From Trichoplax adhaerens (lineage: Eukaryota; Animalia; Placozoa), in the NCBI RefSeq assembly GCF_000150275.1, contig NW_002060945.1, positions 1,003,872 to 1,067,871 on the forward strand: 64,000 bases of DNA, in the 5' to 3' direction. This document shows, piece by piece, positions 1 through 64,000 of this stretch (the stretch's first letter is position 1; the number at the start of each line of letters is the position of its first letter). The notes beneath the pieces are model-generated. The model was given only the letters and a program-made list of their open reading frames with translations, had not been told where the DNA came from and ran no database searches. The translations under genes and the position numbers were made by a program.

Positions 1-479
1 AATGTAGCATTAATTTATTAGGATGAAAAATTGATTGCATAAGATTGAGCTTTCATAAATACGCTATATTTTTTAGCTTGAGATCAAATTATAATAACAA
101 TATCGCATTTTTTTTGACAATGTCAACATAGCTATGTTCACTCGTAATAGTCTAAGTCGTAAAGTTAAATAACATAATTAATACTCTATTTGTGAGCAAA
201 AACATCGAGTCGATGTTCGTGAAAATGTATTTTAATGTTGGAGAATGGTTTCATTAATAAACTAGTAACTGTAATACAAGCATGATAGTTGAAAAATTGG
301 TAGTATCGTACCATCCGCAATTTTATGATAGGAACAGGAGTGATTTATAGTTGAAAACTACATTATCTCTCTTACTGTATGAATGTTCTATTAGTAATTA
401 TTACAGAAAACATTTATTCATTATTCTTTTTATGAGCTGAAATAATTAAAAAAAATTTGGTTTTTATCGATATACTTAC

Positions 480-644
480 AGGTATATTGCACGTTAAGAT
501 ATATTTTTTATCTTTTCCAGGCATAAATTTGACAGCAATTTCATCACTATTAACCCTTACTACTTGAAAATTAGAATCAACTTTGTACAATGTCGACTTA
601 ATACGTTCAAGTTCACTTTTCAAACTTAGACACCCAACGGCCAT
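480..644 (-). CDS. UBE2Q: First coding exon of a UBE2Q-family ubiquitin-conjugating enzyme (N-terminal RWD-like region); gene continues off the left edge
   Basis: ATG at 644. MAVGCLSLKSELERIKSTLYKVDSNFQVVRVNSDEIAVKF...ILTCNIP resembles the UBE2Q N-terminus. The exon ends at a GTAAGT donor (479-474), with a cttttag acceptor just upstream of the ATG. Confidence 0.7.
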
Positions 645-2843
645 TGTCACTTTCTAAAAGAATGAAATATTCCTGATTAAGAGGACAATCATAAGTTGCA
701 GCTTTTAGTCATATACACATAATATTGTCTGTACCACTGGTATAATAAGTAATCGGTCATTTATGTTTTCTACAGCGACCAATACGCTAATATAAAATTA
801 CTAATAATTGCAAATGTAAATTCGAATCGATCAACATGGTTATTATTTAAATTGCAGTCCCTTCTTTTTGATATGTGGTATGTTAATTCTATCGACAGTT
901 TACAGTTTAACTACAGTATAAGACAGAATGGCGTTGAGATTTTAACAGACTTTCAACTTCAGCTAGGGTGTAATCTCCTGATTTTATTTTAGTTCCTGTT
1001 ACAATGGGACATCTTTCTTTATTATTTTTCGAAACTACAATATGATCAACGAGTAAATGGAAAAACAGATATTGTAGAGGTGTTTATTGCACATACTATG
1101 TATTATTTTCCCTTTCTGACTCCAACTATAGAGGCTGTTTGGGGTGTAACATAATCATTTACATTACAGATAATAACTTAGCATGGTACGGTTAATCGAA
1201 AAATTGCAATTTTATACTTTAGTTGAATTAATTCACTTGACTACCGTAAAATCACCAGGAAGAATTAGTGATGATATGCTTTGATTGTGAAGTTATGATC
1301 TATATCTTACTTGAAGACGGAACAGCGAAAGCATTCATGTTTACCGACAATTTTAATCAGAACTACTATATTGTAAAAGTTTACTGGGATTATCGACGAT
1401 TGTATTATGTTTATATGTGCGATAATGGACAGGTATTGGTTTGTCCAGGTAATATGAAAGAATGGAATATTTGTAATAGGGAACAAATTTAACATGTTGT
1501 AAACGTAATAAGGTTACAACAATATATAAATTTAATCATTTACACACATGCGGAACTAGTAGGTTGAATGCTTTAGTCAAAAATGATTATCTTGTACGAG
1601 AACTATTGCTATTATCCTGTTTTAACTGGAAAGTTTGTAAGAGATCAATCATGTTGTCAAATACGGTAGTAATGCAAAATCCTATAACAAGAGGCAGTAT
1701 ATTTTCTTGGCGTATGCTTTGATAGCTAATATAGTACTCATAAGAGGTATAATAAGCTGCACTGGTCTTTCTTTCTCCAAAAAGTAAAAGATATTAATAC
1801 TGCCATTGGCAAAAGTATAGATTATAGATTTGAAAGAGCAAAATAATAATGTACTTTAGGAAAATTAGCCAAATGATGTACGTCACCTACAGAATCTACT
1901 TAATGGTATGATTGCATTCCATTTAGGCATTGATACATCTTGAAAAATGTAATACATATCACGTAAAATTACTGTAGTTAATGCGTTCTAAGATAGGAAT
2001 AATATATATATATATAAAATGTTCATTGATCACTTTTAAAGGTTCATGACTAGCTATTCGACTCTTCCGTGTTATAATAATGAAATAATTCACCAAGAAT
2101 AAGGTATACGTATGTAGTATGTTATTTACCTTGAATGTACACGATATTATTTTTAAAATAAGATATAGTGCATTCAAGTGGCCGTAAGATATATCGCATA
2201 GAATTGCGTTGTTCACTTACTATACTGCTATTACTTCTTTAAAGGTAACAACTAGTAATAAAATTCGATCATGGTCTTGCAAAAGAGTTAACCAAGGATA
2301 GGGAGTACAAATAGTATCTTCAGGGAATACGGCTTGATACTTATGAGATATTTTAAGGTACGAGAGTAGTGTATGTATAAGTTAATTCTATTTTATTATT
2401 GCTGGTCAATTTGCGAGACGTGATCATTTTCTAGCCGGAACGTAACGTAGTTAGCAGTTAGTAATTTTATCGACACATGATCTAGAAAGATCTTGTTGAC
2501 GTATTAGAAGGGTGACAACGAGCATTTTCAAAATCTCTGTTGAAAATATGAACGTAGGTATAGATATCGTTTATCTTAAAATAAAGTGGATACCGCAGAA
2601 GAGATTAATGTAATTTAAGAATATGGATAAAGTGCAATATGTATCCGATGCATTTTATGATCGAAAACGATGAAACATAGACGTACTATTAGTAGACTAT
2701 ATAAGAGTATCCTTGCCACTTCATAAAGGTATACAGTATACATCCTATTTACAGTACTACCAACATAAAGCTTTCATATTCATCAGGAAAATTGAGCGAG
2801 AGTAATAAACACTATAGGCATAGAGATGTAGTATTGTATTTAC

Positions 2844-2925
2844 CTTCAAATGGACGGAATCTTCTATGAAGACAGTGTTTGTTTCAGCTTGAATGTTTCC
2901 TTTTTAGCAATGGATTTGCTATCTT
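2844..2925 (-). other. Probable non-coding 5'UTR exon of UBE2Q
   Basis: Strong acceptor (tttttctttacag) and donor (gaag|gtaaa) on the minus strand. No convincing reading frame. Another GTAAGA donor lies near 3242. Confidence 0.4.
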
Positions 2926-3799
2926 CTGTAAAGAAAAATTCAATACCGCTATATCAATACATATTACGGATTTCAAAGAGGATTGAAGTGGATAAAAGGA
3001 TAAGATAGAAATGGCAATACGTCGAGATTACAAGAATGATATTCTTCTTCCTATATGATGCTATTTGAGTATTACAGTATACTTGTATGAAAAGGATAGC
3101 GTGGCAAAAAGTTAGGATAGACGATCACTTCAATCATTGATCGCTAAAAGAGAGGAGGCCAATGTATAGAAAGTAGGCAAGGTAACGAAAATGAAATGAA
3201 TGATATCAAAGTTAGTCCATGTGCTTTTAATGTCGTTCTTACTATCAATGAATAGTATCCAATTTTGTTAATCCATACTGATGGAAGGAGAACTTTGTTA
3301 TTACTCCATACTGCAAGGACAATATTTTTATCACAAGACGAATAATAACAACAAGTACATATATATGATGGACCACTTGCACTGGAGGCAACAACACCAA
3401 TCGATTCAATTCAATAGGATACAGTACATGCAAGCGCTATTCTATCGATATTAGATCATACATTGGCTGGATATTTGTCGAAGTGCCTTGATACTGTACG
3501 TAGCACTATAGTACTGAAACTGAAGCGACTTTTCCCCTTTGACCGGGTCGTCTTCAATGGGACAGTAATGTAGTTTTGGCATTTTTCTACAAATTGAAAA
3601 TGGGACAAAGTGAGGACTAGACTACATGTATAGTATACCATGACTTCAGCGCTATTACTATCAATGCCATTGGAAAATGTCGCTGACTAATAAACATGAA
3701 TAAAAGAGTCTATCAATGATAGACTCAAAAGAAATGTCATTTTTTTCAAAGATTGAAAAGGACCTTTCTTAAAGCCACCGTTCTTTTCACTGACAGGAT

Positions 3800-4060
3800 T
3801 TGACTGGATCACTGAGGAGATTCTTGAACTTTCGATTCGTTGGCATCAAGCGTTCCAACCCATTAAGTTAATGCTAACAGCTTTAACACTACCAAATAAA
3901 CTTTCACTCTTGATTTGTCGCAATCTGCTTCCACTCAATGAACTAAATCTAGTCAATAATGAGAAATCCAATCATGCAGGAATGGCTTACTCAAACACAT
4001 TAGCGACTAATGAAGAGATGTGGATCTCCTCTGCTTGGTTGACGTCGGAGTGAGTGGATT
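3800..4060 (-). mobile_element. Highly degenerate LINE (CR1/L2-like) ORF2 C-terminal fossil
   Basis: Minus-strand translation ...VNQAEEIHISSLVANVFE*AIPA* resembles the LINE motif 'IYxSLVRPVLEYAxPAW', with stops at the Tyr (3987-3989) and Trp (3972-3974) positions. Confidence 0.4.
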
Positions 4061-4518
4061 TCCACCAGCTACATACGCTTACAGTACACTGTCTACAGTA
4101 CAGTACAGTACAATCTTTTACAGTACATGTACTGTACCTACAGTACTGTACAACATGTACATACTGTAGACAAACCAGCACGGGTGTTACGTGTTGGACG
4201 AGACGTGACTGCTGGCATCGCTTTGTATTATTACGTACCACTTGGTACAGCCATTGTACTGCTGTATGGTAGTGTAAACGGTAGGAGAAGTCGATGCCTG
4301 TCAACGTTTTCAGTCGTGTGAAAAATGACGTACCGTACCGTGCCGTGCCGTACAGACGGTACGTTTCAACACAAAGCGCATCGGCGACAGCTGGACGCTC
4401 AGTCAAGTCACTGGTTCAATCCATTGCTATACAGCTTACATATTGCGGAGGAGGCTAAAGTCGAGTTACGATAGTGACGTTGCTCAAGCAACAAAGATTT
4501 CCAAAAATGATGTCACCC

Positions 4519-5143
4519 GTGACAATGACTTTGATGTGTGACATCTTTTTGGCTGACGATGCTGTCTGATGAAGTAGTGGCACTCCAGTGTAGGTATAGA
4601 AAAAGACGACTATGGATTGGAGAGTCGAATTGGGTAAACTGCATGAATTCACTTTGGATTTCACAGGGAAGAAGAAGAAGTTGCAAGGCACTGCCATGGA
4701 CTACTAGAAATTACGTGTAGTCCATGACTAAAGCAGAAACTCTTACTGTACAGCAGAGAATTTCTCTTGCAAGGAGAATCGTGTAGTTCTATTGTATCCT
4801 TTGCAAAAATAATGTCGCTATGATGTACCTGTGACAATGACTTTGATGGGGTGACATTTTTTTGGCCGACGATGCTGTCTGATGGAGTGGAGGAACTCCA
4901 GTGTAGGTACAGAAAAAGACGACTATGGATTGGAGAGTCGAATTGGGTGAACTGAATGAATTCACTTTGGATTTCACAGGGAAGAAGAAAGAAGTTGCAA
5001 GGCACTGCCATGGAAATTACGTGTAGTCCATGACTAAAGCAGAAACTCCTACTATACACTACAGTAGAGAATTTCTCTTGCAAGGAGAATGGTGTAGTTC
5101 TATTGTATCATTTGCAAAAATAATGTCGCTATGATGTACCGTG
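4519..5143. repeat. Tandem duplication, 2 x ~312 bp, high identity
   Basis: gtgacaatgactttgatg...tgtcgctatgatgtacc starts at 4519 and again at 4831. Confidence 0.95.
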
Positions 5144-6151
5144 GGACTAGTGAACACGACTCGAGAGCGACAATAGCAATGTGACATCCTTTTTGAGACG
5201 GGTGAATCTCATTGCTGTCACCATGGAACTAGGCGAAACATTTTAGTGCAGTCTACGATGACACGGTCACTAACTTACTGGCCCTAGTCATCTATTAGTT
5301 CAAAAGAGCTCGAAAATGATCTAAAATTAAAAACACTTTGTAAAATTGGCTCAGTATGAAAGACTAGCAGAAATTAGCCATCAAGTCTACAGTATTTTAC
5401 CCAGAAATCAGTACCGACCAAATAAATACTGTACAGTACATAAACAAAACAAAATATACAGTACTGTACAGTAATATCAAAAGCATCCACAATAAATACT
5501 GCACAATGCCAATCTAGTTGTGAGTCAACTTGCGACTCTGAGTGACGAAGCCATGATTTACAGCCGTCCACTGGCTCCTTAGAAGCATCGCCCGACAAGT
5601 TACCAGTCTATCCTGTATTCTTAAAGTCATTGCAATCGAGCTGATCGCCTAAAAGCAAACGATTAAAACTACTATTTTAAACCGTGTTCATTCAACTCGG
5701 TGGCCAATCATCAAGAATATTCTATACTATAGTCTGTAAGACACTATGTGGCATGTATCTGTACGGAAGTACGGACAGACTGTATGGCTAATGCGCTATG
5801 CTGTACTGACTGTATCCAGGGACTTGGAAGAATTCCCTGAGTCAGTAGTGAATAAGGCAAGATTAGTACGGTACGGTACAGTATAGATCAAGCTGGTCGT
5901 CAAGGATTAACTACGCATGCTTGCAACGTTGTTACCTACTGTACTCATTACTAGCAATAATTACAGTGTTCTTGCCTCACACCACTGTGGCCACCGATCG
6001 ACCGACATCTTGGATTTTACCTTGGAGTATGTTCAAGACGCTCAAGCATTAAAAAATACTTTATTGGATGTGGCAAAGAATTGAATATATTAAACATTTT
6101 CAACGTAAAGAAGTGAAATTTGGAGTCAGATTATAGTTTATCCAATAAATC

Positions 6152-9100
6152 ATGTCTACAGGACAGGTTGATGAATTATACGATGTTCGAAATGGTTTCT
6201 ACTTAGGAGCTTATTCTCAATGTATAAAAGATGCTCAAAAACTACAGGTAATGTCAAAGATGGCTTTCGTATCGTACACTTTGCTACTCTATGGTTACAA
6301 TGAATTACTACTTTCATTATCATGGACAAGATCTCAGTATACATCTGTGTTATGAGTGTGTTTCGCAAAGTGCATTAAACTTGATAACGATGACATGTAA
6401 TCCAGTATGGTGGCTAGATAGAATTGGCAAGACTGTTGCATTATTTCTCCAGTATTGATCTCAATGTATCTGATCGGAAATAATGTTCCATTTCTCTATA
6501 TCAACTTAAACTAAAATTTGCTGTTGAACAGTATAGTTGGAAGGTAAGGCAGTAATGTACTGTATATCCAAGAGTAATCGATCTGAGTAATATTCAATTT
6601 CTCCATATCAATTTGAAGTTTATTGCTGCTATACAGTATTGCACTATACCATGACTGTAGTGTACTGTACACTCTCAAGTAAGATGGCGATGTCCATACA
6701 TACGAGTAGGAGGTCCAGGTACTTATGAATAGCATCGTTGCTGTCTTTCATAATCGAGATTAGAGAGTAGAGAATTAGCGGTGCTGACATTTCTGTATTT
6801 TTTCCTATGGATTGTTAAGTTCAGCTGGGTAAAATATAGGAATAAGTGTGAAGATACCGTATATGAACTGTAAAATAAGAATAGCTCTACCTTCTACAGT
6901 ACAATATATACGCGTATACATACGAGGTTATACTGCGGGTTCGTCTAGCAATAAGGAATCTGCCATTTCATTTTCTACAAACTACAGGTATTTGATAGGA
7001 AGTGTGAGTCAAATTGCTTTACAATATCAACGTAAAAGAGAGAGAAATTAGACAGATTGTTGTGCCATAGAGGGAATAAAATAAACGGTGTAATAATTAG
7101 AATTGATTTTCTACGTTACTACTTCTTGACTTTATAATTGATCGGAATTGACTGTATAATTTCACTGTATTAAAAGTAGACAAGTTCTGTACTCACTTAT
7201 TCTTTCATTCTGTATGAACTTGCATGAATGTTTTCAACCATCCAGCATTTTCATTCTTACTATTCTGACAGCACCAATATAGTATTTTACAATTATATTT
7301 CGTTTATTAACTTTGATTTATTACTGTAAATGCTCCTGAAGCCATACTTATATGTCCTATGTGATTTAACAGTAATACAGTATCATACTACATACGTTTC
7401 TAGAATTGAATGCGGTGCAACAGCTACAATTTTTACGCTGTGTAGATCATGTCTTAGTTAGTTTTCCATTCTGAAAATTTGACTTAACTAGATACCACCT
7501 TTACGATATGTATTACAGCGCACTATCCGATTGAGTTACTTGCGAATTGTTGACTTGAATAGTAAATGCGCACTTATTTTACAGTAATAAAGTCCATGTT
7601 CACAAAAATATTCCCATGACATGTTTCTATGTATAAAAGTCTGCGGTTTTTCTATTTTTACTAGCTGTCAAATCCACAATTGGCCGTCCAGCGAGACTTC
7701 TTTGTTTACAGAGCTTACACAGCACAGGTAGGTACAACGAAGCTATGTAAAGGACAGATTTACCACCGTTGACGAATTGTTGCTAAATATTTGCTCTAGT
7801 TTATTTTACAAGTTTCGATATTTGGAACTAAAAAATAAATTTCCAGTGAAATAATCATATTCTAATGTATGGATAGTTCTAATAGTGGATGTTACAAATT
7901 ACGATCGCTTCAATTAAACGTTGTAAGGTTAATTTTATTACGGCGACTAGAAAGTAGAAGGACTTATTGAACCACTGTGTAATATATCTCCTAATTTACG
8001 TACAGCAATAACTCTTAGTTTACAATACTCGTAAGTGTACTGTATTCTTGAAGTAACTCTTGTAATTATGCCTTTTAATTACCAGCGGAAATATGCTGTT
8101 GTACTGGATGAAGTCAAGCCCTCATCACCTTTAGAATTGCTAGGTGTGCGCTATTTAGCTATGTACCTATCAGCAACTAGCGAAGCCGAAAGGTGATTTA
8201 ACTACACACAAAAAATGATTCATCACCATTGACTACAACATATGATGTATTGATGTCGATTTGTAATTGATTTCTTTCGTAAGCTAGTAGCTGCGAAAGT
8301 AAGGTATTAAACAATCGGTGATTTATCTTACAAAATGTATGATATTGAATTTCACATAGAGAAAGGACTATCAAAGCTGTAGAAGATAAAATAAAGGATG
8401 GTTTACAAGAAGGCAGTGACTCTTTCTTACTGATGACAGCTACCATGTACCTTCACAAACATGTACGTACTGCATACTCATTGTACTTTATAACCTATAA
8501 ACTGATAGCATCTTATTAATTATATGCTCATTATTTCTAACTTTCTCATACAGGATTATGATAATGCTTTAAGATATTTAAATCAAGTCGAATGCTTAGA
8601 AGGGTAAATTTTTACAAAGTTTTCAATTAGATCTCGCAAGCGTCTTATAGCCTATATAAAGTAAATAAGAATAATTAAGTACAGTATTTTATCAGACTAA
8701 TAATGGTAATTATTTGACTATGTAGATCTTCCTTAGCAATCCAAGCGTATCTAAAGATAGATAGAGTGGATCTAGCCAAGTATGTCAGCCATAAGTTACA
8801 TTTAAACATCATGATTTTTAGCAATTAAAATGGAATCAATTTTATCTTTAGGTTGAAACGTAAACTTTAAGGATATTGTTTCAATAAATCTTTTATTTGA
8901 TTCACTCAGGAAAGATTTAAAGAAGATGCAGGATGAAGATGAGGATGCCACTTTAACTCAACTCGCCCTTGCTTGGTTCAATTTAGCTATTGTAAATACT
9001 ATTTTAGGCTTGATATTTGTGTCCGCGCCTTTATCAATTTACGATCGTACATTCTCTCGATCCAAACGAGCTAGTGCCATTGTTTTGATAATTTATTATA

Positions 9101-9813
9101 TTTGTAAATGATGTTAATTAAGGGCGGTGATAAACTTCAAGATGCCTTCTACATCTTCCAAGAAATGGCTGACAAACACGGAGCAACTGTTTCATTATTA
9201 AATAGTCAAGCATGTTGTCACATCTTGCAAGGAAAATATGATGAAGCTGAAACATTGCTACAAGAAGCTTTTGATAAGGTATTATAATATAAATACTACT
9301 GTTTAATTGTTAAGTTTTAAAAAATCAATTCGTTAAATTTTGTATTAATCCATGATTAATCGCGCCTATTATTATTGTACCAAACAATAGGATAGTAATG
9401 ATCCTGAGACATTAGTAAACTTGGCAATGATTTCTCAGCATCTAGAAAAAGCTCCGGAGGTTATATAAATAACGTTCTATTTTAAGTATCAGTAATCGTC
9501 AGTATACTATATGGACTGAACTACAGTACATGCTAATGCAGAGAACATATTGATATTAAGCGTGTATACATTTTTTCGTTTTCAGATATTTAACCGGTAT
9601 TTGTCCCAAATTAAAGACGCCCATTCTGATCATGAATTTGTTAAAGATTTGGCAGCTAAGGTATAACCACCACACATAACAGCTTACTGTATATTTGTGT
9701 AGTGATGCTGACAGTGATAATTAAGACTGGAAACTAAACTGCTATCTTGTAATTTATAGGAAAAAGAATTTGATATTATGCTCGAACATACACGATCATC
9801 CTACACTAGGTGA
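6152..9813 (+). CDS. COPE: Coatomer subunit epsilon (about 11 exons)
   Basis: [25 protein letters not shown]...; [12 protein letters not shown]|[10 protein letters not shown]; [22 protein letters not shown]|[15 protein letters not shown]; stop TGA at 9811-9813. Canonical splice sites. Confidence 0.95.
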
Positions 9814-12457
9814 AATGTGTATTGGTTGCATTGATTTATTCTGAATATTAAGGAAATGATAAATAAAATAAAACAGTTATCAAAATATATTACAATGCTG
9901 CCATGACGACTATTCTCTGTGCTCGAATATCTAAGAATATCGCATTTTCTTTCAGAGATATTCTTTAGTACTGAGTATAATGTTAAGCCACCTCTCTATT
10001 TCAGGCTGTAAATATTTCTAATATATGTAGACGAAAGGACGGGATACAGTACCTAGGTCATTGTCTGTTACCAATTTACTAGCTGTGGCTGTCTACACCT
10101 TCCAACAATTAGTTAGCACTCGTAATCGTTTCTTACTTAATTTACCAGGTTTTACTTTTGCTAACGTTGAAGAGACGAAATGTACGAAAACGATTTTAAC
10201 GTCATTTATCGACTGTAGTATTAGAAGTTGATAAATCGCGAGATCTAGTTATATGCACGTGGGCTTTACTATAATATTTTTAAACTTTATTTACTGTTAA
10301 TTACTATTAATTGGAGAAGCAATTTTACATTTTGTTAAAGGTATTGCCTTGGAAGTATAGCAATTATCACAAATCCATTCGGCATTCTCTTCACTAGTTA
10401 AGTAGCCGTACGCAGACTGACTTAGGCCAGTGCAAGCGCGGTGAAACCAAACATCACAGCCACTCTCGCATAAAATAGCATCATCGTTATCATTGACTTC
10501 TTTGCCGCATGCCCCACATGGATAAGACGGTTCGTCAGGCTCCTAATTAATACGTATCAATACGTATTTTAATTCAAGATGTACTAACATTACTAAATAA
10601 CATTTAGCAACATAAAAGTTTTTGTTTTCGAAAGTGGTAGCTGACGACAGCCTTATTAGAAATAGAAAGAATAAGGCAAATACCTGCTGAGGCGGTGATT
10701 CAAGTGGTTTATCTTGCTTACGGTTTTGCTTTTTGCTCCGCTTATTACTTTGATTTCCTGTGGATAGAAAAGTTTATTACGGAGTTGCTGATTTAGTTCT
10801 GTACAGTAGTATGATAAGCTTCTGAGTTACACTTCTGAGAGGTACTATTGTATCTCCTACAGTACAAGGAGATTGTTGTTGTTATTAATAGTTCAGCTCG
10901 AACAATTTTTGCATGCCATAAATACACAATTGGTGTTACATTACTGTGCTGTATCTACAGTACATGTCGATACTCGTGTAAATGAAGTTGAGGTATTGAT
11001 CAATTTTGGCATTTACTGCAGTTGATCTGTCTTAAATTGAGAATTTAAAAAATTTTTCACCTTTGAATGTATCTAGTACTGTAAATTAGCGGTAAAAATA
11101 TTTACAAATGCTCTAAGAATTACGAAAGAGGCATTTATCTACATAAGCAAAGTTGATACTTGGTACTTTTAAACAAGAGCAACTTGTGTCCAAAATTCTG
11201 ACGCATAAGCGCAGTCAAATACAGTATATGTACATCATTTATGGTAAATCGATGTCATGTTCAGTAAAAATTTATTTGTCTAGAAAGGATAATTGTATAG
11301 TTTTCATCGTTTCTTAGCGCACAGTAGATTTTACGCCATACAGATCTAAATTACGAATGTAAAACATTAATAATTGGAACGATTTCGAATTCATTCATAT
11401 GCTGTGCTGGGTCGTCTGAACGTTCGTACTGCCATCATGTTTGCTATTTACCATGTTGCAATACTGTACAGAAAAGTTGCCCCACTTTCAAACGTAGGAC
11501 GCAAAACTACTCGTTAGTCAATTAAAACTGACAAACAGACTTGATTGAGCACTGTTATCGTGTTTCGATCTTACGCGTTTTTACGGTGAGTTACTGTAAC
11601 GGTATAAATTGATTTACCATCTCGAGTCCTATTTTAAAGGCTAGACCAAGATGAATCATTAGACTATCTTTACACAAGGCTATGGCTAAGTGTTAATCGT
11701 CTAAAGCCTTTTACGAATACGATATACACTACTAATGGACTAGTTTGCTGTAATTCTATCATAATAGATAATAGGCTTCAATCACTTCAATGAAGGTATT
11801 ACTATTCAGTTTAATCAATTTTCATTATGGTAAACTGTAAATTTAATGTCACCATGCTATTTCTGAAAATGATCAATCAATCTAGACATAGAGAGATTAA
11901 CAAGCATTATGCGCTGGAAACATTCCAGAGGGCCACTACAGTATCGAAAAGTGTTGACTTACGAGTGCTTTGATTTTGTGAACGCGTTCCTTCTCTAGGC
12001 ATCTCGATTAGGTGTTCAATAAATAAGATAAAAAGAGAGATTCCACTTAAAGTATATAGAAAAATATTTTACTATTGCCAATATTAAAAGGATGTCGAAT
12101 AGTAGACACAAGAGTAATGTAAAAAGAAAGTCTTGCAACTCTTTCAGGCTTTGTCTACTGGCATCACTTTGTCAACTTTCGCATTTGTTGCTTAACACAG
12201 TCAAGTGGAGTGAATGCGCCTGTGCAGTGTGTCATGATGCAAAGCACGGACGTTGGGATGGAAGTACACTGGTTGTAGAGTACAAGTACTGTACTCTACC
12301 GTACCGTACGATCAGATCGGGCGAGATCCGGAATCCGGATGTACGGATGTATCTCACAGATTTCTATCTTCATCCAGATTATCACATTCAACCCTACCTA
12401 AATGGATACCTATGCATTGCAGAAAGTGAAATTGCAACTGAATAATGCTAGCATTCA

Positions 12458-15400
12458 ATGGCAGGTATATCAATCATAGATGATAATGTTGCTCTTATAG
12501 GACGGGTATATTAAAACGATACTGTATGCTATCCGCTTAGAATCTCTTGTTTACAATGTATGTAACTTTACTCTTTGCACATCGTTAGTAGGGCTTGAGT
12601 TGTGCAGTGTCGATACAATCGACAAACATCTTCTTATGATTAATTGTTCAGCTGCAATTAAATGCTTCGATCGAATGTGATAGTATTATACAACATGCAT
12701 ATATAACTCGATATATTCAAATTAGTAGACGACGGACGTTTTCTACACTATTACGAGTGATGACAAGCGACTCTACAGAGCTTTGTTATTGATGAATCAA
12801 TGAATAATATTGTCGTTGGAGAAGTGAAGAGATGTACAATTGAACATGCTACATGGATAGTTAATGGATTCACAAAGGATATTTATATTTTGCTATATCA
12901 TTTGGTAGCCAATTACGAAACACTGTACTATAGACATGATATCAATCCGATACCGATGATTACGTATTATGAGTAGATACAACGGCTAACCGATCTAATG
13001 TTCATATTATCGTGTATAATGGTGAATTATCCTTGAACCTGCTTGTACTATAAAAATACTGGCTAAACTATGCTAATTTTAGAAATTTATGACTATTTTA
13101 CATGATTCTTGTACTGAAGTGTGGTATACGATTGCTGTAATATGCAGCTGAACAGTATCTGCTAAAATGTTTCTTCTACTATGTTATCAATCTTAATCAT
13201 TTTATTTATGTGATAAATTCTTAAAACAAGGCCATAAGCGAATTATATAATAGCATTCGACAAAAACAAGATAAAATAACAACTAATACCGAAACCAAGG
13301 TTAGTTGATACACTGTCCTTGTTTAACATTTTATGACATATCCTATTTACTAAAAATCAGCCGCACATTGCCATCATATCGTAAAATATGCCTGTATCTC
13401 ATCTTGATAGTACGAAGCAATAAAATTGTTATGGGAGAATGTTAAAGCCGAAACTGATACTGCTAGATCAGCAAGTTGTTATTATATACTGAAGTTGATC
13501 GAATGTGGCCAAATGGACTACCAGTATGCAGTACAGAAAATGATCAGTTATGCTATATTCATAAAGTAAATATATCTTTCATATAAATAAATTTTTACAT
13601 TTTATGATACTAGCTCCATTTCTCGCTTTATTAAACTGAGTGATATAGTGATAGACGTCGACTTACCTCATTCAAATATTAACTATTATATATATATATA
13701 TATATATATAAAAATTAACAGAATAGAAAAAATGAATGTAAAGTATTGTACTGTCAGTACGTTTAAAAATCGAACAGAGTGCAAAGTAATATGATGTCGT
13801 TTTTATAAAAGTAAATAAATTCTGTTTTTGCAATATTACAGTTACTGCACAACAATTCGAATAAATACTTTAAATACCCTATATATTCTGTTATGAAAGG
13901 CATCCTTCAACGGCCCTGCATACCATTTCAAAGATGCTACAACTTCATCCAATTAGCAACGTACAATTCAGTGAAGGAAGCAATTTAAACCAACTCAGGT
14001 TTGAAAAATATTTAATAAAGATATTACAATTTTTTTCTGGCTAAATAACAATTTCTACATGTATATTAAATTTTATTTTATATAGCGTAAATATGTCGAT
14101 ACATTGATATATAATTCGTGTAAAATTTCTTACCTTAGATTCTCAAATCACCCTTTCATAACGCTATTAGTACAACGGGATAATTTATGGCCAATGGTCA
14201 TGACAGAAATTGAGGAAATTTTATGCTCACGTGATAAAAAGTAATCAATCATATTTTTATCGTATTGACATTATGCTTCATAATATTATTGACTTCTATA
14301 ATAATCGAAAGTTTTGAACGTTATGAACGGCTTATGTACTCGTACGGGTACATCGAATGTAACGGACATAACGTATGATTCTACTATGATGTAAAGATAA
14401 AATCTTAATCCAAGGCAGTAAATATAAAATAGCGTTCTATTTAAGAGAAGCACCATGATACTTACTATAGAATTTAATTTACATAGTTGTTACTAAATGA
14501 TCTGTAAATAAAAAATTAGATTTTTTTGGTTAAAATTATACTTACCTATCAATGTTACCTGGGTAAAAAATATTTTCAATTTTCCAATTAATAATGAGTT
14601 CAATCTAAAAATACTTCACTATAGGATCGCCCAAGATGCATTGGAGTTATTGCAACCTGTCCTAATCTATGTACTAATCAAGCCTGCACTAACACCAAAC
14701 TTACAGTTAATGAAGCAAAGATTACAGAACCTACTCATCCATGAAGTCATGCGTCACAAAAGTAGAGGAGACTTACTAAATTTTCTGTTAAAATTGCCGC
14801 CGATAATGCTATCTTACCGTGTAAGTTTAATCTTTCTAATAATAAATATTTTACCTTACAAGTAATCGATTTCATCTCATTTTTACTGAATTTATATAGT
14901 TTGAAAATGATGATTCACTTTATGATGCCGCTACATTTTGTTGTTACCTTGCTGACTGTACCCTTTGTTTGCCACGCCTGAATGGTATAAAAATTTTTTA
15001 CCCTAATTATTATAGTACTGCAATAGTAAAAATTACAGGAGAAATAGCGACGATTTCGTATATCAAGATTATTCCGTGAACATTTCTTATTATTCTTTCA
15101 AATAATATAAAATACTTATTTTTTCGTTTAGTAAATAGTTTACTGATGGTAAGGCGATACCTGATGGCAATTTCCTCCGAATTTATACAAAGGCATCATT
15201 ATAACATCTCGGCCTACATCGATTTGCTGTTAAAGATTGCCTTAAAATCGCCCGAGGTATCTATATCTATAAGTACTATTGGTATCTATAATAAGTTACA
15301 GTATTAGACTTAAGAAAAGACATGGCTCCAACTTCGTATTGATTCAATCACTCTTTTTGATGATGTGTAGTCATCATGAAATATAAAATTGAATGATTAG

Positions 15401-18400
15401 CTCTCTTATATATTATCTGCGAATGTTTTAATTCTTGTAATATATCTATCAGGTTTTTACAAATATGGCATCCATTTCATTTATTAGTTGGCTCCTACTA
15501 GAAGTACCAGTTGATTATTGTCTATCCGCTTTACGAATAGGTTGTATAAAGCATTAGATATTACATTATATCTCAAATTTCTTCGAAATAAATTCTAAAT
15601 TTTGATTCATCATTACTACTTTACTACCAACACACAATGTAGCTGATATCATCACTCGTTCGGCCAAACAGCACCATCCTTCATTAATGCCATGTTTGGA
15701 CATATTTGTGTTGCCATTGGTCAACCTTTTATCTTTACCATCGCATGACGATCAAAGTTTTATCTTCGACCACGTAACGGACATTAAGCAGTTATCATAT
15801 CAGCTACTAGATACAATAAGCAATATTTGTATAAATACTTCTTATGAGATGTTAACTAGTACAGAAATGACTGAAGATGAATATAAAGATAATGAGAATG
15901 AGGTAATAATGGTCTATCACTCGTTACGAGAATCGTACACTTTGAGATCCTGACCGTTTATAGCATTCTTGAAGTTTTATAATACTTTACTGTTCAACAG
16001 GATGAAAATTTTTCCTCCATTACGATGGGAAACTTGCCTACATTTTTCTGTTTTAGTAGGAATATTGAGATAATCAAAAGGTGAATATCTACCCTTCTTA
16101 CTAATGTATATTAATATTATACTGTAATATTAATCTTGACTCTCTCCGTTTGTTAACTAATAGGTCATCAATTGCTTCTGTGGCCTGGCTTGATTCAGTG
16201 GACAAAGTTTCTCATGATATCTTATCTAAACTTTGTACAATTATCATAGGATCATTCCTATTTAATCCTCAAGAGATAGTAATCTCTGCCGCTATAAATG
16301 CAACCACTAGACATTGCCGAAATTGTCCAGATCAGGTCAGTGTTCTTGGCTATTCCTATTTTATAGATATTGTCTGGTATTATTACTTGATATATGATAT
16401 TCAAACCGTTGATTCTCACTGCAACTTCACGATCTTGGAAATTACAGGTCCTTTATTTCCTTTCCGCAATGCTTTACAAAATCAATAGCGACTGCATGCC
16501 CGCTACACGTCTTAACATACTATATTGTATTCCGAAATTAGCCACACACAAAGTTTGCTTACAATTGCTTAAGTTGCTTCTTTATAATCAGGTCTATAAC
16601 TCGTTGATATTTTTTAACCTTTTTCTTACTTTCTATTTCCTAAGGTTAATACAGGACCTGTATTGACAGTTCTTACTATAATGGCAACGAATAATGACTT
16701 GAAAGCTATCGGAATACGCTTACTGACAGAGTTATGGCTACAAGAAGTATAACTAATATGCGTATTTCGCAAACCATGAAACTTAACTTTATATCATTAT
16801 TCTATCTGAAAATGTAATTCAGAGAATTTTTTTAAATTTAGGAGCGAATCTTTCCAAATTTATTAGATATACTTGAAAGATGTAATTATAACAAACATGA
16901 ACAGGATGACTACCAAATTGCTTGTTCATTATCTATTCGAGAAATATGCAAAATCAGGTTCTCTAATTTTCTGTTGGAACTTTTACTTACGGACCGATAT
17001 TGCCCATGTTTAATTGAGTACACTCATAACTGATTACCTATTGTCAATAGGCCGAATACCTATGGCAAAGATACTCTACCATTAGTGGCTAAAATATTGG
17101 CTCCGTCCAATGGTGAAGTAAATATTATCAGTAAAGCAGCGGCACTGGAAGGGTTGTATTATCTATGTGAAGCTAAGGTTAGCTTTGATAGAAAACAATA
17201 TTTCTTACTTTCCTAAATTAGTCTTTTTAAGGTGTAATCATAATATGTTATATAATTAGAAAGCTGAATACGATATAACTAGAAATTAGGCAATGCAGAT
17301 CATTTTATAAATTACGGACAATACTTCTGGGTAGGTCGTGGACCTAGTTACCGTCTGGAATGTTTTCGTTGTCCATTTATCTGGCGATCACCGGTTAGAA
17401 GTCGTCCTGTGATCTCATTAGTGATTATAAAAAATAATATTGTATGATGTGCGGACAAGACAGTAACAAGATTATATTATTTAGAACACCCGTCGCTACT
17501 CGAATGTGTAATTTATTGTCGTTACTTCCAAGACTAGCATATATTCAAAAAAGTGCCAAATATGAGGTAATGGCGGATACTACAGTGATGTACAATTACT
17601 TTCCACCAGTTTTAAGTACAATATTGATAGATACATTTCATTTGCTATGTCTTGACGCGTTTTCGCTTGGATATCCGACTATTGCGAAAATTATAGGAAT
17701 TTAACAATCAAGCATTACAGAAATTATGGCATTACACATTATTTAAGGTTAGGCGTTAATAGATTGGATTCATATTTAATTATGTACTTTTTAAAATTCA
17801 TGAAGTTTGCCATACTTACAGGAAAAAGAGATAAGACTCGCAGCATTTACGGCATTGGCAGAATTTTCACTAACACAAATGAATATCACTTGCTTGCCGA
17901 CCATTTTGAAAGAAATTTTGAAAAGAAGTTCAAAAGACCATAGTTTGGAGAGCGATGAGACGAACACTAATCAGTTATTATCTGGCCAAGATATCTGTAA
18001 CCTCATTCTTTATTACCCTAATGATTGTTTGCCAGGTATTCATCGTGATGAAGTAATGTAGCCAATTCTTTTTCTCACATTATGGCGTAGCTTATCAGGG
18101 AGTTCTCTATAATGTCATAGGTATTGAACCTTGGATCACTCAATTGATAAAAGAGGATTTAGAAGCGCTATGTCATGCTGATATCTATAAGGCAAACCGC
18201 AAATCTGAGCAGGGTGACGCTAACTCAATTTACGAATCAATATCAGTAAAGTTATGGAAGGCCTATCAGGCTTGTAACAATCAAACGATGTTATCCAATC
18301 TAGCAGGTAAGTAATGCTCCTCTAAAAGATTTTACTGGAGGTATCGCTACAGATTGTTCTTTCTTCTATTTAATAATTAGTTGTTGATTGCTTAGATTTA

Positions 18401-21400
18401 ATAACGATTCCAAATGTTAATTACACATATTGCAAGACTAACTTTATTTTTTATATTGGCAACGCTTTGATCACTTAGGAGGTCTACTATTCGCATATGA
18501 TCCACGAATTAATTACGATTCTGTAGATGATGAAAAAAACTGTCATTATTATCTTAGTATGCTAGAGAGCGCATTGTTTGAGGTACTATCCGCTGTAATT
18601 TCTTATTTAAGTTAAAATTATAGACAACATTATACTCAATATTAACATTGTCTACTTTGGCATCTTTGTTAGATCACATTCGATCCAACAGACTGGTACG
18701 CTATTATTCATTTACTAATGGCTTGGAGTGATTTTATGAATCGCGTGATGCAAGCTTGTATTGAGGTATGTGTAGTTGTGCTGATAATAAATTTATAAAC
18801 ACAATCAGAAGGAATGCTTATATTCTAAGAAACGTAATTTGAATACTGCTAGCACTTTCATGTGAAATAATTCGTTAGCGTAAAATCAATAAGTAATAAT
18901 GATCTGACCCACATTTGTATGCTAATTAGTACCATAAATCTCAAATACTGATGCGCTCTACTAGTGGAGATGCACAAAACGAATTAAAGGATGAAACGGA
19001 AGAAACATTGTTTAGGTGTTGTTTAGAAATCTAATAATAATCGTCCTTATGTTAGAATTTACATTCAGTATCGATATGTTCTTATATTTCTTATAGAACT
19101 ACTGTGTTAAGATCTTATCTGTTTTATATATATTCTAATGCTTTGCTTCAGAGTTCGAGAAGACATTGTCAAGCGATTGAATGCGGCATTTAAGTTAGTA
19201 ATGAGCAAAATCACTTTTTCGAGTCATACGTGAACGTATTTTAGCTAATTACGGTAATGTAGGTAACATAGTAATACTATCCCTCTGCCCCACATTAACG
19301 AAATGTATTATAATAGAAATATCAGCAAAATCCAAGCTAATGTAATATTGGCCCTGGGTGGTCTAGCTGTGTCTCTCTTAAATCATATCGAATCAAGTGA
19401 AAGTGATCGGACGAATCATCGTGAATGGTTGATAGCATTAGCTGATCAACTTTTAGATATATATAAAGGGCAAACCACCTCAAAAATTAGTAGTAACTTA
19501 ATTTTAGAGGTATTCTAGTAAATTAAATTTTAAAACTACATTCAATTCATTTTATTAACGGCAAAACTGTGTTTAACATGAGTTATGATAATATGTTTGA
19601 ATTATTAAGAATTACTCTTCCGTGATGTCACCAGTCGTTCGAGGGTGTGCTGCTCTTTCACTTTCTCAGCTGATAGCACATTTAGCAGAAATCGAATCAG
19701 AAAAATCACAGCTTGTTATGTATGCTTTAACAGAAGAATTTGCAACTACCAATAGGTGAGATACGACGTGAGAAGAATAAGCTAACAGTAAAATTTACAT
19801 AACCGCTCAAAAACTTTTATGAAGTTGATTAAACTACAGTTATCTAGAATTCTGTATTGAAATGCATGTTAGAGAAACTTTCTATGTCATTAATATATTG
19901 GCTCTTTTTAACCTATAGGGATAACAGTTCTCCATTTCTGCTTCTATCGAATACTGCATTAGGGTGTCTGATAAACAAATTACTATCAGCTCCTAGTAGG
20001 TAAGTTTTCGCAATCTCCTTTATAAAATAGATTGTGACAAAGATGACTTGCAATAACTTTTTTTATCCCGATTTAAATTTAGTGTGACCGCAAATCCAAA
20101 AGTAAGTAGTAATATTTCTTTATTTAAGTTAAGGAATTGCTTTATTTATCGTAACTAGCACCGGCTTTCAGTGATAGTGACTGAATAACCATACTATTTT
20201 TGATAACCTAGTTGCATATCAACATATCCATAGCCATAAAATCGCTACAGGATGCTGTGTGTGATGATACCTTTAAATTCAAGTAAGTCAGTAGCTTATT
20301 TTGATATCTTTGATGTTATTTGGTGTGTTTAGCGTATATCTTATATCATAATTATTCACAATATGTCTGAAGAAATGAAGCTGCTTGCAGCTTAGCTATT
20401 GCTGTCGCTAAATTTTCACGGCATGAAGACAATTTTAAATCCGTATCGGAGATTAAAAATATCTTAATTCAGAAGCTGAGTGAATGTAGCAACCAGTGTG
20501 ATCAAAATCTTGTCCAAGTATGTATTGATAGTCGGAAACTATCTCGTTTTTGCGAAATTGATTAGTCAATAAGTGCATTATTAAAATTTTTGATCTGAAA
20601 ATTATCAGAACCTCACTTATTCTCTAGCGATGATAATTTCGACAATGATACGAAATGAATGGATAAGTGCTAGCGAAATTTCACAACTAGATGATATGAT
20701 TTCTAACATTATGGCTGGAACCGAGTCTATAAATCAGCGAGCTATTGGTATGCTGATGCGATCGTATCAAGTTTTGAATATTTCGGAATTAAACAATAAA
20801 AGTCTGCAAAAATTGCAAGAATGGGGAAATATACTCAAAGGACAGGTAGATACCATAATTAGTCAGCCGTTTATCTATATATTTTATAAGGATCTCGGCA
20901 TACCTTGCGTATTACAAAAATGGAGCTGCATCTGCTTTATTTTGCAAATTTTTTTTGGTTAGATCGTTAGTGCAGATGCTGAATTATCAATACTTGCAGG
21001 TCTGTGTGGATATTTTGGCAGTGAAAACATTTGGACCGTAAGTAAAAATTAGCTCGCGTACTGTTAATATCGCAAGCAGGCCTAGCCAAAGTTATGAAAT
21101 AATAAATCGATTTTATAAATTAGCTCATGTTAAGTGGTTAATATTGCGAAAGTGCATACAAACTTAACGAAGATTAATTACGATATAGCGTCAATCGCAA
21201 GTCCTGTATACCGCTAAAGAGCTGTTATTCATTAAAGGCGTGTACCATAGATTAAACAAGGTAAGTTATACTCGCTACGAATCTAACTACATTCATCAGA
21301 ACAGTGTCTGACAGGTAACACTTGGTAATTACTGTTATTAATGTTGTCGGCAGTTATTAAAAAAATCTAATGACTATCACCAATCTGGGAAAGCTGCCTG

Positions 21401-24179
21401 GCTGATGGGAATCGTTTCATCTGTGTTAAAGCCGGTTCTGAATGTTAACATAAACTGTAATTGATTTCGGAATTGATATCATGGTTTTAGCTTGTTTGTG
21501 AATTTATAGAGCCTATACTATTTTAGAACTAAATCTAGAGTAAAGGGTATTTCATGTTTTTAATTTCACTACCGTTGCGATAGTTTGCACTGATTACCAG
21601 TACCTGGTACGAGCTGATATATTACCCAATATATTCGAAACATTACGGCAAGCAGCTGCAAGTATTAGAACCAATAATTATAATTGATATATTTGTGTAC
21701 ATATACTTTCTAATTAATACGGCTTGCATAAATTTTAATGCTTTACAACTGAGATACAAATGCACTATGTGTTATGCATGATAGAAGATTTTGCCTCTAT
21801 GCCTGCAGAAAAGGTCAAAGCAACATTATCATGCTTACTTGAAGCTACTAAGAATGAATCCGTTTCCCTACCACCAGCGGACTGGTCTTCTATTCTAAAT
21901 CATATTGTAGAAATTGACAGTAAGTTATGACTAGCAAACTTGCAAATACTTTTGTAAGCATCTTAATAGGAAATAATACATGTAGACTGAAAGGTTTTAT
22001 TTAATTTTTTAAATCAATTGCAACGTACAGGAAGCCAGGAAATGGAAGATATCTGCTTAGAATTTGCACTGCAGAATATTAAATCTGGAGCTCTAAAATT
22101 TCTTCATGATAGGATAGCGCCATCTAGATTTCGCACGCTTTCGGTAGTAGTTTTGTAATTTCTATCATTATCATCAATTTATATGCGTTTGGCTTTAAAT
22201 GTCAGACATTTATCTTTCTGTTCTATCTTTAGCATCGTTCCAAATGTACATTGTTGTCATCTTATTTCACTATGATGACTGCCGTACCTGAATGGCAAAT
22301 ACAGTCTTTTACTGAAGGCCCATTCCGAGATTCTTTCGATCTTTTGGTAATTATCAGATATAAAGGAGCAATATACTGTAAAAACTAGCTTTCTTTTTAA
22401 CTAAGATTTTATCTTTATATCCGATTTTTAACAATTAGAAATCCGATTCGCTGTTGGTTACCAATGCTTTCATAGGATTAAGTCAAGCACTGAAGAATAA
22501 GTCGCACATTTATAAAAATTGCATGAACTGTATCATTAGCTGCCTTGATTCGATAGTTAGTAATTGGACTATAGAACAAATTACGGTAAGATATGACCAA
22601 AATTTTTCAATGGTTAATAATAGTAATTTAAAATCGGTACGTCATATTGAAACCACTACAATCGATTTTATAGCATCATAGAATCTTTTTCGAATGTTTA
22701 TCCTTGTTATCGGCAGTAGAGATTAGGCTATTATTAAAGGTATGAATAGGATAACCTAAGTAAGCTATGATAAAGATCATGTAAATAATAAAACTTTGTA
22801 CGCATACTATACTAGACTGTATTAACCTTGATTTTGATTTATTTATACCATAACTTTGATAATGACTAGGGTCAATTTAGTAAAGACATTAGCATTTGTC
22901 ATCACTTGGTTAAACTATATAATTATCCAGTAGAATTTTTGAGTGCCTATTTGCCATGGACAATTCAGGGTAATATCGCGCTACAATGTATACGAGTATA
23001 TTACAGCCTCGATAAAAGAAATGCTAAGATTGTTTTTCATGTTTTTTGCAAATACCGTCTTTAGAACATCATGACATGACTGAATTGGACATAGCTTTGC
23101 TAAGTACTATCGAAACCATACTATGTTCCAGCAGTAATGCCATCGATACCCATCAGAGTCAATTTACATTGGAATGGCTTGTAGAACAATTAAATCCCAT
23201 GAGTGACTTTTTACTAAACTTACAAGTTACTTCCAATGATTTATCCAAGGTATAACCTACCTTTTCGCTAGTTATGATATATCATGGAATATAGCTTACA
23301 GCAAATGTAATAAGTATTCGCTCTGTTAGTGTACTATAACATTTATTTTGTTTTAAATAGATGTTAGAATGGGCATATACGTACGAGTAGAATTTTTTGT
23401 TCTTTCTTCGCGTGTTAAAGCCACAGTTATTTATATTTATTACTTTCAACTAAGTAAACTTACTATGCTATGTAAAAGTCTTACAGTAGTCATTTATTGA
23501 TTTCTTATTATAGGTAATAGTGGATTTTCTGGCCGTTATCTGCTCCGTTTTGATTTGCTTAGATCAACAAACGAAGATACTATTTTACTTTTATCCTTTT
23601 AATTGTCAGCTCCAGTTACATGATCGATTTGTAGGTAGTTCCACGATTGTAGAGCGTCTCGCTAAATATCTACCCGATCGCATTAACCAGCTTTCAAGTC
23701 AGGCCTCTTTATATCTAAGTCAACCGGTATATACAGTAGTTTAAGAAGCTTATATTTTTGTTCTACTCAAGTAATCAATCAATATCTTTAATATTTCTAG
23801 TTATTGAATTGGTTTACTGATTTGCGTCAAAACTTTGGCGATCAACTAACGAAGCCATTGCGTCTAATTTTAAATGGTAAGGTTATTAAAGTAATTGATG
23901 AAAACTAGTTTTGTATAACTGTTAAATCATATGCCTTCGAAATAATGACAAGCTATTGCTTGCGATATATTCAAAGTATATATATGATACATACCGAACA
24001 GATGTATTGTATGTACTGTACACGTATCTGCTAATTTATATTTACAAGATAATTTTTACAATTCATTCTTTCATACTGTAGCATGTGAGCAAAGCTGCCT
24101 TGGTACTAATAAAGAAATTCAATTGAAAAATACATCTAAATATTTATCCCATGTATTTCATGATATAATATCTAATTGA
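12458..24179 (+). CDS. FOCAD: Focadhesin (KIAA1797) homologue, many small exons; start exon uncertain (first clearly homologous exon ~13231)
   Basis: Spliced segments AIKLLWENV, NHPFITLLVQRDNLWP, RLNILYCIPKLATHK...GIRLLTELWLQEERIFPNL, ALEGLYYLCEAKVVDLVTVW and IQANVILALGGLA match focadhesin motifs; last exon ends TGA at 24177-24179. Confidence 0.85.
13687..13710. repeat. (TA)n microsatellite in a FOCAD intron
   Basis: Run of about 12 TA units. Confidence 0.9.
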
Positions 24180-24913
24180 TTCAAGGACTACTCGAAAATG
24201 GTAATCTTAATTCAAATACATAGGCAATTAGGCATGCATTGCATACCCGACTATCCACAATGAAATCTATCAAAACCATTTATTGTAAACTGTTACCTAA
24301 AAAGCGCATAGAAATCAATAAACTGGATATCAAAATTTTTAATTAAGCGCAATGCTTTATTAAATAATATCTAAATTTATCGATTTTAGCAATATAAGTT
24401 ACGAATGGTATTCGCCCACCTGCCTTAAATAACGAAACTCTCATGTTGAACATACCCTATTCTAGGATACAAAAATGAAAAGTAGTAAAGCACAAAATGG
24501 ATGGTTACAGAACCGAAGGAATGCGTGCATGCTGTGTTTCACACCAACACATTTTAAATTACGGCAACAGAGTACAATTTGAAGTATTCGCACTGTATAG
24601 TAGAAATTTTGATGATATACATAGCTATTCCTACAACGAAGGTTGAACCGATATACAAACAGCAGCAATACAATTTATCACACATTACTTGATTAGATAA
24701 AGGATACTGACGGCTTTACATAACATTGAGTTTGGAATTCCCATAAAAAGATTTATTAATTCAATGGTTACTACTAAAGTTATCACTTTGCTATATATAT
24801 ACCATCGAGAAAATACGCTTATCAAAAATGTCGCAACACACACTACAATCCATTATACTTGTATTCATATGCTTGGTATCTAGTCAGTGAAACTATTACA
24901 GATGTAAATTATA

Positions 24914-27900
24914 TTATGAATGCAAAGGGTCAGCAACGATCTTAGCATTGTATTTTCTACCAATCAAGTCAACTTGTAGACTTTGACCCGCTTCTTTAAC
25001 TAGATGTGGTGGCAAGTAAGCAAATGCTATTCCTTTCTTGGCTTCATAATCGAAACCACCGGAAGTAGTATAGCCTTGAACCTAAAGAAAAGAATTGAAA
25101 TAGATTAGATTCCCAGTTAAGAAGGACGGTATTTAAGGAACTCAGTATTGCTTAATAATATTGTCTCTCTCAATATTAGGTGAACGCAATTACTAAGTGA
25201 GAGGATCTTAAATCCAGTCTTTCATATACAACAATAATGTTGCATAAGTACAGTATAATTAATTAAGAAATGTAGCTAAGGTCAGGTTAGATATAAAACT
25301 GGAGGCCATAGCAAGGATGTGAAGAATACTTACCGCATCGTTGACCCAAATAGATTCATTTCCTTCAGCGTCAACGTCAAAGGTATCTACGTTTAAAAAT
25401 ACCAACTGACGTGATGCTTCTTTAAGCTTTTCTGCTAAAACCGCTTCTTTTCCAATGAAAGGTTTTGTAAAATCTATGTATTTTTCTAGACCAGCTTCTA
25501 TAGGATTGGTATTGACACTAAACTAAAATTATGAAATACATTTGACAGATAATTAACTCCATTTCACTACTTCGGCATCTCTCATGTGACCGCGTGCATA
25601 TTAACACCGTAATTTATAAAAAATTTAGTATTCTTGTATATGAATCACCTCAAGGCCAAGAGCTCTAATACCAGCTTTCACTCGCAAATTACTTAGTGCA
25701 TAACTACCAACATGGCCTATATCAAATTCACTTCCAGCTTCCCACAAGTTGTTATGAAGGGCTTCCATGTCACTAGATCTAACATAAAATTCCCAACCAA
25801 ATTGTCCTAAAAAAATTCCGACCGGCTTAGAACGAACGTATTAACATAGTAGCTAATATATTGCATTTTTAAACCTGTAAACGACATAGCTACAGCTCCA
25901 ACTTCGACACCATTAATTAGCACCATCTGGCAAGTGTGATTAGGAAAGTTTGCTTCACTGAAGTTAGAACTTCCAGTGGCTTTTGCTAATATTTCGCGAG
26001 ATTTTGGCCCAGAAATTGCTAAACAATTCCATTCTTCAGTTACGTTGTTAATTTCGACGTCGTATTCTGCAGAGTTTTCTATCAACCAACTACGTAATAA
26101 AAAATTAATTAATACGCTATAGGAGCAATTTTGCTAATTTGAACTATGTAAGTAAGAAAATAGAATAAATCTCGAACTGGTACCGTAAATGATGCTTCTC
26201 AGCTGCGGCTCCACAAGTCAAAAAGAAATTATCTTCTTCAAGTCTTAGTACTTCGTATTCACCATAAACGCGTCCTTTTGGAGTTATCATGTGAGACACA
26301 TTAACTTGGCCAACCTGAATAGAAGCGTACGAGTGCAATATTTATTTTTTAAATAATTGTAAGATGACGAATGCTGTCATGTATTGCTAACATGACTTTC
26401 TTTGAATGCATTATTTATATACCTCGGGTAATTTGTTAGCTAGTACTTTACTTATAAATTTGGCAGCATCTTTGCCCTTCACAGTAACTTTACCATAAGA
26501 TGAAAGATCGTACAAGCCAGCCTTGTTAAGAACAAAGTTACATTCTCTACCAACAGGCCCAAACCAATTTGTTCTTTTATAACTAGGTATATATCCAGGT
26601 ACATCACCGGGAAGACAGAACCAATTTGGAACTTCCCAACCAGAACGAAAGCCGTAAACAGCACCATGGTTAGACAGACTAGAATAGAGTCCACTGACTC
26701 TCGATGTCGGACGCCCGGCAGGTCTTTCTTCTTTAGGATACATAATCATGTTATTTAAACCATAAGATTCACTAACTTTATCAAATAGATAATCCCTGGA
26801 TAAATAAGTAAATGTCAAATAAGTCAATGTATCACTTATATCAATATCCTAATTATTTGATATGCAATATTGGGAGATCGTTACACTATGGCTAACCTAG
26901 TCGCCCAAGAATCAAAGCGAGCACCATCAGTCTCCATTAAATCGTAAGGAGGTTCACCATCTACAATCCAATCTGCTAAATATCGGCCAGCACCACCTGA
27001 ATGAATGATACCATACCCAAAACCAACAGCATTCCAATAATTTCTTAATTCTGAAACAGGTCCGATTAATGGAATATTCTCTGGTGCAAAAGTTATAGGT
27101 CCCGAAATAAGGCGCTGAATGTCAGCATTAGCAAAAGCCGGAAAGCGAGACATGGCAATATTGTAGTGATCGACAATACGATCAATATCAGATTCGAATA
27201 GTTCTTTGCCAAAATCTGGCGGAACACCTTTATCATACCAATCCTTGCATACCACCATTTTATGAGGAGCTTCATAAGGTCCTACTACTAAAGCATCTTT
27301 CTCTTGTCTGAAATAATACGAGCCTTCCAGATCCCTCATAACCGGTATTTCACGTTTAAAATCTTTAAACTCTGGTATGCTACCAGTAACACAATATTGG
27401 TGATGAATAGCGACCAAAGGTAAATCTAAGCCAACCATTTGTCCAATCTTTCGACCATAAAATCCAGCAGCGTTGATAATATGTTTGGCAACTAGCATGC
27501 CTTGATCAGTATGAACTTCCCATCGTTTGTCAGGTCGTTGTTTCAAGTCGGTTACAGGTGTATTGACATAAATTTCTGCGCCATACTGTCTAGCACCAAT
27601 GGCTAATGCCTGAGTCAGTGAATAAGGGTCAATATGACCATCATTTGGGTTATACAATCCAGCTAAAACCGAATCAATATTGATAATTGGACATAATTCT
27701 TTAATTTCTTCGGGTGAAACTATCCATTGAGGTGCTTTGTTCCATCCGTGACGACTCATGTGATAGTAGATTTCATTGACACGTTCTGGTGTTGTAGCCA
27801 AGCGTAGGCTTCCAGGCTTATGGAAACCAACGTCCTAGTAAACAATGATTTTGTGCTCAGCTATAAATTCTATTCATTTTATAATAGGAGTCTAAAATTT

Positions 27901-29153
27901 GTTATTGATTTCTTTTAATTTTTCAGTAATAGAGTATGATATTTAATAATTAATTGCTAGTCTTGCAAATGTACAATAGTAGTAATAATGGATATATTTT
28001 ACGTAGTAGAAGATTGTATAAACATAAAATGTAATAATCGATACTTACTTGGCCCGTTTCTGCTTCTAAAACATTAAAGAGGTTAATACTATCCCAATGA
28101 ATTCTTTTAAGATTAATACCAGGATGGAAATAAGTTGCTAATCCAGCCTATAAGTAGATTAATTTTGTAAATAATAGCATAATTGTCAGCAATACGCATA
28201 GAATAGTAAATAAGGGTATATTTCATAAGGTAGGATATTTGATTGATGTATCACTTTTATTTTTTGACTATTTAATATTTATTTTTTAGGGGATAAATAT
28301 GACTATCTGGTAGTATAGCATCATATACGCGTAGAGATACAGCATCGACCCACGAGTAATTTCTAGATCATGGGCTACTAGTACTGTAGTAGGTACTTTA
28401 AGTTAATTATCAAGTAATAGTATAAGTAATGTTGGCTATTACCGTAGAGTAAGCATACAAATACGCATGCAGTAGTGTAGTTAAGATAATAATTTCCACT
28501 TAACATCATTAGAAAGAGTAATGATATAGGGATAGTACGCGTATAGGCAATTAACGGAGCTGTCATTTCACCCATGAATATAATTACCGCGTGCCATGTT
28601 GATCCAGCAGTTAATTCTGACTTTTCTAGCAAGACAACATCTTTCACTTCTCTCTTGGCTAAATGATATGCAATACTTGCACCTACAGCTCCTCCGCCAA
28701 TAACAACAGCATCGCATTCATCGCTTTGGCGTTTGCTTAACGATGATCTAGAAAAGGAGAACCATCAAGATCTATATCGACTGCAAGGTATTCATACTTA
28801 ACGGTGATCCTTGATTAATTCATTATTAGGACGACTTTTGTATGTCTTCATTACATGCAATAGGCATACAATATAAGTAAAGCTACATTAAAAGTAGATT
28901 TAACGCAATACAGTGCATAGTGCATATATACGAGCTACGTCTGATGGCAAATCAATCATATCATTTGTTATTATAGCATGCTATTATTTTGCTGTTACAG
29001 AAGAGGTAGAGTGCTTTACATCCTTGTATTTTTTTTCCCTCTTTTAATGTCTTACCCTAGTGTCGAAGCGAAACGCTGAGGACCAAGCTTGAGTAACGAC
29101 TGGCTCTTTAAAGCAGCCCTGCCACAATTTCTCAATGATGCAATGGATAGCAT
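24914..29153 (-). CDS. DMGDH: Dimethylglycine dehydrogenase, mitochondrial
   Basis: Arg/Ser/Leu-rich presequence [31 protein letters not shown]; [20 protein letters not shown] motif; [17 protein letters not shown] (flavinylated His); [14 protein letters not shown]; [11 protein letters not shown]; GcvT-like C-terminus; stop at 24914-24916. Confidence 0.95.
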
Positions 29154-29811
29154 AGTTACTGCATTAATAGAAGATAATAAACAAATACCCGTTCAACATG
29201 ATTGACATGCCCGTGTATAAGCGCTACAATCATTTTGGAAAATATTGAACACTGCAATCCGTTTCCTTTCATGTACAATCTCAAGACTAGCACTAAACCC
29301 ATACGAATATAGTTGTAGTACTAGTAATATCATGATTTGTGCTATGCATTGGCTGCAGTAGAATACAGCATGTCAACAATATCAAAAGTTCAAAACACTT
29401 TTTTTACAGTATTATTTGCTGCGCAATTTTATCTTATCCTAATGAAGGAGTAGGACTGTCTATTATCTCCTCTCTTGCACTTATTAATCTATTTATTATT
29501 ATGTTATCGTCAGCATCAGCATTGGTGATCTCCTGTCGTATGGGCTTGCACTATCGACTGTATTTCTCAACTATCAACATACTAGCGTTCGGTAGAAAGT
29601 AGCGTCATGATGCGATTTAGCACTTTAGCAACAGCATCCAAGCTGCAAGAAAGAGTAGGTCAACATTTTGTCAAAGCTGTAAAAATAAATATTACTATGA
29701 AGTTAAGAGTACATAACTATCTATCCATCATTAACTGGATCCTGATAAGCTTTTAATCTGTTGTATTCCATGTAGAAACAAGAAAAAAAAAATTTGCAAA
29801 TCTCAACTTAC

Positions 29812-30832
29812 GAGGCTTTAGGTTGGGATCAGCAAGGCTGCGGCGACGAGAAGACTCTTAAGAGTTGACGCCTGGAACTGACTTGTACGCAGTTCAATTT
29901 AATAGTTCACTGCTACAGTACATACTTGGTGCTTGCTTGTGGTCTTTCGTACTTGGTACTTTTCTCTCATAGGCTAGTCCCTGTTTGGGTGCAGGAGGTC
30001 TACTATACAGTACAATCGAGTACAGTACTGTACACTGTACACTGTATAGTACTGCTTGAAGTCATATGGGCGCTGCCTCTGCAAACTGTAAAAACTGGAT
30101 TTTTTTTCCACCAACAAGAGCATCAATTAATTATATATTATACTGTATTGATTTATTTATTTATTGAAGAGTATAATGTCGATATACTGCATAAAGAATG
30201 ATGATCATCATAATAATACAGGAATAGTAATAACTACCAGTACTTCTTGTTTGCACTCTATTAACATAAACAGTACTATACGTATGCCATAAGCTAGCGA
30301 ATTATGTTCCCGCTCACCCGCCCGTCATCAGGCGACGATTTTTACTTTATTTGACATTTGATGGGAGGCAATTTCTACTAATCTGTGTTGCTATTATACA
30401 GTACAGACTTTAGATGCCAACCTTGTTGCCGTATGAATCGATTCCTATAATCTATCCTAGCAACTTATGGCAAAAATAGACTAATTCATTGAATCGATGT
30501 ATACCTTATGGCGAATTGATTAGCGTACAGTATATTGCATATGCAACATTCTGCTGATCTCATTTCAAGGGCACCCTGCAGAACAACTAAGATTGCACAA
30601 CACAATTACCCAACAACGTTTTTTTTTTTTTCCCCTCCGCACAACACGTGGATTCATTATAGAATTATAGGAAGAGAGAAAAACGTTTTACGGAGTACTG
30701 CAGTCCCGAAGTCGACTACTCTTCCACTTAGTGCTTGTCTCTTTTTATTTTGGGATTATTTTTTTATTTTTTTTTGGATTCACTGTCGTCCTCTGCCTTT
30801 ACGGTGTAGACCACTATTATAACAGGTGTTAG
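29812..30832. promoter_or_regulatory. Putative bidirectional promoter with non-coding first exons of DMGDH and BHMT-A
   Basis: Minus-strand GTAAGT donor at 29811-29806 and plus-strand GTGAGT donor at 30833-30838 face outward. Both genes have splice acceptors just upstream of their ATG. Confidence 0.45.
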
Positions 30833-32824
30833 GTGAGTTGGCAGAGATGAAAAAAAAAAAGAAGCATCCTATGTCTCCATTTCTCCGGTGAAATCAGTTG
30901 CACCAAATTGCAATAGCATTTGTCTTCTTGTGCCAAACGGTAATGTTATTATTGACACATGCGTACGTCATGGCTTATGTTGACAAATCAAGTAGTAAAT
31001 TAATTAATTCAAATAGGGCCAGTGAACAGCTCTCACACCGGCGTCGTGTATTGACTCACTTCACGGCATTGTACTCTAATCATGGTGTCAACCTACACTA
31101 TGGTCAAGTACGATACATACGTGTACAGAGGGCTGAACTGTACAACAGACGCCCCCCCAAAAAACTCCTCTTTTTATTGTTTACATAACCAGTTATACCG
31201 GTTGCAACGTTCCAACGAAGACATGGTTAACCACTGTCCATGTTGCTCATGATCAACCGACTGTATCATAATACTGCAAAACAATGCACCACACATGCGT
31301 AATACTATTATAATATTATTATCTACTATATTATAATGTAGATATATAATCTACAACAAATTAGTTATGGCGTTGGAAAATTGCAAGCTACACTCATAGA
31401 TTGGTAGACACTGGTATACTGGATGCATATTTATCCTTGTACTGTACGTGTACTTTTCCAACTGGAAAAATTTCAATTTCAAAAATAAATAAATTTGAAA
31501 TTGTTTGACCCAAAAACGGCAATAATAAGCCAGTCAGCGTTAAGCTCTACGTTTACTCGTCATGACACTGCATGAAGGACTGCCTTGCTTGTCCGGTCTT
31601 TGCTAATTGCAACCAATACATTACTCTACGTTATGCATTTCAATGACAATCATTAAAGTACAGTATGCCAAATAGTGTATCACAATGACTACTGGCAATG
31701 ACCAAATCTGCTTTCTTTCAAGCAAGGTAACTGTTGTAGTCCAATCTTCATTGCATGTCTTTGTTTCGCGGGCTAACTGACATTAGCATTGTAACTGTAT
31801 CGTTCAAATCGAGCTAACCAGCCAGTGCTTCATGACAATATTGAATTAATCAAGTTTTATGCTTGCATTCAACATGAGCTTTTACTACAACATGCAAACT
31901 AAATAAAAGATAGTTTTAATATATAGTCACGTATGTCGCGATTTAATTGGTGTGCGCTATTATGCAAGCATTATAAAAATTCTTTCTATTTATTTTATTT
32001 TAACCTATGAGTTCAACTCGGTAGGCTCGTGCTCAATAAGTTCTGTGTACGATGTACACTTATTGTACAGTATGTGATAATACGTCGCACAAAGGCGACA
32101 AGTACAATGACTTGTATGGCTTCAATTCAATCTAACAAGACATTGAAATTGCTGTCATGTATCCCCATGAAATTCAAATTTTCCATCTACTATCCAACGT
32201 AGTGGACGGTGATGATGGTGCAATAGTAGTTTTTATTTTATGTTTGTTATGTATTTCTACACTAGCACCATTTCACTGTTGGACTTTTAGCGCTTCCAAA
32301 ATGATAAATAATACAAAGAAATGACTGGCTGAAAGTGACATGAAATGACGGACGCTATAGCACCAGTTTACTGCATCAGTTATTCCGACATTTCTGTTGT
32401 CTATTCAACAAATGCCTAGAAACCTGGATAGAGCATTACTGCTCGACCATAAGTAAACTTCCATGTGAATGTATATCAATCCAGCTAGAGACTCTACCAC
32501 CCACCTGGTCGGGGCTTTGAAATCAAGTAGTTGCCGTAGCAAATGAATACAGGAATAGCACGATGTTTATTTACAAACAGTGCTCCTTTGCGAGCTGTGA
32601 GTAGTAATTGGAGATCAAGGTCAGGATTCATTCCACTATGGAGTGTATGATACATTGGTATTTTTTTAACTGGACTGTACTGGACAGAATAGTCGGAGTT
32701 TGTCTTTGCAACAGCAACACCGTCTACCGTATGGGTCAGTACTGTAGACTATAGTAGAAACGGTACACAACGCTATGCTATAAAAAGTAGAGTAACCGCT
32801 TGAAAATTATTCTTCCTCTTTCAG

Positions 32825-32941
32825 GATTTCGCATCAGCATCGACTACAGCAGTAATAGCGAGCTGGAAAATCTGTCCTAGCAGCGTTACAACTGATTCTC
32901 TTCACATTGATTCCAATTTTTCATCTTTTTTTCCTAACCAG
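32825..32941 (+). other. Probable internal 5'UTR exon of BHMT-A
   Basis: Polypyrimidine acceptor ttcttcctctttcag and donor ccag|gtaaga. Confidence 0.5.
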
Positions 32942-33186
32942 GTAAGAGTATCATTGTTAAGAATAAAATGATGTATTGAACAATTTATCTTGTGCAAGCA
33001 ATTCACTGGCGTTGAAGTCTTTACTTCCAATTACTCTGCTTGCCCTAATGATGCAAAACTTGAAAGAAGTAGTGTCATTACTTGATGTAGCGAGTATGGT
33101 GTACCCATTGAATTAGAATGTGTTAGCCGTTTTTTCAAGATATATTTGCAACATTTACCAGTTGGTAAAGGAGTAAATGAGCGACG

Positions 33187-33460
33187 GTTGTCTTTGAAAA
33201 TATTGTATATTTACCGTCATTGATTGCTATTTTCAATTTGAAACTAAAAGTCCGTTGATAACTTACGGCTACGATATGATTGCCGTCATTGTTCAACTGG
33301 AAATATTGTTGATGTACAATGTACGTTGTCCTTGAAAATATTGTATATTTAGTGTTATTGCTATTTTCAATTTGAAACTAAAAGTCTGGTGCTAACTTAC
33401 GGCCACGATATGATTACCGTAATGGCTCAACTGGAAGTATTTGTTGACATGCAATTTACG
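33187..33460. repeat. Diverged tandem duplication, 2 x ~137 bp
   Basis: ttgaaaatattgtatattta...ttgctattttcaatttgaaactaaaagtc...aacttacggc.acgatatgatt...caactggaa occurs twice in tandem. Confidence 0.85.
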
Positions 33461-34694
33461 GTCCATCTATTGCTATTACTCTACTCTACTCTACTCCGTA
33501 ATTGGACACATTTGATGCGTGGTAACAAAGTTGATGCATAACCGTAGTTAAAAGATATTCTATATCTATATTGAACGTTCCAAATCAGTGTTATGCTAGT
33601 TATTGATGGCTACGCTGGAAAATTAGCATAATTAACATCAACAAAAGAAGCCATTAGGGTAAATGCAGTTTTAATGAATAACTTCAGTGTTGTCTACAGT
33701 TGAAGAAATTTCCATGATGGACTGTGCTGTGCTGGGTTTGACATTGGACGCACTGTACCATACGGGCTGTTACCGTATTTTACTGTAGTCTGTGACAAGA
33801 TGCGTACTGTACCGTTGGACTGTACTGTACTGCGCAGTGGCGTCAACAAGAAGAGTTGAGGCGTCAAAGTGTCAGACCAGTTTAGCAGGTTTTCAATAGT
33901 GAAAAGAGCTTGTATTGTAAATAAACATACTGTAACCGACGTTGTCGCATCCCCTGCGGTAGTAGTGGATAGTATAGCAGTGTAGTAATGTAAACATCAA
34001 GCTGGCTACAAGCAATGCTTCAAACGCCGGTGTAAACCTAGTCAAAATTCAAAATGGACCAAATAACGTAGTGCAATCATATTGCGTGTGAACAAGAACT
34101 TCTTTCACCAGCATCAATTTGCAACATGAGGAAAAGGATCCATTTTTAGTTGTACTAGAACTTGGATGGTAAAAGCCAATGCGGTTTTTACCTCTATTAC
34201 ACCCTGCAAAAAAGAGCCGTCGTATTAAAGTAATACAAGTCAAGATAAACGGAAAATAGTAGAGGCAACGCCCCATGTTTACTCTTGAATGTATTTACTG
34301 TGTTAAAAACTGCATTGGGGTGGACAACTTTAAACTACAATGGACAATAATACTATCTCTATTTCCAGCCCTGATGAATTTGTGAGACTGCATCTCGCAG
34401 ACAAGCAATTTCAATCCTAGGGTGTTGGTCCCAGTTTTCAGCAAGCAACATTCTAGTTCTTCCATCCTAGCACTTGTAATTTCCAATTATCAATCGTTTT
34501 CTATTGAATTGTTAAGGTTAATTGATCAAAAATAGTGTCAATATTAAGCCAGTTCAAAAGGCAAAGCAGAGTGAACATTGTCAACTTGCTTTTTTTATTT
34601 TGATGGTCAATCCACTTCTCTAGTTTGACTTGCCGTTAACCACTTGCAATTTCTTTCCACTTTAGAACCGAATTATTACAATTTCCACTACAAG

Positions 34695-37021
34695 ATGGGC
34701 AAGGTGAGCGACATTGTAGTTGTATGTGACTTGTTGAAATCGACAAATAAAGCAGCAGTATTGTAGGCAAATCAACAACCATTGTTTCCTTCTTGCAATC
34801 CAAACTAGGGAATTCTTGAGCGCTTGAATGAAGGTGTCGTTATTGGAGATGGCGGTTTCGTATTTGCTTTAGAAAAACGTGGCTACGTCAAGGCTGGTCC
34901 ATGGACACCAGAAGCCGTTATCGAATATCCAGAAGCCGGTAAAATATGTAGAGATGTAGACACTTACCACCGCTATCTTACTCTAACTGTCAGCGTAAAT
35001 GGTATCGTTTCACAAAAATAGGCAATGCCTTAGTTTCTGTACTTTGAAAGACAACTAAGATTTTGAACGCAAAAAATAAATACATTGACTAGTTTACGTA
35101 CAGTACAATAAATTAATACTGAGTGGTAATAGCAGAGATTAATTTGGTAGAAGTAGTACTATTTCTGATCAAGTGATTGATGCTAATACAAATGATCCTT
35201 TTCTCAGTCAAGCAATTGCATCGTGAATTCTTAAGAGCCGGATCGGATGTTATGCAATGCTTTACCTTTTATGCCAGTGAAGATAAATTAGAGAATCGTG
35301 GTAATAAAGCGGCTCAGCATGGTGTAAGTATTCACTTAATATCGTACAGTATTTTTCTTATGCTAAACTATTCATTTTTATGGAGATCATATGAAAGTCA
35401 CTTTTACTATGCATCAATATGTAGAGAGCTAACCATACGGCATAGCCAGCGTAGAAAGCCACTTTCAATGTCATCAATAATTGGTAATGACGCTGTAACT
35501 AGAAATGCATTCTTTGCGTATCTATAGGTCGGAGCAGTGAATGAAGCCGCTTGCAAAATTGCTCGTGAAGTTGCTAACGAAGGCGATGCTTTAATCGCTG
35601 GTGGAATGTGCCAAACCCCAACTTATCTATCTGGGGGCAATAAAGAAACAGTCCAGATAGAATTTCAAAAACAGGCAGATGCTTTTGTAAAGTGCGGTGT
35701 AGATTTTCTCATCTGTGAGGTAAAACCTATTCTATCGTGTTATTCAATCATTGATTTCCATTCAATTTTGGAAAACTTTTTTATCATAGTACGTACAATG
35801 ATTTTAAACAACGCTACTCTCCTTAGTACTTTGAACACGTTGAAGAAGCAACTTGGGCTGTCGAAGTCTGTAAAAAGACCGGCATGGCTGTTGCCGCTAC
35901 ATTGTGTATTAACGATGAGGGAGATATGCATGGCGTATCCACCGCAGATTGTGCCGTAAAGCTTGCTAATGCTGGTATGGATTACCTAAAATATCAAACA
36001 CACAATTCTATGCTACTTAAGACAAGTTACAATATGAGGGAGTAGTCGTCGTCGTTATCTTAGCTCCTATTGCCACTTTTACCTATTATAGGAGCTGATA
36101 TTATTGGAATAAACTGCCATTTCGATCCTGATGCCACCTTAGCTGGAATTCGTGAAATGAAGAGAGGCTTAGATGAAGCTGGCTTGAAACGTCATTTGAT
36201 GAGCCAACCGCTAGCATTCAAGACACCAGATGTAAACAAGCAGGGATTTATTGACTTGCCTGAATTTCCTTTTGGTAGGCTATATCCTAAACATACACAA
36301 ATAGAGAAATGAATTGTTTGGTAATAAAATATTTTAACAATATTCATTTAGCTCTGGAACCACGTATACTTACAAGATGGGATTGTCACCGTTACGCCAG
36401 AGAAGCCTATGATCTCGGAGTTCGATACATTGGTGCTTGTTGTGGATTTGAGGTAGGTGACTACTATACCTCAACTAAGCAATATATATCGTCAGTCACA
36501 AAATTAATGCCCTGTAAAATAAGCTTTAACAATACCATTACTATTACTTAAATTGATCTATTGAATAATGATTCCTTCCTTATTCAGCCTTACCACGTTC
36601 GAGCTATTGCGGAAGAATTATCTAAAGAACGAGGATGTTTACCTGCAGCTAGTGAGAAACATGATATGTGGGGAGGTGGATTGCAACTTCACACCAAGCC
36701 TTGGGTTCGAGCAAGGTAAAATATCAATTGGTCTTAACATATGGATACATACTATAAGCCACAAACTTCAACAAATTACTAGTAGTACTGTAATATTTTG
36801 TTATAAATGCAACGACGATGTATAACAAAGATATTCACAAAACATTCTCTAGAGCTCGACGTGATTACTGGGAAAATCTAAGTCCAGCTTCTGGCCGTGC
36901 GGAAAGTTCTGCCTTTTCTAAGCCGAATGCGTGGGGAGTAACTGCTGGCGACGATTTATTAAAACAACAAAAGGAAGCAACCACTCTAGCAGAAATCTCC
37001 AATCTAGCTGGTAGATCATAA
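34695..37021 (+). CDS. BHMT: Betaine-homocysteine S-methyltransferase, full-length copy A (9 coding exons)
   Basis: MGK|[36 protein letters not shown]; [15 protein letters not shown]; EYFEH; GINCHFDP; IGACCGFE; [11 protein letters not shown]...[23 protein letters not shown]. Confidence 0.96.
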
Positions 37022-38737
37022 AGAGTTATATAGGAATCTAACTAAGCTAAACTAACTCCATGTTGATAACATCTCGATAAGCAGCTGTTTGGATTTGCAT
37101 CTATTCTTTTATTTAAATGTAGCTATGTGAACATCTGTAATCAGTAAATTATTCTCCAGGCTAACCGTCACTTAAACTTGCTTGTTACATTTGTAGCAAT
37201 ACTTGAGTAACATTCATGAAGCCATGATTCTTTGTTTGTTTACCTCATGGTTAAAAATATCGTCAATTTATTGTCGAAATGCAATATCACTCATATGTTA
37301 AATATTGGTATTTTGAATATTTAGCTAACTGTAGTTGTAGCCCAGCGTGATAATAAACCAATAAAATACCAAGTTAATAATCCGCGGTTTGTGGATGATT
37401 TTGGTGTCTTGCTTTCAGAATGAAGCGGCCTTTGCTAATTGAAACTTGAGTATTTATCTTGATGCTAAATACCTTGAATTACCTGTGCTGTTGTCTCTAC
37501 CGCCCTTCGATAATTTATCATGTCGAGTTTAGCGAATAGCTTTCTTCGGTACAGCATATGCATTAAAGGCTAGAGAATACTCATATACTCTACGCTACGA
37601 ATCTATATTAGCAAAATTTAACTACAGAGTATATAGCATATGACAGTTTTTTATAACGTTTTCTTTATAAAAATGTGATCATACAGTAAGTTCAACTGAA
37701 GCAAGCATTTTTACTCAATGAATCCGTAAAGTACTTTATTTATATCTTGATATAGTGCTAGGAAGTACACTTTTGCATTGTACCCTTCAGCTGTTTTCTA
37801 AGGTATTCAAACAATTCCTTCCTAATAGTTATCCAATTAACACTGAAATTACAATTGAACCTATTACATGTCTAATACTTTGAATAATTCTTTCGTGAAA
37901 AATTAACTTTCATAAAGCTAATTCTGTTTCCGCCATATCGTAAATATGTTTAGTTACTGGGAGGTAGTTTTCCCTGAGGGCAATTGTTTGGGGAATTTTC
38001 CTAGAATTATTTCCACTATAACAATATTAAATTGATACTTGCATGTAGCAAGTGTGGCAGCGCTATTGTACGACAAACTGAACGCCAGCAGGACTTGACT
38101 AGTATATCAGAATAAAGGCACTAAATGAACATATCGCTTGGATGATCAATATTAAATACTGGAACCGAAATTATGATCCGCACCGATTTGTTAGCCTGCT
38201 TTCTAGCAGTAAACTAAGCTTTGAAAATAAATGGATTATTCGGCATATGCAGATGGCATATTTGCAATGTTTTGGATAGTTATCCACGTTTGTAATATTT
38301 CAGATGAAATCACACGAAACGCTAATCATTAATAACTAATACAACAAACAGAAAGAAAGTCCTATGTTGTTTAATACAAGTAATTTGGCAAAGCAAGTAG
38401 TAAATTCAAGGCCGTAAGCAGCTCAAAGTCAACGCGCGAAAGCATTTTATTAAATAAGAAATTACTTAACTTACACATAAATACCACACTACAAGGACTA
38501 AACCATAAAAGTAACTAAGATATATGCATTTGCCGTCACATTTCCGTAACAAAACTTGTACCGTAATAAGAAAGCCTTTAGATATAAATGATGAATCCAT
38601 TTATATCTAAAACATCGTAATAGTCAAAGCCTTCATTTACAGTATTACTGGTGCGACATGATAATCTATAACTAGCAGTTGCAAGATTAATCTTAGTACT
38701 GCTAATTTGATTCATGCTCTAGTCATCCGGTACTTCG

Positions 38738-41700
38738 TTAATCAGTGATATCGTGAGAACTAGGTTTCGAGTACGCAGGGCATTCTGGTCGCCCAGTAGC
38801 AGGACGCAAGTTTTCCCAGTATTCGCGAGAAGCCCTATAAAAATACCGTACACATTAACAACACTTTAACACTTAATTGATCACTTTAATCGGTTACAGG
38901 GTAGAATCATCCATCTTCGATAAAGCTTGAACATTGATTTTAACTACTATCGATATTACAGAATCCTTTCTGCTGTGGATACGCATGCTTAATTTTAAAT
39001 GTGAGACCGATAGTTCGTGAAGATAATTAACTGTTTAATAGTAAAATATCGTACAAAACTCTTTAATGCTTCGAGTAAGTAAATATGCTTAAAATAAAAT
39101 TATTCCAATTGTGTATGAAAATATAGCTACAATCATACAATATTACTTTATAAACGTTTAGCGTTAAATCTTTCAGCAATTGCACCCTTACCTAGCGCGA
39201 ACCCAAGGTTTAGTATGTAATTTTAAACCTCCTCCCCACATTTCATGCTTTTCACTGGCAAGCGGCAATTTACCCCCCCGCTCAGTAACTAGCTCTTCAG
39301 CTATTGCTCGGACATGGTACGGCTATATACAAAAATAAAATAATACATCTATCACAAAATAGCATTACTGCTTTAAAAATTATTTTTTTTTCCTTACAAA
39401 CTCAACAAACTTGCTATTCTATATCGCGCAATCGAGATGTACACAGTACCTCAAATCCACAGCAGGCACCGATATATCGGACTCCTAAATCGTAAGCTTC
39501 TCTAGCATAACGGTGACAATCCCATCTAGTCAACGTGCGTGGTTCCATAGCTTAAAAATAATAAATTAGTACTATTACTTGAACGAAGATTTGAAATGAC
39601 AGTATTTTCCAGAAAGGAATTTGAACAATAATATACCGAAAGGAAATTCAGGGATATCGACGAATCCATGTTTGTTTGCATCTGGAGTTCTATAGCCTAA
39701 CGGTTGAGTTATTAAATGCCGTTTCAAGCCAGCTTCTTCTAAGCCTCTTTTCATTTCTCGTACTCCAGCTAGTACAGTATCCGGATCGAAATTGCAGTTG
39801 ATACCAATGATATCAGCTCCTAAAATAAATGTTATCGCAGAAGTTCTTTAATATCTTGAATAAAAATCTATCTATAAGAAGCTATGCCATTGTCCGACAT
39901 AACATATCAATGACAATTAATTCGTATCGTAATACCGATCAGTAACAACACTATCAACACAACATAAGTTATCCATGAACAGAAACTACATAAAAATACC
40001 AGCATTTGCAAGTCTGACAGCACATTCAGACGTTGGAACTCCATCGACGTCTCCTTCCTTATTAATGCATAAAGTAGCAGCAACAGCCAAGCCTGTTTTC
40101 TTACAAATTTCAACAGCCCAACATGCTTCTTCAGCGTGTTCAAAATACTTTGTAAAGGTATAAATAGTAGAGTAAATAGCCATTGCAAGCAAAATCAATC
40201 TTAAATATACGAACAAATACTGAAATTGTACCGGCAAGAGCTATAGACAATGGGCTGCATAATAAAATATAAACAATACCTCACATATCAAGAAATCAAC
40301 GCCGCATTTGGTAAAAGCATCTGCCTGCTTCTGAAAATGTTCTTGAACGGCTTCTTTGCTTCCACCTTCTGCATATGTAGGAGTTTGACTCATACCACCA
40401 GCAATCAATGCATCACCTTCATTAGCAACTTCGCGTGCAAGTAAGCAAGCAGCTTCATTTATGTTGGTAGACTATACAGTGAAAATAAAATAATTTCAAT
40501 ATATTGATTATGTAACATTGGATTTTTATCCGCGTCTAGACGATAGTAATTTTATTGGCAGTCCAACAACTACAATTACGAAGTAATTGATTTTTATAAG
40601 ATATTTAAATTATTAGAATATATTAAAAGTTAATGCGTTCCGTATAGAGCATACCCCATGACGACCAGCCTTGTTGCCTCGAACCGTCAATTTATCTTCG
40701 CTAGCATAAAATGTAAAGCATTGCATGACATCGGAGCCAGCTCTTAAAAATTCACGATGTAACTCTAGTACTGTTTAATGTATAATAGGTCAAGATATTT
40801 AGTAAATTATTTCGCAGCAGGTACAGTAGCGTAATTAAGCTATAGCATTGCACATATAGTAAGATGCCTTTAATATACGGACTGTACACTGTGCTTAGTG
40901 ACTAGTGATTAAAAACAAATACGTGTGCATGTCTACGACAGTACAATTCATTAACCATGTAGAGATAGACCAGGCCGTTAAACAATTTACGCAAGTCACT
41001 TTTAAGTTTTTATTGCCTATTCTAGAAGTCACCTACGTTATGCATATATGAAGGATATCCTAATCTTAATTTAAGTTAAACTTTCCCTTAAAACGTTTTG
41101 ATTTTCTTTGAAGAATATTAAATCTCGTTTTACACTATTTAATCAAATAATAACTTTTTACAGTAATTATACACAGTTATACAGTAGTCCATAATGCGTT
41201 AACACGTTCGAATTCTGTAACCATTAATATACATTGGATATATATTTGCTAATTTTTGACTACATCACCTGCTTCTGGATGCTCGATAACAGCTTCTGGT
41301 GTCCATGGGCCGGCCTGAACATAACCACGCTTTTCTAAAGCGACGACAAAGCCTCCATCACCAATAATGACTCCTTCATCTAATCGTTCAAGGATTCCCT
41401 AAAGGCATATAAAATTGGGAATATACGGTTACCGTACATATTTTAGTATAATATTGTCCATAATCTATTCTAATAACAATTGTTTGTAAGAGCTAAGGAC
41501 TACAGAAATAATTGTAAGATCTATATGAAGAGTATAACTATACTGTAAATACTTGTATGAACGAGTATATTGGATATTGCGATTAAGTTGTACTACCATA
41601 CTCAAATATCGCGTTACTGCCACTGTAATTATTATAATCATTCATTTCAACCGCTACTTCATTGGTATGCGCTAGTGCAAAGTATTGTATAACGATAATA

Positions 41701-41759
41701 ACAATTAGTTATTATAAAGTGAACTAGTTCATTGAAAGCAATATTCTCACCTTTCCCAT
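38738..41759 (-). CDS. BHMT: BHMT paralogue (copy B), C-terminally truncated, convergent with copy A
   Basis: Same exon structure as copy A (MGK first exon at 41759-41751). [29 protein letters not shown] and GACCGFE are intact. Ends [27 protein letters not shown] (stop at 38740-38738). Confidence 0.93.
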
Positions 41760-44700
41760 TTCAACGGTCTTGAATCGAAGGATAGAAAATAGAAAATATC
41801 AAAGATTACCGATTAAAATTGACTCACAATTCTGAATAAAATGATTTCACAATACAACTGCGGTGAGAATAACAAAGATTATAGAAGAATTCTCGGTACA
41901 ATTTCTATTGAATCTTATCCCTACGCTGCTTTATACGTATTAAGGTCAGACATGAGATGTATATTGGACATCACCGAAGCGTAACATTACCATCGACAAT
42001 TTTTTTATCTCTATCCATTAATGCTCATCGATGTTATCCATAATTATCAATATCGCGCTGAAAATGATTGATTTTAAATTTATATTTTAAATGTCACTGA
42101 AGAGTAGGTTTGATCTAAATGGTACAGTACTTTAATAACCAATTGTTGTTTCATTGTTGCAAATTCAAATTACTGTGATAGCTCAACAACATGGATTACT
42201 AGAACCGTTGCTTAATAGTATTTTATACACGACGGTCTTGGCTATTTTTCCCTCAAAAATGACATGATCTACATATGTACAAACGGTTAAAGTAGGAGAT
42301 GATTATACTGCAAGATAGATTAGTGAATTCCGTAACGACTGTACTATATGTTACAGTTCAAATTTCACACCAGCCAGCTATACTCCATACTCTACTGTTC
42401 GTCTTTTTCTAAGATAAACATGCAAACGGTGTTGATTTACTCAATCTCGGACGGTGTCGAAGCAGTCTTCGGCTCGCTCGATGGACAAAATAGCAAATTG
42501 ATCAACGAATAAACAATGATATTGATAACTATGATAATGCTTACTTATCGTTAGCTGTAGTAATTAATCAAGAATAAAGGCAAGTGAATAAAGTTGTGGA
42601 GAACTGAAGACTTCGCCGATGTTAATCTCCTACAATGGAAGCTAAGCGCTTTTTTCCAACGTAGTCGTCCGCGATGATAGCGTTATGACAAGCCGATTGT
42701 TCCGACGGTAGTATTTACGTGAGGGAGGAGAACAAGATGCCACGGTGGATAGGTTAAAACTACTCTATCACACTGGTGTTTCCGCCACATTCGGTTATAG
42801 AGAAGCATTCAAATCACAATTGATGTCATGGAATAAATGCGCATGCATCACCTTTAACCTTTTAATGGCTGTGTTCCATTTCGTCAAGATGGTGCTATAC
42901 TGTACGTCGTAGGATGCTGTTGTTTGCAATCTGAAGGCAGACTTTAGAACAGGATTAAGATAGGCGTTGCCTATTTGCCAAGAACTTTCCCAAAAGAATT
43001 AATTAATTCATTATGGATCAATTACTAGTCGTTAATACGTTCATACGCGTGCTTTGACTACCATCTGACTAGCTACGTCTTTGGTCTCTGTGGAATACTG
43101 CTGCAAGCCACGCTGGTCAAGAAAATTGTCAATTATGAATTATTCATCAATCCATTGTACTGTATTTCTACTTCTTTCTGACTGACTTTGTTTGTAGTCT
43201 CTTTGAAAATACTACAAACAACGTAAACAACTCCATTAACAGTGGAGTACGATCATTGATCGAGATTATGCACGAATACTGTTTGCCAACTGCCTAAAAT
43301 GTTGCCTATTTACAGCTCTCCATATAGTATACACAACATGGCACTACTGTTCAGTAAACCGGTACAGAACAGGATGTTTCGGGTGTGCAATGGCTGTTTA
43401 CTTGTTGATCATCAAGAAATAGTACTGGCATCAATCAGTAATCTGATAATGCAGCACTTTCAGAAATATAACAGTTGTAGCGGCTCATGTTTTCTTCTAC
43501 TGTAAAATTTCAACAATTCTCTTAGTCAATCATGGACTAGTCACTAGTCGTAACGATTGAGTAGTCCATCATTGTCCTCAAACGAAGATGGAAACCTTTC
43601 CTAATTTGATTGCAATTCAAGTTGTAGTTCAGCATGATAACCATTCAACTAAGTTCAAGATCAATAGTGTATAAACAATTTATAGTATAGTATACAATAC
43701 TCGACAATAATAAAACCGCAGAACTCCAGTAGACACAAAGCACCAGCAGACACATGGACTAGACTATGGAATATGCCCTCGAGAACATACGCGTAGTTAG
43801 TAGTCCCATATGACTACAAAAAAAAACTGAAAGATCTCAGATGGTCGGACATTTTAAACCCAATAAAAGTGGAAAATGTTTAAAAATACTGGCTTAGTAT
43901 CAATCTCTTGAAGAGTATCTGTTCTCTTCCTCATTCAAGACTATGTTAGACGGTATAGAACTACTTTCAAGGAGATTCTAGGTAAAATAGAAGAGGATGC
44001 AATGAATTATTGCTTTCTTTAAAGCAATAATTCAATTACAAAATCCAACATCTGCTTACTAAGGCTATAACGAAGAGAAAAACTGTATTTGCAATAGTTT
44101 CCAGCCGACATGACACCAGTTATCCGACCGTCCGAATTCGGTTACAATAATACATTGATTACTATACACTAAAAACATGCCGCCGAATGGTTGCTGGTCA
44201 TTTCAAGTGAAGCGTCGATCTGAAACGATACACTGCAGTATGCTGTACACTGAGTGTACAGTACTGTCGACGATTGTAAGCCAAATTACCGTCGCTGCTG
44301 GGTTAGTTTTGTACTCGACACTGTAAGCCTGTTCGAATTTTAAATTTGGTTCAATATCCAATTGCTTTACGACTAAAATGTTTCAAAATGCAATAAAATC
44401 ATTTTCTATCTAAAAATTGTTACCGCTTAGCGAACTAAAAACACGCGCAACCGTTTTTTGAAAATGCTTCTGTTGCTATTCGTCCAATCTACAGTGTACA
44501 GTACAGACCCTTATACTGTAGTGTACAGTACAGTATACTGTAGTATGGGCTTTCAGTCGCAGTGTAACAGTACTGTACAGTACAGTACAGTACAGTAGAC
44601 TACAATGACCAGAAAATGATCGGGTAGGCGCGGCCCACCCCCCATACTGTAGAATAGTTTTTAGCAAGTAATGAACAGTCAGTTCTCATCCACTCTCTTT

Positions 44701-44854
44701 CTACTGTACATCCGATAAAATCATGCCTACGTGTCTCCATACAGTACTATCAACTACTAAAGGAAGACCTTTTAGCAGTCCATTCCACGCTAATACAAGC
44801 ACTATTGACGACAGTCCATGTCATACAGAGAAGGCAACGCTCTGCCATGGACAA

Positions 44855-44957
44855 TAGGAGAAGTCCGTCCATCCGAGGAAAGTGTTCGATCCAGGTATGT
44901 CCAATGGGGGGACATACCTGGATCGGACACTTTCCTCGGATGGACGGACTTCGCCTA
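44855..44957. mobile_element. Foldback/MITE-like near-perfect inverted repeat (99 bp between TA dinucleotides)
   Basis: 43-bp arms at 44860-44902 and 44910-44952 with one mismatch and a 7-nt loop; pairing extends out to a TA on each side. GC-rich relative to the flanks. Confidence 0.7.
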
Positions 44958-45432
44958 CCCGTTGAAATCTTATATCACTGTTTTCTGAATCACTCGTATT
45001 AATTTCATTTAAATAGCATTTATGGTCTAATTTACTGCTTCCAAGCAGAGCTTAGCAATACTTAATACATCACAATGTGATATTACTTCATTCATTTAAA
45101 AAAATCAGTCAATTCACAATCGACTGTCTGCATACTAAAGTACTGTCACAACGAAGAAGTATTGGGCTGAATGAGGCCAAAAATATCCGTCCGTCCAATA
45201 AAGTGTTCAATGTTCAGTCCCGCCCAAGTATTCTTCTTCTAGTGGTCTATGGCTATGCAGTCGATGTGCGCAGATTCTTGTCAAGTCTCCAGAGAAACAC
45301 TTACTGTAAACCTGCTCAGCAGTTGGCCATGGAGGATATGGTTTAAATTACTGGCATCCATTTTGATTCTATTTGTACCCATCCTACCGGTATATTGGCA
45401 GAATTTGCCTACTGCAGCTTCCTACTGATTCA

Positions 45433-48400
45433 ATGGAAGGGGTCAATCTTCGTCAACGAAATTCACGCCCTTTAGATGAGCTAACCAAAAAGAAATCTAC
45501 CTCTGGCGAGGGAGGTGAGCTACTCAATCACCGGCATGTGTAGAAATCTTTCCTCCTTTTTTTTGTCTCCTAGTTAATCTGCTTATTACACAGAAATTGA
45601 CACTATCCAATTGGATCGAGTAGTACATAGAGTTGATCACTGATTCGCACGATTATCACCGTAGCCATGAGTTTACATAATCATTACAATGTTTTTATAA
45701 ATGGAAATTTGGTTTCGTTAAGGATATAGTCATTGAATACATTAGTCATCCTTGCATTTCCTGTTTTATAAACTTGACTCTCGCCCAATTGTCCACTATT
45801 CCCATGCAGAAAGAAAGACATTCCATTTATAGCATAATACGGAACATAGCCGCCATATACAAGCTAAAAAAATGATACAATACAGACAGTATGTATACTA
45901 CAGTACATCCTTCATGAATTGGGATATTGTCCAGTATCCAAGGTATTATAATGCGATAAATCTTCATCAATCTTTAGTCAAACAATTTAAACTGTTCGCA
46001 ATCTATTGTTATCGATGATTCGTATCTACTGTAGTAATTCATGTCATTCTAGAATAGAAATAAGGAGTAGTTCAATCAAGTGTAAATTGATTGATGAACT
46101 TATTACACTTGTAGGGACACTAGAGATATTATGGAGACATTGACTTCCGTCATCGAGTAGGCTACGATAGGAATAAACTAATAGTCTCTCGATATTGTAG
46201 ATATCGCTGCTAATGATAGATAGTACAAAAACGTGCGATTCTCCATCAACACATGGACCATGAATTTATTCAGGGCGTCCATTCTTTTTATGAACATTAC
46301 AGACATAGTGTGTACATCTACTTCCATCATCGAGTAGGCTACGATAGAAATAAAGTAATATCCTCTCTAGAGTGTACACGTCGCTATCAATGACAGTACA
46401 AAAACGTACGATTCGACATTAATACGTCGACAATAAATTCGATCAAGATAAATCAGTTAATCTTTTATCAATTGTAGATTAATCATCAAAAAAAGAAAGG
46501 ATTCTAGAATCGCCTAAACGACAAAATTTTATAGTAGTATTTGAGGAATGTCGATATTATTTTTCAACGGAATGATGGCCGCATTATACTGTACATTGCA
46601 GTATAATCTGTTTGATGGACTTGCAGTATACGTGTGTATATATATACACATATGGCAAAAATGAATCATCGCTGAAAATGATGATATAACACAGTGTTGT
46701 TTACAATACAATTACTTGTGATTGCAAATCACGCTAGACTTTGTGGTTGTCCTAAAACTGTAAAATCAAAGTCATTGGATAAAATGCCGCTCAAGGAGTT
46801 TACATAAGCTATAAACACCAATCGAGCAAACTTGGACAAATAAATACCGCTGTAGGGCAACTTTTGTCATCCTACGCATTATCAGCAATCTGCAATAACG
46901 AATGCCTTGCTAAAAGATAGAAGAGATACGCACTGTAGATAGAACTGTAATTTTAGACTATTGCTTGCAGAGTTTCAGTAATTGATCTTACTCATCTAAT
47001 TTTTCATCACCTTTTTCAACACTTTAGATAGAAAAAGTGCTCTATATCGCTTTACAACAGCAGGCAAATTGATCCTAACTGCTAATCTATGGTATAATGC
47101 AATTCCTACACAAAATTGCGATGTCTTAGTCACCTTTCCAGAGAAAGCAGATGATTATGATGTCATGTGGATTTACAATAGAATAACAAAAAGAGCTCCG
47201 CAATTACAAGTAACCGTACGCCGCCATGCTAATATTCCAGTATATGCCTTCTATATTACAGCAACCTTTGAGAATTTGCTACAAGCCGCTGAACAACTAA
47301 GTATGAGAAAACGACTCAAACAATCGCATGGTGGTGGTTGGAAAGAATTTAATTTAGAAGAATCTAAAATGTTTCTTAATATTGAAAACTCCAACGATTT
47401 CTTTACTACACGAGAACGTCAAACTATTGTCTTCAAAATGGTAGAAGAAATTCGAGCTGAACATGGGGATTCGGTCGGCAGACTTGTCTTGATTGAAGGA
47501 GAACCGATCGGTAAACTAAGTGTTATTTCATTCATTATCAACATACATGCTATTTTTGTCCTATTTATGCATTTACATATTATTAGCATTTTACACGTAC
47601 TCATAGAGTCAGTATCTCAATCAATCGTATACCTTTAGCAGTAAACTATGTACTAGACGCATACAAGATATTCTCATAAACCACTATCCTAAGTTTCCAA
47701 AATTTTATTTCCTAGTTCCCAAATGTTTATCTAAAGGCATTATAAAACAAATATTACCTCTCCATTCCAATACCGATTTAAAGAAACTTGAAAAGGATTG
47801 GGTACAAGCATTTTTACGGCCTCAACCGTTAGGTAAAACCAAAAATGTGCAACTATTGTCCTATTTATTGTCAGGAGTTGCTGTAACTATATACACCATA
47901 CTCTTGCTTTATACAACCTAAACGTTATAATTAATCCATAGGCTAAATAAAGTAAAATTAGTCAATATCATTTACAATAATAAAGACCTATGCCACCAAG
48001 CAAACAATAATAAACCCGGTGTATTTCTTTCACATATCCATTATAGATGAAATTAGCTCCTACTTTGGTGTTAAAATTGCCATGTACTTCGGCTGGTTGG
48101 GTTTTTATACAAGATCATTAATAATACCAGCTATGATTGGTCTCTTATTCTATTTATTCGATACCGGTGATGCACTTTCACAAGTTATTTTTGCTGTATT
48201 TAACATTATATGGGGTACAGTATTCTTGGAAGCCTGGAAAAGAAAAAGTCAAGAATACGCATATCGTTTTGGAACTTTAGATCTTCCTAACAATTTAGTC
48301 ACAGAACCGAGGCCTTTATACCGGGTATTATAAAAATCTTCTGTAATTGAGGACATTTCCATTTTATAAGATAATTATACTAACCATGTTAGTGTTACAA

Positions 48401-50561
48401 TTTAGAAACTGAAACACTCATATGAACACTGTAGTATCAAACGATTAACTGTACAATTTTGCGCTAGGGAGACTATCAGCCTAGTCCCGTTACCGGAAGA
48501 CTAGAACCTTACTTCCCTACTTGGAAACGAAGATTAATATACTGTGTCACCATTCCAGTTATATTATTTTGTATATCAGTGGTATTTGTGGTAATGCTTT
48601 TATGCTTTAAATTACAAGAATTTTTCAATGAACATGCACCTGCATGGACGGTCCATTTTCCTAAAATGTTATTAGCGTTATCAGTTTCTGTTATGGATGA
48701 CGTTTATAAAAAAATTGCAGTTAAATTAAATGATTGGGGTAAGAAATTTTCAAAACTATAATCATGTAATGATAATTTAATACTAAAAGTATAGATGTCC
48801 TCAAGTTACATAATGCCATCATTCGCCAGTGTTTTTCAATTTTACTAATTTCGGCCTTATTTCAATAGAAAATTATCGACTTGAAGAGACTTACGAGAAT
48901 CACCTAATTGTAAAACTGCTTTTGGTAAAGTAGATGATTGTACAGTAAAATCTTAATAACATCACCCTTAACTGATCTATCATTCTTTCATACTCTCCTT
49001 CTTAGTTTCAATCTGTCAATTCTTTCTTGTCGCTGTTTTATATTGCATTTTACTTGCAAGATTTCCGTCGATTAAAACAGGTTAGCTACTAACATACGAG
49101 ATAGATTACCATCTTCACATTTTATAGGATAATTATTGATGTAGCTTATCTCTATGAGCTACTGTAAACATTTCAAGTATTGCTACAATATACTTTCATC
49201 TTAATTAAATTTTAATCACTTAAAAGCAATTGGTAGCATTGCTTATTGTTCGTCAAATTATTGGTAACATCAAAGAAGCATTGGTGCCATATGTTATGCA
49301 AAAAATAAAGTTTTATCGAATGTCGAAAAAGATGGAAAAACTCGAACAGCAATTATTAGAGAAACATAACAAGGGAGGCGATGAAACTGAAGTAGAAGAT
49401 AAGACTATGCTTACGCAAGCTGAAGTAGAGTGCCAAATGAAAGAATACGAGGTACTCTATTAATCATTCGGTAATTGAATACAGATAGCGACTTTGTTTG
49501 AAGTACTGAGATTTCAATATCTCTCTACTCAACACTAGGACACCTTGGAAGATTATGCAGAAATGTTCATTCAATTTGGTTATGTTGTCCTTTTTTCATC
49601 CGCATTTCCACTTGCTGCGGTTTGTGCACTTCTTAATAATGTCATTGAAATAAGAAGTGATGCGTTCAAACTATGTAGCTCGTTTCAAAGACCATTTTCT
49701 CAAAGTGTTCGTGGAATCGGCGAGTGGCAGGTAGTAAACATGTACTAGATTTACGTATTACAAGATCATACCTTAATGCACCACAATTTTTCTACGATTT
49801 TCGATAGGACATCTTACATTTCTACTTAATTGTTAATTTAAAATTGTCACTAGTTCATATCGAGATCCAATTTAATTATTAAAATACGCGTATAATCATT
49901 AAAACACAGTGGCTATCTACATTGTTGCTAGTCAAACTAAATAGTAAAAATTTTTACTAGTTTGCTCTAGAATCAATGGGCAACGTTGCAGTAATGGTTA
50001 ATTGTGCATTACTTGCACTATCTGGTATCTTTCAAAAAATTTACCCCGGAATTACTCCTGTGGGAGTGGTAATGGTAACCATACTCCTTGAGGTGCTTAG
50101 TTATTGTTGTAAAAATGACCAGTTACAATTTTATGAATTAATATACGTAAGACATTATACGATCATACTAAGATGATTACTGTATGTCGTAATTTTTTTG
50201 TACTCCACTAGCATCTTGTCTTCGCGATCAAGATTTTGGTAGAGAAAGCAATTCCGGATGTCCCGGAATGGATTGAAACAGAATTGGCTAAATTAGAATA
50301 CAGAAGAAGGACTGCATACATGGTTATTATATTGTATACATTAATACGTATCATATATATGGTTTCTTGTAGCTCCTTAACCAGTTTGATCGATAAATGA
50401 ATACCACAATGTACATTAATTTACTCGTATTTACCGTATTGTATCCTTATTACTAAAACATAAAATAGGAATCTCAAACGGCGAAGCGCCGCAGCAACTC
50501 ACCAGTAGTAAATGATGTACCCTCCGGAAATACCTCGGAAGAAGCTGGAGTACAACTATAG
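45433..50561 (+). CDS. ANO8: Anoctamin-8 (TMEM16H) homologue
   Basis: [17 protein letters not shown]...[13 protein letters not shown] is ANO8-type; [22 protein letters not shown]; [23 protein letters not shown]; [10 protein letters not shown]; stop TAG at 50559-50561. First exon MEGVNLRQR... splices in frame to 47029. Confidence 0.9.
46144..46440. repeat. Diverged direct repeat (~177-bp period) in ANO8 intron 1
   Basis: cttcc.tcatcgagtaggctacgatag.aataaa...agtacaaaaacgt.cgattc occurs at ~46144 and ~46321. Confidence 0.8.
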
Positions 50562-51318
50562 TTGTACTCCCGTCATCGTCAGCTTAATTTGATCATATTA
50601 ACTGCTTTCACAATTTTGAATTCATCACGTTCGGCTCAGAATTCCGTGTGTTTTACTTTATTTCGTAATTATCCAAACTGAGCACAACAAGCTAGTCTAT
50701 TTTCAATATTTAAATTTTAATAGTACAAAATTACTACAAATAAATGGTGTCATAATCAACAGAGATTACATGCAATACTGTGTTAAAGGTAGCTTTAGAT
50801 GTACCGAAATTTTTATTTATTCAATGTTCTAAGTATAGATTCTACACTTACATATATTTGAAAAGGTAACGCATAAAGGGAATTTTTATAGCTGCTATAA
50901 GAATCGTCCATGATCCATCTTAATTTTTATCACACAAATTATTTTACACTCCACTCTGAGTATGGCAAGTATATACGCGTATTTTAGCAATCGATGGTTT
51001 ATGTTCAAGCCGGTTTATATTTACTAATTTATTCTTACTATCAATCATGGTAATAACAATAAATGTTGAAGGTTATATTATCAAATATTTACGCTGAACA
51101 GAGTGGTGTATTTAAGTATTAAATCATGCAATTATATTACAATTCTGTACCGGAGTTTGTTAGGTGAGTGATAAGTTATCTAGTGTATTGATTGATACTA
51201 CTAGCAAGAACAAATATCTCAAGGTAACCATCGCTCATTCATAATACTATTTCAGCATACGATTACTACACTGGAACATGTAATATTTTTATAAAACAAC
51301 ATGTAGCGATAGCTTATA

Positions 51319-54126
51319 TTAGTAGCAAGATTGCAGGAGATAACGTGTTACTCTATTACGCTTGAGGACAACTATCCTATCCGTATGCCGTAAGACAGTA
51401 ATAGCATTCTTTGTGCTAAGATCCATTTTAAGTTTTCCATTTTCACGAAGATCCTCATCGGTAATGAAAATGAAGCCTACAGAATTGAAAATTTCTATTA
51501 GCTTTAGAACATGATTATCGACTAGCTACCAACGTTTTACGCTTTTTAATATATATACACTACGTTTACGTACAATAAAATTAATAGTTATACTGTGATT
51601 GTATTATTTGTATACAGTATTTTCACAGAATGGATTTATTTATAACAGTTTCTTGCCTGCAGTTTCGTCACATTCGGCATCCTTGAATTTCTAATTTACG
51701 TAAAGGAAAAATGTCAAAGGCGTGGTATCACAAATATGCATCAATTAGTTAGCCTTCTACCAATCAGTCATTCATGTTTACCCTGAATTTAGCCAACGTT
51801 TGCTGATTCATAGCTGACTTTGGTTTATTTAAAATTTTATATTTAATACGTGCAACTTTTAGGAGATTTTCCAGTGTTGAATTAACAAATTTTAATGACA
51901 ATCGGCCCCTGATGTAGCTAAAGATTCGAATATCCGATACAAATCAATTAAAATATGACTAAAAAATCATAACTTGACCTAACAACAATACAGCAATTAC
52001 GAAAATCTTTTCAAGTACTAGCTAATTTGTTTTGTTCATATATCACCATAGCTTGCAATTGAAGCTACCCTAATTTGCCTTACTGTGGTATTGAATCCAA
52101 TTCTTCAGGGGTTACAAGTTCAATTGCAGGAAGAATGTCTTGTTTCTTGTTTACTTCAGTATTACATACTGGTATATTCGAAGCTGGCTCATCCTTTACG
52201 TTTTCTTTTTCATCCTCACACGTTGAACTATTGTATCAGTAGAAAGTGTTAAGCCTTTACTGAGCTGCAATTATGTTTAATAAGACTTAACGTAGTAAAT
52301 ATGAACATTATTATCAATTATGCTGCAACTCTTCCTACAGTACTACCTATGATGTATAAGTGATCCTGTTTTACTTAACGCTAAACTACTCTATTTTATT
52401 ATTCCATATCCTATAACCTTATGATGCAAATTATCATGTAATTAGTCTACAGTAAGTATAGCGTAGTTTTTTCGTCATTTTTTGCATTTCTTATTCTTTG
52501 CTCGGCACTATTCTACGTGATACTTTGCAGTATATCTAGAGATGCACAGATAGATGATGCTTATCCAACATTAAATCTACCCCGCATGTATTGCCTATAT
52601 GATAACGAGCTAATGATATGTACTATTGCCTGGATAGTATAAATATAAGGTACAGTATTTCTTTCTTTTAAAATCATACATTTGCCGAAATTAATTTTAC
52701 ATTCTATCATTCTAATACCCGATCCGTATATAAACAATTTTAATCCTTAAACAATATCTATTTTTTTAATTTTAATAAGCTAGGTAGAGCAGAAACCAAA
52801 AATCCATATGTATCAATATAAAGACAATAATGTACGTCGCGGTCATTAGTTACAGTAGATACCTTACTGTCGATAGCCTTTCTAAAAGTTTAGCCGGTAC
52901 ATTGGCCTCTAGATGTTTGAAAGATTCCAAATTTGTCTTTAAATCTTGTTCTAATTTCTGTAATAGTGCGAATGTATACAATCAGTCCTATCATGTAAGC
53001 ACTTGACTTCAAAATATTAAATCTAGAAAGTCATATAAGTCACAAGACTACTTGAATCATGCAGTCTATATCTCAAAATACTAATTTCCGAATGTGATAA
53101 ATAATGGCCATCTATCGTAAATTTGCAGCGTAAGTGTATACTGTATACGTTAGGTGTTCATCTATCTTAAAATAATCTACTAAATACTCCACAAGTTGTT
53201 CAATTCGATATTAGAGGAGTAAATGCAAACCAGAGCTTGGTTAATAATTTCTAATTTACCGTGTTTACAAAATGGAGAAAAATAATCATCATGATCATTA
53301 TACGAGTATTATTAACCTTGGCTTCTCCAATTGCATCTTTTTCACGCTGGATACATTGACTAAATTGCTGCAATAGTTGATCAATCTTATCCAATTCATG
53401 GCTTACTAACTTTAACTCTTGAAGGATCTTATCTTTATTGGCACCTAAAAAATAATTAAATATATTACGATTCTCTTTTTAACTCTATTTGATCCAAATA
53501 CATCATGCACTCTAGTAATCGAATACATCGTACGATTCTGTACTCTAAGAATACAAGTTAACATGTTCTTTCTCATCAACATTGCACTGTCAGGGGCTAA
53601 ATCTACGTTGATCGTTAATATGTAAGGGACAGTGAAATACGAGTACAGTACTGAGATGTAGTAAGAGAATCGCCATCATCATGTCGTACTGTATTTCTGT
53701 GTCTATAGCAGTAGGACACCGCCGCGTCTAACATGTTGCTCCGTTTCATCAAGTACCACTATAAAATCTATCTTGTCCAGTTATACAATCCAATAAACAG
53801 CATGGAGACCACAAAGGTGAGAATAAAATATAACTTGGAGTAAACACAGATAGTATCCCTAGTAAGAGATCATTTTCTACATCCGTAGATAGCTAATTGA
53901 ACTAGACGATGTGGAGGAAAATGGTTTAACGGTACATAAATAAAGCTAAATAATTTTTTCAATCGTGGAGAAGACGCAACAGCTATTTCCTAAGAGAAAA
54001 TATCTTCATCTCCTTCCACAAATACTCACCCTTTGAATCTTGGCTATGATTTAGATACGCCAATACTCTTAAATGTTCATCTTTAGCTTGAAAATAACTG
54101 GTTAACTGAGAAAGAGCATTGGCCAT
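51319..54126 (-). CDS. SKA1: Spindle and kinetochore-associated protein 1 (missed by the ORF track because its exons are short)
   Basis: Spliced product MANALSQLTSYFQAKDEHL...HLEANVP...IELVTPEELDSIPQ|YIRGRLSL...KYKILNKPKSAMN...FITDEDL...TVLRHTDRI...VTRYLL matches the SKA1 C-terminal microtubule-binding domain. Confidence 0.85.
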
Positions 54127-54689
54127 TTCCGTATTTTCGATTCGATAGGCTTATTTAACGAAATTAAGAACGAATCAATCAATCTTCCGATGTTACCTTC
54201 AATTTCAGATCAAGATATCAAAGAAACCAGCACAGTATTTACTCGATTGACTTAAGACTAAGCAACGATGGTAATATCATGTCATGGGATCAGTATATAT
54301 CGATCGGGGGAATTATCCAGATTTTTATTTACAAAATGCTGTCTCTAATGGAGGAAAAAACTGCTTCCTACTGCCACTTTGATGCTTGCTCAGCTACTAC
54401 GTTTGGTGCTAGGTGCTACTATACCGATACAGTACTCTCCAGTCATATCAACTTCTAGCAATAAACAGCGAAAAGGGTTCCTGTATCACTTTCTTGTAAC
54501 AGCAAGACCGCGAATTTTTGAAAATCACGTGATCGGCACCGGGTGGATGGGCGGACAGCCTCATCTCGTCCTAGTTCGGTTGCAAACACTTGGATTCATT
54601 ATGAGGTCAGTATGGGAAATGCTCGTCTCCGAATTTGACTTCCTTTTCTAAAGAAATACTATACGAAATCTCTTCCATTTTATTACTCT

Positions 54690-55540
54690 TTAGCTCCCAA
54701 GCTATACAGTACTACAGCCATTATGTAGTGATAGTCCAGAAATCGACTAAAAAGGTCGCAAAAGTAACAACAAACTTAAATAGATATTGCGTCTTGAGTC
54801 ATCGTACAACCATTTATAGCTCACAGCTGGTCGGATGTACAGTACTATACTACAGCAATGATGCAGTGATAGTCCAGAAATCGACTAAAAAAGGTCGCAA
54901 AAGTAGAAGAAACTTAAATAGATATTGCGTCTTGAGTCATCGTACAACCATTTATAGCTCACAGCTGGTCGGATGTACAGTACTATACTACAGCAATGAT
55001 GCAGTGATAGTCCAGAAATCGACTAAAAAAGGTCGCAAAAGTACAACAAACTTACATAGATATTGCGTCTTGAGTCATCGTACAACCATTTATAGCTCAC
55101 AGCTGGTCGGATGTACAGTACTATACTACAACTATTATGCAGTGATAGTCCAGAAATCGACTAAAAAAGGTCGCAAAAGTAGAAGAAACTTAAATAGATA
55201 TTGCGTCTTGAGTCATCGTACAACCATTTATAGCTCACAGCTGGTCGGATGTACATGTACTATACTACAGCTATTATGCAGCGATAGTCCAGAAATCGAC
55301 TAAAAAAGGTCGCAAAAGTACAACAAACTTAAATAGATATTGCGTCTTGAGTCATCGTACTACCATTTATAGCTCACAGCTGGTCGGATGTACAGTACTA
55401 TACTACAACTATTATGCAGTGATAGTCCAGAAATCGACTAAAAAAGGTCGCAAAAGTAGAAGAAACTTAAATAGATATTGCGTCTTGAGTCATCGTACTA
55501 CCATTTATAGCTCACAGCTGGTTGGATGTATAGTACTGTT
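54690..55540. repeat. 138-bp minisatellite, 6 copies plus a partial, with alternating (dimeric) variants
   Basis: Unit starts at 54728, 54866, 55004, 55142, 55281 and 55419. Confidence 0.97.
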
Positions 55541-57381
55541 ATTCCTTACAATTGGTTATATTGCGGTATTATACTGTAAGGTGATACCACCACGTGACTA
55601 CCTTATAGACTTGTTATTACCATGGATACCATACCGTAGCAGCTAATTCTGATGTCAATCGTAGACAATATACAGTAGTATACAAGTCTAGTTGCAGATA
55701 TGCGATGCAGCTGAAATCAACCGGTAAAATAATCGGCCTGCACATTTTTAGTATAGTGAACGACCGCTTTCCATAAAATTTTTAGGCTTTGCAAATGTAT
55801 ATTTTACCCAAAGATAGCTGACTGTAGCAGATAGTTAACAGGTAGTGTACAGGAGAGACTACTTAGCACTTTCTAACACTATAACAAAACAACACGAAAA
55901 CATTCGCCATTGACCTAAATAATGTGACAGTAGTTATCGCAAAATAGTTTAACTGTCGAGAATCTCCTTCATGTTCACATTAACCTTAATTCAATAGAGT
56001 CGCACCTTAATTAAAGGACTGTCAATAAATGTTGTCATAGCCATGGCTAATATAGTATTATAGAAGGAAATGTTGGCTTTTCCGTCAGTCCAATTATTGC
56101 TCAAGCAGAGATTAATATCTTGTGATTTTAAACTTAGGGTAGTATCTTAACTACGAGAAAGATGTAAACCAGAGTCCTCCAATGGAGCGAAAACGCAATT
56201 CGAACCCGATCAAATTGGTCATTTTCTAACCCGAAATGAGTACAATCGCGATAAAAACACTGTATCACCACAGAGATTCTTAACCCGAATCCCGCCCTCG
56301 AGTCAGGTTCAAGTCGGGTTTCGGATTGACTTTGCAGGATACTGATGTGAATCTTTCAAATGAAAGCATGATCTACAATATGGGATGATGTTGATGGCTC
56401 TTATCCTTCTAAGCTACCTCACATAATCGAGACTGTTGCATTTTTTTTTTTCAATGCCATCACTCAATCTGCAACTTACTATATCAATTCAATATTGTCA
56501 GGAAAAATAAGTACTAAAAAGAAAACAGTCCTTTGATTCCGTGAATGACAGCTATAGACTCCCTCTACAACAACAATATAGTACGGTAGTTATCCCATGC
56601 TTCAGGGCTAGCATTGGGCTGCGCTGTTTACTTGCATGGCCTGATAGAATCGTTGGAGAAATGCCTTTTCCTTATGAACGCTACGTAGCATAAGTACAAA
56701 CTTGGGAGTTTCTACTATCTACTTTCGATACTATTGTTGGTAAATCAACCAACAAATGATGCAGTTCCGTAAACAACTCGAGATTATTCTAAGGTGGACT
56801 TTAAATCTTCAACACGTTGTGTATGTAACATGCATTATGCAGCGGACTCAAATTGAAGAACTGATATAGCAGTTCAACTACATGATCGGTATGAAAACTT
56901 CCTAGGAAGAAAAAAAGGGGTGCTACCCATGATGTTCGCATGGCAGGTGTGGTAAATGCTAACCAAATCAAATAATTTACTACTATATTCAGTACTGTAC
57001 AACATAAGAGTTTGATCTTTATAACATCGTATCAGGCCTCCATGTCCACTCCACCCTCTTAGTATCAATTGCTGTATTTCAATTCTAAACTCTATTCCTG
57101 GACTACAATCCTATCCATTCGTTAAATAAATAAATAATTCGGAAACGGCGTTCTATTTCTAAGTATTCAATCATAAATTGTATTCGATACATATACTCGC
57201 ACATATAATAATCTTCGACGTAGAATAAAATACTTAAATTGAAATACGCGTAAAAGAAATCGTACTGTGGAAAAACGAAGCGTAACTTTCCAAACTGGAT
57301 TGTTATATTCAGTACTGTGGTATACGTAACAACTTATAAGTATCAAATTATTCCATCCTTAAAAAAAAGCTGGTCACGAAA

Positions 57382-60300
57382 TTGGAAAATCGATTAAAAA
57401 GGGATCTAGTTATGTCAAACGCCTCATATGTCGATAAGGATGTCAATCTAAACTACCTTTATGATGAGGTACATATTTTACAAGTCTGGCAGAGCTATAT
57501 TTTACGGGAACTGCAACAGGTGCGATTTTACGTTGGTCACACAGTTGATGGCACTTCACAAGATGGTACCTTGTCGCATTTATTGGATAACATGTCTCTA
57601 TCTGGAAGAAGCGGTGCGTTATTAGTCACTAGCGATGGTCAATTATATCAATGTGCTGATTATTCTATTTCTATCTGCGGCGCTGTGAACTACGAAAGTA
57701 ACATACAAGGCGGGTATGATGCAGTCACAAGCAATTTAGAAACCGTATTCAAACAAATAATAGAATGGAATAATTTGAATCCAAGTGCTTCCATCATCTC
57801 ACAAAAAATAATTTTTCCCCTTCAAACGCATTATAACCATTGGACCTTAGGTTGTCTCATACTAAACTTTTCAGGCCAATCTTTGCTCAATAAAGCTGAG
57901 ATAAGCGTTTATGATCCATTTGGTGAAGGTAGTATCCGCGATTCGGTAAAGGTTAAAATAGAAAATCTACTGAAAGAGGTCTTTAACTCCTCAAATGTTC
58001 AACTCGATATGAAGGATAATTCAGATCATATCAGACAACAATATGACGGTACCTCTTGTGGCGCTATTACTGCAGAGAATGGTAAAGACTTGTTGAACGG
58101 CGGTAATGAACGATTACAAAAGCAATACTGCAATCATACATCGAGCAATGATCTTCGCTTGCGACATTTGAAAGACGTCAGTACTCCTCAATTTGCTCAA
58201 AGGCAATGGCAAGCACAATATAGTGATATAAAAGGCGATAAAGAAATCCAAAACAAAGAACAAGTCAAGAAATCTTTGATAAAATGGATTCAAAATCTAC
58301 AGGTCGAAGATAAATATCAAGTAAAGATGTCATTCAGAGCTTTATACAACATTAGTAAAGAAATGATGAAAGATAAAGGAGAAAACCTGTTTAAAAGATT
58401 AGCTGTCTTACGGAAGAAAGAAAGGGAGAAACCGAATAAAAAAAATCAAAAAGAGTCAGGAAATGGCGAGACGAAAACACTAAATCAATCAGGTTTAACT
58501 ACCGCAGAAATAAACGAGATAGAAAAATACCTTCCCATACCATTCGGTAATCCGGGCCAACTTGATGCTTTATCTCAAACTGGTGTAGACCCTGCCAGAT
58601 TGATATTGACCAATTTAAAAAAGTTTTTTAATAATCATAAAGAATCACTAGTTCAAGCTAATATTTATAGTTCAATTCTGGACGGCGCCAATCAATGGCA
58701 AGAAGGTAGCAGAAAATTTCTTGAGGATTTCTCCAAAACGTACGAAAATTACAAAAACGCAGGTGTTGCATCCGCCAAAGGAACTGACCATCAAACCAGA
58801 CAATTAAAATTAAAACTATTCTCTTTCCCATCGCTAAATTCACTATTTCAGGATTGTGGCTGCTCTAATGCAAGCTGTATTCAAATAGAAAATGATATCA
58901 CTACGATAAAGTCAGATGATGAAACTGCGATTAATCTTCTACGCAAACAGATTATTCTTGAACTAGAAGACGACATAGCCGGTCTTGGACAATTGGTTTA
59001 CACCGATAGTGATTATCAAACTGGTCTTAAAGAACTGTTAGATGGGAAAATCATTGCACAAGCCCAAATGTTCTCTCTAATCTTGAGTCGAAAAGTGACA
59101 GACTTGCTCGTTAAGAGTATCGATATATATTACCAAAGACAAATTGGAACAAAACTACATCCCCCTTCACAAACAGGGCAAGCTGGGGCACACTTAGAAG
59201 AAAACGCGCAAGCCTACTTTTTAGCATTCATGATTACCGGCACTGTAGATCCTATTTTAGAACGAGATGATTATGACAGTTTAACACTGCAGGCCGCCCC
59301 CCAAGGCTTTAATACAGATGATTTTGTTGTTACTTTTGGAAAAGAAAGTGAAGGAAATAGATCCCGTCTCCTATGCCAAGTTAAACGTTCCTTAAAGAAT
59401 GGTCTTGGGAAAGCAATCAGCCAGGCTTGGGAGGATTTTGACAAGCCAAAAAAATTTAACCCCAAAAGAGACTATATTGTATTTGTGACCGAAACGCACT
59501 CAGGATTAGATCATCTAAAACAAATGATAAGCAGCGCTCATTCATCGAGCGACGATGTAAATCACTTTCGCAATAGCATTTTTGGAGAAGTCGAGAAAGC
59601 ATATAGTAATATTCATGACATTATCTTAGAAGAGGCATGCATAGATAGGCATGACGGTCAGATTAATCAAAAAGTGTTCAATTTCTTACTAAGAGTAAAA
59701 ATTTTAGAATTTACCCAAGGTCATATAAGTAATATCAAAACTATAATAGGCAATTACAAAAATTGCAATACAGATGAAGCCCTAAAAACGTGGAACTCAC
59801 TGTGTAAAGAAGTCGCCAAAGATAACGAAAGGGCTGGAATAATCACTCGCGAGCCCTTACCGGAACGCTATGAAAAACTCTTCGCTAAAATACAAAACGA
59901 CCCTATATCAGACATAGATTTATTTGGAGAAGAAAACTTTCCACCAGTAGATGATTATTTTACCGGCAGACAAAAGGACTTAATAAAAATGAAAGAGAAG
60001 CTATTCTCTCCAGATCCTAAAAAAAAGGAAGAAGAGAAAAAATTGCTCACCCTTCTAGGTTTAGGTGGAGTCGGAAAAACTTATTTAGCGCTGAAATTTC
60101 TTCATAACGCCAAAGACCACCACGAAAGCATAAAATGTAGACTATTTTTTAACGCCGACGATGAGGAAACTTTAACCAATTCATACATTGAATTGGCTCG
60201 TCATCTAAATATTCTATCAGGAAAGTTGCAAATAGTAAGTCAAATCAGGAAAGTCAAAGGATGGCTTTGTAATAATACAGGCTGGATCATTTTATTCGAT

Positions 60301-62151
60301 AATGCAACAATGAAATATAAAGACCTCATTAAATACATACCTCAAAAGGGAGGGTATATTGTTATCACAACACGCTGCGATAGCTTTGATGTCAACAAAA
60401 TCCAAATTGATATAATGACAATAGAGGATTCCATCGAACTACTGGAGAAGGAAATAGGAGATTTCGAAAATGTCCTTGAAATGAATAAAGATGAACTCAA
60501 TGAACTAGTTCAATTACTTGACTGTTTACCTTTAGCACTTGTTCAAGCAGCAGGCTATATTAAATTTAAATACATGAAAATCAGAGCATATATCAACTTA
60601 TATAAAGAGAACTATGAGAAGCGAAAAGAAATGCTGGAATTTAATACCCCGGAACGCCCTAATCAACATATCCCAGTTTATCTCACTTGGGATATGAGTT
60701 TCAATGTAATTAAAAACACAGACTATGCTGAAAATATTATAACACTGTGTGCCTATCTGTCACCTAATGGTATCCACGAATCACTCTTGCTTCCTCTAAC
60801 AGAGGGAAATCACAAAGCTCTAGATGAAGTATTAAAGACTCTATTCAGTCTATCATTGGTTAAAAGAATAGGATATGAAGTAATTAGCATTCACAAAGTT
60901 TTACAAGAGGTGATTCAAGTCAAACAAAGGCAAGACGAAAAACATAAGCAATGGATCGAGAAAGCAATAGATATTCTTGCCGAGAAATTCAAATGGGACA
61001 GAAACAAAAAGGACTCTATCGATTTAGCTAAAAGTTTAATTGTCCACATTACATGCGCCTTAGATCTGGCCAAAGAAGCTAATCTTAATTCTAATAAAAT
61101 AACGTTTTTATTACATAGAATTGGTGTCTACTATTTGGATATCGAAAGCCTAAACTCACTGGCTGAGGGCTATTTAAGGCGTTCGTTAGAGGGAAATACT
61201 GGCGACAGCGATATTAGGAAAAGAACATATCGACAACTATTTAAGTGTCTAATTCGTGCAGAAAATTATACTGAAGCAAAAGAAATACTTGAAATAATTT
61301 TACCGGCAGACGAAAAAAATTATTCAATAGATGATCACTGCAATTTGGCTCTCTTATTAATGAATTCCAAAGGCGTACTAGTTGTCAAAGCTATCATTGG
61401 ATACTTCACTTTATCGCCATCAAGGCATGGATCAGTCGAGATCTATTCGGGACAGAAAAAGCGAGAACATTTAAAGGAAGCGCAAAAGCAACTAGGCGAG
61501 GCACGAAAAAAGATTGAAGAAAATAACAGTCATCAAAATGGGGCGGTACATGCCAAGGTACTTCATTACTCAGGCCTCTGTTTATATAAACAGAAGCAGT
61601 ATAATGAAGCAAAAAGTTTTTTTGACAATTCCTTGAAACTAAAACGCGATTATTACAATGAAGATCACTTTGAAATTGCTCGAACCCATCATGAAATTGG
61701 GCGTTGTTACTATATACAAAAGCAGTATGAAAACTCTATAAAAGAATTCGACGAAGCTCTTAGAATCAGGCGAAAATATTATAATAGTACGCAAACATTA
61801 TCCACTTTAATTTATTTAGCTAAGTCATATAAGAACACCGGTGAAGTAGAAAAGCGTAAACTGGCAATAACGCTATTAGAGGAAGGACTCAAAATTCAAG
61901 AGAGATTAAAGCTTTCGCTAGATATTACATTGATATTGCTTGCAAAAATTTCTCTTGATTTAAATAGAAGAGAGGATTGTATCCGTTACATTGAAAGAAT
62001 AAGCAATAAAAGTAAATTATCTAGGGAACTCAAGTCCGTTGGCGAAACCGACGTTATTAATTTTTCTAAACAAGAACCCAAACTCTCAACTGAAGAAGCC
62101 TTAACTGACAACTCCGAAAACACGGACAGTGTAGAAATATCCGATGATTAA
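57382..62151 (+). CDS. Intronless multidomain STAND protein: CE-clan/Ulp1-like protease + PD-(D/E)xK nuclease-like domain + NB-ARC NTPase + TPR repeats (first ATG at 57412)
   Basis: HWTL (H153), YDP (D178), QQYDGTSCG (Q220/C226); TDD...LLCQVK (aa 645-668); FTGR, Walker A GLGGVGKT (893-900), Walker B WIILFDNA, IVITTR, LPLALVQAAGYI, IHKVLQ; C-terminal kinesin-light-chain-type TPRs. Confidence 0.88.
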   Translation: MENRLKRDLVMSNASYVDKDVNLNYLYDEVHILQVWQSYILRELQQVRFYVGHTVDGTSQDGTLSHLLDNMSLSGRSGALLVTSDGQLYQCADYSISICGAVNYESNIQGGYDAVTSNLETVFKQIIEWNNLNPSASIISQKIIFPLQTHYNHWTLGCLILNFSGQSLLNKAEISVYDPFGEGSIRDSVKVKIENLLKEVFNSSNVQLDMKDNSDHIRQQYDGTSCGAITAENGKDLLNGGNERLQKQYCNHTSSNDLRLRHLKDVSTPQFAQRQWQAQYSDIKGDKEIQNKEQVKKSLIKWIQNLQVEDKYQVKMSFRALYNISKEMMKDKGENLFKRLAVLRKKEREKPNKKNQKESGNGETKTLNQSGLTTAEINEIEKYLPIPFGNPGQLDALSQTGVDPARLILTNLKKFFNNHKESLVQANIYSSILDGANQWQEGSRKFLEDFSKTYENYKNAGVASAKGTDHQTRQLKLKLFSFPSLNSLFQDCGCSNASCIQIENDITTIKSDDETAINLLRKQIILELEDDIAGLGQLVYTDSDYQTGLKELLDGKIIAQAQMFSLILSRKVTDLLVKSIDIYYQRQIGTKLHPPSQTGQAGAHLEENAQAYFLAFMITGTVDPILERDDYDSLTLQAAPQGFNTDDFVVTFGKESEGNRSRLLCQVKRSLKNGLGKAISQAWEDFDKPKKFNPKRDYIVFVTETHSGLDHLKQMISSAHSSSDDVNHFRNSIFGEVEKAYSNIHDIILEEACIDRHDGQINQKVFNFLLRVKILEFTQGHISNIKTIIGNYKNCNTDEALKTWNSLCKEVAKDNERAGIITREPLPERYEKLFAKIQNDPISDIDLFGEENFPPVDDYFTGRQKDLIKMKEKLFSPDPKKKEEEKKLLTLLGLGGVGKTYLALKFLHNAKDHHESIKCRLFFNADDEETLTNSYIELARHLNILSGKLQIVSQIRKVKGWLCNNTGWIILFDNATMKYKDLIKYIPQKGGYIVITTRCDSFDVNKIQIDIMTIEDSIELLEKEIGDFENVLEMNKDELNELVQLLDCLPLALVQAAGYIKFKYMKIRAYINLYKENYEKRKEMLEFNTPERPNQHIPVYLTWDMSFNVIKNTDYAENIITLCAYLSPNGIHESLLLPLTEGNHKALDEVLKTLFSLSLVKRIGYEVISIHKVLQEVIQVKQRQDEKHKQWIEKAIDILAEKFKWDRNKKDSIDLAKSLIVHITCALDLAKEANLNSNKITFLLHRIGVYYLDIESLNSLAEGYLRRSLEGNTGDSDIRKRTYRQLFKCLIRAENYTEAKEILEIILPADEKNYSIDDHCNLALLLMNSKGVLVVKAIIGYFTLSPSRHGSVEIYSGQKKREHLKEAQKQLGEARKKIEENNSHQNGAVHAKVLHYSGLCLYKQKQYNEAKSFFDNSLKLKRDYYNEDHFEIARTHHEIGRCYYIQKQYENSIKEFDEALRIRRKYYNSTQTLSTLIYLAKSYKNTGEVEKRKLAITLLEEGLKIQERLKLSLDITLILLAKISLDLNRREDCIRYIERISNKSKLSRELKSVGETDVINFSKQEPKLSTEEALTDNSENTDSVEISDD

Positions 62152-64000
62152 CGTATTTAGACGCGATCATCTGCATACCCTGGAAAAAAATATTACAAAA
62201 AGACCTTCAATTTCACTCCATCCAATAAAATAACAGACGCAGTCGTTGCCATAATTTCTCAATGATCAACTAATTTACGTAATTTAAAATAGAACCTTAG
62301 TCTGAAAAGATGACGCGCTACAACCTATTAATAGGTACACTTAATTTAAATCAAGCTAGCACCGTAAGGAAATTTTTTCACTATCCTATCTGAAGACTAG
62401 CATGGCAAGTTTAGAATAAGAATATAGAACAGAAAAAAAGTGATACAACACTAACCCATCACTATTCAGATATTTCGGACAATTTTTCTCCTACACTTAT
62501 TTTACATTTGATCGTTATCATTACAATAAGCATATTCCGACGGTATAGTTTGTAATTGGTTCTATGACAAGAATTTGTGATCTATATCTTTTCGGTTCCC
62601 AACGCTATACAAGTCGATGACTACAATTTATATATATAGACTGTCGTACTATCATACTATGCTATCCTTTACAAGCACTATTGCAACTACTGGTAAATAC
62701 ATAACACTTAAGATTTTCTTCTTTTAGTCAAGTTTACAATACTTTAAATAAACTGAAAATGAATAGACAAGTAAATGAAATAATGATGTCAGTTCTAGAA
62801 TATACTTGTATGTTTTTTCTCGGTGTCGTTGTCACACTATTAAGCTATGTGTATCAACTGTTATTAGTGATCACGCAATATTTGATCAAGTAATCATTCC
62901 AAAGAAACGTTTGGGTGCATATCAAGCCCGGTCGTAGAGAGATTTAGCATCTTTAGCTTTTGCTTGTACAAGACAAGAGTTAATTATATCTTCGATCTAC
63001 ATAAGATGCGAGCTCCAAAATCCAGCGTTCTAGGACTATCAGTAGCGAAACATATAAACCGGTGCTAAGTGGAAGAACCTTTTATTTTATTATTCTTTAA
63101 AAGAAATGATCTCATATTTAATCATATTATTATCATCACTTATAAAAATGTAGTGAATAGGCTTGTCATAGAACTATAAGATAGTTATCACTAGATAACT
63201 TATCTTAAAATTTGCTGATAGCAATTTTATCTACGATTTTATTCATCAGTAATGTTAGCTTGGTGTTTTGTAGCTAAACTATAAATTCGTTGATATTTCA
63301 ATAAATTTGGATCTTATAGTTTAATCTGATTAGAGACATATGTCAACCATGAGTATATCTTCTGAGATAGGGATAATCAGCACAGTATTTAGAGTAGCAT
63401 AGAGACAGATGCCAGGAAGTGTACAATAGGTGCAGATTTGTTATTTTGATATCGTTGCAAACTTCAATTTGTAACAGGGCCATATTGGTTTAATGCCTAA
63501 CAGATATTGGATTGATTAAGTGAGTGAAATAGCTGTCGTAGCAAATTTAATGATAAAGGCAGGCTAATTGGATAAAATTGAAATATTTCACAACCGCGCT
63601 GGAAAGTATCCCTGCTAACTCCCAGCGGATATCATAGAGTTCTTGCTATCTCGTCCATCAGTTAGCGGCTCCGTAAATTGACCACAGACGCTAACTCAGT
63701 CAAGTCCGGTAATATTATGTGTACAGTAGTCTAGTGCGACGTCTGGAGACAGGGACAAGGATTGCAATATATGGAATAATACCTGAGTTCTTAGAATCAC
63801 AATCAATGGTAACTAGGGCAGTTCTTGTAAATGCAATACTGATAGAACCTTATCCTTCTAAATATTATTGACTTCATTAATAAATGTAATTTAGTATATC
63901 TCATTAGAAGCAAAACGTTCATGTTGATGAATTAATTTATAAATACAATACTGATTTGTCATGGAACACCTTTTCATTTTTTGCTACCATAAAGTTGGAT

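Follow-up and report, generated by a model that had tools for sequence, protein, structure and literature searches.

The closest described relatives in layout of the gene analysed here are SeAvs3 and SeAvs7, bacterial proteins of the Cap4-STAND-TPR type that tetramerise upon ligand binding, assembling the nuclease (PMC13581612). Each begins with a Cap4-type PD-(D/E)xK nuclease, directly after which come a STAND NTPase and a TPR-like sensor. The NB-ARC-TPR proteins of bacteria and fungi (FxSxx-COOH system TPR protein NF040586; fungal NLRs with enzymatic N-termini) follow the principle of exchanging N-terminal effectors, and carry XRE-HTH, TIR or ParA-like domains at this end. CE-clan proteases occur in the deubiquitinases RickCE (Rickettsia bellii) and OtDUB (Orientia tsutsugamushi), which bacteria secrete as effectors and whose C-terminal modules are of other kinds, while Wolbachia CidB and the Rickettsiales nuclease and DUB toxins combine PD-(D/E)xK domains with a CE-clan DUB in a single large polypeptide. 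In placozoans, the catalogue of NLRs by Kamm et al. 2019 lists TrispH2_002505 of Trichoplax sp. H2 as NB-ARC plus TPR with an empty effector column (PMC6321704). The other placozoan NLRs listed there have CARD, Death-like or DD effectors, and the protease, nuclease domains and bacterial kinship of TrispH2_002505 are not described (PMC6321704).

Here we analyse the orthologue of this gene in Trichoplax adhaerens, within a window of 64 kb (the whole stretch of DNA under study, part of a multi-megabase contig). An earlier note, made from the sequence alone, had read the locus as a fusion of protease, nuclease, STAND NTPase and TPR repeats without a described counterpart in animals.

A single transcribed reading frame

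The plus strand carries a single stop-free ORF at 57382-62151, of 1589 codons if counted from a mechanical TTG at 57382. The first ATG (57412) is the same start as in the H2 orthologue, P0001. A frame of this length is far beyond chance, since the next-longest ORFs in the window are of 306 aa or less and G+C is around 35%. The ORF listing, the translation and the domain evidence bear out the uninterrupted frame with four modules that the note had claimed. Its residues C226, D647, K668 and K899, numbered from the TTG, correspond to C216 (catalytic Cys), D637 and K658 (nuclease Asp and Lys), and K889 (Walker A Lys) in the ATG numbering used hereafter (Table 1).

Contigs from the RNA libraries of four runs, one of which is a declared RNA-seq library, span 56882-62169 with no joints, so the locus is transcribed and the note's proviso that it might never be does not apply. 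As this evidence consists of assembled contigs, from which strand and exact ends are not readable, the limits of the transcribed region are approximate. No RNA-library contigs were found in 62316-62700, and depth is nearly zero in 56800-56880. Contig coverage stops near an AATAAA downstream of the stop codon, a motif likely to turn up by chance where DNA is A+T-rich.

Table 1. Features of the Trichoplax locus (window coordinates; residues numbered from the ATG).
Feature	Position	Strand	Remarks
Transcribed region, approximate	56880..62250	+	~530-nt 5' UTR, ORF, short 3' UTR; no intron
CDS	57412..62151	+	first ATG 57412; 1579 aa + stop
Domain A: predicted CE-clan (Ulp1/C48-like, OtDUB/RickCE-like) cysteine protease	57412..58341	+	aa 1-310
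His143	57838-57840	+	protease catalytic position, intact
Asp168	57913-57915	+	protease catalytic position, intact
Gln209/210 and Cys216	within 58033-58086	+	protease catalytic positions, intact
Linker	58342..59133	+	aa 311-574, ~260 aa; Lys/Glu-rich start
Domain B: predicted Cap4/DUF4297-type PD-(D/E)xK nuclease	59134..59916	+	aa 575-835
Glu596	within 59167-59205	+	nuclease motif, intact
Asp636/637 (TDD 635-637)	within 59311-59331	+	nuclease motif, intact
Gln656-Val-Lys658 (QVK 656-658)	within 59368-59391	+	nuclease motif, intact
NB-ARC-type STAND NTPase and winged-helix/DUF7779 region	59989..60936	+	aa ~860-1175
Walker A (GLGGVGKT)	60058-60081	+	NTPase motif
Walker B (ILFDNA)	60289-60306	+	NTPase motif
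TTR (ITTR)	60364-60381	+	NTPase motif
LPLAL (CLPLAL)	60523-60540	+	NTPase motif
MHD-like His (SIHKVLQ)	60886-60906	+	NTPase motif
TPR region, putative sensor	61009..61941	+	aa ~1200-1510
Acidic, Ser-rich tail	3' of TPR region, up to 62148	+	
AATAAA, possible polyadenylation signal	62224..62229	+	73 nt past stop codon; read from sequence

Two putative enzymes precede an NB-ARC-TPR module

The three protease motifs of domain A, NHWTLG (aa 142-147), VYDPFG (aa 166-171) and RQQYDGTSCG (aa 208-217), occupy columns that are invariant or nearly so in a family alignment of 19 sequences. The family profile matches RickCE (E 3.6e-7) and OtDUB (E 0.002) with the catalytic motifs aligned. With the AF2 model (pLDDT 85), the top Foldseek matches were RavZ (an Atg8-deconjugating enzyme, and the best match), OtDUB, the CidB DUB domain (7FIU, E 5.8e-6), RickCE, SseL and Ulp1/SENP. 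Pfam PF02902 reaches 18.6 bits in the Trichoplax protein, under the cutoff of 20.7, which the family members P0015 and P0022 do pass. Profile and structure searches hence recover the CE-clan/Ulp1-like fold that had been proposed. Judging by sequence, the closest kin of the protease are the Rickettsiales deubiquitinases RickCE and OtDUB, with which it shares the fold, profile-level homology and the HW and QQxDxxCG motifs; unlike these, it heads a host-encoded STAND receptor. The candidate substrates of domain A are ubiquitin, NEDD8, SUMO or Atg8. The note's two enzymatic outputs, and its choice of ubiquitin or SUMO as the protease substrate, stand as inference. The linker that follows gave no Pfam match and no usable Atlas match, and in the library search it aligned only inside the full-length clade (P0001, P0002, P0008 and P0009).

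In domain B, E596, TDD 635-637 and QVK 656-658 are invariant across a 24-sequence alignment. Its AF2 model (pLDDT 81) has LmuA, Cap4, Avs3 (8DGC) and HamA as top Foldseek matches. VIA-align gives Z scores of 13.2-14.1 over ~206 residues against Cap4, LmuA and Avs3 (13.2 over 206 residues for 8DGC), vs 7.6 or less against other restriction enzymes. The searches of profiles and structures thus retrieve the restriction-endonuclease fold behind the note's PD-(D/E)xK motif. The assignment to the Cap4/Avs3 type rests on predicted fold and motif conservation; at the sequence level the domain matches no solved structure and no Pfam family.

The NB-ARC motifs are invariant across five full-length homologues, and Pfam NB-ARC (PF00931) scores 28.0 bits vs a cutoff of 23.5, with DUF7779 sub-threshold. 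Downstream, TPR_12 (5e-19), TPR_2, TPR_1 and TPR_19 exceed their Pfam cutoffs, so that both the motif set and the repeats of the earlier reading stand. NCBIfam FxSxx_TPR (NF040586) matches the NB-ARC part at 1e-40, with 140 bits, far under its cutoff of 300. By sequence the NTPase belongs to the NB-ARC/AP-ATPase type, and its nearest kin are bacterial NB-ARC-DUF7779-TPR proteins, which we found in Actinomycetota, Planctomycetota and Chloroflexota. Bacterial and fungal proteins with this module are 22-27% identical over ~85% of the Trichoplax C-terminal half, and the nearest named relatives of this half are from bacteria and fungi; among the named matches there are no other animals, and none with the combination.

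The comparison with Avs holds in one part and fails in another: the effector-STAND-TPR layout matches that of Cap4-nuclease Avs, with the nuclease likewise placed directly before the NTPase, whereas PADLOC Avs models do not match the Trichoplax protein. Unlike Avs3 and Avs7, it has an NTPase of the NB-ARC/AP-ATPase type that includes a DUF7779-like region and is most akin to FxSxx-type NB-ARC-TPR proteins; a CE-clan protease and the 260-aa linker are added in front, and the host is an animal.

The whole gene is shared with a bacterium

The four-domain combination is no peculiarity of animals. P0008, from a bacterial contig, is a collinear homologue of 1715 aa with 36-37% identity, linker included, and a full-length alignment shows every catalytic residue to be invariant between P0008 and its relatives. 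Nor is the gene new, TrispH2_002505 being already in the published placozoan NLR catalogue (PMC6321704). The P0008 contig has dense ORFs with IS3, IS110, rve, a XerC-like recombinase and KfrA_N, and no recognisable defence island was found around the gene. Related forms also occur in metagenomes. Because the whole gene is common to a bacterium, the four-part gene moved by horizontal transfer; with an end-to-end relative on a bacterial mobile element, exchange between bacteria and the Trichoplax lineage is the likeliest account.

A second, intact Trichoplax gene encodes nuclease, NB-ARC and TPR without the protease. The nuclease and NTPase trees are congruent, with a 13-row clade dividing into nuclease-only and protease-bearing subclades, and the protease tree resolves the full-length clade in the same way. 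These trees show a single evolutionary unit of nuclease and NTPase, to which the protease was added once. Identity to the H2 orthologue is 92% over the N-terminal half and 99% over the C-terminal one. The 31 nonsynonymous and 6 synonymous strain differences are indistinguishable from neutral drift, with no sign of purifying selection, so constraint on the gene may be relaxed.

Discussion

We hold it moderately probable that this is a real, chromosomally integrated and transcribed placozoan gene encoding a self-contained STAND/NLR-like receptor of Avs-like bacterial design. By analogy with Avs3 and Avs7, the protein would be autoinhibited until its TPR region binds a ligand; oligomerisation of the NB-ARC module would follow, bringing together nuclease domains that would cleave DNA and so either kill the infected cell or destroy the foreign DNA. 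One subclade gained an OtDUB/RickCE-like CE-clan isopeptidase and the 260-aa linker at the N-terminus. The probable task of this module is deconjugation of ubiquitin or a ubiquitin-like modifier, which would serve as a second output or for regulation. As for the transfer, from a bacterium to a placozoan ancestor is the likelier direction, and we lean clearly towards it.

The gene might instead be a captured symbiont or pathogen effector, derived from a modular, eukaryote-targeting toxin of an intracellular bacterium (DUB and nuclease, CifB-like) and with no immune role, a transcribed but decaying relic of transfer, which we consider unlikely. Trichoplax does host a rickettsial endosymbiont (PMC3641634), and the protease, whose nearest relatives are the Rickettsiales effectors RickCE and OtDUB, belongs to a family enriched in that order (8/301 genomes of the order of Ca. 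Anadelfobacter vs 0/400 other genomes of the phylum). Family members have effector-type partner domains (SidM-like nucleotidyltransferase and ankyrin in P0020; AAA-ATPase_like and PDDEXK_9 in that of Ca. Anadelfobacter), and P0008 lies on a plasmid-like, IS-rich contig beside effector-like, eukaryote-targeting genes (GT88/Lgt-like and RNase III-ankyrin). The neutral strain variants would also suit a relic. Yet the 1579-codon frame is unbroken in the window, the H2 protein and the contigs of four runs, and none of the catalytic and NTPase motifs varies among proteins just 36-40% identical to the reference P0008, which requires long-term purifying selection. The nuclease-NB-ARC-TPR core is a defence-receptor architecture, unlike known secreted effectors, and exists protease-free in the second Trichoplax gene. 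CifB has the opposite order of domains and neither STAND nor TPR, and while domain B folds like Cap4, LmuA and Avs3, CidB nuclease domains match it only at Foldseek probabilities of 0.1-0.2.

Transfer in reverse, with the four-domain gene born in a eukaryote (placozoan or protist) and then entering an intracellular bacterium to become one of its 'eukaryote-like' genes, seems to us more doubtful still. Uptake of host genes is common among intracellular bacteria that carry ankyrin and Lgt-like genes, and the P0008 gene is compositionally foreign (G+C 31.6%, GC3 20%, vs 37.7% G+C in the flanks) and adjoins an IS3 transposase. The split of the full-length clade into (P0008, P0009) and (P0002, Trichoplax) comes from trees without rooting information, and fungal NLRs also fall inside the wider 25-row NTPase clade. 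Against this, all three enzymatic and NTPase modules are broadly diverse in bacteria: there are hundreds of N-terminal Cap4-like domains, on proteins of ~1175 and ~1700 aa and some with nSTAND-type NTPases, the protease family is present in Rickettsiales genomes, and the NB-ARC-DUF7779-TPR proteins span the three phyla named above, with no further animal having the combination among the named matches.

Contamination or chimeric assembly is highly improbable: although the window is rich in introns while the ORF has none and looks bacterial, and bacterial DNA is known in Trichoplax assemblies (PMC3641634), the gene lies inside a multi-megabase contig with no flanking bacterial genes in the 64-kb window and with host-like G+C (36.0% vs 34.6% in the remainder), the independent H2 assembly has the orthologue on an 855-kb contig, RNA contigs cross from the 530-nt host-like 5' flank into the ORF, and 20 of the 22 listed runs (8 studies, 3 organism names) contain at least part of the gene.

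On the reading that we favour, that of a host-encoded receptor, Trichoplax possesses a gene built like the bacterial antiviral STAND proteins, in which a putative protease and a predicted Cap4-type nuclease are followed by an NB-ARC switch and a TPR sensor.

An open reading frame embedded in the placozoan genome

The single long open reading frame called in the earlier note was borne out: the plus strand stays open without interruption for 1589 codons counted from a mechanical TTG. Its first ATG, at 57412, gives a protein of 1579 aa, and the start is the same in TrispH2_002505 of Trichoplax sp. H2 (P0001 in our library search), the closest database protein; identity to it is 92% across the first 860 aa and 99% across the last 725 aa. 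Residues are numbered here from this ATG; the numbers first used for them were 10 higher. Apart from the gene's own frame, no ORF longer than 306 aa was found in the window. The window corresponds to G000:C1412:1003872-1067871 in the T. adhaerens assembly. The gene is embedded there in a multi-megabase contig, and the orthologue lies on an 855-kb contig of the independent Trichoplax sp. H2 assembly. Base composition is alike in the ORF (36.0% G+C, GC3 32%) and in the remaining window (34.6%), and of the 22 public runs listed (8 studies), 20 contain at least part of the gene stretch.

Expression, which the earlier note had left to be checked, was assessed by mapping the contigs of four runs onto 56800-62700 (run X12 is declared metatranscriptomic RNA-seq; the other three are RNA by guess). 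The RNA-library contigs cover the locus from 56882 to 62169 with no joints, nothing lies past 62316 and almost nothing 5' of 56880, these sharp coverage edges providing a silent-flank control within the same mapping. The edges argue for transcription of the gene as an intronless RNA of ~5.3 kb with a 530-nt 5' UTR, as read from strand-less contigs with approximate ends. Two candidate irregularities were rejected. One X12 contig carries two extra bases at 59122; as they sit 7 nt from the contig end, we treat them as an alignment artefact and not as a frameshift allele. The adapter 'loose ends' of run X2 at 57370, 59903 and 62169 are graph branch points rather than amplicon boundaries, since their 30-nt overlaps equal the assembler's k-1.

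Across many contigs of the Trichoplax assembly searched, dozens of TPR matches fall within frames that stay open for 1200-1600 aa. It seems that intronless TPR/NLR-like genes of great length are common in this genome, so intronlessness alone is no sign of foreign origin. Elsewhere in the window, a minisatellite (a 274-nt reference copy repeated at 138-nt spacing in 5 registers, mostly 93-97% identical) gives rise to a mechanical ORF in which Pfam matches are scattered and of low complexity.

Coordinates of the gene and of the loci discussed with it (G000, Trichoplax genome assembly searched)
Feature	Location	Strand	Remark
Open frame of the gene	window 57382-62151	+	
AATAAA	73 nt past stop codon	+	sequence read directly
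Minisatellite	window 54704-55668		
Mechanical ORF arising from the minisatellite	window 54635-55303		222 aa
Paralogue of the nuclease-STAND-TPR core	G000:C1390:402724-405444; L003:4509-7469; match at C1390:404659-405444 and downstream	-	intronless 986-aa ORF
NB-ARC-TPR gene without N-terminal effector domain	G000:C1407:1058014-1058880 (L020:1000-3753)		intronless, 917 aa
Metagenome contig Ga0207695_10001398, with P0008	L006:1-25145		
Protein of Candidatus Anadelfobacter sociabilis	L005:867-7313		2148 aa

A protease and a nuclease domain precede the NB-ARC-TPR half

The product comprises a protease (domain A, aa 1-310), a linker, a nuclease (domain B, aa 575-835), an NB-ARC NTPase (aa ~860-1175) and TPR repeats (aa ~1200-1510). 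The four domains first called from the sequence all hold, as a CE-clan fold, a Cap4-type nuclease, an NB-ARC and TPR; profile and structure searches recovered both the CE-clan and the restriction-endonuclease fold. The residues that had been proposed for mutation are also the right ones, C216, D637, K658 and K889 in ATG numbering.

The AlphaFold2 model of domain A (pLDDT 85) had only CE-clan proteins as its top Foldseek matches in the PDB (RavZ, OtDUB, CidB DUB, RickCE, SseL and Ulp1/SENP; E down to 3.7e-8), and the CE-clan catalytic set occurs in order: H143, D168, the oxyanion-hole Gln Q209/Q210, and C216. In an alignment of the protease family (19 short members), P136, H143 and W144 are invariant and Q209, Q210, D212 and G217 near-invariant, with the signature QQxDxSCGAITAENGK. 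The family profile found RickCE (E 3.6e-7) and OtDUB (E 0.002), aligning the HW and QQxDxxCG catalytic segments. Against Pfam PF02902 (Peptidase_C48) the domain alone scored 18.6 bits, below the cutoff of 20.7, and the whole protein gave no match; family members P0015 (25.3) and P0022 (21.2) pass that cutoff. When 1.84 billion cluster representatives were searched exhaustively with phmmer, 506 matches resulted, dozens of them relatives of the protease part, which is single-copy in the Trichoplax genome. For the linker (aa 311-574), library-search alignments were confined to the full-length clade, no Pfam family matched and an Atlas search gave no usable match. The N-terminal 850 aa alone matched PDB sequences at chance level only.

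Domain B is visible through structure: no Pfam, NCBIfam or PADLOC profile matched aa 575-850, and the nuclease profile gave only chance-level matches to PDB sequences. Its model (pLDDT 81) holds both the restriction-endonuclease core and the helical extension that Cap4, LmuA and the N-terminal domain of Avs3 have in common, and Foldseek matched it with probability 1.0 to LmuA, Cap4, the Avs3 N-terminal nuclease and HamA. VIA-align superposed it on Cap4, LmuA and Avs3 with Z 13.2-14.1 over 204-207 aligned residues (model residues 7-276; five best well-superposed); ordinary restriction enzymes reached at most Z 7.6. An alignment of 24 homologues showed the acidic residues E596 and D636/D637 and an (E/Q)xK motif, Q656-V-K658; G589, G592, E596, P614, Q627, D636, D637, Q656, D675, F682 and D687 are invariant in it and K658 near-invariant. 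This domain occurs in ~100 of the 281 proteins retrieved (101 tree rows), mostly as the very first domain of proteins ~1175 or ~1700 aa long, some of them with nSTAND-type NTPases. A homodimer prediction returned 'no answer' (score 0.00) and is neutral on dimerisation.

The NB-ARC matches PF00931 with 28.0 bits (cutoff 23.5) and carries Walker A (GLGGVGKT), Walker B (ILFDNA), the sensor-1 Arg (ITTR), a GLPL-like CLPLAL and an MHD-like SIHKVLQ, motifs that are invariant across the five full-length homologues. TPR repeats score above their Pfam cutoffs, and the STAND-TPR half matches a bacterial FxSxx-COOH TPR model at 1e-40, far under that model's own cutoff. Among named sequences, this half is closest to proteins of bacteria (Planctomycetaceae, Streptomyces and other actinomycetes, and Ktedonobacter) and of fungi, with no other animals among them. 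Within Trichoplax, the effector-less C1407 gene in the table is the only other gene whose NTPase is detectably close.

Full-length kin on a bacterial contig and the direction of transfer

Only four cluster representatives have the whole N-terminal architecture, P0001, P0002 (53%), P0008 (38%) and P0009 (35%), and all four also have NB-ARC and TPR. Together with the window protein they align end to end, and the catalytic and NTPase residues are all invariant. P0008 (1715 aa) is located on a metagenome contig with ORFs densely packed on both strands, mobile genes (by NCBIfam/Pfam, IS3, IS110 and rve transposases, a XerC-like recombinase and a KfrA_N plasmid protein) and effector-like genes (a fragment of a Legionella Lgt-like glycosyltransferase-88 and an RNase III-ankyrin fusion). 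This gene content marks the contig as bacterial, and it probably belongs to a plasmid or island in a bacterium that lives with a host.

The Trichoplax genome also holds one paralogue of the nuclease-STAND-TPR core, with a Cap4-like nuclease, NB-ARC, DUF7779 and TPR and without the protease; its closest relative is cluster representative P0038 (59% identity in the nuclease domain). Two maximum-likelihood trees, one of the nuclease domain with 101 rows and one of the NTPase with 122, both unrootable, are congruent and contain a supported clade of 13 in two groups. The first comprises the paralogue, P0038, P0052 and P0059; the second, the P0010/P0011 group + (P0008, P0009) + (P0002, (window, P0001)), and the protease tree has the same inner topology. 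The congruence indicates that nuclease and NTPase moved as one unit and that the protease was gained once, at the base of a nine-member subclade. P0018 (1988 aa), which combines the protease with an NB-ARC-type NTPase, is placed elsewhere in both trees, so a protease-STAND fusion seems to have arisen more than once. P0020 (1451 aa) has an effector-like layout: protease, DUF294/SidM-like nucleotidyltransferase and ankyrin repeats.

A genome-contig search located the protease family in a Rickettsiales MAG and in Candidatus Anadelfobacter sociabilis, where it heads giant modular proteins; it occurs in 8 of 301 genomes of Anadelfobacter's order and in 0 of 400 others sampled from the phylum. The A. 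sociabilis protein (L005 in the table) joins the protease family to AAA-ATPase_like and a sub-threshold PDDEXK_9, which gives a Rickettsiales symbiont a protease-NTPase-nuclease combination of its own. The full architecture was not found in the genome-contig scan (protease alone in the two Rickettsiales records), the 301 genomes of that order gave no nuclease-domain match, and a search of viral contigs gave no relative.

Horizontal transfer of the complete four-part gene most likely links the Trichoplax copy and the bacterial homologue. The direction from bacterium to placozoan is favoured, because each module's diversity lies in bacteria. Passage from a placozoan or protist to the bacterium would agree with the composition of the bacterial copy (31.6% G+C, vs 37.7% in its flanks), with its effector-like neighbours and with a tree that is unrooted, and we regard it as the less likely direction.

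Strain variation

We counted the 37 single-base differences with the best support that separate the window's ORF from the four runs, out of a set that holds 18 more. Nonsynonymous changes number 31 and synonymous ones 6, where neutrality would make 79% of them nonsynonymous in this ORF (binomial p = 0.34), and purifying selection is not visible at this short range. The idea that the gene is decaying is opposed by a frame intact in all sources and by motifs strictly kept at 36-40% identity. The window and H2 proteins differ at 75 amino acids, 66 of them within aa 100-850 (protease, linker and nuclease) and 9 in the NB-ARC/TPR half, which suggests that the effector half is evolving faster or that the haplotypes are mosaic or recombinant.

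Discussion

We class the gene among Cap4-nuclease STAND receptors, as an animal member that is built on an NB-ARC chassis and has gained a CE protease. The tripartite Avs-type layout, effector, STAND and TPR-like sensor in a single polypeptide, is present as had been proposed; the Cap4 nuclease matches Avs3, and the nuclease-STAND-TPR core is arranged as in SeAvs3 and SeAvs7. Among the curated Avs models, PADLOC-DB gave 0 families at E <=1. In SeAvs3 and SeAvs7 a phage protein binding the TPR domain lifts autoinhibition, the NTPases tetramerise and the Cap4 domains form an active DNase (PMC13581612). Canonical animal NLRs are built from NACHT, LRR and CARD/PYD/DD, whereas this protein has NB-ARC and TPR and no match to a death-fold family. 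It also differs from CifB-like toxins, in which tandem PD-(D/E)xK domains precede a CE-clan DUB and which have a cognate CifA partner, while here one Cap4-like nuclease lies C-terminal to the protease; CidB ND1-ND2 matched domain B with a Foldseek probability of only 0.1-0.2. Closest to the N-terminal CE-clan domain are the ubiquitin-/NEDD8-cleaving RickCE and OtDUB.

The earlier note did not recognise the four-domain combination as described in animals, and this holds in part. A full-text literature search found no paper describing a protease- or nuclease-armed placozoan NLR, but the H2 orthologue is already catalogued as an NLR, 'NB-ARC, TPR' with an empty effector column (PMC6321704, Dataset S3D), and the full-length P0008 is in a bacterium. 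The 12 bacterial transfers that have been proposed for T. adhaerens (PMC3641634) do not include it. The present analysis adds the two enzymatic domains at the N-terminus, the Avs-like logic and the full-length kin on a bacterial contig.

By analogy with SeAvs3 and SeAvs7, the Trichoplax protein would act in the cytosol as a sensor-executioner: a ligand of the TPR would release autoinhibition, the NTPases would oligomerise and the Cap4 domains would assemble as a DNase. The CE-clan domain may add isopeptidase activity, serving either as a second output or in a regulatory or guard role, and its substrates would be obvious in eukaryotic cytoplasm. That a basal animal has here a bacterial-type single-chain pattern-recognition receptor with enzyme outputs in place of death-fold adaptors, its Cap4 nuclease executing the infected cell and its DUB module sharing a family with effectors of Rickettsiales (the order of the Trichoplax endosymbiont), is a tentative reading that we would sooner doubt than assert. 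Since the protein is self-contained, activity, autoinhibition and oligomerisation can be probed by routine assays with expressed and mutant protein.

With these domains a catalogued placozoan NLR gains the effector entry that it lacked, and animal STAND receptors are shown not to be restricted to death-fold adaptors. The OtDUB/RickCE-like protease raises the testable question of whether host receptors can recruit effector domains of intracellular bacteria, or the reverse. The gene would show concretely that a prokaryote-style immune receptor (Cap4 nuclease-STAND-TPR) can work, or at least persist, as a complete unit in an animal genome, and would enlarge the few documented defence-gene transfers between bacteria and eukaryotes. 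If the pattern-recognition reading is true, a host receptor would be armed with, or guard against, a symbiont-type effector domain, and bacterial Avs immunity and animal NLR immunity would be linked by direct gene transfer.

Follow-up and report, generated by a model that had tools for sequence, protein, structure and literature searches.

A Cap4-like nuclease domain of an unmodelled bacterial family on an NB-ARC–TPR protein of Trichoplax adhaerens

The window (the whole stretch of 64,000 nucleotides of Trichoplax adhaerens DNA analysed here, from contig NW_002060945.1) contains a single open reading frame of 1589 codons at 57382..62151 on the plus strand, the strand of every feature described below. 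The first ATG is at 57412, and the whole gene (57412..62151) is intron-free and comprises 1579 codons from that ATG, plus the stop, in the list of open reading frames; an AATAAA is found at 62224, downstream of the end of the frame. In order, the parts of the inferred product are a CE-clan peptidase-like region, a helical linker, a small alpha/beta domain, a Cap4-like nuclease, an NB-ARC domain, a winged-helix/DUF7779 region and TPR repeats. Residues are numbered here from the start of the open reading frame.

The NB-ARC STAND NTPase (60025..60579, aa 882-1066) matches the Pfam NB-ARC model (PF00931) with 28.0 bits against a cut-off of 23.5, and the NCBIfam model FxSxx_TPR extends over aa 857-1319 with an E value of 1e-40. 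Its Walker A motif is GLGGVGKT (aa 893-900, 60058-60081) and its Walker B motif ILFDNA (aa 970-975, 60289-60306). After the NTPase comes a DUF7779-like winged-helix region (60721..60936), for which the Pfam match (E 0.0013) is below the cut-off; the same model scores above its cut-off in the paralog TRIADDRAFT_61662, to which we return below. The TPR repeats (61162..61776), presumed to be a sensor arm, are matched by TPR_19 (aa 1261-1312) and TPR_12 (aa 1391-1465, E 5e-19) and also by TPR_2 and TPR_1.

The N-terminal region has at 57748..58161 a probable CE-clan (Ulp1/SENP-like) cysteine peptidase core, a weak assignment made from Pfam, Foldseek and motifs. Pfam Peptidase_C48 matches with an E value of 0.0024 and 18.2 bits, under its cut-off of 20.7. 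The candidate His lies in NHWTLG (57835-57852), the candidate Asp in YDPFG (57910-57924) and the candidate Gln and Cys in QQYDGTSCG (Cys motif at 58045-58062), and these motifs are invariant in an alignment of four sequences. A structural model of the N-terminal 576 residues, which is only moderate in quality (pLDDT 66.6, pTM 0.36), gave weak but consistent Foldseek matches to RavZ, SENP1, the DUB of CidB, SseL, OtDUB and ChlaDUB2 (E 0.016-0.2). The small alpha/beta domain ("linker B", 58789..59139, aa 470-586) is a block with pLDDT values mostly of 77-91 in that model, and a family scan gave no match for it.

A sequence-only reading of this DNA had placed a PD-(D/E)xK nuclease of the bacterial defence type at 59155-59890, directly upstream of the NTPase. 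The peptides on which it relied are real and all lie in one frame of the 1589-codon open reading frame, the frame of the NB-ARC domain: SQTGQAGAHLEE at aa 596-607 (59167-59202), NTDDFVV at aa 644-650, CQVKRS at aa 665-670 and AWEDF at aa 682-686. Its numbering of the candidate catalytic residues, D646/D647 and Q666-x-K668, is likewise correct, and the Walker A motif of the NTPase follows, so that the domain does lie directly upstream of the NTPase. A hidden Markov model built from 13 bacterial homologs alone matched aa 594-835 (59161-59886) with 118 bits and an E value of 2e-38; the similarity of the domain to bacterial proteins is thus far beyond chance, and the span is close to the one first proposed.

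We aligned 115 members of the family, of which 104 were bacterial or metagenome proteins and 11 were linked to NB-ARC domains. E606 (59197-59199), Q637, D646 and K668 were invariant, and D647 (99%), Q666 (98%) and W683 (98-99%) were nearly so. The window copy keeps all of these residues, with D646/D647 at 59317-59322 and Q666-V-K668 at 59377-59385; further key residues are T598, G599 and G602 (59173-59187) and, along with Q637 and W683, D685 and D697 (all four within 59140..59526). The window copy departs from the family in other respects. The N-terminal motif NPFSTGGGG, near-invariant in the family, is degraded to PPSQTGQAG, and six positions that are 87-98% conserved are changed (F605L, H669R, G704E, R720H, F728H and D778T). 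Also, the domain is internal, with some 590 extra residues ahead of it, whereas in the bacterial relatives it is N-terminal.

Existing models do not cover the domain: scans with Pfam, NCBIfam and PADLOC gave matches at chance level only, and PDB chains, searched by sequence and by profile, produced nothing beyond noise (E>0.6). The Pfam model Cap4_nuclease (PF14130) failed to match the whole protein, the domain or any of 20 family members at E<=10, and a six-frame search of the genome with it returned nothing at the window locus. Comparison by hhalign of the family profile with a Cap4-type open reading frame on contig C1249 gave an E value of 0.13, which is not significant, with only TDD..QVK aligned to FDD..QAK.

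An AF2 model of the domain (pLDDT 85.8, pTM 0.80) has, in model numbering, a helix at 21-40, strands at 52-57, 69-73 and 82-88, a helix at 96-107 and a strand at 119-124, with pLDDT mostly >90, followed by a helical lobe; the alpha-beta-beta-beta-alpha-beta order of the restriction-endonuclease core is present. In Foldseek searches the model matched Cap4 (E 1.3e-5), SeAvs3 (E 3.2e-5), LmuA and HamA, and all of its structural matches were PD-(D/E)xK proteins, so that the restriction-endonuclease fold anticipated in the sequence-only reading was recovered. Of the proposed "Cap4/Mrr-like" pattern, the first half holds by fold and the second was rejected, as neither the sequence nor the closest structural match is of the Mrr (Pfam Mrr_cat) type. 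The alignments to SeAvs3, Cap4 and LmuA cover model residues ~20-260 and hence both lobes, the second, helical lobe completing on the core a unit of ~240 residues like those of Cap4 and SeAvs3. E606 is predicted to lie on the first helix, D647 one residue ahead of the second strand (69-73), Q666 within the third (82-88) and K668 just past its end, and in topology the second strand, next to D647, pairs with the end of the third that carries Q666 and K668. Judged from topology, this placement in the model is the canonical PD-(D/E)xK layout. We are confident that 59140-59892 (aa 587-837) is, in identity and fold, a two-lobed Cap4-like (DUF4297-type) PD-(D/E)xK domain, made up of a nuclease core (59140..59526, aa 587-715) and a helical lobe (59527..59892, aa 716-837), the latter covered by the structural alignments and by the hidden Markov model, which reaches aa 835. 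The domain is a separate family by sequence and a Cap4-like member by fold.

The wider family surfaced only when the more canonical domain of the paralog was used as the query; the window's own domain matched only the ortholog in Trichoplax sp. H2 and the protein P0002. The search with the paralog's domain yielded 111 proteins, with identities of 28-100%; >100 come from outside Trichoplax, with E values down to 1e-100 (~1e-48 to 7e-22 for proteins of Avs4 type). The proposed link to the N-terminal heads of bacterial STAND/Avs ATPases is borne out, in that >100 bacterial proteins carry the domain at their extreme N-terminus. Four proteins of ~1700 aa scanned with PADLOC (P0038, P0069, P0075 and P0100) are Avs4 (E 1e-172 to 5e-69), and the match to the Avs4 model begins at about aa 275, past the nuclease domain; these scanned relatives carry the domain as an alternative N-terminal head of Avs4. 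The Avs4-type proteins of Aliivibrio fischeri (P0038), Thalassomonas actiniarum (P0057), Pseudomonas alloputida (P0069) and Paenibacillus rhizosphaerae (P0075) belong to the same family: their heads are 19-26% identical to the window domain and 30-41% to that of the paralog, and share the motifs NPFSTGGGG..FE..VQ, TDD, QVKH and AW.DF. They differ in having their own Avs4 NTPase and sensor (PADLOC E 1e-172), for which the window protein has no match. The NTPase of the window protein is NB-ARC and not that of Avs4; PADLOC assigned the window protein to none of its families and found no Avs-type family for the paralog. The window protein has the Avs layout of effector, STAND NTPase and TPR-like sensor, plus the N-terminal extra of ~590 aa; it lacks the Avs4 NTPase/sensor profile and the prokaryotic host of the Avs4 class. 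In the domain tree, the Avs4-type heads and the window domain lie across a branch with 96-98% support. In short, this is a so far unmodelled nuclease family that bacteria use as the N-terminal part of large defence proteins, those of Avs4 type among them; the member in the window serves as effector head to an NB-ARC–TPR STAND protein that also has an N-terminal CE-clan peptidase-like region.

The gene is also present in Trichoplax sp. H2, in which the ortholog (TrispH2_002505) is 91-100% identical by region, apart from the two faster-changing parts described below. The closest relative outside the clade of the Trichoplax proteins and P0002 (an intact open reading frame of the same type, with ~50% identity to the window protein) is P0114, a protein of 1715 aa that is colinear with the window protein over 1600 aa at 35% identity. 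The contig of P0114 is gene-dense, with genes for KfrA, a recombinase, an RNaseIII-ankyrin protein and IS transposases. In the domain tree, which is not formally rooted and is to be read accordingly as to the direction of transfer, P0114 groups outside P0002, which groups outside the H2 and window proteins (support 100/100). Because the closest outside relative is colinear and lies on a bacterial mobile-element contig, transfer from a bacterium is likely; we consider a bacterial origin of the gene probable, and most likely the placozoan lineage took up the whole gene from a bacterium of intracellular type.

The paralog seems to have arrived by a transfer of its own. TRIADDRAFT_61662 (986 aa, on another contig, G000:C1390) is the nearest in-genome relative of the window NTPase, with 36% identity in the nuclease and 29% in NB-ARC–TPR, and like the window gene it has the nuclease, NB-ARC and TPR core and no introns. 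Unlike the window protein, it begins at the nuclease, keeps the canonical FSTGGGG and lacks the CE-peptidase region. It falls in a different subclade, with a Legionellaceae protein (P0008, encoded among housekeeping genes in a Legionellaceae MAG), and a single Trichoplax clade was rejected with a p-AU of 1e-61, a value for a group that was chosen in the light of a first tree.

How might such a protein act? By analogy, ligand binding to the TPR arm would release the NB-ARC switch, the protein would then oligomerise, the nuclease heads would be brought together as dimers or tetramers into an active Mg-dependent site for cleaving double-stranded DNA, and DNA would be degraded in the cell in which the sensor fires. 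The Cap4 heads of SeAvs3 and SeAvs7 tetramerise upon activation (PMC13581612), and cleavage of double-stranded DNA by HerA-DUF4297 and SeAvs3 needs dimerisation of the nuclease (PMC11291478). Because of this analogy we lean, with some reserve, toward a catalytically competent, oligomerisation-activated DNase. The N-terminal Cap4-like nuclease of Salmonella enterica Avs3 (PDB 8DGC) is a match in structure at only 14% sequence identity, and the window protein differs from SeAvs3 in its NB-ARC NTPase, its animal host and its internal nuclease behind ~590 residues. Other nucleases of this fold are regulated differently, Cap4 of CBASS by a SAVED domain with cyclic oligonucleotides, LmuA of Lamassu by an SMC-like protein, and HamA of Hachiman and HerA-DUF4297 by a helicase or HerA partner, whereas the window nuclease is fused to NB-ARC. 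Taken as a whole, a Cap4-like head on an NB-ARC–TPR STAND protein of bacterial origin is the best explanation of the gene and probably the right one.

The alternative that survives best, although we think it holds at most a minor chance, is that the ancestor of the gene was an effector or toxin with which an intracellular bacterium targeted its host (a CE-clan deubiquitinase/deSUMOylase plus nuclease, like the Cif proteins of Wolbachia) and not an anti-phage sensor. The animal copy would then be a captured toxin-type gene instead of an immune receptor, with the biochemistry of the nuclease unchanged. The matches of the N-terminal model include CE-clan peptidases of intracellular bacteria (RavZ, SseL, ChlaDUB2, OtDUB and CidB), which act mostly on host ubiquitin-like proteins; the RNaseIII-ankyrin protein adjoins P0114 on the mobile element; and PIP-box-like motifs occur in proteins of the paralog's clade, one of them from the Legionellaceae MAG. 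Proteins joining a CE peptidase to NB-ARC are also known from the eukaryotic association module of prophage WO and from arthropod genomes (PMC6133264). Yet the peptidase assignment is weak, ligand-gated sensors are marked by just such an NB-ARC–TPR switch, and the nuclease is Cap4-like, the CinB and CidB nucleases matching with Foldseek E values of 0.39-0.45 and a probability of <=0.08. In CifB, moreover, the nuclease domains come first and the DUB last, whereas here the CE-peptidase-like region comes before the nuclease. A Cif-like nuclease was rejected on this order and the Foldseek values.

The nuclease could instead be a relic or a catalytically silent module, in a gene inserted fairly recently from a bacterium and not used as a nuclease in the animal; its head would then be drifting, or would do no more than provide a scaffold or bind DNA. 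Between T. adhaerens and H2, the nuclease core (88% identity) and the domain preceding it (87%) change fastest, against 99% for NB-ARC, and 34 of the 73 amino-acid differences fall in aa 481-720, which covers the two; over the same pair of species TRIADDRAFT_61662 is 99% identical, compared with 88-91% for the window nuclease. This could reflect relaxed constraint, and the altered glycine-rich motif, the changes at several 87-98% conserved positions and the lack of introns fit the same picture. None of the 73 differences, however, affects a candidate catalytic residue, and T. adhaerens, H2, P0002 and P0114 all retain the invariant ones. The 4.7-kb frame is intact in two species and also in P0002 at ~50% identity, and P0114, which is encoded on a bacterial contig, already has most of the motif changes, so these changes are older than the animal copy. 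We regard a silent nuclease as unlikely.

It is more improbable still that transfer ran the other way, the nuclease–NB-ARC–TPR family being eukaryotic and captured by intracellular bacteria from their hosts. Such bacteria do acquire host genes, the domain occurs in just 1 of 41 genomes of the GTDB order of the Legionellaceae MAG, and bacterial members have eukaryote-like PIP-box motifs and low-complexity tails. Nevertheless, the 104 other relatives include named bacterial proteins, four of them Avs4 as confirmed by PADLOC, and the remainder are metagenome proteins of the same 1180- and 1700-aa architectures; NB-ARC–TPR relatives are common in bacteria too; both Trichoplax genes are without introns; and protein searches with the window and paralog domains found the nuclease in no other named eukaryote. 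We rejected contamination by a symbiont or an assembly chimera, which has next to no probability despite the intron-free frame and the sequence of a rickettsial endosymbiont among the data of the T. adhaerens genome project (Driscoll et al. 2013, as cited in PMC6321704), because the window is free of N runs, between the frame and its surroundings as elsewhere, the gene lies on a contig of several Mb with a GC content (36%) like that of its flanks, and the H2 ortholog is on an 855-kb contig of an independently sequenced assembly.

Returning to a Cap4-like head on a STAND protein of bacterial origin, we note how it compares with animal proteins. NLR and Apaf-1-type proteins share NB-ARC and C-terminal repeats with the window protein, but the effector of animal NLRs is a death-fold adaptor (CARD, DD or PYD) and their sensor LRR or WD40, whereas the window protein has a nuclease and TPR repeats in these places; a Pfam scan of the window protein gave no death-fold, LRR or WD40 match. 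SAMD9 and SAMD9L, animal STAND antiviral factors that also carry a nuclease effector, differ from it in effector fold and NTPase clade. Their sensor clusters with that of bacterial Avs5 (PMC13581612, PMC12680541), the second paper ascribing the resemblance to ancient convergence; the window gene, unlike these, has direct sequence homology to bacterial proteins. We found no paper describing nuclease–NB-ARC–TPR genes of this kind.

Where animal immunity resembles bacterial defence (cGAS-STING, TIR, gasdermin, NLR/Avs), the usual view is of ancient inheritance or of modules in common. In the present case an animal has a complete sensor–switch–nuclease protein, the head of which is a direct sequence homolog of bacterial Avs4 heads, and it is because the nearest relatives of known source are bacterial that we describe it as a bacterial-style "sensor plus DNase". 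Should the protein prove active, animals can take over and keep enzyme-armed STAND receptors of the bacterial kind. Placozoans are reported to be without cGAS, STING, RIG-I-like receptors and LRR-type NLRs (PMC6321704), and such imports may supply part of their intracellular defence. A working placozoan abortive-infection device of the bacterial kind, in which a virus or an intracellular bacterium would be sensed by a TPR/NB-ARC protein of bacterial origin, the Cap4-like heads would assemble and the DNA of the infected cell would be destroyed, the fast-changing nuclease surface reflecting an arms race with inhibitors, is a doubtful extension. A further idea, also speculative, is that the nuclease is licensed through a cut made by the CE-clan peptidase near the QTG(Q/S)AG junction, the sequence that stands here where the family has its free N-terminal STGGGG.

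Finally, the nuclease family defined here is one for which Pfam, NCBIfam and PADLOC have no model, and the gene amends a published catalogue. Among the 39 NB-ARC genes listed for Trichoplax sp. H2, in which CARD, Death-like or DD effectors are recorded, TrispH2_002505 is entered as NB-ARC plus TPR with no effector domain (PMC6321704 and its Dataset S3D); its predicted effector is the Cap4-like nuclease.

The gene under study is an intron-free open frame at 57382..62151 on the forward strand (first ATG at 57412, 1579 codons). A sequence-only reading had placed a Cap4/Mrr-like nuclease directly upstream of an NTPase in this region; every peptide string it quoted is found in the same frame at the position given, its numbering of D646/D647 and Q666-x-K668 is correct in the ORF, and the next element after the domain (aa 587-837; 59140-59892) is indeed a Walker A motif, GLGGVGKT, at aa 893-900. 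Pfam identified NB-ARC at aa 882-1066, a weak DUF7779, TPR repeats and a borderline Peptidase_C48 near the N-terminus, and searches of Pfam, NCBIfam, PADLOC and PDB sequences returned no match for aa ~590-850. As only four ORFs of at least 150 aa occur across the 64 kb, the window is sparse, AT-rich, eukaryote-like sequence. Upstream of the gene, at a distance of 1.9 kb, a tandem repeat (54710-55537; six copies of a 138-bp unit with 95% matches) accounts for repetitive mechanical ORFs at 54635-55646.

The fold of the domain was examined with an AlphaFold2 model built from a 20-sequence alignment (A1). The model is confident (pLDDT 85.8, pTM 0.80), with elements in the order alpha1-beta1-beta2-beta3-alpha2-beta4 followed by a helical lobe, and Foldseek matched it in the PDB to Cap4 (E 1.3e-5) and SeAvs3 (E 3.2e-5) and also to LmuA and HamA. 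In a set of 104 Avs4-type and other relatives together with 11 NB-ARC-linked sequences, T598, G599, G602, E606, Q637, D646 and K668 are invariant, and conservation is 98-99% at D647, Q666, W683 and D697; every one of these residues is present in the window copy. The convergence of acidic and QxK residues, on which the nuclease assignment had been made to depend, holds at the level of the model's topology only: E606 is on alpha1, D646/D647 lead into beta2, Q666 is in beta3, and K668 is just past beta3 on the strand pairing with beta2. This predicted arrangement is, as topology, the canonical PD-(D/E)xK geometry. In the window clade the N-terminal motif is altered from the bacterial NPFSTGGGG..FE to PPSQTGQAG..LE, and the domain is internal rather than N-terminal.

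A six-frame search of the 105.6-Mb T. adhaerens assembly (1414 contigs) with the domain revealed one paralog on another contig, at 36% identity. This gene, TRIADDRAFT_61662, is intron-free and encodes 986 aa, with the domain at the very start (…NPFSTGGGGYQFEQNVQAYF…TDD…QVKH…AWTDF), then NB-ARC and TPR. Its domain, which is more canonical than the window copy, matched 111 proteins in total when used as the query. Outside the NB-ARC-linked group, the matches (28-41% identity to the paralog domain, E 4e-48 to 7e-22) invariably have the domain at the extreme N-terminus, and most have a length of ~1180 or ~1700 aa. Those with a name are called 'ATP-binding protein' or 'hypothetical' and come from Aliivibrio, Thalassomonas, Pseudomonas, Paenibacillus, Acidobacteriota and Spirulina among other sources. 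Four of the ~1700-aa relatives were scanned with PADLOC, and all are Avs4 (E 1e-172 to 5e-69); because the Avs4 model begins to match only at about residue 275, the domain constitutes a different, alternative effector head for Avs4. An HMM made from 13 bacterial sequences alone recovered aa 594-835 of the window ORF (118 bits, E 2e-38), and, with the Avs4 relatives, bears out the proposed homology to the N-terminal domains of large bacterial STAND/Avs proteins. The Pfam Cap4_nuclease model matched none of the 20 alignment members, nor the window locus in a genome search, and by sequence the domain is a separate family. The ~1180-aa proteins (P0010, P0083 and about 45 similar) form a second large bacterial class sharing the N-terminal nuclease; their remaining ~900 residues have no PADLOC or Pfam match and no obvious P-loop, and the class may represent a family of defence proteins for which no model exists.

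What appears to be a third nuclease-plus-STAND gene lies on the minus strand at 4456-8500 of a 9-kb contig with N gaps in the Trichoplax assembly (G000:C1249, L008). Its first ORF, of 269 aa, has Cap4-type motifs (GIVYQ, FDDLVID, LQAKH; weak PF14130, E 0.146); the ORF that follows, of 1075 aa, overlaps it by 8 nt in a different frame and contains a NACHT-like P-loop (AKAGCGKTS, LLLDGFDEI).

The window gene belongs to the animal chromosome, as judged from the absence of N runs in the window, a GC content of 36% against 33-36% in the flanks, a contig of several Mb, and the best protein match, 'hypothetical protein TrispH2_002505 [Trichoplax sp. H2]', on an 855-kb contig of an independently sequenced strain. 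For the NB-ARC-TPR part, the nearest sequence in the genome is the paralog (E 2e-54), the next match being much weaker (E 2e-17). Beyond the genome, only the H2 ortholog and P0002, another protein from the searches, are better relatives than P0114 (1715 aa). This protein is colinear with the window protein over 1600 residues at 35% identity, from the peptidase and linker to the nuclease, NB-ARC and TPR. Its JGI metagenome contig (Ga0207695_10001398; 38% GC) is gene-dense and carries a KfrA-type plasmid protein, a tyrosine recombinase, an RNaseIII-ankyrin protein and IS3/IS110 transposases as neighbors, and is therefore a bacterial mobile element of a type known from intracellular bacteria. The RNaseIII-ankyrin neighbor (L004:6058-8277; 739 aa), between the recombinase and the IS elements, joins an RNase III domain to ankyrin repeats, an architecture typical of eukaryote-facing proteins. 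P0008 (L006:10001-13153), which is closely related to the paralog, is from a MAG of 1.5 Mb titled 'uncultured Legionellaceae bacterium', where it is flanked by the housekeeping genes astB, ubiA, znuABC and mutY; among the 41 genomes of the MAG's GTDB order, no other has the domain.

Domain trees placed all NB-ARC-linked copies in a single clade (96-98% support). P0114 is the sister of the window clade (100/100), and the paralog clusters with P0008 and related sequences. When the four Trichoplax sequences, a group chosen after the first tree had been seen, were constrained to one clade, the log-likelihood fell by 172 units (p-AU 1e-61). The most parsimonious interpretation is that the placozoan lineage received these genes from bacteria in two separate transfers. 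Transfer in the opposite direction is less likely but formally conceivable, given an unrooted tree in which five members lack an assigned source.

Ahead of the nuclease, the N-terminal ~330 aa are probably a CE-clan (Ulp1/SENP-type) cysteine peptidase: the Peptidase_C48 match is below cut-off (E 0.0024), the HW/D/Q..C motifs are conserved, and an N-terminal model of moderate quality gave weak but consistent Foldseek matches to RavZ, SENP1, CidB-DUB, SseL, OtDUB and ChlaDUB2. CE-peptidase plus NB-ARC proteins of WO prophage, with copies in arthropod genomes, have been described (PMC6133264) and offer a partial precedent, in architecture as well as in transfer to animals. A small alpha/beta domain (aa 470-586), confidently folded in the model, lies just ahead of the nuclease. 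The T. adhaerens and H2 orthologs differ at 73 residues, 34 of them in aa 481-720 (58822-59541; 15% of the protein), that is, in this small domain and the nuclease core. Identity is 87% in the former (aa 471-586) and 88% in the latter (aa 587-715), against 99% in NB-ARC and 98% in TPR. None of the differences touches a family-invariant residue, and the clustering may reflect relaxed constraint or positive selection.

The analysis establishes the domain family, its fold, its conserved motif residues and its position ahead of an NB-ARC/TPR switch. In SeAvs3 and SeAvs7, ligand binding by the sensor assembles Cap4 heads into tetramers (PMC13581612), and heads that are not assembled do not cut DNA (PMC13581612; PMC11291478). 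By analogy, binding of a ligand to TPR would lead to oligomerization of NB-ARC, then to formation of nuclease dimers or tetramers and finally to degradation of dsDNA. In the animal, the protein may be an immune sensor or a captured symbiont toxin. TrispH2_002505 was previously entered as 'NB-ARC, TPR', without an effector domain (Kamm et al. 2019; PMC6321704 Dataset S3D). Our literature search found no paper joining Trichoplax and Cap4, and for Avs, NLR or nuclease in metazoans only bacterial Avs work and SAMD9/9L surfaced.

Finally, we note two features of the bacterial relatives. Short extensions ahead of the nuclease in P0005, P0006, P0008 and P0009 contain a PIP-box-like Qxx(L/I)xxF(F/L) (QSSLHQFF, QSSLFQFF, QQSISCFL), and P0005 and P0006 have a similar motif close to the C-terminus (QRNSILRFL/F); the sequence upstream of the Trichoplax paralog showed none. 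Since P0008 comes from a Legionellaceae MAG, it is conceivable from these motifs that a bacterial nuclease-STAND protein docks on a clamp or PCNA. In the same MAG, the nuclease-NB-ARC-TPR gene is directly followed on its strand by a gene for a 650-aa trypsin-like protein (L006:13186-15138), which may be its partner.
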